Source of the DNA: Clostridia bacterium
Lineage (GTDB): Bacteria; Bacillota; Clostridia; Caldicoprobacterales; DTU083
Assembly: GCA_028696065.1 (NCBI GenBank)
Contig: JAQVHT010000007.1
Coordinates: 20,105 to 44,104 of the forward strand
Direction: 5' to 3'
DNA length: 24,000 nucleotides
In this document: one piece after another, positions 1 to 24,000 of the stretch
Numbering within the stretch: position 1 is the first letter of the stretch
How the letters are laid out: each line of letters starts with the position of its first letter
Translations under genes and position numbers: made by a program
The notes under the pieces: model-generated
The model's input: the letters and a program-made list of their open reading frames with translations, nothing else
Databases searched by the model: none
What the model was told of the DNA's origin: nothing

Positions 1-587
1 GACTCTAATGCTGCAGCAAAAACAGCCCCTGTTAAAAACAAGAGTATGTTTAATAAATAGGCTAGCAAAGTTTGTTGTCTTTGTTCTTTTGTATAATTCA
101 GTCTCCTTGTTTTAATTTTTTTAATAGATGATTCAAGAGCGACTATCCCAATACCAGTATAGGAGAATAAGTAAATAAGAGTTTGGGGCATTAAGCAAAA
201 CAGGAAAAATAGAAAACCTGCAAATTCAAAGTTACTTATAATAAAGCTTATAGTAAAGCCTATATAAAAGCTTTTTATTCCAATCACAATGAATATAATT
301 GGTATTGTTACTGTAAAAAGACCTGATAAAAAAATAAGAGTAATGAACTGAATATTAAGCCAAATAGAATGGAAAAAAACCTTGCTTTTATTTAAGAAAG
401 GTGCAGTTTCATCTAATATAGAGTGCCTTAAATAGGAGTCTAATGCTAGTCTTTGACTATCATCTAGATTGCCCACTGTAAAAGAACCAGAAGTAATACC
501 AGTTATGATTGTAAATATAATTGCAAGATATAGCAGTGGGTTTTCTTTGATGTGGTGTCCGATCCTTCCCCTTAGGTCCCTTAACAA
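1..587 (-). CDS. spoIIM: Stage II sporulation protein M (SpoIIM), 3'-truncated by window edge
   Basis: Absent from the ORF track because it runs off position 1. My manual minus-strand translation from TTG at 587 gives LLRDLRGRIGHHIKENPLLYLAIIFTIITGITSGSFTVGNLDDSQRLALDSYL...GIKSFYIGFTISF...CLMPQTLIYLFSY... with no stop for 195 codons. The polytopic membrane layout and these motifs match my recollection of SpoIIM. A GAGGGGG Shine-Dalgarno lies 9 nt upstream, and a sigma-E-type promoter lies further upstream. Confidence 0.72.
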   Translation of the reverse strand, partial: MLRDLRGRIGHHIKENPLLYLAIIFTIITGITSGSFTVGNLDDSQRLALDSYLRHSILDETAPFLNKSKVFFHSIWLNIQFITLIFLSGLFTVTIPIIFIVIGIKSFYIGFTISFIISNFEFAGFLFFLFCLMPQTLIYLFSYTGIGIVALESSIKKIKTRRLNYTKEQRQQTLLAYLLNILLFLTGAVFAAALE

Positions 588-639
588 GCCATACAACCCC
601 CTCTATATCTTATGCTTGTTCAATTCATGCTTATAATGA

Positions 640-668
640 AATGTATGCTACTTGTTTACTTTTTATGA
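640..668 (-). promoter_or_regulatory. Sigma-E-type promoter upstream of spoIIM
   Basis: The minus strand reads TCATAAA (668..662), a 14-nt spacer, then CATACATT (647..640). This fits the B. subtilis sigma-E consensus (xxATAxx-N14-CATACAxT). spoIIM is sigma-E dependent in B. subtilis. Confidence 0.55.
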
Positions 669-722
669 CCTAAGCCTTTTACCTTTAATGACCTAAGCAG
701 TTACTAGCACTACAAAGCTATA

Positions 723-1805
723 TTAAAATAAGCTATAAGCCTTTTTACAAGAGGCACCAATAGTATAAAAAAAACATGGGTCTTCAAGATAGGTCCTTCC
801 CATAGTCGTTATATCTGGACAATGCTTTTTGATAACCTCAATAATGTCAGTTCCGTCATATATAGAGAGCTTGACAAAAGGTAAGGCTCCGGCCTCCCTT
901 AGTTGACTTATAAAGAATCTTTCACTTTTAGCGTCTAGGTATGGTAAGGTGAAAAAGACAGGCCTATCTAGCATTTCACTAACCATAGTTAATGAATGAT
1001 GACTAACACCATAATGTCTAACCCTCTTGTCAGCAAAGCTTATTCTTGGTACAAATACACATTTACCTCCATGTTTTGATACAAGGTTGATATAAAACGC
1101 TAGCTCTAGCGCAGAAAAGCCGTATTTGCTATTGGTCCCAATAATTCCAGGGCCCATTGAAATAATAATTATATCACTTAATAAAGATGCTGTTTGTAGA
1201 CTTGTATAGATATTTACACACTCAAAATCAGCTCCAAATGCATTTCCCGATGATATAGTACAATCAAGCAGGCCTTTTTCTCTTACAGTCTGTACATTCT
1301 TAGAAAACCACATAGGTAGTGCTCCATGGTCAGTCATAATATAGGATAATTTAAGCTGTTTATCTGATAACTCCTTTAAATAAGCGCATATTGGAGGCAG
1401 CATACTATGTAGTTCAGAAAAAATAACAACTTTTTCGCCAAGCATAAGTGGTTTGTTAAAACAGTTTAAATTCCTCTCTGTATCCTCCTCAATGAACTGT
1501 ACCTGCACCTGCATAGGTGTATATTTTAACTTCATCCCATGTCCCTTAGCACTAAAAGCAGTTTCTCGATTAGCCAGGTTTGCTATAACAAAGTGAAAGC
1601 CTCCAGTACCTAATGATAAAGTGGCTGCACTGGTATTTAGGTATACAAAATCGCCTATCTTTATCTGACCTGTCATGTAATTATAGTTTATTGCCTTTTC
1701 AGCTTTATGATTAATATCAACTAATACTATAGATATGGCACTATTTTCATCTAGTATGCGGATTACCTTTCCGCTTTTTATTTCTATCATGGAGCAAGTA
1801 ATCAA
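723..1805 (-). CDS. Conserved protein of unknown function, DUF3866-like (360 aa)
   Basis: Intact 360-aa ORF, 4-nt overlap with the upstream gene, no TM segments. Length and general sequence character match my recollection of the DUF3866 family. The family assignment is from memory only. Confidence 0.45.
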   Translation of the reverse strand: MITCSMIEIKSGKVIRILDENSAISIVLVDINHKAEKAINYNYMTGQIKIGDFVYLNTSAATLSLGTGGFHFVIANLANRETAFSAKGHGMKLKYTPMQVQVQFIEEDTERNLNCFNKPLMLGEKVVIFSELHSMLPPICAYLKELSDKQLKLSYIMTDHGALPMWFSKNVQTVREKGLLDCTISSGNAFGADFECVNIYTSLQTASLLSDIIIISMGPGIIGTNSKYGFSALELAFYINLVSKHGGKCVFVPRISFADKRVRHYGVSHHSLTMVSEMLDRPVFFTLPYLDAKSERFFISQLREAGALPFVKLSIYDGTDIIEVIKKHCPDITTMGRTYLEDPCFFYTIGASCKKAYSLF

Positions 1806-2623
1806 TCCCTTCTACCTAGCCTATCAATTAATCTTAAGGATGGTAACCTGTCAATAATCTTAGAAATCGAATAACACTCTGCAAAAATGTGTATTAGTAT
1901 TTGAACTATAGCTAAAAAACCTTTTGCAGATAGTGGTAAATTCATCACTGTATAAAAGCCTAGACTAGCCCCTAGCAGGTTTGCGCCTGTGTCACCTAAC
2001 ATATAAAGCTCTTTCATTTCACCACCTATATATAAAATGAGGCTAACATAAATAGACAAAAACATTAAAGGTTCATGAAATTTTGCCATTAGTAAAAGTA
2101 AGGCTGAAGATAGAAAATAGGTCTTTATAGCCCTGCCTGGCCTTAGATCTAGGAGGTTTATATAGTTAACCGATAGACTAAAGACCAAGATATCAATAAA
2201 GAGTTCAATGAGCTTTGTATATTTAAAAAGGCTAACCATCATTCCTACTACAAGTCCTAATATAGCCTTAATTATCCCTGTTGAGAGCTGACCCTTAAAT
2301 AGTGCTTTTAGATGGCCAGCAAGCCCCTTTGTTGATACTTGTCCTAGGCTATCGTCTAGTAATCCAGTTAAAGCTAATATAATAAGGACAAGACAATAAA
2401 GTATATATATGAGTTTCTTGTTTAGCAAGAAAATGAATATTAGGCCAACCAGGCATGGTAATAGCAGTACAAAGCCAGCTCCATTTATCAGGTTTTTACC
2501 TCGATAGTTACTACTAAAAAGCCCTATACTAGTTAGGAAACTAAGTAGAGTTTTTTTACTCAATTTATAGGTTAAAGATACCAGCAAAATTAATAACAGG
2601 TACAAGGACATAGTTTTCATCAA
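1802..2623 (-). CDS. Divergent MraY/WecA-like (GT4 family) polytopic membrane protein
   Basis: 273 aa and strongly hydrophobic throughout. It carries LLDD, NYINLLDLRPGRA (in place of the canonical NxxNxxDGxDGL) and MLGDTGANLLG motifs, which resemble polyprenyl-phosphate sugar-phosphate transferases. Confidence 0.55.
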   Translation of the reverse strand: MMKTMSLYLLLILLVSLTYKLSKKTLLSFLTSIGLFSSNYRGKNLINGAGFVLLLPCLVGLIFIFLLNKKLIYILYCLVLIILALTGLLDDSLGQVSTKGLAGHLKALFKGQLSTGIIKAILGLVVGMMVSLFKYTKLIELFIDILVFSLSVNYINLLDLRPGRAIKTYFLSSALLLLMAKFHEPLMFLSIYVSLILYIGGEMKELYMLGDTGANLLGASLGFYTVMNLPLSAKGFLAIVQILIHIFAECYSISKIIDRLPSLRLIDRLGRRD

Positions 2624-2645
2624 ATAGTCTCCAAGTTTACATTAT

Positions 2646-3350
2646 TCAAAGTAGGCCAAATCTTTTTTGTATCATTTTAGATATAATGACCTTAGAAATA
2701 TCTTTAAATTGCTTACCCCTATGTAAAAATCCATAAAAGTCTCTGTATGTCACCCGATGTTCCATATCAAGCTCTATTTCTAATAACCTAGCCCCTGTTT
2801 TAAGTAAATCTACTGTCATGCCAAACTCTATACCAAATCCTGAATAATTAAAGTATTCTATTGATAGTATGCTTCGTTTAAAGGCTCTTTGGCCAGAAAG
2901 GACTGCCTTGATAGATCTACCTGTTAGAGCCTTAAGTCCCCAGTCAGCAAGTTTTCTTACAAGGCCAAAACCTCCTTTAATTGATGATTTATTAAATGCT
3001 GCAATCGCTACGTCAGCTTTATTGTAGCAAACTGGTCTACAAAGCTTTATAACTTCATTTGCACTTGAACCAAGGTCAGCATCTAGAAAGACTATAACAG
3101 GCGTTTTAGCTAATTCGAAGCCCTTTCTCATAGCGTATGCTTTACCTTGATTACTTTCGATTTTATAAAGGTTTACTCCTAAGCTTTTTGTTACTATTGA
3201 TGTATTATCTGTAGAACCATCATCTACTACTAGTATTGAGTCTATCTCTTTTAATGTTTTTAAAGATTTAAGTGTACTACCTATAGTTTTTTCCTCGTTA
3301 TAGGCCGGAATTATAATTGTAATTTCTAGCTTGTTAATACTCAGTTCCAT
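2646..3350 (-). CDS. Family 2 glycosyltransferase (polyprenol-phosphate glycosyltransferase-like)
   Basis: N-terminal IIIPAYNEEKTI, VVDDGSTDNT and FLDADL (DxD) motifs are typical of the GT-A fold GT2 family. 234 aa. Confidence 0.8.
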   Translation of the reverse strand: MELSINKLEITIIIPAYNEEKTIGSTLKSLKTLKEIDSILVVDDGSTDNTSIVTKSLGVNLYKIESNQGKAYAMRKGFELAKTPVIVFLDADLGSSANEVIKLCRPVCYNKADVAIAAFNKSSIKGGFGLVRKLADWGLKALTGRSIKAVLSGQRAFKRSILSIEYFNYSGFGIEFGMTVDLLKTGARLLEIELDMEHRVTYRDFYGFLHRGKQFKDISKVIISKMIQKRFGLL

Positions 3351-3362
3351 ATCCTCCGCTTA

Positions 3363-4247
3363 CTAGTCTGGTGTTTGGCTGCTATAGCTGGTCTCATCTT
3401 GTGTAACAAAGAGTCTTTCTGGTACTAATTCACTAGAATGTGGACCAGTCCCAAAATTGCCCTTGTTCCCCATCATAACTGAAACAAAGGCCATCCTTCC
3501 GTAAATAGTGTTTATATTATCAATTGTAGATATACCATAAGCTACATAATCCTCTATTGCACTATCTGCTATGCTATTTGATTCAACTAGGACTACATCT
3601 AAGCCAGTATTTTTGAGACTTTTTATTAAGATTGAGTCATGTTTAGAAGTAGTTTTACCTCCCCCTACAATTACCACTTTATCAACTGGGGATTCAAAAT
3701 TCAGTTCATTTTTCAGTACACCTAGCTCCTCCATTTCTGCAATTAAGGCTGTGTTTCCACCATAGTACAAGGAATATACTAAGTCCTCAATAACATAGTG
3801 GATTAAATCAAATCCATTTTCACTTGCATTTTCTGCTTTATCATAGAAAATACCAGTATAGCTACTTAAAGAAAATACTACACTTGTTTTTATAAAGGCT
3901 CCTGTATGTTCTAGTAGTTGCTTCACATATTCAATATCTAGTTCTTCATCAAAGCACACTAGGCCGACACTTGTACCTAATAATTGATTGTAGGAAACTT
4001 CTGTAACAAGTTTGTCAAAAACATCATATAAGACCTTGTTTTCTAATTCCATGGTCTTGATACTATCTTTTAAGCTCTCAGTCTCTGATCTATACAGTAA
4101 AATATTATCCTCTATTTGCTTTATCAAGGATGCCTGTTGGTCTTCGATAATATTTTTATTCTCAAGTGCAACACCTATCATTATTCCTAATCCTAATGCT
4201 AGGAAGATTGATACTATCAGATATATATAGTACTTTGAGTTAAACAT
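3363..4247 (-). CDS. MctB-like ('copper transporter' family) membrane-anchored protein
   Basis: Single N-terminal TM (YIYLIVSIFLALGLGIMIGVAL), then a coiled-coil-like segment and an alpha/beta domain. This architecture and N-terminus resemble the actinobacterial MctB family. The ORF track starts at GTG 4256. ATG at 4247, preceded by GGTGG, is the more likely start. Confidence 0.55.
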   Translation of the reverse strand: MFNSKYYIYLIVSIFLALGLGIMIGVALENKNIIEDQQASLIKQIEDNILLYRSETESLKDSIKTMELENKVLYDVFDKLVTEVSYNQLLGTSVGLVCFDEELDIEYVKQLLEHTGAFIKTSVVFSLSSYTGIFYDKAENASENGFDLIHYVIEDLVYSLYYGGNTALIAEMEELGVLKNELNFESPVDKVVIVGGGKTTSKHDSILIKSLKNTGLDVVLVESNSIADSAIEDYVAYGISTIDNINTIYGRMAFVSVMMGNKGNFGTGPHSSELVPERLFVTQDETSYSSQTPD

Positions 4248-4256
4248 ATACTCCAC

Positions 4257-5378
4257 CTATAGGCCAAAAATTAGCCTCAGCTTTAAGGCTATTAGTTGAT
4301 ATATTTTTTGTATCAGTGGTGACATTTTGGCTACTAGGGTTATAGGGAACAAGGCAGCTAAAAATAAAGCTATTAAGTGACTTGCCTTAATCCTGTTTTG
4401 ATATAGTTCGCTTACACCCTTTGCATTTACTATCTTGCTACCTACCTTCATCTGTACTAGAATAGTGCTAGCCATCCCCTTTCTACCTTTCTCCAAGAAA
4501 TCTATCATGCTGGTATGGCTACCTAAGGTAACTATAAGGTCAGCCTCACTTTCGTATGCTAACAGTAATGCAATATCCTCACTTGTACCTGGAAATGATA
4601 GCTTTTTTGCATTAAGACCTAAGTTATGTATCCGTTTAAGTCCAGGACAAGTACCATTAGGATAAGCATGTACTATAATTTCCTTACAAAGTCTAAGCGA
4701 CTTATCACTAACTGAATCCATGTCACCTACTATAATATCTGGTCTATAGCCAAACTCTAAAATAGCATCCGCTCCGCCATCTACTCCAATTACTACTGGC
4801 CTAACTTCTCTTAAATATGACTTTATAGCATTTAAGTCGCTCTTATAATTGCTACCTCTTGTAACTACTAGGACATGACGCCCCTTTATTTCTAGATTGA
4901 TTTTGGGTATTGGGAGCTTTCCTAATATATAATCCTTTTCCTTTGTGGCATATTCTAATGTATTATCAATAAAGTCGTTTAGGAGTTTGTCTAGGTTTTG
5001 CTTTGCCCTATTTGTTAACCTATCAATGCTTTCCCTTGTTAAAAATTGAATTTTCCCTAGTTGCCTTTTATTTATGTATAAAGTATCACTTTCTATTTCG
5101 ATTAAGTCGTTCTCCTTTATTTGCAGGAACCGTTCCTTTCCTATATTGTTAATAAGGGTTATTCCTGCATCAGAAAGCAGTTTTGGTCCCTTGTTAGGGT
5201 AATATCCATTTATAAATTCTGAACAGTTTATAACAGCACGTACCCTTTTTTCTATTAACTGATTAGCTGCAAGTTCATCAATATTTTCATGGTTTATTAC
5301 TGCTATGTCATTTTGCTTTAGCCGTCGTATCAAATTTTTTGTCTTGCTATCCTTCTTTGCATATCCCTTAATATACAT
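4257..5378 (-). CDS. steA: SteA-like protein (thiamine pyrophosphokinase-like domain, C-terminal TM)
   Basis: From M34 of the track ORF: MYIKGYAKKDSKTKNLIRRLKQNDIAVINHENIDELAANQLIE..., a GDMDS motif and a hydrophobic C-terminus. These resemble actinobacterial putative cytokinetic ring protein SteA. AGGAG lies 7 nt upstream of ATG 5378. The 33-aa N-terminal extension in the track has no SD. Confidence 0.6.
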   Translation of the reverse strand: MYIKGYAKKDSKTKNLIRRLKQNDIAVINHENIDELAANQLIEKRVRAVINCSEFINGYYPNKGPKLLSDAGITLINNIGKERFLQIKENDLIEIESDTLYINKRQLGKIQFLTRESIDRLTNRAKQNLDKLLNDFIDNTLEYATKEKDYILGKLPIPKINLEIKGRHVLVVTRGSNYKSDLNAIKSYLREVRPVVIGVDGGADAILEFGYRPDIIVGDMDSVSDKSLRLCKEIIVHAYPNGTCPGLKRIHNLGLNAKKLSFPGTSEDIALLLAYESEADLIVTLGSHTSMIDFLEKGRKGMASTILVQMKVGSKIVNAKGVSELYQNRIKASHLIALFLAALFPITLVAKMSPLIQKIYQLIALKLRLIFGL

Positions 5379-5436
5379 TTGCTGACTCCTGTTTTTTCCC
5401 TTGCCTCTTATACATAGTTTTACATATAATTTTCCT

Positions 5437-5465
5437 TTTATACATGGTATAGGTGCAAAGGCTAA
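5437..5465 (-). promoter_or_regulatory. Possible sigma-A promoter for the steA-like cluster
   Basis: The minus strand reads TTAGCC (5465..5460), a 17-nt spacer, then TATAAA (5442..5437). The -35 is weak, and this is pattern match only. Confidence 0.3.
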
Positions 5466-5513
5466 CTCACTATGCAAAAGCTCTGTTGCCTATTATGATA
5501 CTATTATAAATAT

Positions 5514-5537
5514 AAAAAAACTGCCCTAGAGCAGTTC
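5514..5537 (-). terminator. Weak second intrinsic terminator downstream of spo0A
   Basis: The minus-strand RNA reads AACUGC-UCUAGG-GCAGUU followed by UUUUUUA. The stem is only 6 bp. Confidence 0.4.
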
Positions 5538-5592
5538 CTTCAAAATACTATTAGTTTATATAAGTCGATTATGTAATAAAACCTGTTAAAAC

Positions 5593-5617
5593 AAAAAGTA
5601 GCTCTTGGCTACTTTTT
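5593..5617 (-). terminator. Intrinsic terminator of spo0A
   Basis: AAAAAGUAGC-loop-GCUACUUUUU hairpin 11 nt after the spo0A stop, followed on the minus strand by GUUUU. Confidence 0.7.
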
Positions 5618-5627
5618 AATCTAGATA

Positions 5628-6422
5628 TTAATTTTGTGATTGAATTCGGATTTTATCTGCAACCATGGCAATAAACTCACTATTTGTAGGCTTTCCTTTG
5701 TCATCTTGTATCGTGTAACCAAATAGACTGTTTATAGTATCAACCCTGCCCCTACTCCAGGCTACCTCTATTGCATGCCTTATTGCCCTCTCTACCCTAC
5801 TCGGTGTAGTATTGAACCTATCTGCTATACCAGGGTAGAGTTTTTTTGTAATCCCACTTAGGTAGTCCATATTATTTACTACCATATTAATGGCTTCTCT
5901 AAGGTATTGGTAGCCCTTAATATGGGCTGGTACACCAATTTCATGCATTATATTGGTAATCTCCAGATCAAGGGATTTGGGCCTTTCTGCTTCTATCCTA
6001 CTTGAATAAGGGTTAGTTGGGTTTTGCTTTATGGGCTCATACTCTGATCTTGCTAGTTCTCTAATGCGTTGAACAAAAACTTTTAAATCAAAGGGTTTAA
6101 CTATAAAATAATCTGCTCCTAATGACATTGCTTTTTGGGTGATTTTGTCTTGACCCACAGCAGATAAGACTATAACCTTTGGTGAATGGTCTGTCTCACC
6201 TGCTTTAAGCATCTCAAGAACTCCTATCCCATCAAGATGAGGCATTATAATATCCAAGATAATGACATCAGGCTTATACTTGTTTATATACTTTATTGCC
6301 TTATTTCCATCATTTACAACACCTACAATATCGATATCTGCTTGATCTTGTAAATACTCGTATATAATTTCACAAAAATCCTTGTTGTCATCAGCTACCA
6401 AAACACTAATTTTATCAGTCAT
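5628..6422 (-). CDS. spo0A: Sporulation master response regulator Spo0A
   Basis: Receiver domain (VLVADDN...[17 protein letters not shown]) plus the Spo0A-specific C-terminal DNA-binding domain ([19 protein letters not shown]). The likely start is ATG 6422 (MTDKISVLV), with AGGGGG 8 nt upstream. The track start at 6449 is an upstream GTG. Confidence 0.95.
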
Positions 6423-6470
6423 TATTGAACCCCCTACAAACAATCCCACTTTTTACTATCTGTAAATTAT

Positions 6471-6495
6471 ATTCGACAATCCTAGAATTATTCCT
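6471..6495 (-). promoter_or_regulatory. Sigma-H-type promoter with an overlapping perfect 0A box upstream of spo0A
   Basis: The minus strand reads AGGAATA (6495..6489) and GAAT (6474..6471), offset 21 nt as in the sigma-H consensus RnAGGAwww-N11-12-RnnGAAT. TGTCGAA (6478..6472) is an exact Spo0A-box consensus overlapping the -10. Confidence 0.6.
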
Positions 6496-6531
6496 GCTTA
6501 TATATAAATTTGGATAGCTAATTGTATAAAA

Positions 6532-7830
6532 TTAGTTCATAATTGTATTAGCTTCGTTAAGCATCCATTCTATAAATATACCATATCCTTTCTTAGGGTC
6601 ATTTACAAAGACGTGGGTGACAGCCCCTACAAGTTTATTATCCTGAATTATTGGACTCCCACTCATCCCTTGAAGAATCCCGCCCGTTTTCTCTAGTAGC
6701 TCAGGATCAGTTATTTCTATTACTATACCTTTTCCGTTAGGCTTAGATTGTCTATTAACTTTTAAAATCTTAATATCGTACTCCTTTACTCCTCCTGAAT
6801 CTGTGGTAGTTAGTATAGTTGCATCACCTGGGAATATGTTATATTGGTATGCTATCGATATTGGTTCTGTTGAAATAGTATTCAAATAATTTGGCCTTAC
6901 TGAACCATATATACCATACCTTGTGTTCTTAACTATATCTCCTAAAACTAATCTATTATTGCTAAAGCTACCTACAAGCTCACCTGGCTTTCCCTTTCTA
7001 CCAACCTTTACATCAATAATGCTTGATTCTATTATTTGTCCATCCTTTATTGGTATCAATGAACCAGTGTCTACGTCGGTTATTGAGTGACCAAGTGCTC
7101 CAAACTTACCACTTGATGGGTCAATAAAGGTAAGTGTACCAACTCCAGCACTAGAATCTCTAACCCATATACCTAGCTTATATTCTTTACTATTACTATC
7201 TAGGATGGGCTTTATATGCGTTTTGTGGTAGGTGTCTCCCCTCCTGTATTTTAACTCTGTGTTTGCTCCCTTTACCTTGTTTACTAGTTTTGATAGGTGT
7301 CCAGCATTTTTAACCTCTATACCATTTACCTGTTCAATTATATCTCCTGGTGCAATACCAGCATCCATAGCTGGGTAATGTATAACATTCTCATTATCTA
7401 AAACTTCACTAGTCCCAACAATTAAAACGCCCTTAGTTGTTAAACTAACCCCTATTGAACTGCCACCTGGAATCAAGGTTTTTTCAGGATGTACATTAAC
7501 CTTCATATGTTTTATTGGAATTAGACCAAAAAGTTTAAAGCTTAAGGATGTAGTCCCCTGTTGTATGGATTCTACCGCAATTGGGTCTTTCATATTATAA
7601 ACAGTTTGCTCATTTAAAAGGTTTCCATTAAATTTAAGTGTATTCTTATTATCGCCTTCTATCTTGACTAAAAAGGGTATGGAAAAGTCCAGTTTTTGTA
7701 TATCACCCTCTAACAACTGTATCTCTTCTGGATATTTCTTAATACCTTGTACAATAGGTGAATAATTAAATATAAGAAATGATATAGCTAATATTATACC
7801 TATAAACTTCTTAAGTTGCTTTTTTTTCAT
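6532..7830 (-). CDS. spoIVB: SpoIVB signalling serine peptidase (S55)
   Basis: N-terminal signal/TM segment, a PDZ region (GIAPGDIIEQVNGIEV), then an S55 peptidase domain (GTLTFIDPSSGKFGALGHSI...GMSGSPI). The likely start is ATG 7830, with GGGAG 8 nt upstream. Confidence 0.92.
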   Translation of the reverse strand: MKKKQLKKFIGIILAISFLIFNYSPIVQGIKKYPEEIQLLEGDIQKLDFSIPFLVKIEGDNKNTLKFNGNLLNEQTVYNMKDPIAVESIQQGTTSLSFKLFGLIPIKHMKVNVHPEKTLIPGGSSIGVSLTTKGVLIVGTSEVLDNENVIHYPAMDAGIAPGDIIEQVNGIEVKNAGHLSKLVNKVKGANTELKYRRGDTYHKTHIKPILDSNSKEYKLGIWVRDSSAGVGTLTFIDPSSGKFGALGHSITDVDTGSLIPIKDGQIIESSIIDVKVGRKGKPGELVGSFSNNRLVLGDIVKNTRYGIYGSVRPNYLNTISTEPISIAYQYNIFPGDATILTTTDSGGVKEYDIKILKVNRQSKPNGKGIVIEITDPELLEKTGGILQGMSGSPIIQDNKLVGAVTHVFVNDPKKGYGIFIEWMLNEANTIMN

Positions 7831-7934
7831 CTTATTCGCTCCCACATGTCATTTGTTAAAAGTCTAGTAGCACTAATATTTAACTTAACCTTTTGAGGGG
7901 GAAATATACGAATAAGATGCTTCAAAAATAGAAT

Positions 7935-7958
7935 AAAAAAAAGGGTCAATACCCTTTT
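7935..7958 (-). terminator. Intrinsic terminator after recN
   Basis: The minus-strand RNA reads AAAAGGGU-AUUG-ACCCUUUU followed by UUUUAUU, starting 10 nt after the recN stop. Confidence 0.55.
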
Positions 7959-7967
7959 ATTAAACTG

Positions 7968-9683
7968 CTATTTGGCTATATTTGCACTCTCAATTAAATC
8001 CCTTGCATGTCCTAGGCTTAGGTCTGTAATTTTTACCCCACCTAGCATACGGGCTATAGTTCTTATCCTTTCTTCATAAGTTAGCTCAGTTACCTGTGTA
8101 TTGGTTTGCTCCTTCTTGACCACTTTGTGAATTTCAAAATGCCTGTCTGCCATAGAAGCAATTTGAGGTAAGTGGGTCACTGTTATAACTTGATGCTGTT
8201 TAGAAATCTTGCCTATTTTTTCAGCTACTTTCTGAGCTGTATGCCCGCTTATACCTACATCTATTTCATCAAAAATCATAGTTGGTACCTGGTCCTTGTC
8301 ACCTAAAATAGTCTTTAGTGCTAGCATTACTCTTGACATTTCACCGCCAGATATTATTTTAGCAAGAGGCTTTAGAGGTTCACCAGGATTTGCAGATATG
8401 AGAAATTCTACTGTATCGTAACCATTCTCAGTTATATATAAATTTGACTGATCACTATCTAAATCTGCTTCTTGTACTAAAACACTAAATCTAGCCTCAT
8501 TCATATTTAGGTCTTTAAGTTGCTTTACTAAACCCTTTTCAAGCTTTTTGGCATATTGTCTCCTAATATTTGATATCTTCTTGCACTGAGTTAGGACCTC
8601 TGTATAGACCCTATTACATTCACTTTCTAGTTTTTCTAATTTTGATTGACTATCTTCTAGCATTTGATACTCTGCTTCTAGTTTGTCTTTAAAGTCTAGA
8701 ATCTCTCTTATTGAGTTTCCGTATTTTCTTTTTAAGTTTTTAATCTGTTGTAATCTTTCTTCTATTTCTTCGATTCTAGAGGGTTCATGGTTTAAGTTGT
8801 CCTTATAGTCACGTAGCATTATTGTGACATCTTCAAGAGTGAATTGCATATTATTCAGCTGCATGACAATGTCTTCTAGAGACTTGTCTATTTCCTTAGC
8901 AGTTTCTAGTTGCTTAATGACTTCGGCTAGTTTATCCATAATTGATGGATTATCCATACTACCTGTATATAAATTTTGGTATGCACAGTTTGTAGAATTG
9001 ATTACTTTCTCGGCATTCAAAAGAAGATTTAGTTCATTTTTTAAGTTTTCTTCTTCATCAAGTGCTAGATTGGCCTCGCTTATCTCATTTATTTGATATA
9101 GGAGCAGATCCATCTGCCTTACACCATCTTTGTTTATACCCTTTATCCTCTTTATTTCTTTCTCAATCTTTTTCCACTCATGATACTTTTCTTTAAGAAG
9201 GGACTTTTCCTTATCCAATTCATTCTTACCAAATTGGTCTATAAAATCTATATGGGATTCTGTATTGAGGAGGTACTGATGCTGGTGCTGTCCATGAACA
9301 TCTACAAGATGCTTGGTTAATTCTCTTAACATAGTTAGAGTAACTGTTCTACCATTAACCCTACATAGGTTCTTACCCTGAACTGTAAGCTCACGGACAA
9401 GCAATAGGCTACCATCTGGCTCACTTGTAATGCCAAACTCTTCTAAAATTTTATTGACCGGTGACTTACTAGCTATAGTAAATAAAAGTTCTACCCTTGC
9501 ATAATCTTTGCCACTTTGTATAAGGTCACGGTCTGCCCTCTCTCCTAAGGCTAAATTAACAGAGTCTATTATAATTGATTTACCCGCTCCTGTTTCTCCT
9601 GTTAAGACATTGAATCCTTTATGAAAGTCGATACTTAATTCATCTATTAGTGCAATGTTTTTGATCAAGATTTGACTAATCAT
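7968..9683 (-). CDS. recN: DNA repair protein RecN
   Basis: 571 aa, with Walker A GETGAGKS, a long central coiled coil, and the C-terminal SMC-like signature SGGEMSRVMLALK and Walker B MIFDEID. Confidence 0.95.
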   Translation of the reverse strand: MISQILIKNIALIDELSIDFHKGFNVLTGETGAGKSIIIDSVNLALGERADRDLIQSGKDYARVELLFTIASKSPVNKILEEFGITSEPDGSLLLVRELTVQGKNLCRVNGRTVTLTMLRELTKHLVDVHGQHQHQYLLNTESHIDFIDQFGKNELDKEKSLLKEKYHEWKKIEKEIKRIKGINKDGVRQMDLLLYQINEISEANLALDEEENLKNELNLLLNAEKVINSTNCAYQNLYTGSMDNPSIMDKLAEVIKQLETAKEIDKSLEDIVMQLNNMQFTLEDVTIMLRDYKDNLNHEPSRIEEIEERLQQIKNLKRKYGNSIREILDFKDKLEAEYQMLEDSQSKLEKLESECNRVYTEVLTQCKKISNIRRQYAKKLEKGLVKQLKDLNMNEARFSVLVQEADLDSDQSNLYITENGYDTVEFLISANPGEPLKPLAKIISGGEMSRVMLALKTILGDKDQVPTMIFDEIDVGISGHTAQKVAEKIGKISKQHQVITVTHLPQIASMADRHFEIHKVVKKEQTNTQVTELTYEERIRTIARMLGGVKITDLSLGHARDLIESANIAK

Positions 9684-9701
9684 ATGATCCCCCTATAAGA
9701 T

Positions 9702-10151
9702 TTATCCTCGCATGTTGTTAAAACGCTTCATTACAGATTCGACCATGTTGTTGTCCCTTAATACTACTAAGATTGTATCATCTCCAGCTATACAACCGAT
9801 AATCTCACTCCAGTTTAGGGCATCAATTGCAGAAGCTGCTGCTTGAGCCCCTGCTACAATAGTTTTTATTACGATAAGATTATTTGCATGTTCTATCGAT
9901 AGTACAGATTCAGAAAAGACCCTATTTAGTCTTTCAGATATAGATTTATCTGTATGGTTCATGGAGGTGTATTTTTGCACCCCATTAGGTGAAAGAACCT
10001 TTACTAGTCTCAGTTCTTTTATATCCCTCGATACCGTAGCCTGTGTTATTTTCATACCGGTCTTGCGTAACTCATTAGCCAATTCCTCTTGGGTTTCTAT
10101 ATCTTTTTCCTCAATAATTTTAAGAATCTGTGCATGCCTCTTAAACTTCAT
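9702..10151 (-). CDS. argR: Arginine repressor ArgR/AhrC
   Basis: 149 aa. N-terminal winged helix (RHAQILKIIEEKDIETQEELANELRKTGMKITQATVSRDIKEL) and a C-terminal oligomerisation domain (GCIAGDDTILVV). Confidence 0.92.
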   Translation of the reverse strand: MKFKRHAQILKIIEEKDIETQEELANELRKTGMKITQATVSRDIKELRLVKVLSPNGVQKYTSMNHTDKSISERLNRVFSESVLSIEHANNLIVIKTIVAGAQAAASAIDALNWSEIIGCIAGDDTILVVLRDNNMVESVMKRFNNMRG

Positions 10152-10170
10152 ATAGATACCTTCTTCCTAA

Positions 10171-11028
10171 TCAATTGTTTGGTCGCTCTGAAAGTTTGTT
10201 ACGTAACAGGGTATAAAAACCCCTATTATTTAGCTTAATTAGCTTGGTAACACAAGGTGCCTTACTTATAGATACTGTATCCATATAGGCGAGTTCTTCG
10301 CCATCTTGGCCATCAACAGTAATTAGGACATCTGAGCTTTTATCCTTGTTTACTATGTCTATCTTTGAGCTGTTAGCAGTAACAATTGGTCTTGAGCTCA
10401 GTGTATGAGGACATATTGGTGTCATCAGTAAGCATTCCATTTCAGGGTCAATAACAGGTCCCCCAGCTGATAGAGAATAGGCGGTTGAACCAGTAGGACT
10501 CGATACTAAAAGACCATCTGCAGAATAATGATTTACCATTATATCATTAATATAGGCAGTAAGCTGGATTATACGTGAGAATGAACCCTTGGCGACAGCA
10601 ATATCATTTAAGGCTAAGTAGTGGCTTATCACTTTTCCCTGCCTTTTTAGCTTGGCCTCTAGCATCATCCGCTCTTCTATAATATAGCTACCATCTATTA
10701 ATGACTCTAGGGTCTTTTCAAAGTCAGCTATTTCAGCTTCGGCTAGATAGCCCATCCTACCTAGGTTAATGCCTAAAATGGGCTTTCCGTTAATAGCGGC
10801 TTTTCTAGCAGTTTGGAGTATCGTACCATCTCCACCTAATACCAGTATCAAGTCAGATTGCTTATAGAATTCTTCATCAGTGCATACAATACCTTTTTTT
10901 ATTAGCTTATATAGGGGTGATGATAAGTACACATGTAAGGAATGCTTTTCTATAGAATTTACAATTTCAAGTGTTTTGCTCCCATCTGTGTCCTTAGTTA
11001 TATTTGATATGAGTCCTATTTTACGCAT
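10171..11028 (-). CDS. nadK: NAD+ kinase
   Basis: 285 aa with the GGDGT motif (LVLGGDGTILQTARKA) and the NDI...DGLLVSSPTGSTAYSLSAGGP signature. Confidence 0.93.
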   Translation of the reverse strand: MRKIGLISNITKDTDGSKTLEIVNSIEKHSLHVYLSSPLYKLIKKGIVCTDEEFYKQSDLILVLGGDGTILQTARKAAINGKPILGINLGRMGYLAEAEIADFEKTLESLIDGSYIIEERMMLEAKLKRQGKVISHYLALNDIAVAKGSFSRIIQLTAYINDIMVNHYSADGLLVSSPTGSTAYSLSAGGPVIDPEMECLLMTPICPHTLSSRPIVTANSSKIDIVNKDKSSDVLITVDGQDGEELAYMDTVSISKAPCVTKLIKLNNRGFYTLLRNKLSERPNN

Positions 11029-11037
11029 ATATTCACC

Positions 11038-11853
11038 TTACCTTAGTAAACTATGGGCCTTTTTTACGGTTTCATTAACTTTACCGTCTGTTATTATATG
11101 GTCTTCTAGATTGCCCTTGTATAAGTGAAGGAGAAACTCTATGTTCCCCTCTGGTCCGGTAATTGGGGAAAAATCAAGATTTACAGGTGTTAGCCCCATA
11201 CTTTCTGCAAAGGTTAGCATGGATATTAAAACTTCTATATGTAGGTTTTCATCTCTTACAACACCTTTTTTACCTACCTTTCCCTTGCCCACCTCGAACT
11301 GTGGTTTTACAAGGGCAATAATATTAGCCTTATTTCTAATTATATCCTTTATAACTGGTAATACAAGCTTTAAGGATATAAAGGATACATCTATGACTGC
11401 ACCATCTATAGGATCCTTTATTTGTGCTTTATTTAAATTGCGAATATTGGTCCTTTCCATAACTATAACTCTTTTATCCTGCCTAAGCTCCCAGGCAAGC
11501 TGTCCATATCCAACATCTATAGCATAAACCTTTTCTGCACCATTTTTTAGTAGACAATCAGTAAAGCCTCCGGTAGAAGCTCCAATGTCAAGAAAGTTGA
11601 GTCCCTTTACTGGAAAGTCAAATAAATCTAAGGCCTTTTCTAGCTTTAAACCCCCTCTGCTTACATATGGGTTGGGATTGCCCTTTATTTCTATAGCCAG
11701 GTCTGTATCTATTCTAGTACCTGGTTTATCAATCCTCTGCTCGTTTACAAAAACCAGGCCTGCCATTATCATCTTCTTGGCTTTTTCTCTTGTGGCTGCT
11801 AAATTTTTATCTACAAGAACTACATCAAGGCGTTCTTTTTTTGAACCCTTCAT
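11038..11853 (-). CDS. tlyA: TlyA-family rRNA 2'-O-methyltransferase (S4 + FtsJ-like domains)
   Basis: From M16 of the track ORF: MKGSKKERLDVVLVDKNLAATREKAKKMIMAG (S4 domain), then the DIGASTGGFTD SAM-binding motif. Using ATG 11853 gives a 29-nt overlap with dxs. Confidence 0.88.
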   Translation of the reverse strand: MKGSKKERLDVVLVDKNLAATREKAKKMIMAGLVFVNEQRIDKPGTRIDTDLAIEIKGNPNPYVSRGGLKLEKALDLFDFPVKGLNFLDIGASTGGFTDCLLKNGAEKVYAIDVGYGQLAWELRQDKRVIVMERTNIRNLNKAQIKDPIDGAVIDVSFISLKLVLPVIKDIIRNKANIIALVKPQFEVGKGKVGKKGVVRDENLHIEVLISMLTFAESMGLTPVNLDFSPITGPEGNIEFLLHLYKGNLEDHIITDGKVNETVKKAHSLLR

Positions 11854-13735
11854 ACAGGCTCTCCCTTCTTCTTTCATCAAAAACAGAGTAAATATCACTA
11901 GCTATGCTATCTGGATCAAGCTTTAAGTTAAGTCTTAACTCTGCTACAGATCCATGTTCTATAAAAATATCAGGTATTCCATAGTTTATTACCTGTATTC
12001 CTAGTTGATTTGACATCACATAATTATTAATACTAGAACCAAAGCCACCTGTTATTACATTGTCCTCGATAGTGACCCAAAGAGAAGATTTATTTTTTAG
12101 TATATTTAGCATGGTTAAATCAAGGGGTTTAATTACTCGTGCATTTACAAGGCAAGCCTTGATATTATGATTTAACAATAGGTTTCTAACTGCAAGACCT
12201 GTTTCTAGCATAGGACCTATTGCTAAAATAACTAGGTCATATCCTTCTTTGATAATCTCCCAATCTAAGTTAACTATTGGCTTATTGGGTAAATCCTCAA
12301 TAAGGCCTCCCTGCCCCTTTGGATATCGGATTACAGTTGGACCATCTAATGATAATGAATATTCAAGCATACTAGCAAGCTCAAATGTATTCTTAGGTGC
12401 CATTAGGGTAATGTTTGGTATCTGTTGTAGGTAGCTTATATCAAATACCCCTTGGTGGGTCTCGCCATCCTCACCTGTTAAACCTGCCCTATCAACAGCA
12501 AATACCACGGGTAAGTTTTGCTGGCATACGTCATGCAGGATTTGATCATATGCCCTTTGTAGAAAGGTTGAGTATATGGCTACAACTGGCCTTAAGCCAT
12601 TGATAGCTAGGCCGGCGGCCATTGTTACTGCATGTTGCTCTGCAATTCCAACATCAAAAAAACGATTGGGGTATTTTTTCTTAAACTCGCTTAGGCCAGT
12701 TCCATCTGGCATAGCTGCACTTATAGCTACTATTTTGGGATTATCCTTAGCGAGGCTCAATAGTTTACTACCAAATGCTGATGAATAGGTAATCACAGGA
12801 TTTGTCTCAGGTTGGCAACCAAAGTCTAAATCAAAGGGTGCAACTCCATGGTATTGCTCAGGATTTTCTTCTGAATAATCGTAACCCTTTCCCTTGGTAG
12901 TTAATACATGTATAAAAACAGGACCCTCTAGCTTCTTTGCTTGCCTTAGGGTGGTTGTTAAACTCTTTATATCGTGACCATTTACCGGCCCTATATAAGT
13001 AAAGCCCATCTCTTCAAAAATAATGCCAGGTAAAAATAGGTATTTAAAAGAGTTTTTTAATTTCTCTATCATTTTAGAAATGTGCTTGCCTATTAAGGGG
13101 ACTCCAGAGAGTATGGATGCAACCTGTCTTTTAAACACTCTATACCTAGGGTTTGATCTTATTCTTGTCAAGTGCTTTGAAAGAGCGCCGACATTTTCCG
13201 ATATGGACATATTATTGTCATTTAGTATGACAGTAATATTTGTCTCAGAATGTCCTACATCATTCATTGCCTCAAAAGCCATACCACCAGTTAAGGCGCC
13301 ATCACCAATTACTGCTATAACATGAGAATTTTCATTCTTTAAATCTCTAGCACGGGCCATACCTATGGCAGCAGAAATTGATGTACTACTATGTCCAGTT
13401 TCAAATACATCATGGACACTTTCCTTTCTTTTAGGAAAGCCGCTAAGGCCCCCATATGAACGCAAGGTATGGAAGCTATCTTTTCTGTTGGTTAGTATCT
13501 TGTGAACATAGGATTGATGGCCAACATCCCATATTATTTTATCTTTTGGACTATTATATATGTAATGGAGGGCAATTGTTAACTCAACAACCCCAAGATT
13601 TGAAGCAAGGTGTCCTCCTGTAATAGATACGTATTTTAAAATAAAGTTTCGAATTTCTTCTGCTAATATATCAAGCTTGTCATGGTCCAACTCTTTTAGG
13701 TCTTTTGGATCATTTATCTGATCAAGCAACTTCAT
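11825..13735 (-). CDS. dxs: 1-deoxy-D-xylulose-5-phosphate synthase
   Basis: 636 aa. TPP-binding motifs (GHSSTSISAAIGMA, GDGALTGGMAFEA), a transketolase-like pyrimidine-binding domain, and AAGGAG upstream of ATG 13735. Confidence 0.96.
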   Translation of the reverse strand: MKLLDQINDPKDLKELDHDKLDILAEEIRNFILKYVSITGGHLASNLGVVELTIALHYIYNSPKDKIIWDVGHQSYVHKILTNRKDSFHTLRSYGGLSGFPKRKESVHDVFETGHSSTSISAAIGMARARDLKNENSHVIAVIGDGALTGGMAFEAMNDVGHSETNITVILNDNNMSISENVGALSKHLTRIRSNPRYRVFKRQVASILSGVPLIGKHISKMIEKLKNSFKYLFLPGIIFEEMGFTYIGPVNGHDIKSLTTTLRQAKKLEGPVFIHVLTTKGKGYDYSEENPEQYHGVAPFDLDFGCQPETNPVITYSSAFGSKLLSLAKDNPKIVAISAAMPDGTGLSEFKKKYPNRFFDVGIAEQHAVTMAAGLAINGLRPVVAIYSTFLQRAYDQILHDVCQQNLPVVFAVDRAGLTGEDGETHQGVFDISYLQQIPNITLMAPKNTFELASMLEYSLSLDGPTVIRYPKGQGGLIEDLPNKPIVNLDWEIIKEGYDLVILAIGPMLETGLAVRNLLLNHNIKACLVNARVIKPLDLTMLNILKNKSSLWVTIEDNVITGGFGSSINNYVMSNQLGIQVINYGIPDIFIEHGSVAELRLNLKLDPDSIASDIYSVFDERRRESLYEGFKKRTP

Positions 13736-13768
13736 ATTCTGTGTCTCCTTTAGCTTCTTTAGCAGTGG

Positions 13769-14344
13769 CTATTTCAGTTCGCCTCTTAATAAAGAAATTA
13801 AATACCCTACATAGTACACAATATTCTGGCTTTGCCGTATTGCTAAGGATTTTCCTAGTGCCTTTCCCCCTACAGTAAAGGCTGCAATTAGGCTACTTAC
13901 TAGTATTGCAAACATTGTAGGGTTCCATCTAATAGTATTAGAGCTCAGTCTCATTATGAGTATACTACCTGCAGACCCACTTATTATACTGCATATATCA
14001 CCTACTACGTCATTACAAAAACTCGATACCTGATCTGCCTTTCTAATCAATCTAACAGCGTTTATTGCCCCTCGCTTCTTTTTTGAAGCCATTGATAAAA
14101 AGGGAACCTCAGAAGCAGCTGTTACTGCTATACCTATTATATCAAATACAACTCCTATTATTATAATAACAATTAGGGTAACTAGTGATGTTGTAATGCT
14201 AAAGCCTTCCATTAATGAGCTAGAACCCAAGCTTAGAAAGCTTGCAATAAAAAAAGTAAGTATGAAAACCTTAAGAGGCCAGTATTTTCTGTGATTAGCC
14301 TTTTTGTCAGTATTTTTTTGCTTCTTTTTGTCCTGTTTAGTCAA
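13769..14344 (-). CDS. oapA: OLE-associated membrane protein OapA (4-TM)
   Basis: 191 aa from a TTG start with GGAGAG 8 nt upstream. It has a Lys-rich N-terminal tail (MTKQDKKKQKNTDKKANHRKY) and four hydrophobic segments. It sits immediately 3' of the structured RNA and 5' of dxs, which is the position reported for oapA in OLE-containing Firmicutes. No family search was run. Confidence 0.7.
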   Translation of the reverse strand: MTKQDKKKQKNTDKKANHRKYWPLKVFILTFFIASFLSLGSSSLMEGFSITTSLVTLIVIIIIGVVFDIIGIAVTAASEVPFLSMASKKKRGAINAVRLIRKADQVSSFCNDVVGDICSIISGSAGSILIMRLSSNTIRWNPTMFAILVSSLIAAFTVGGKALGKSLAIRQSQNIVYYVGYLISLLRGELK

Positions 14345-14370
14345 ATTGCACTACTCTCCATATAAATATT

Positions 14371-14940
14371 TCCGATGACAATATGCTGAGTAAACTTTGC
14401 GGCTTAGGTCCAGTAGGTTTTCCCGATAAACTGCCCCTCGTCGCCGACGGGGTGGTTTCCCTTTAAAGTCTAACTTACTGTATCGCTAGCAGTAAAACTG
14501 GATCACCACTTAGTCCACACTGTAATCCTCAGCATACTATACCAGTCTAGGAGATTTCCTCAACAGTCATACCAAATTCTATCCTCTTTTGCAGGAAAGG
14601 TTTCAAACAACAATAGCAAACCGATAATGGATCCCTTACCCTTTTGCTCGATTTGTAATCCGCTCTCCCCCACTCAAGGCAGGCTACACTGTACACAGCT
14701 ATTAACCGCAATACAGGTTTAATCCCAAGTAGTAGTAGCTAACCACCTGCTTGGGTCTCCACGGAAGCTGGGTCAACGCCCGCATGCCATTGCGGATCGC
14801 CCTTCTTCCTTAACTCCCAGCACCGACTCCCGACTGGGCGTCAGGGGCCAGCACCAGAAACTTCATCGATATGCCCTTTAACGGATTTTTAGCCCCGTCT
14901 TCAAACTTGGTTGTACTGACTAGAATACTGTAGCATCGGA
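14371..14940 (-). ncRNA. ole: OLE (ornate, large, extremophilic) RNA
   Basis: (1) ~650-nt gap with no track ORF in any frame. (2) G+C is visibly higher than the flanks (by-eye estimate; single 60-nt lines range from 38% to 58%). (3) A terminal helix joins the two ends: 14934-14940 pairs with 14371-14377, and 14925-14931 pairs with 14378-14384. The second pairing includes a G-U wobble that exists only in the minus-strand transcript. (4) There are many internal hairpins, including a GCGA (GNRA) tetraloop stem at 14434-14452, CCCAAG...CUUGGG at 14724-14755, and CCGCA...UGCGG at 14780-14795. (5) The ispA | RNA | oapA | dxs synteny is characteristic of OLE. Confidence 0.8.
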
Positions 14941-14946
14941 GAAACT

Positions 14947-14975
14947 ATTATATCATAAATGAAAATACCTTTCAA
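14947..14975 (-). promoter_or_regulatory. Near-consensus sigma-A promoter directly upstream of the OLE RNA
   Basis: The minus strand reads TTGAAA (14975..14970), a 17-nt spacer, then TATAAT (14952..14947). The predicted TSS falls within a few nt of the 5' strand of the terminal helix at 14940. Confidence 0.6.
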
Positions 14976-14999
14976 TTTGTAGTATTTAGATAATTTTAC

Positions 15000-15893
15000 T
15001 TAGCTGGTTCTATCAACAATCATATGGGCCATCTGCATTAGAAAGCTTGATTTATTACCAAAGCAGTCAATACTTGAAACTGCCTCATCTATAAGGTCTC
15101 TAGCCATTTTCTTTGATGCCTCTAGGCCAAACCTATCAGGATAGGTTTTCTTACCCATAAGGGCATCACTGCCTGGTTCTTTGCCAATATTTGACCTACT
15201 TCCTGTAACATCGAGGATATCGTCTGTAATTTGAAAGGCTAGCCCAATTGATTCTCCGTAAGACAAAATAGCCTGAATCTGACTCTTGTCATCGGTATTA
15301 AGCAAGACTCCAGCATGTAGGGAGGCTTTTATAAGGGCACCTGTTTTGTGCCTATGAATATATTCTAAGCTATCAAATGATATATCCTTATTACTTTCGT
15401 TATTGACATCTACAACCTGACCTCCTACCATACCTGACATGCCTGCTGCCTTAGCAATAACAGTCATTGCCTTTAAATACCTATATCCTTGTTCAGCTTC
15501 AACTGGTAGGTTTTCTAGCATGGTTTCATAGGCTAGGTTTAGTAGGGCATCTCCTGTTAAGATAGCCATAGCCTCTCCAAATTTCTTATGGCTTGTTAGT
15601 TTTCCACGACGATAATCGTCATTGTCCATAGCTGGTAGATCATCATGAATTAAGGAATATGTATGTATCATTTCAACTGCACATGCCATAGCCATTGTGT
15701 GCTCATTAACAGGCCCGAATAAATCATTAGCAGCTAATAAAAGAATTGGTCTTAACCTCTTTCCTCCTGCTAACAGACTGTATCTGATTGACTCTAGTAG
15801 GTCCTTTGGACAATCATTACAGTTACTTGTAAGTGCTTGAAGTTTTGAATCAATTATCTCTTTTTTCCTTTGGTAGTCCGCTTTAAAGCTCAT
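15000..15893 (-). CDS. ispA: Farnesyl/geranylgeranyl diphosphate synthase (polyprenyl synthetase)
   Basis: 297 aa with the first Asp-rich motif LIHDDLPAMDNDDYRRGK and the second FQITDDILD. The ATG directly abuts the xseB stop. Confidence 0.93.
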   Translation of the reverse strand: MSFKADYQRKKEIIDSKLQALTSNCNDCPKDLLESIRYSLLAGGKRLRPILLLAANDLFGPVNEHTMAMACAVEMIHTYSLIHDDLPAMDNDDYRRGKLTSHKKFGEAMAILTGDALLNLAYETMLENLPVEAEQGYRYLKAMTVIAKAAGMSGMVGGQVVDVNNESNKDISFDSLEYIHRHKTGALIKASLHAGVLLNTDDKSQIQAILSYGESIGLAFQITDDILDVTGSRSNIGKEPGSDALMGKKTYPDRFGLEASKKMARDLIDEAVSSIDCFGNKSSFLMQMAHMIVDRTS

Positions 15894-16148
15894 TTATGGT
15901 AGCTCCTTGCTATTTATATCAAAGTCTATTTCTAATAACTTATCATCACTATCCTTGTATAACTGTTTAACAACACCCTGAGCATGAGTAAGTTTTTCAT
16001 TACAAACTTGTGTCAGGCTTATACCCCTTTTAAATAAGTCAAGAGCCTTTTCAAGGGGAATATCTCCTGCTTCTAGGCTAGATACTATTTGCTCTAGCTC
16101 TCTTATGGCCTGCTCAAAGGACAGATCTTCATTTGTCTTTCCACCCAT
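15894..16148 (-). CDS. xseB: Exodeoxyribonuclease VII small subunit
   Basis: From M10 of the track ORF: MGGKTNEDLSFEQAIRELEQIVSSLEAGDIPLEKALDLFKRGISL, a typical XseB sequence. GGTGGTGA is the SD. The 5' end overlaps the xseA 3' end by 20 nt. Confidence 0.9.
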   Translation of the reverse strand: MGGKTNEDLSFEQAIRELEQIVSSLEAGDIPLEKALDLFKRGISLTQVCNEKLTHAQGVVKQLYKDSDDKLLEIDFDINSKELP

Positions 16149-17382
16149 ATTTATCACCACCATCTTGAATTTCAAACTCTTTATTTAATTTTTCTACTAA
16201 TGCTAAAGCACTTCCATCTTTAAAGCATATATTAATTTTTGACTTCTCTTTTAATGTCTCTATACTATGTATGCTTCTTTCCTGGCTCTCGTCCAGGATA
16301 TAGGTATATCCCCTAGCGATAACAGCTAATGGACTAAGTGCTTGAAGGGCTGCAGTTAAATTTCCTAGGATTTCACCCCTATCTTGTAAATAGGCTCGAC
16401 TAGCTGAGTTTAGCCTTTGAAGGCTTAAATCGTACTCCTGGTTCTTTTGATTTATAATAGATTGAGCTGTGCTTTGGGATAAATGACTAGATAGTCCTTG
16501 TAGTAGTTGCATCTTGCTAGAAAATAAATTGGTCATATTGCTTAGTAGGTCTTTTTTTAATCTTAAAGTTTCATCTATTAGCCTACTAGCTTCTGGCACA
16601 GCAAGCTCTGCTGCTGCAGAAGGTGTGGGTGCTCTGACATCAGCTACGAAATCTACGATTGTATAGTCTGTTTCATGTCCTACAGCTGAAATAACAGGGA
16701 GCTTTGACTCGAAGATAGCCCTGGCTAGTTCTTCTTCGTTAAAGGCCCAAAGTTCCTCGATAGAACCTCCACCTCTACCAGTAATAATAAGGTCTATATC
16801 ATCCCTAGTGTTTGCATACCTAATAGCGCTAGCAATTTGCTTGTGGGCTTGTAAGCCTTGTACTTGAACAGGGATAACCAATATATCTACCCTAGCGTTC
16901 CTGCGTTTAATTACATTTATAATGTCACGAACTGCAGCACCTGTATGTGATGTTATAACAGCTATTTTTCTGGGTAACAAGGGTAGGCTTTTCTTGTGTT
17001 CTGGAGCAAACAAACCCTCTTTGTTTAGTTTTGCTTTTAAGGCTTCATAGGTTAGGTAAAGCTCGCCTAGCCCATCTGCTAGCAAGTCTTGTACATAGAG
17101 TTGGTATTGACCATCTCTTAGAAAAACCGAAGTTGAGCCAAGAGCAATTACCTTCATTCCATCCTTTGGCATAAAGTTTAAATTTAAATTGTTTTGCCTA
17201 AAAAAAACGCATTGTACTCTGGCCTTATCATCCTTAAGAGAGAAATACATATGGCCTGATGAATGAAGCTTAAAGTTAGAAATTTCACCCTTGACCTTGA
17301 CCTGCCTTAGTAAGGGGTCTCTTTCAAGCATTAACTTAACATAGTCGTTTAATTGGTAGACAGAAAGAACTATGTCCTTCAT
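16129..17382 (-). CDS. xseA: Exodeoxyribonuclease VII large subunit
   Basis: 417 aa. N-terminal OB fold (VKGEISNFKLHSSGHMYFSLKD), a catalytic core (ITSHTGAAVRDI...GRGGGSIEELWAFN) and a C-terminal coiled coil. ATGA overlap with folD. Confidence 0.94.
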   Translation of the reverse strand: MKDIVLSVYQLNDYVKLMLERDPLLRQVKVKGEISNFKLHSSGHMYFSLKDDKARVQCVFFRQNNLNLNFMPKDGMKVIALGSTSVFLRDGQYQLYVQDLLADGLGELYLTYEALKAKLNKEGLFAPEHKKSLPLLPRKIAVITSHTGAAVRDIINVIKRRNARVDILVIPVQVQGLQAHKQIASAIRYANTRDDIDLIITGRGGGSIEELWAFNEEELARAIFESKLPVISAVGHETDYTIVDFVADVRAPTPSAAAELAVPEASRLIDETLRLKKDLLSNMTNLFSSKMQLLQGLSSHLSQSTAQSIINQKNQEYDLSLQRLNSASRAYLQDRGEILGNLTAALQALSPLAVIARGYTYILDESQERSIHSIETLKEKSKINICFKDGSALALVEKLNKEFEIQDGGDKYGWKDK

Positions 17383-18224
17383 TTAATCCCCTCTGCTGCT
17401 GTTAGTGTGTTCTCTAATAACATAGCAATGGTCATAGGGCCTACTCCTCTAGGTACGGGTGTAATATAGCCTGCCTTATCTTTGACATCGTCAAAGTCTA
17501 CATCACCACACAGCTTGCCATCTAATCTGCTAATACCAACATCTATTACAACCGCACCCTCTTTAATATAGCTAGAGTCTACGATCTTAGCTCTGCCAAC
17601 AGCTACTACAAGTATATCAGCTGTCTGTGTGATAGATTTGATGTCCTTAGTCCTTGTATGGACTATAGTAACAGTAGCATTTCTCTTTAAGAGCATTAAT
17701 GCTACAGGTTTGCCTACTATGTTGCTCCTACCTATTATTACTGCATTTTTACCTTCAATCTCATATCCAATATGGTCTAATAGGCGGATAATACCCATAG
17801 GGGTGCATGGTTCTAAGGACTTTTCTCCAGCAAAAAGCTTTCCTCGGTTTATGGGGTGAAAGCCATCTACATCCTTGTTAGGGTCAATTGCAGCAATGAT
17901 TTTATCTTCGTTTATTTGCTCTGGCAAGGGTAGCTGGACCAGTATTCCATGTACACTCCTATCTTCATTTAACTTTTGTATAGTATCTAGTAATTCTTGT
18001 TCACTGGTTTTTTCGCTCATCCTAATAATGTTAGAATCAATACCTACCTCTATGCATGCCCTTTCCTTATTTCGAACGTAAACCTGGGAGGCAGGGTTAT
18101 CCCCTACTAAAATAACGGTTAAACTTGGGTTTATGTTCATTGCTTCCTTCATTTTAGATACCCGTTCTTTTATAGAGGTCCTTATTTCCTCTGCTATCGA
18201 TTTTCCATCAATGATATTAGACAT
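17379..18224 (-). CDS. folD: Bifunctional methylenetetrahydrofolate dehydrogenase/cyclohydrolase
   Basis: 281 aa. The motifs VILVGDNPASQVYVRNKERAC, GILVQLPLP, GRSNIVGKP and PVPRGVGPMTIAML are canonical FolD. Confidence 0.96.
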   Translation of the reverse strand: MSNIIDGKSIAEEIRTSIKERVSKMKEAMNINPSLTVILVGDNPASQVYVRNKERACIEVGIDSNIIRMSEKTSEQELLDTIQKLNEDRSVHGILVQLPLPEQINEDKIIAAIDPNKDVDGFHPINRGKLFAGEKSLEPCTPMGIIRLLDHIGYEIEGKNAVIIGRSNIVGKPVALMLLKRNATVTIVHTRTKDIKSITQTADILVVAVGRAKIVDSSYIKEGAVVIDVGISRLDGKLCGDVDFDDVKDKAGYITPVPRGVGPMTIAMLLENTLTAAEGIK

Positions 18225-18249
18225 TTAAATTCCTCCCTTTGCATATTAG

Positions 18250-19209
18250 TTATACATTACTTGTTTTGTAGATATTTAAACCAATTAAGGCAGTGCCTAA
18301 AGCATTATCCTTAGAAAGCTGTGGATCTGCAAAATATAAAGATAAGCCTTCATTTTTGATTCCAGAGTCAGCCCTTAAGCCCTCTCTTATTATCCTAGAA
18401 GATGATACTCCCCCAACTAAAAGAACATCCCTTGGGTATCCTTTCTTTACCGCATTAATCAGCCATTTTCCAAGAGTTTTAATTAAACTAATATAAACTC
18501 CTCTTGCTATTTTCCTGCTATCTAAGCCCTTGACTATTTGTCTTTGTATATGAGTCTCTGGTCCTGAAAAACTAATATTTAAGTCCTTTACATAGTACTT
18601 AATATCATAGCTTTCTAGTTCATTGTTTGCTAGTTCTTCTAAATGAGGCCCTGATGGAAAGGGAAGTCCTAGGGAAACGCCAATCCTATCTACAAACTGG
18701 CCAGCGTGTAAATCGAGGCTGGAGCCAATCATATCAATGTCAAAGCCATGATTATGGACTCTTACATCTAGTAGTTCAGTTGTACCACCTGATAGATGTA
18801 CAACAAGAAAATGCTTGGCTTTAAAACCACCTAGTCTATACAGGCCAGACATGATATGGTTTTCTTGGTGCGTACTTTCATAATATGGGACATTGTTTAT
18901 GTTTGCTATTACCTGTCCCAAACTTTGTGATAGAACAAATACAGGCATATAGGAATCCTTTTGGGGCCTCGGCTTTACGCTAGAACATACTGCTACTAAT
19001 TCTGGCTTATCAATTGTACTTTTTAGTTCGCTAGTAATTGAGGGTAGATTTTTCAAGTGGTTAAAGATAGCCTTTGATTGTTGTAGGCCTCTTGTCCCAT
19101 CTGCCAGCTCCAAAAGAACCTGCTTATTTAATAAGACCTCACCCTCTAAAGAAACACAAGCCAAAGAACTTGTATAGCAGCTTGTGTCAATACCTAAGAC
19201 ATATTTCAT
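18250..19209 (-). CDS. TsaD/Kae1-like ASKHA-fold protein (peptidase M22 family paralogue), function unknown
   Basis: 319 aa. GIDTSCYTSS (phosphate-1-like), HQENH (aligns with the TsaD HxxxH metal site), VVHLSGGTTELL and LLVGGVSSSRIIREGL motifs follow the TsaD order. ATGA overlap with the nusB stop. Confidence 0.6.
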   Translation of the reverse strand: MKYVLGIDTSCYTSSLACVSLEGEVLLNKQVLLELADGTRGLQQSKAIFNHLKNLPSITSELKSTIDKPELVAVCSSVKPRPQKDSYMPVFVLSQSLGQVIANINNVPYYESTHQENHIMSGLYRLGGFKAKHFLVVHLSGGTTELLDVRVHNHGFDIDMIGSSLDLHAGQFVDRIGVSLGLPFPSGPHLEELANNELESYDIKYYVKDLNISFSGPETHIQRQIVKGLDSRKIARGVYISLIKTLGKWLINAVKKGYPRDVLLVGGVSSSRIIREGLRADSGIKNEGLSLYFADPQLSKDNALGTALIGLNIYKTSNV

Positions 19210-19628
19210 CTGTCATCCACCATTTTATCCTTATCTTGCCTTATGTATTGCCCTAATACCCCATTTATAAAGGCGCCAGATTTTTCGTTTCCATATTTCT
19301 TAGCTAGCTCTACACCTTCATTTATTGATACACTGTCTGGGATGTCTGACCTATATATTATTTCATATAAGGCTAGCCTTAAAATCGCCAGATCAACCTT
19401 AGATAACCTATCTAAAGTCCAGCCTTTTGTCCTATCTGCAATGATCTTGTTGATTTTATCCATTTGCAGTACAAATCCGTCTAAAATATCTTTTATGTAT
19501 TCTAAATCCCTATCTTCTAATGAAAATTCAAGCGCCAAATCATCCAATGTGACCTGCTTATATTCACCTAGCATATCCCATTGATATAGGATTTTCATAG
19601 CTGCTTCTCTAGCGTCTTTTCTAGCCAT
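19206..19628 (-). CDS. nusB: Transcription antitermination factor NusB
   Basis: 140 aa. ARKDAREAAMKILYQWD...DRLSKVDLAILRLALYEI...VSINEGVELAKKYG...FINGVLG is typical NusB. Confidence 0.93.
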   Translation of the reverse strand: MARKDAREAAMKILYQWDMLGEYKQVTLDDLALEFSLEDRDLEYIKDILDGFVLQMDKINKIIADRTKGWTLDRLSKVDLAILRLALYEIIYRSDIPDSVSINEGVELAKKYGNEKSGAFINGVLGQYIRQDKDKMVDDR

Positions 19629-19677
19629 AATCTTCCTTTATGTCCTCCTATGTGTAAGTATATCAAAGTTAAAAAGC

Positions 19678-19908
19678 TTATTTTCGTAGACCATTTGGTA
19701 GTATCTTGTCCAGAAAAGCAAGAAAGCTTTCCTGCTTATCATGAAGGTTGCCTATCCAATAGCCTATACCTATACAGGCTAGCAAAAAAAGGCTCCTAAA
19801 AAAACCGATTAATAATACAATAATACCAAATAAGAGTCCACACAATATTCCTATTGTCTTTCCTTTATGCTTTGTAAAACAGGATACAACAATTTCTTTA
19901 AGAGTCAT
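19678..19908 (-). CDS. DUF2273 small integral membrane protein
   Basis: 76 aa with two TM helices (GILCGLLFGIIVLLIGFF / LFLLACIGIGYWIG). It occupies the usual third position of asp23-amaP-DUF2273 modules. Confidence 0.7.
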   Translation of the reverse strand: MTLKEIVVSCFTKHKGKTIGILCGLLFGIIVLLIGFFRSLFLLACIGIGYWIGNLHDKQESFLAFLDKILPNGLRK

Positions 19909-19920
19909 TGCTGTACCTCC

Positions 19921-20472
19921 TTATTCAACACGATTTTTTGTAACGGTAACCTGGTTATCAATATAGACATTAACTTCCTTAACGTGAATACCTGAGTATT
20001 CTTCAATGTAGTCTTTTACCTTAGCTTGTATTGCTTGGGTTAGGTCTGGCATCTTAACATCTGGCATTATGTTGACCTTTAGTCTTACCTTTATTCCATC
20101 GGTTTCGGTTAGTATGCTTGTTTTAACATCCTTTACTTCTTCAAAGGTCCTGACTGCCTTTTTTGTTAGACCATCTAAGGTATTTACAGACACCCTTATA
20201 GTACCAAAATCAGTTTGCTTTAGTAATGAACTTGCGGGTTTTCTACCTGCCAGGGTTGATATTATAAGCCTAAGACTGATTAAAATAAATAACAGTGATA
20301 TACCTAGGCTTGCTAGTATAAAGCTTGTATTGTAGTCTATTGACTCAATAGCTCCAGCCAGACTATCTAAAGGAATTAGACCGACTGAAATACCAAGTAG
20401 GCATAGAGAAAAAGCAAAAAAAGTTAAGATATAAAGGGCAAGTAAAATACGATCAAAAAGTCTCATTTTCAC
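19921..20472 (-). CDS. amaP: Alkaline shock response membrane anchor protein AmaP
   Basis: 183 aa with two N-terminal TM helices and a soluble C-terminal domain. It lies immediately downstream of an Asp23-family gene. Confidence 0.7.
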   Translation of the reverse strand: MKMRLFDRILLALYILTFFAFSLCLLGISVGLIPLDSLAGAIESIDYNTSFILASLGISLLFILISLRLIISTLAGRKPASSLLKQTDFGTIRVSVNTLDGLTKKAVRTFEEVKDVKTSILTETDGIKVRLKVNIMPDVKMPDLTQAIQAKVKDYIEEYSGIHVKEVNVYIDNQVTVTKNRVE

Positions 20473-20515
20473 TCAAATCTTCCTCTCATCTAAAGTAATA
20501 TTGAAATAATTTAAA

Positions 20516-20544
20516 TTAACCCTCTGAAGATATCAGAGGGTTAA
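20516..20544 (-). terminator. Strong hairpin (attenuator or partial terminator) between asp23 and amaP
   Basis: Perfect 12-bp stem UUAACCCUCUGA / UCAGAGGGUUAA with a 5-nt loop, starting 6 nt after the asp23 stop. It is followed on the minus strand by an A/U-rich tract (AUUUAAAUUAUUU). Confidence 0.55.
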
Positions 20545-20549
20545 CTGCT

Positions 20550-20948
20550 TTACTTGTTCTTAGCCTGTGGTTCATCATCTTTGGACTTTTTTTCTATGTT
20601 TACACCCTGTACATGAATATTTACCTCTACTACATTCAGTCCTGTCATAGTTTCAACAGCTTTTTTGGTATTCTCTTGTATGTTCCAGGCTATTTCAGGT
20701 ATGCGAGCGCCATATTCAACTATTATGTATAGATCAATAGCAACCTCTTTTTCTCCTATCTGAACCTTTACTCCCTTTGACAAGTTCTTTTTGCCTAGCT
20801 TTTCAACTATATCGCCTGCAATGCCACCGCTCATTGCTGCAACTCCTTCTATCTCAGAAGCCGCAAGACCAGCAATAATAGCTACTACCTCATCAGCAAA
20901 AGTTATATTTCCATAATCATGCATTGATGTACTTTCATCGTGTGACAT
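20550..20948 (-). CDS. asp23: Asp23/Gls24 family envelope stress protein
   Basis: 132 aa. ITFADEVVAIIAGLAASEIEGVAAM...VEVNIHVQGV is a typical Asp23 (YqhY-like) sequence. GGAGGTG is the SD. Confidence 0.88.
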   Translation of the reverse strand: MSHDESTSMHDYGNITFADEVVAIIAGLAASEIEGVAAMSGGIAGDIVEKLGKKNLSKGVKVQIGEKEVAIDLYIIVEYGARIPEIAWNIQENTKKAVETMTGLNVVEVNIHVQGVNIEKKSKDDEPQAKNK

Positions 20949-20999
20949 ATAATCACCTCCTAAAGTTCTTATAAATCCTAAGTGAATTTAATTAATGTT

Positions 21000-21028
21000 A
21001 TTATATCAAATAAAAATCAAATTGACAA
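21000..21028 (-). promoter_or_regulatory. Sigma-A promoter of the asp23 module
   Basis: The minus strand reads TTGTCA (21028..21023), a 17-nt spacer, then TATAAT (21005..21000), about 50 nt upstream of the asp23 ATG. Confidence 0.6.
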
Positions 21029-21049
21029 TTATAACAATATTTATACTTC

Positions 21050-21631
21050 TTATTTCCTTGGGAAGATCACTATGTTGTTAGTATCAAACTGAGACTCTCG
21101 TTTTACTATTTCTAGTATCTGTGCTAGCTCTTCAGTAGTTAACTCTTGCTTTTCTACAATTATATTAATATTGTTCTTATGCATAATAGCAATAACCTCA
21201 TTGAAGCCCTTGGCCTTTAATAGGTTCTCTATAACTGTTTCTGTCTCCATATTTGAAGCTAACTCTAGTAATTGGGCATGGGCTTCTTTTTCTATATCTG
21301 CATCTACTTCTTGGTCATTAATAACTGTATTTATATACTCTATCTCTTTGTTTCTGTTTTTTTCTCTTTCAAACCTGTAATCAACAAAGAAATTCGTTCC
21401 CGCTACTTCTTGGGAAGATTTTTCTGTACCAGTATTGCCTTCTGTATCTTTAACCTTTACACTACCCTCTATAGTATTGCTGGTTAATGGATCATCAACA
21501 CCTTTCTTTTTATTGTCAACCTGGTTGGCGTTTTTATTGTATATGAGATTGAGGTAGCCTGTTATTATCAAAAGCATGACTAGCAGGCCTATTATTATAC
21601 TTTTTTTCTTAATCATAAACATAAGATTCAC
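21050..21631 (-). CDS. spoIIIAH: Stage III sporulation protein AH
   Basis: 193 aa. N-terminal TM, an acidic linker, FFVDYRFEREKNRNKEIE and a C-terminal YscJ/FliF-like domain. It is the last gene of the spoIIIA order and overlaps AG by 4 nt. Confidence 0.85.
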   Translation of the reverse strand: MNLMFMIKKKSIIIGLLVMLLIITGYLNLIYNKNANQVDNKKKGVDDPLTSNTIEGSVKVKDTEGNTGTEKSSQEVAGTNFFVDYRFEREKNRNKEIEYINTVINDQEVDADIEKEAHAQLLELASNMETETVIENLLKAKGFNEVIAIMHKNNINIIVEKQELTTEELAQILEIVKRESQFDTNNIVIFPRK

Positions 21632-22233
21632 TCCTTTGTCCTCTTTGTCTCCATGGGAAAAACCTCAACTTGGTTTGCATTAATACCAAGTAGAGTTTGT
21701 ACAGCATTTTGTAACTCTAATCTGACCTTGATATCTTCTGCCCCTTCTGCCACTACTATTACACCTTGGATTTCAGGCTCAATTTCCTTTGTGATTAGGG
21801 CCTGGCTCCCTTGGGATGTTGACATACTAACAGGTTGAGAGTTGATATCGAGTTGCTTTGTTATTCTCTTACCCCCATTGTTGTCAGACTCCTCTGTCTG
21901 AGTGCTTGACTCTGTAGAGTTCATAGCTGGGACAATCTCTTTGCTAGACTTATAAGCGATCATTACTTCAACTGCACCCGCCCCCTTAATAGCTGACAGC
22001 AAGTCCTTTAAACGTTCTTCCTTGTTATAATCTATGCTTTGTTCTTGGCTTAACTTGCTGGGTTCAACATCTTGAACCTTAATACTAGCCTTGTCTTTGT
22101 TGCTAGTAAAAATATTTCCGACCATACTTAATACTATAGCTATGGCCAAAATCAAAATAAAATACTCAATATGCTTTACATTTTTAATCTTTTCATATAT
22201 TGATTTTAAACTAGTTTTCTCCATAATAACCAA
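21628..22233 (-). CDS. spoIIIAG: Stage III sporulation protein AG
   Basis: 201 aa. N-terminal TM and the C-terminal GVIVVAEGAEDIKVRLELQNAVQTLLGINANQVEVFPM, characteristic of SpoIIIAG. Confidence 0.88.
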   Translation of the reverse strand: MVIMEKTSLKSIYEKIKNVKHIEYFILILAIAIVLSMVGNIFTSNKDKASIKVQDVEPSKLSQEQSIDYNKEERLKDLLSAIKGAGAVEVMIAYKSSKEIVPAMNSTESSTQTEESDNNGGKRITKQLDINSQPVSMSTSQGSQALITKEIEPEIQGVIVVAEGAEDIKVRLELQNAVQTLLGINANQVEVFPMETKRTKE

Positions 22234-22240
22234 CCCTACC

Positions 22241-22834
22241 TTACCTGAAGTTTATGCTTATAAGTTCATTATCCATATCATAAAGTTCCCTAAGAAAGTT
22301 CTTAATTGATTTGATTTCTTTATCATTAAATAGACTAGCTACACTCTTGCTTTGACCTTGTAGATTAATTATTATTGGTTCAATACTTTCTGTATTATTT
22401 TGCTTTTCAGTTAATATATCAATAGAGTATATTTTTTTACTACTTTGCCTGTCATCATCATTATAAAAGCTTAAATTTACCTCTGTGTTCTTTAAGTTAA
22501 ATGCAGCGTTTAGGTTACTTGCAATACTAGCTTCTAGATTTTGCTTGTATATCTTATCTATTTGCTTATCTTGATCCATTTTATAGTGCTCTGTTTGTTT
22601 TACTAATAAACTTTCCTCTATTCTAACACCATCCAATAAGACTAAGTTACTAAGGTCCTCTCCGCTTGAAACAATATTGAGGATGGGTTTTAATATTACT
22701 AGGACAAGGATCAAGCCAAAAACAAATTTACTATACTTTCTATAGTTGCTTTTTGGCATAATTATATCAACTATAACACCTATAATTACAATTACTGATA
22801 AATTGCTAACTAAGCTTTTAATTGAATCTAGCAT
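22241..22834 (-). CDS. spoIIIAF: Stage III sporulation protein AF
   Basis: 197 aa. The N-terminus LSVIVIIGVIVDIIMPKSNYRKYSKFVFGLILVLVILKPI matches the SpoIIIAF two-TM signature. Confidence 0.85.
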   Translation of the reverse strand: MLDSIKSLVSNLSVIVIIGVIVDIIMPKSNYRKYSKFVFGLILVLVILKPILNIVSSGEDLSNLVLLDGVRIEESLLVKQTEHYKMDQDKQIDKIYKQNLEASIASNLNAAFNLKNTEVNLSFYNDDDRQSSKKIYSIDILTEKQNNTESIEPIIINLQGQSKSVASLFNDKEIKSIKNFLRELYDMDNELISINFR

Positions 22835-22845
22835 CTTACTACCAC

Positions 22846-24000
22846 CTATGCACTTATAATGTTTCCGGACCCTATTATCAAGCTAATAGTCATATAGAAT
22901 AATATAGCTATTCCTACTACAGTTATAAAGAGTACAACTAATAAATTTCCCATATTATTAAGACATTCTACTAACCTCTTGTCCGAGATCGGTTCAATAA
23001 GAGCACTTGATAGCTTAAAAGTAACTAGTAAAGCCAGTATCTTAAGGGCTGGTACTAAAGCAATTAAACCGATTATTAAAAGTCCTGATACACCAACTGC
23101 GTTTTTTACCAACAATGAGCAACCTATCACAGTATCTACGGATTGAGAAAACAATTTCCCCATTATTGGTACAAAGCTATCTATTGCAAACTTTGCAGTC
23201 CTTATCGACAAACTATCAAAGGAAGAGGACATTACACCCTGTATTGTTAGAACACCTAAGAATATTGTAAAGGTACCTGTTATAATCCAAATACAAGAGT
23301 TCTTAAGAAGACTGCTCAGCTTTTTTAGTTTTTCCTCTTCACCTAGGTGGTTTATTAATATGACTACTGCTGTTGTTGATATTAAGGGTAGCATTATGTT
23401 TTTAAGTAGTGTTGATACACTAGCTATTAGGATTCCAACACTGGGCTGTAGTATTGTAGATGTAGTTAAATTGCCTAGTGCAGCTAATAGCCCAATAAGT
23501 AATGGATATAATATTTGCATAAAGCCTACCATCTTCTCTATCCCATCACTAGCAACTGATATTATCTTTATAAGGTTTTGGACAATCAATATCATTGCAC
23601 TACTATAGCAAACAAAATAACCAATCTCTCCTATTGAATCACTAGCAAAAGATCCTTTTAGGTTAGAAAATAAGCTACATATAATAGCGATTACTATTAT
23701 CTTTGCTAAAAGCGAAAAATTTGCAGTTAAACTTTTAACCAAGCCAGCCAGGATTTCTTTCAAGAGGTCTTCTGCAGAAAAAGATAGCTTACCAGTTAAA
23801 AGGCCTGATATAATCTCGAGGGGAGTCTGATCCTTTGTAATGAAAGAACCTTCATCTTCGATATAGCTTAAATAAGGCTCCCATTCATTAGTATTAATAT
23901 TACTTAGCTGTTCACTTATTAATGCCTCAAACTCAGAACGTAAGTCTTTATATGAAGACTCTGCTTCATAAGCATTCGCTACAGGTATACTCATAAATAT
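22846..24000 (-). CDS. spoIIIAE: Stage III sporulation protein AE, 5'-truncated by window edge
   Basis: Polytopic membrane protein in the spoIIIAE position. The reading frame stays open upstream of the track's ATG (23994) to the window end (...IFMSIPVANA|YEAE). That stretch looks like the end of a signal peptide, so the true start is probably beyond 24000. Confidence 0.85.
   Translation of the reverse strand: MFMSIPVANAYEAESSYKDLRSEFEALISEQLSNINTNEWEPYLSYIEDEGSFITKDQTPLEIISGLLTGKLSFSAEDLLKEILAGLVKSLTANFSLLAKIIVIAIICSLFSNLKGSFASDSIGEIGYFVCYSSAMILIVQNLIKIISVASDGIEKMVGFMQILYPLLIGLLAALGNLTTSTILQPSVGILIASVSTLLKNIMLPLISTTAVVILINHLGEEEKLKKLSSLLKNSCIWIITGTFTIFLGVLTIQGVMSSSFDSLSIRTAKFAIDSFVPIMGKLFSQSVDTVIGCSLLVKNAVGVSGLLIIGLIALVPALKILALLVTFKLSSALIEPISDKRLVECLNNMGNLLVVLFITVVGIAILFYMTISLIIGSGNIISA

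Follow-up and report, generated by a model that had tools for sequence, protein, structure and literature searches.

A tight cluster of five genes lies between spo0A and spoIIM in the window, i.e., the 24,000-nucleotide stretch of a Clostridia bacterium contig analyzed here, and raises the question of what these genes do and whether they do it together. Our best explanation, held with somewhat better than even confidence, is that they constitute a single module for the cell envelope and cell separation, expressed vegetatively, in which the sugar chemistry of a lipid carrier would be coupled to the SteAB complex by a mechanism that we infer below. The cluster comprises five co-directional, closely spaced open reading frames (ORFs) on the minus strand between positions 723 and 5378, given here from steA to DUF3866 and preceded by the upstream boundary:

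5513 to 5617, minus strand: two intrinsic terminators, i.e., hairpins each with a U run, which end the spo0A transcript and bound the cluster upstream.
4257 to 5378, minus strand: steA, encoding 373 aa with a cytoplasmic TPK-like (thiamine-pyrophosphokinase-like) domain containing GDMDS and a C-terminal transmembrane (TM) helix (listed ORF 5477/5378 to 4257; preferred start ATG 5378).
3363 to 4247, minus strand: steB, MctB family (listed ORF 4256 to 3363; preferred start ATG 4247, alternative start GTG 4256).
2646 to 3350, minus strand: GT2, a soluble 234-aa glycosyltransferase of the GT-A type, DPMS/GtrB/ArnC/GpgS-like, without TM helices (listed ORF 3350 to 2646; preferred start ATG 3350).
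1802 to 2620, minus strand: MraY-like gene, encoding a 272-aa membrane protein with the MraY/WecA fold that belongs to a separate subfamily (listed ORF 2623 to 1802; preferred start ATG 2620).
723 to 1790, minus strand: DUF3866, encoding a soluble protein of 355 aa and two domains, a beta-barrel at the N-terminus and a Rossmann-like core (listed ORF 1805 to 723; preferred start ATG 1790).

Starts were chosen from ribosome-binding sites, homologues, and database proteins; for steA, an AGGAG ribosome-binding site precedes the ATG at 5378. With these starts, the intergenic gaps from steA to DUF3866 are 9, 12, 25, and 11 nt. The original prediction had given gaps of 0–22 nt and one 4-nt overlap, and these figures need revision: the overlap, between the MraY-like and DUF3866 genes, disappears unless the TTG at 1805 serves as the DUF3866 start. 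Its broader description of a tight, operon-like cluster that follows two spo0A terminators (-13.5 kcal/mol, z -4.3, and -13.3 kcal/mol, z -3.7) and is flanked by spo0A on one side and spoIIM on the other agrees with the ORF layout, gaps, and hairpins. No convincing terminator was found inside the five-gene cluster or between DUF3866 and spoIIM, and a single tight operon-like unit is supported.

The five family assignments made beforehand are all correct (NF040608, PF11382, PF00535, the MraY/WecA fold, and PF12982), although the label “divergent GT4” holds in the sense of Pfam Glycos_transf_4, i.e., the MraY/WecA phosphosugar-transferase superfamily, and not in that of CAZy GT4. SteA matches NF040608 at 499.5 bits (5.1e-150; cut-off 150 bits) as well as the Pfam domains PF12555 and PF04263, it matches the structure PDB 9hmy (E 4.5e-59), and its GDMDS, DGG, and GTSxD motifs are conserved in at least 95% of 104 sequences. 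Homology shows it to be a TM-anchored cytoplasmic protein with a predicted nucleotide-binding pocket. SteB matches PF11382 at 75.2 bits (9.5e-21), and its profile (A3) matches the solved SteB 8au6 (Cg1604) at 1e-13 and the MctB structures 9m9z and 9hle at 3.8e-12 and 3.3e-11, with identity of just 20–40% even among Clostridia. By homology it is a TM-anchored extracytoplasmic protein, in which an N-terminal TM helix is followed by a segment that corresponds to the coiled coil of the solved SteB and then by an extracytoplasmic alpha/beta domain. The same homology identifies SteA and SteB here as orthologues of the actinobacterial SteAB complex.

For both transferases, a polyprenyl-phosphate-linked sugar step, as originally proposed, is the natural reading. 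GT2 (PF00535 at 7e-26) falls under every equivalog cut-off in an NCBIfam search; the top PDB matches of its profile (A4) are DPMS (5mlz, 5e-20), GtrB (6e-19), and GpgS (7e-18), and its DADL motif aligns to the DxD of DPMS. It shares the GT-A catalytic domain with DxD of DPMS, GtrB, ArnC, and GpgS, but lacks the C-terminal TM or interface helices of the first three and is ~90 residues shorter than GpgS, a soluble glucosyl-3-phosphoglycerate synthase. Its C-terminus carries an invariant motif of its own, H..R...GF.HRG.QF.

The MraY-like protein of the window has no match of its own above threshold in Pfam or NCBIfam, but its homologues do carry PF00953. Its AlphaFold2 model (pLDDT 92.3) retrieved exclusively MraY or DPAGT1 among Foldseek PDB matches 1–33 (TM 0.54–0.67), and its profile aligns to MraY (E 7.6e-4) with DD, NxxNLxD, and GDxG in register. 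Six residues, D90, D91, N153, N156, D159, and D211, line up with the MraY motifs DD, NxxNxxD, and GD and reach at least 95% conservation across 138 sequences. The protein has the fold common to the PNPT superfamily of polyprenyl-phosphate N-acetylhexosamine-1-phosphate transferases (MraY/WecA/TagO/DPAGT1, PF00953), and it shares with them the invariant motifs DD, NxxNxxD, and GDxG. However, at ~270 aa it is about 100 residues shorter than canonical PNPT enzymes (320–380 aa), the PNPT HHH/loop-E region is not alignable with it, and the uridine loop DGxDGL of MraY/WecA is replaced by DLRPGR within the invariant NxxNLLDLRPGR motif of the subfamily. Sequence, structure prediction, and comparative genomics together show a protein that retains the Mg2+/catalytic aspartates and whose nucleotide loop is rebuilt. 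The family includes 1,714 50%-identity clusters at E<=1e-30, of which the best 150 all measure 240–313 aa, with fusion-length members absent among these 150; a GT2-MraY-like fusion occurs as a single 561-aa ORF in one metagenomic contig (L155).

DUF3866 (PF12982 at 4.8e-104) has 46 residues conserved in at least 95% of 112 sequences. The PDB folds that best match its AlphaFold2 model (pLDDT 89.7) are SIMIBI-class NTPases, at no more than TM 0.33, and DUF3866 contains no Walker A motif. The gene travels with those for an M20 peptidase and a NUDIX hydrolase of NDP-sugars. A NUDIX gene lies 3′ of DUF3866 in C. difficile and in 62 of 80 loci, but not in this window. We read DUF3866 as a cytoplasmic accessory protein and probably an enzyme, more loosely tied to the module.

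A counterpart of this cluster has already been studied in C. difficile, where cdr20291_1053-1057 are the same five genes in the same order and position after spo0A. The R20291 orthologues measure 373, 291, 230, 274, and 355 aa, identical to the tabulated sizes, and share 50% (SteA), 25% (SteB), 46% (GT2), 39% (MraY-like), and 41% (DUF3866) identity with the window proteins; the window cluster is the orthologue of cdr20291_1053-1057. The essentiality of these genes was described in 2025 and is seen in two Tn-seq studies and by CRISPRi, and CRISPRi knockdown led to chaining, short, swollen, phase-bright cells (PMC12157513). Since CRISPRi and Tn-seq are polar, the shared phenotype is no proof of shared function. 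The annotation in that report ([quoted passage not shown]) draws no link to SteAB or MraY (PMC12157513), and it is already in print that clostridial steAB lies downstream of spo0A (PMC12977500). Given the reported essentiality and phenotype, the claim that none of these families has been assigned a role in Firmicutes is partly out of date. The envelope or septum role suggested at the same time is backed by both actinobacterial SteAB biology and the C. difficile phenotype (PMC12977500, PMC12157513).

Across the 66 genome loci with enough upstream sequence to be informative, all five genes were found in the same order and strand in 58, i.e., the five are co-conserved, with DUF3866 the loosest member. 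This lies far beyond what chance would give. Median gaps across conserved loci are 9, -2, -5, and 10 nt; the -5 nt value, between GT2 and the MraY-like gene, and the fused ORF of L155 both speak for a coupling of these two proteins. In a search anchored on the MraY-like gene, SteA and SteB were encoded directly upstream in 37 of 39 loci from two phyla. A Solirubrobacterales (Actinomycetota) locus (L161) reads RecN-SteA-MctB-MraY-like-PyrG-M20-DUF3866-XerD, an order that rests on independent gene calls and Pfam labels, with GT2 missing in this lineage; two Actinomycetota-labelled MAGs (L050, L118) carry the complete five genes plus pyrG. Taken together, sequence, structure prediction, and comparative genomics show that in the window, as in most Clostridia, steAB is coupled to a DPMS/GtrB-like GT2 and to a divergent enzyme with the MraY/WecA fold.

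In the module that we favor, the MraY-like protein would take a phospho-sugar, or a phospho-group of a related kind, from a donor activated by a nucleotide and load it onto polyprenyl phosphate at the inner membrane face, and GT2 would dock on it and add or supply a second sugar. The SteA pocket may read or use a nucleotide product or substrate of these reactions (UMP, UDP, GDP, or an NDP-sugar), and the state of the lipid-carrier pathway could be passed in this manner through the SteA/SteB TM bundle to a wall hydrolase held by SteB. The transferases are tied to SteAB by comparative genomics. Counting against this scheme, no flippase, polymerase, ligase, or extracytoplasmic glycosyltransferase is present to take up a lipid-linked product; the variable membership and the old synteny described below count against it too.

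Among the alternatives, inherited synteny survives best, though we consider it unlikely: steAB would serve cell separation, and GT2 with its MraY-like neighbour, like DUF3866, would perform unrelated housekeeping jobs. The cluster sits in an ancestral block, tlyA-nadK-(argR)-recN ... (pyrG) ... NUDIX-(spoIIM)-xerD, common to the window, Thermacetogenium, and Solirubrobacterales, into which sporulation genes are interleaved. Since the recN...xerD region is an old synteny block of unrelated housekeeping genes, with pyrG, NUDIX, and xerD there too, adjacency alone is weak evidence here. Unrelated genes (pyrG, a 2-oxoacid:ferredoxin oxidoreductase, an M20 peptidase, or a transporter) interrupt the cluster at some loci, and members can be lost or separated: SteB is missing at L069, L077, and L097, while DUF3866 is apart from the other four genes at L026, L062, L071, and L075 and absent within 5–7 kb downstream in 11 of 34 MraY-like-anchored loci. 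Against this, gaps are ~10 nt or less, or overlaps, with no internal terminators; the MraY-like gene directly follows steAB in two phyla despite differing surroundings; and all five C. difficile genes are essential with one reported phenotype.

We give still less credence to the idea that the cluster initiates an ordinary secondary wall polymer (teichoic-acid-like or S-layer glycan; TagO/TagA- or WecA/WecG-like) with steAB as an unrelated passenger. Wall-polymer pathways as a rule open with a polyprenyl-phosphate phosphosugar transferase and continue with a glycosyltransferase, which the pair here matches; JGI names the MraY-like homologues [quoted passage not shown], and swollen, chaining C. 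difficile cells are consistent with polymer depletion. Yet neither enzyme has an NCBIfam equivalog match, the MraY-like protein departs from canonical enzymes in its length and uridine loop, and no flippase, ABC exporter, polymerase, LCP ligase, or GT26 gene was found in or beside the cluster at any locus examined. Moreover, the module occurs in both Clostridia and Thermoleophilia, for which one common wall polymer would not be expected.

A sporulation-septum or engulfment glycoconjugate system, proposed originally from the position between spo0A and spoIIM, which is kept in most clostridial loci, and in line with a sporulation role suggested for SteAB (PMC12977500), is very improbable: this inference fails since the cluster is kept without spoIVB, spo0A, and spoIIM in Peptostreptococcus (L027, L032) and at L010 and lies in the ancestral recN...xerD block, it also persists without these genes in Actinomycetota (L161, L050, L118), the two strong spo0A terminators stand in between, and C. 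difficile needs the orthologues for vegetative growth, in which their knockdown alters cell morphology.

The envelope and cell-separation module that we prefer can be compared with two known systems. FtsEX-RipC, FtsEX-CwlO, and FtsEX-PcsB are similar in working principle only, with a cytoplasmic nucleotide-binding part acting through a TM bundle on an extracytoplasmic hydrolase (PMC12977500), whereas SteAB has no sequence or fold relationship to FtsEX and no ABC ATPase, and the SteA ligand is reported not to be ATP; C. glutamicum SteA is stabilised by UDP and GDP (PMC12977500). The other is the SteAB-RipA system (M. tuberculosis Rv1697/Rv1698, C. glutamicum Cg1603/Cg1604; PMC6705760, PMC12977500), in which SteAB, at the division site, keeps hold of a peptidoglycan endopeptidase and sets its position, which allows the daughter cells to separate (PMC12977500). 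The window SteA and SteB are clear members of these families, adjacent and in the same order just 3′ of recN, and SteA retains the conserved TPK-like motifs. In contrast to that system, steAB here shares an operon with GT2, the MraY-like gene, and DUF3866, three genes on which the SteAB-RipA literature is silent, and steAB knock-outs are viable in Corynebacterium whereas the C. difficile orthologues are essential. The MraY-like gene adjoins steAB and not wall-polymer or dcw genes. Overall, the essentiality of the C. difficile counterpart and SteAB as a cell-separation complex are already known; new are the MraY-like gene as a constant steAB partner across two phyla (37/39 loci), its fusion to GT2 in one contig, and its predicted product with the catalytic aspartates but an invariant DLRPGR replacing DGxDGL.

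Five co-directional ORFs on the minus strand make up the cluster, and its position between spo0A and spoIIM, as described in the original prediction, was confirmed. Start sites of the five genes were selected from ribosome-binding sites, homologue alignments and database proteins, which gives the following layout:

6449-5628, spo0A, upstream of the cluster
5378-4257, minus strand, steA
4247-3363 (or with a GTG start at 4256), minus strand, steB
3350-2646, minus strand, GT2
2620-1802, minus strand, MraY-like membrane protein gene
1790-723, minus strand, DUF3866
start near 593 and extending past the window edge, spoIIM

With these starts, the intergenic gaps are 9, 12, 25 and 11 nt. The tight packing first described is thus retained at 9-25 nt, whereas the “4-nt overlap” and “0-nt gap” reported with it appear only when the longest possible ORFs are used. 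The two terminators proposed after spo0A were also recovered, each as a hairpin followed by a U run (-13.5 and -13.3 kcal/mol; z -4.3 and -3.7 against shuffled sequences). A further hairpin near the 3' end of steA (4291-4272) was rejected as an internal terminator (z -1.5, no better than shuffled sequence). Searches turned up no consensus sigma-70 promoter in the stretch from the spo0A terminators to steA, no terminator-like element between DUF3866 and spoIIM, and no Rfam RNA element in or adjoining the cluster. Upstream of spoIIM, within the 130 nt that separate it from DUF3866, a sigma-E-like candidate promoter can be recognized by eye (~635-664, minus strand; 'TCATAaa', a 14-nt spacer and 'CATACATT'), and since no terminator precedes it, transcription may continue from the cluster into spoIIM.

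The cluster is the orthologue of C. difficile cdr20291_1053-1057, annotated as a pyrophosphokinase (373 aa), an exported protein (291 aa), a GT2 (230 aa), a glycosyl transferase (274 aa) and a DUF3866 protein (355 aa) (PMC12157513). On the C. difficile chromosome (locus L038), Spo0A is followed by ORFs of 373, 291, 230, 274 and 355 aa, i.e., the sizes in Table 2 of PMC12157513, which are 50, 25, 46, 39 and 41% identical to the SteA, SteB, GT2, MraY-like and DUF3866 proteins of the window, respectively. Because sizes and order after Spo0A match, the cluster is one already known as essential and of unknown function, which makes the earlier statement that none of its members has an assigned role in Firmicutes partly outdated. 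CRISPRi of 1053-1056 led to strong viability defects with chaining, short, swollen and phase-bright cells, both methods behind the essentiality (Tn-seq and CRISPRi) being polar, and the module has no essential B. subtilis orthologue (PMC12157513). A literature search on the locus tags CD1215-CD1219 and CD630_12150/12160 returned nothing relevant, and neither the identity of the cluster as SteAB plus an MraY-like enzyme nor its cross-phylum core was found in the searchable literature; these two aspects are what is new here.

Next, we evaluated co-conservation across 80 genome loci (L001-L080) fetched with the DUF3866 profile and annotated by phmmer and by HMMs for the window proteins. The five genes proved to be co-conserved, as the original grouping implied: SteA-SteB-GT2-MraY-like-DUF3866 occurred in the same order and on the same strand in 58 of the 66 loci with ≥4.5 kb upstream, with median gaps of 9, -2, -5 and 10 nt across conserved clusters. 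Exceptions included two loci lacking only SteB (L069, L077) and four in which DUF3866 had none of the others within 10 kb (L026, L062, L071, L075). In L069, L077 and L097, SteA-GT2-MraY-like-DUF3866 are still contiguous in the absence of steB, and the DUF3866 gene of L077 (labelled Thermoanaerobacteraceae) is preceded by the insertion of a sodium-dependent transporter-like gene. The usual wider order was RecN-SpoIVB-Spo0A-[five genes]-NUDIX-SpoIIM-XerD, its DUF3866-NUDIX-SpoIIM-XerD portion being present in 42 loci; Thermacetogenium phaeum displays NADK-ArgR-RecN-SpoIVB-Spo0A-SteA-MctB-GT2-PF00953-M20-DUF3866-NUDIX-...-SpoIIM-...-XerD.

A reverse anchor, i.e., a scan of metagenomes with the MraY-like profile, yielded 39 loci with ≥3.2 kb upstream. 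SteA and SteB lay directly upstream of the MraY-like gene in 37 of these, as against 23 of 34 loci with DUF3866 within 5-7 kb downstream, and the constant core is therefore SteA-SteB-MraY-like, with DUF3866 the loosest member. High-GC soil contigs carry RecN-SteA-SteB-MraY-like-PyrG-(M20)-DUF3866-(NUDIX)-XerD and lack GT2, Spo0A and SpoIIM; their MraY-like proteins are named Solirubrobacterales in NCBI (Actinomycetota, class Thermoleophilia). In a Solirubrobacterales MAG, independently called genes run FtsJ/TlyA-NAD kinase-MFS-hyp-RecN-SteA-MctB-278-aa protein-PyrG-M20-DUF3866-XerD. Two further loci, L050 and L118, combine the five genes with pyrG, lack sporulation genes and have PyrG proteins labelled Actinomycetota in NCBI. 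Since the labels of L050 and L118 are only MAG names, and that of L037 as Actinomycetota was rejected as doubtful (it carries genuine Spo0A and SpoIIM), the actinobacterial claim rests mainly on Solirubrobacterales. The pyrG gene (CTP synthase) sits between the MraY-like gene and DUF3866 in L050:7260-8870, L118:7680-9383, L111, L151 and L161, i.e., in Solirubrobacterales and Actinomycetota-labelled contigs, a placement recalling the steA-steB-pyrG order of M. tuberculosis, where we take the full order to be recN-Rv1697-Rv1698-pyrG-NUDIX-xerD.

These distributions bear directly on whether the genes might be adjacent by pure synteny, with no shared function. We consider this unlikely, though it retains some weight, as steAB and the MraY-like gene lie side by side in nearly all reverse-anchored loci, across two phyla and in differing surroundings.

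The first two genes are readily placed. SteA matched NCBIfam NF040608 (putative cytokinetic ring protein) at 499.5 bits, for an equivalog cut-off of 150 (E 5.1e-150, model positions 1-368 of 369), with a TPK-like nucleotide-binding domain (PF04263, 3.1e-8) and a C-terminal TM helix (SteA-like_C, PF12555, 3.8e-13) detected by Pfam, and the solved SteA core 9hmy aligned with residues 5-327 (E 4.5e-59). GDMDS and other TPK-type motifs were invariant over 104 sequences, so that SteA itself may have an enzymatic role. SteB reached 75.2 bits for PF11382 (Pfam gathering cut-off 25.6), and a profile of 24 Clostridial SteB orthologues matched solved SteB structures (Cg1604 8au6, 1e-13; MctB 9m9z, 3.8e-12; 9hle, 3.3e-11) over both halves of the ectodomain, far more strongly than the window SteB as a single sequence did against the solved SteB cores (E 0.72). 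The M. tuberculosis proteins assemble into a TM heterotetramer of SteA and SteB, whose SteB component contacts the endopeptidase RipA at its coiled coil and brings this enzyme into place for hydrolysing the septum. SteA carries a conserved TPK/CstII-like pocket for which carbohydrate binding is predicted, and both GDP and UDP stabilise the SteA of C. glutamicum, its physiological ligand being given as unknown (PMC12977500, mBio 2026). That study makes no mention of glycosyltransferases, MraY, DUF3866 or pyrG (PMC12977500). No candidate hydrolase partner gene for SteB is encoded in the 24-kb window.

The fourth gene was harder to place. As a single sequence, its product had no Pfam or NCBIfam match at E ≤ 0.01 and no PDB sequence match, and its relationship to MraY emerged only through the family profile and structure prediction, many homologues carrying precomputed PF00953. 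The AlphaFold2 model (pLDDT 92.3, pTM 0.89) had MraY or DPAGT1 as all of its Foldseek matches 1-33 (probability 1.00, TM 0.54-0.67), and on this model the protein is a member of the MraY/WecA phosphosugar-transferase superfamily. The label “divergent GT4” from the original prediction thus holds in the Pfam sense of that superfamily, but not as CAZy GT4. Against MraY, the family profile scored E 7.6e-4, with the DD, NxxNLxD and GDxG(S/A)N motifs aligned to GFVDDY, NAVNLTD and FMGDVGS, and the residues at the NxxNxxD positions and at the DD and GDxGS positions, where the catalytic and Mg2+-binding aspartates lie (D90, D91, N153, N156, D159 and D211 in all), were ≥95% conserved in a set of 138 sequences drawn from two phyla. 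The family departs from canonical enzymes in three respects: it has an invariant DLRPGR in place of the DGxDGL loop of MraY/WecA, its members are ~270 aa long as opposed to 320-380 aa for canonical MraY/WecA-type enzymes, and they do not align with the C-terminal HHH/loop-E region of canonical MraY. The DGxDGL segment presumably corresponds to the uridine pocket in MraY-inhibitor structures. An exhaustive profile search retrieved 1,714 50%-identity clusters at E ≤ 1e-30, the best 150 all being 240-313 aa. Judged by these alignments, the MraY-like proteins are a distinct subfamily, and we infer that they would act as active phosphotransferases on polyprenyl phosphate with non-canonical donor recognition.

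Rare variants with NLLDRRPSR or NLLDCRPSR instead of NLLDLRPGR were seen at L116:6902-7789 and L150:6878-7723, and L116 carries GT2 and the MraY-like gene, steAB being absent from the 6 kb upstream. A ~230-aa P-loop ATPase (GSGKTE ... DLDxxNPYF) adjoins the MraY-like gene, or precedes a 2-oxoacid:ferredoxin oxidoreductase-M20-DUF3866 group, in L037:4431-5129, L155:8216-8887, L060, L062 and L063; found in only six loci, it was rejected as a cluster member.

GT2 is a 234-aa GT-A enzyme (PF00535, 7.1e-26 by Pfam) that fell below every NCBIfam equivalog cut-off. Its family profile was closest to the Pyrococcus Dol-P-Man synthase (DPMS 5mlz, 5.2e-20), followed by GtrB, GpgS and ArnC, with DADL aligned to the DADLQ of DPMS (DxD motif). 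While DPMS, GtrB and ArnC have C-terminal interface and TM lipid-binding helices, GT2 lacks these: its matches to the three enzymes end where the catalytic domain ends, and no hydrophobic stretch long enough for a TM helix was seen when its sequence was read by eye. The sole membrane domain found attached to GT2 is the MraY-like one, in a fusion on a metagenome contig (L155:6125-7810, plus strand, Ga0172368_10001308), where one 561-aa ORF combines a GT2 domain (residues 22-241) with a DLRPGR-type MraY-like domain (290-576). This fusion locus has no steAB within 6 kb upstream and the small P-loop ATPase downstream, and none of the best 150 MraY-like family representatives is long enough to be a further fusion. 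The median gap of -5 nt suggests translational coupling between GT2 and the MraY-like gene. Because GpgS was the best single-sequence PDB match of GT2, a connection with the glyceric-acid-containing lipoteichoic acid (LTA) of C. difficile was considered. It was dropped as unsupported: the family profile favours DPMS and GtrB over GpgS, the module is spread far beyond the bacteria in which such an LTA would be expected, and the cluster genes go unmentioned in papers on the LTA and glycolipids of C. difficile.

DUF3866 is unambiguous as a family (PF12982, 348.5 bits for a gathering cut-off of 25, model positions 1-317 of 318, 4.8e-104), and its AlphaFold2 model (pLDDT 89.7) comprises a beta-barrel and a Rossmann-like core. 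Foldseek against the PDB gave only weak SIMIBI NTPase matches (best TM ≤ 0.33) and sequence searches of the PDB only chance-level ones; with this TM and no Walker A motif in the protein, we did not call it an NTPase. An M20/M28-family peptidase gene lies immediately 5' of DUF3866 in 25 of 112 loci (L161:10521-11624, L163:8836-10008 and 23 others), including Solirubrobacterales, Thermacetogenium, Syntrophomonadaceae and Desulfotomaculia-type contigs, and is absent from the window. An NDP-sugar pyrophosphatase-type NUDIX hydrolase (PF28549 and PF00293) follows DUF3866 in 62 of the 80 genome loci, C. difficile included (for example L163:11138-11692), and is not present between DUF3866 and spoIIM in the window.

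Given two transferase-like genes side by side, an ordinary wall-polymer initiation pair had to be weighed, and we judge it improbable. Neither protein matched an NCBIfam equivalog (MraY, WecA and TagO included), the nucleotide loop is altered, and the distribution of the module also argues against such a pair, as does the absence of export, polymerase and ligase genes: no flippase or ABC exporter, polymerase, LCP or other ligase, as would adjoin the initiating transferases in a classical teichoic acid or S-layer glycan locus, was found in the 24-kb window or in the annotated Solirubrobacterales and Thermacetogenium loci (L161, L163).

The location of steAB downstream of spo0A in Clostridia has been recorded before, with a sporulation role suggested (PMC12977500), and the original prediction had drawn a similar conclusion from position. 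In Peptostreptococcus (L027, L032) and L010, SteA directly follows RecN and SpoIIM is absent, and the module, minus GT2, is likewise kept without Spo0A and SpoIIM in Solirubrobacterales, such loci indicating that spo genes were interleaved into an old housekeeping block; the adjacency is thus inherited, not functional. A sporulation-specific role is accordingly very improbable, the C. difficile orthologues being essential in vegetative growth and non-sporulating carriers keeping the cluster, and the tempting inference that the cluster serves sporulation is corrected.

Upstream, the window reads spoIIIAE-AH, two Asp23 genes, nusB, folD, xseA, ispA, OLE RNA, dxs, tlyA, nadK, argR, recN, spoIVB and spo0A. 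The OLE (Ornate Large Extremophilic) RNA is full-length (14359-14952, minus strand; RF01071, 506.8 bits, model positions 1-616 of 616) and is flanked by an ispA-like polyprenyl synthetase gene (15893-15000) and a 191-aa ORF without a Pfam match (14344-13769, probably oapA), after which comes dxs. Between nusB and folD, 18250-19209 (minus strand) encodes a 319-aa protein with only a partial TsaD-family match (5e-18), and between spoIIIAF and spoIIIAH, a 201-aa ORF without a Pfam match (21628-22233, minus strand) is positionally spoIIIAG. The window has ~35% G+C, and databases hold little from its source organism: proteins at 98-99% identity, the nearest ones, come from Logan assemblies only, and beyond these the best DUF3866 match, in a 'Bacillota bacterium' MAG, is at 61% identity.

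Taken together, the cluster is a conserved operon of non-ordinary content, SteAB with an MraY-like partner, which is essential in C. difficile, and this conserved partner of steAB has, to our knowledge, not been described before. Family identities, operon-like packing, co-conservation, retention of catalytic residues and vegetative essentiality of the orthologues are established, and alongside them a mechanism can be outlined. The MraY-like protein would load a phospho-sugar or related group onto polyprenyl phosphate; GT2 would act on or with it, as its lack of lipid-binding helices, the -5-nt gap and the L155 fusion suggest; the nucleotide or nucleotide-sugar of this chemistry would be the ligand of the SteA pocket; and ligand binding by SteA would link lipid-carrier status to the SteB-held hydrolase. 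The weak points of this scheme are the location in a synteny block of unrelated genes, the absence of SteB, GT2 or DUF3866 from some loci, the lack of a neighbouring flippase, polymerase or ligase gene, and a fusion known from a single case.

Extending this scheme, we tentatively propose, as a possibility that we hold at well short of even confidence, that an ancient machine common to Clostridia and Actinomycetota, made up of SteA, SteB and the MraY-like protein of the DLRPGR type, ties the undecaprenyl-phosphate cycle to septal hydrolysis. Specifically, the MraY-like enzyme, aided by GT2, would make or consume a novel lipid-linked phospho-sugar; SteA (GDMDS, binding UDP/GDP) would be either a sensor of the released nucleotide or the third transferase of the pathway; and the state of SteA would decide whether the SteB-held hydrolase cuts the septum.

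The pairing of steAB with the MraY-like gene offers a testable source for the SteA ligand, namely the nucleotides or nucleotide-sugars of the lipid-carrier reaction, which provides a direct experimental handle. The module is also a plausible narrow-spectrum antibiotic target, since it is essential in C. difficile, B. subtilis-type models lack it, and one of its members is a membrane enzyme with a druggable fold. Two literatures are joined here, that on the actinobacterial cell-separation system SteAB-RipA and that on the C. difficile “essential genes of unknown function” cdr20291_1053-1057. SteAB has reportedly been characterised only lately, as a cell-separation regulator of M. tuberculosis, and was regarded as largely restricted to Actinobacteria. 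Outside Mycobacteriales, steAB is accompanied by a divergent MraY-like enzyme, joined in Clostridia by GT2 and DUF3866; if the proposed machine exists, Mycobacteriales would have a reduced form of it without the enzyme partners, the full form being the one that is essential in Clostridia.

Follow-up and report, generated by a model that had tools for sequence, protein, structure and literature searches.

What is encoded in the 655-nt gap (14345-14999) that separates ispA (15000-15893) from the gene at 13769-14344 on a contig of an uncultured Clostridia bacterium? The window, by which we mean the whole 24,000-nt stretch of this DNA that was analysed, carries both genes on the minus strand. The original prediction, made from the letters alone, had described a gap of about 650 nt that lacked open reading frames and was richer in G+C than its surroundings, and had proposed that 14371-14940 is a large structured RNA of the OLE family. 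Its description of the gap was accurate: no open reading frame longer than 54 codons is present in 14345-14999 on either strand, and G+C is 0.46-0.51 in the element against 0.33-0.40 in the flanks.

OLE RNA is a large and abundant RNA bound to the membrane, and to our knowledge the literature has not settled its biochemical activity. Recent work showed that the RNA forms dimers, and a membrane-spanning arrangement has been proposed for it. The same literature offers two hypotheses: the P3 stem crosses the bilayer, and the particle controls ion transport that depends on OapA. We conclude, with a probability of about 0.97, that the locus holds a full-length gene for OLE (ornate, large, extremophilic) RNA and, next to it, the partner gene oapA; the host is an uncultured, spore-forming member of the Clostridia.

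A full-length OLE RNA on the minus strand

The family was identified by scanning the whole window with the covariance models of Rfam 15. RF01071, the Rfam OLE model, covers 14359-14952 on the minus strand with 506.8 bits (E = 3.7e-146), roughly ten times the gathering score of 50 bits for this family. OLE alone among the families scored above the Rfam threshold. The search that the original prediction had put forward, with the Rfam OLE model, is thus significant, and it spans model positions 1-616 of 616 without truncation; the family assignment of 14371-14940 is borne out by this score. In the window, 142 of the 159 base pairs of the model are standard pairs and 17 are flagged as non-standard. 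We place the RNA itself at 14371-14940 (minus strand), from the 5′ strand to the 3′ strand of P1, and the Rfam match extends 12 nt beyond it on each side.

The element is also predicted to fold stably. The minus-strand fold of 14371-14940 has an energy of -199.4 kcal/mol (z = -3.81) and none of 100 shuffled sequences was as stable. The plus-strand fold reaches -155.8 kcal/mol (z = -2.31).

Conservation among OLE RNAs

Relatives were collected by scanning a genome collection with a pattern that combines two stretches invariant in the 3′ domain. The 119 loci that it matched belong to Bacillota, apart from a few doubtfully labelled records. With the window RNA as its single query, nhmmer found full-length homologues in most of the 119 loci, and a MAFFT alignment was made of the window RNA and 107 distinct OLE RNAs (108 sequences). 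The 107 RNAs are 57% to 75.5% identical to the window RNA (median 64.5%); the nearest among those collected is the OLE RNA of Caldicoprobacter oshimai (75.5%). Three of the loci (L036, L047 and L058) carry a full-length OLE under the labels Deltaproteobacteria, Actinomycetota and Pseudomonas sp., respectively, which lie outside the known Bacillota range. These are likely to be mis-binned or mislabelled records.

Near-invariant positions, which make up about 25% of an OLE RNA, are kept in the window. Of the 185 columns with a conservation of at least 95% among the 107 other OLE RNAs, the window RNA agrees with 180. The five deviating positions are C14933, C14846 with A14828, and A14487 with U14482, so that four of the five fall at two base-paired positions. 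The A14487/U14482 change is a clean exchange of G-C for A-U.

Base pairing is conserved as well. Pairing across the 108 sequences amounts to 84-100% in five helices (P1, P2, P3, P3.1 and the one that encloses the 3′ domain), and these covary far above both shuffled and slid controls. All in all, every family helix tested and nearly all of the conserved bases are kept in the window OLE. The original prediction had named three outcomes that would speak against it: lack of a significant match to the OLE model, lack of compensatory changes in the helices among relatives, and homologous regions that encode a protein. None of the three was observed. The match is significant, the alignment with 107 other OLE RNAs holds compensatory changes in the tested helices, and the 107 homologous regions do not code for protein (see below).

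Four independent metagenome contigs carry the RNA without a single base change. When 40-nt flanks are included, the sole difference to these contigs is G14359A, which changes the ribosome-binding site of oapA from GGAGAG to AGAGAG.

The terminal helix P1 and the helix enclosing the 3′ domain

The original prediction had paired the two ends of the element with one another. Indeed, UCCGAUGCUACAGUAU (14940-14925) is complementary to AUAUUGUCAUCGGA (14384-14371), forming 14 bp with a CU bulge. The energy of this duplex is -14.0 kcal/mol on the minus strand versus -10.6 kcal/mol on the plus strand; 3,000 random segment pairs of the same spacing gave a mean of -3.1 and a best value of -12.7 kcal/mol. 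The pairing therefore exists as written, but only its outer 7 bp, which belong to P1, are backed by the family, and the inner 7 bp show no covariation.

P1 consists of nine pairs between a 5′ strand at 14932-14940 (UCCGAUGCU) and a 3′ strand at 14371-14379 (GUCAUCGGA), both read on the minus strand. In the covariation test over 108 sequences, 89.7% of the cells in these nine pairs are paired, and double-sided changes occur in 234 cells versus 95 in shuffles. The covariation score is 0.561, and slid registers reach at most 0.205. A typical P1 in the alignment reads 5′ NNN-GRUGGYG with 3′ YRCCAYC-NNN. The window P1 has one mismatch, C14933-U14378, at a position that is G-C in 101 of the 108 sequences.

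The inner 7 bp (14925-14931 with 14378-14384) had 4 double changes where 2.1 were expected, with no covariation and no gain over shuffles. Since the 5′ bases do not vary, shuffling says nothing about these pairs, and our rejection of them consequently rests on a competing helix. This helix encloses the 3′ domain: its 5′ strand (AGUAUGCUGAG, 14528-14538, minus strand) pairs with 14380-14390. It is 95.9% paired, with 427 double-sided changes versus 134 in shuffles, and all 11 of its pairs covary. The minimum-free-energy fold of the single window sequence picks the same helix. We therefore rejected the full 14-bp terminal helix as a conserved structure, the 3′ strand of its inner half being taken by this strongly covarying helix. 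A P1 lengthened by 14931-14380 was likewise dropped; base 14380 already forms the outer end of the helix around the 3′ domain, and the added pair is G-G in 39 sequences. The invariant 5′ AGUAU appears to be a joining segment.

The strand of the RNA had originally been read from a pair in the terminal duplex that is G-U only on the minus strand. The duplex is stronger on that strand, but the pair sits within the unsupported inner 7 bp; the minus-strand orientation is correct on other grounds.

Could the inner pairing nevertheless matter in this lineage? The inner end of P1 is GCUAC in the window versus the usual GGYGC. This remodelled end might let the 5′ AGUAU pair with the 3′ AUAUU. The resulting 14-bp extension could compete with the AGUAU strand inside the helix that encloses the 3′ domain, and the region where P1, P2 and the 3′ domain meet might then switch between two states in a way peculiar to this lineage. 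Covariation lends no support to such a switch and the minimum-free-energy fold favours the family structure, and we consider it very unlikely.

In several other loci (L039, L019, L005, L042, L063 and others) 6-7 U come immediately after the 3′ strand of P1 (CACCACCGUUUUUUUAUUU is one example), in the manner of a terminator tail behind a long-range helix. No such U run is present 3′ of P1 in the window.

Helices P2, P3, P3.1 and P4

The Rfam consensus leaves model positions 1-53 unpaired and, because of this, P2, P3 and P3.1 can be tested independently of the model. The 5′ strand of P2, UCUAG (14920-14924, minus strand), contains a CUAG palindrome and pairs with CUAGA at 14546-14550. It is paired in 100% of cases, and a U-A to C-G exchange occurs in 17 sequences. 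A longer P2, in which CAGU[AUU]CUAG would pair with CUAGACUG, was rejected; covariation backs only the 5-bp UCUAG/CUAGA register. Binding sites of OapA have been mapped to palindromes in or near P2 and P4a (PMC12265935), and the CUAG bases at 14920-14924 would be the window's counterpart of the P2 site.

The 5′ strand of P3 lies at 14915-14918 and pairs with 14564-14567 (4 bp), and that of P3.1 lies at 14904-14911 and pairs with 14571-14578 (8 bp; both minus strand). P3 is 91.0% and P3.1 83.6% paired, and all 12 pairs have double-sided changes. Taken jointly, P2, P3 and P3.1 are 90.2% paired, with 346 double changes versus 115 in shuffles. P3 and P3.1 add up to 12 bp in the window; 12 bp is also the typical sum in the family, whose stem has been proposed to span the membrane (PMC12265935).

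P4, taken from the Rfam alignment, is a hairpin at 14880-14899 (minus strand) with the A-rich loop GCUAAAAA (14893-14886). In cryo-EM structures this A-rich loop is a dimer contact (PMC12286853, PMC12265935).

Hairpins and loops of the remaining domains

Three hairpins had been named in the original prediction (14452-14434, 14755-14724 and 14795-14780). All are real, and each corresponds to a helix of the Rfam consensus.

The first hairpin after P4 in the Rfam alignment is long (14814-14860, minus strand) and has the conserved loop GCCCA (14839-14835). Its C14846-A14828 is the sole C-A among the 108 sequences; elsewhere the position is U-G (97), U-A (5) or C-G (5). We examined C-A as an isosteric stand-in for a functional U-G wobble and rejected it, other sequences having U-A or C-G; it is a plain mismatch. 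The next hairpin (14763-14809, minus strand) has the conserved loop AAUGGCAU (14791-14784), and its inner stem, 14795-14780 (CCGCAAUGGCAUGCGG), is one of the three originally named. A 32-nt hairpin at 14724-14755 (minus strand, -13.5 kcal/mol) is about 12 nt shorter than the Rfam consensus and, judged by its position, is probably P7.

The long arch-like stem at 14582-14680 (minus strand) is probably P9. Its loop holds the palindrome GGAUCC (14634-14629). Among the 108 sequences the core palindrome of the P9 loop is GGCC in 61, AGCU in 9 and GAUC in 3, so the window is of the rarer GAUC type. The self-complementary P9 kissing loop is described as covarying, with a switch between GGCC, GAUC and AGCU (PMC12286853). 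As far as can be read from the letters, the sequence elements of dimerisation are all present in the window: the A-rich L4, the mutually complementary GCCCA and UGGC loops and a palindromic L9.

Within the 3′ domain, a P13-type hairpin, UUACUG(C)UA-GCGA-UACAGUAA, occupies 14475-14495 (minus strand), with a GNRA loop at 14486-14483 and a bulged C14489. The main OapB site at P13 requires a GNRA loop and a one-base bulge (PMC7936274), and the window hairpin has both in its sequence. Its loop-closing pair is A-U (A14487, U14482); in 101 of the 108 sequences it is G-C. A P14.1-type hairpin, CCCCGUCG-GCGA-CGAGGGG, follows at 14434-14452 (minus strand), with its loop at 14444-14441 and a bulged G14448; this is the GNRA-capped stem that had been noticed originally. 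P14.1 is a weak second OapB site in B. halodurans (PMC7936274). A small variable hairpin of the model (positions 424-435) is absent from the window OLE.

Promoter and transcription

We predict a promoter of the sigma-70 type at 14947-14975 (minus strand), made up of TTGAAA (14975-14970), a 17-nt spacer and the extended -10 element TGaTATAAT (14955-14947). It is the region's best site, matching the hexamers at 11 of 12 positions and carrying the TG in addition. Its -10 element ends 6 nt before the first base of P1, and the predicted start is therefore at about 14940, the first base of P1 itself. The arrangement recurs in the family. Of 108 OLE loci, 90 have a -10 element at a distance of 15-40 nt upstream of the AGUAU anchor, and 71 of these elements include the TG; among 560 control positions, 75 have a -10 element and 9 have one with TG. 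In B. halodurans the proximal promoter raises OLE expression more than 100-fold and the 5′ ends coincide with the start of P1 (PMC3413148).

No terminator-like site was found on the minus strand between the RNA and oapA, and the ribosome-binding site of oapA, GGAGAG (14359-14354), begins 11 nt past P1. With no terminator before oapA, the RNA and oapA are probably co-transcribed. Co-transcription followed by processing is the likely arrangement, and read-through from ispA is a possible second source of OLE transcript.

The partner gene oapA

The gene downstream of the RNA (13769-14344, minus strand) starts 26 nt after P1 with TTG and encodes 191 amino acids, the length that gene callers likewise give. 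Its product has no NCBIfam match. The Pfam CNNM transmembrane domain scores 22 bits against it (E 1.5e-4), below the cut-off of 28.4; a sub-threshold score is consistent with the weak homology of OapA to CNNM proteins (PMC11332333). Hydropathy places hydrophobic stretches within residues 21-45, 43-83, 113-131 and 142-164, and the second of these could hold two spans. The protein also has a basic cluster, SKKKRGAINAVRLIRK, at residues 87-102, and so agrees with OapA as a small membrane protein of several passes.

The distinguishing feature of OapA is a DxxxD motif, which CNNM domains do not have (PMC11332333). Residues 112-116 of the window protein are DVVGD. An OapA-equivalent reading frame lies downstream of OLE in 98 loci, and the two Asp residues of the motif are present in 98 of 98 and 97 of 98 of the encoded proteins. 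On the strength of the DxxxD motif and the weak CNNM match, we identify the predicted product of 13769-14344 as OapA.

Other readings of the element

The absence of a terminator, the closeness of the ribosome-binding site to P1 and the likely co-transcription would all suit a long 5′ leader whose structure regulates oapA and dxs in cis, in the manner of a riboswitch or attenuator, rather than a free-standing RNA. However, the element is a full OLE by the covariance model, and no expression platform overlapping the ribosome-binding site is apparent. Moreover, the OLE RNA of B. halodurans is a single, very stable and abundant RNA species (PMC3413148). We regard control in cis of this kind as highly improbable. 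Nor does the element look like a decaying, non-functional OLE. Decay might leave just such marks as the C-U mismatch in P1, the unique C-A in place of a conserved U-G and the one shortened hairpin, and rare defective OLE genes have been reported in organisms without OapA (PMC11332333). Against it stand the 180 of 185 conserved columns and 142 of 159 standard pairs, an intact oapA with its DxxxD motif, a near-consensus promoter, and an RNA that is identical in four independent metagenome assemblies. That the gene is a remnant is, in our judgement, extremely improbable.

A small protein-coding gene in the gap has practically no chance of being the right explanation. The candidate would be the 54-codon TTG reading frame at 14547-14711 (minus strand). 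Among the 107 homologous regions, the matching span is frame-broken in length in 68 and has an in-frame stop in 101, and conservation tracks base pairing rather than codons. We rejected the coding reading on these frame breaks and in-frame stops.

Comparison with known OLE RNAs

The OLE RNA of Halalkalibacterium (Bacillus) halodurans (RF01071; partners OapA, OapB and OapC) has the same helices and conserved bases as the window RNA and a proximal promoter at the start of P1. The two loci also have in common a downstream oapA and a neighbourhood of isoprenoid, DNA-repair, argR and recN genes. They differ in their hosts, H. halodurans being an alkaliphilic Bacillus and the window host an uncultured anaerobic Clostridia bacterium. 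The P13 loop differs too: it is GUGA in B. halodurans (PMC7936274), whereas it is GCGA in the window, as it is in the window's own P14.1-type hairpin.

With the OLE RNAs of C. acetobutylicum and C. botulinum, which were seen as homodimers by cryo-EM (PMC12286853; PDB 9LCR, cited in PMC12265935), the window has the dimer-contact sequences in common. P3 and P3.1 likewise add up to 12 bp. The window P9 loop, GGAUCC, is of the GAUC type, unlike the common GGCC, and Caldicoprobacter oshimai has the usual GGUGC at the inner end of P1 whereas the window has GCUAC.

Reduced OLE variants 1 and 2, from the gut clades TANB77 and RF39, have P7, P8 and P9 shortened or lost and often lack the OapB site (PMC11332333). 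By contrast, the window RNA keeps P7, P8 and P9 as well as the features of the OapB site, which makes it of the full-length type. GOLLD, ROOL and the raiA motif are likewise large and structured RNAs of unsettled function, some of them homo-oligomeric, but in sequence and fold they are unrelated to OLE.

OLE RNA is already a well-described family, and the window copy is an ordinary full-length member of it. What sets it apart are lineage quirks in its predicted structure: the remodelled inner end of P1, the C-A in place of U-G, the A-U closing pair of P13 and the GAUC loop of the arch. None of these indicates a new kind of system. The locus brings nothing new on the biochemical activity of OLE. 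Its value lies in the correct annotation of an RNA gene for an uncultured Clostridia lineage that is found in many metagenomes, in an additional natural OLE with the rarer GAUC-type P9 palindrome, and in a few unusual pairs that are usable in comparative or structural work.

How the window RNA might act

The functional steps proposed here for the window OLE are carried over from H. halodurans and the two Clostridium species. Transcription from the gene's own strong extended -10 promoter, starting near 14940, would yield an RNA of about 570 nt. Two copies would then join into a dimer, with contacts made by the A-rich loop of P4, by the loops GCCCA and UGGC and by the palindrome in the P9 loop. 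OapA, a distant relative of divalent-cation transporters of the CNNM/CorB type, would bind near the CUAG and AUCGAU palindromes and tether the RNA to the cell membrane. OapB may bind the GNRA hairpin, and other proteins may bind too. By analogy, the resulting particle would support tolerance to alcohols, cold, excess Mg2+ and poor carbon sources. It would most likely do so by adjusting the ion handling that depends on OapA and by sequestering partner proteins or organising them.

Gene neighbourhood and host

On the minus strand the window reads spoIIIAE, spoIIIAF, spoIIIAH, two genes of the Asp23 family, DUF2273, nusB, a TsaD-like gene, folD, xseA, xseB and ispA; then come OLE and oapA, followed by dxs, tlyA, nadK, argR, recN, spoIVB, spo0A and further genes. 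The original prediction had assigned folD-xseA-xseB-ispA, RNA, membrane protein and dxs-tlyA-nadK-argR-recN, and the named genes hold up, with NCBIfam matches that are above cut-off or have very low E values. OLE genes are described in the literature as lying in this gene order (PMC12265935).

Unchanged copies of the ispA and oapA proteins are encoded in hundreds of metagenome contigs. NCBI metagenome-assembled genomes with the identical proteins are labelled Clostridia, Eubacteriales or Clostridiales, and related members of the cluster are labelled Caldicoprobacterales. These labels, together with spoIIIAE, spoIIIAF, spoIIIAH, spoIVB and spo0A in the window, point to a host among the anaerobic or extremophilic Bacillota; its metagenome-assembled genome belongs to the Clostridia, close to Caldicoprobacterales.

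Several other reading frames of the window, all on the minus strand, deserve mention. Between nusB and folD, a frame of 319 amino acids (18250-19209) has a partial TsaD/Kae1 match (PF00814, E 5e-18, residues 98-304) and also weakly matches the Kae1-like subdomain of HypF. Two frames, at 1802-2623 (273 amino acids) and 21628-22233 (201 amino acids), gave no Pfam hit at E ≤1e-3; the latter sits between spoIIIAF and spoIIIAH, the place expected for spoIIIAG. Finally, the xseB frame (15894-16175, 93 amino acids, TTG start) overlaps the end of xseA (16129-17382) by 47 nt, and on identical contigs gene callers chose shorter starts for xseB, giving 84 or 89 amino acids.
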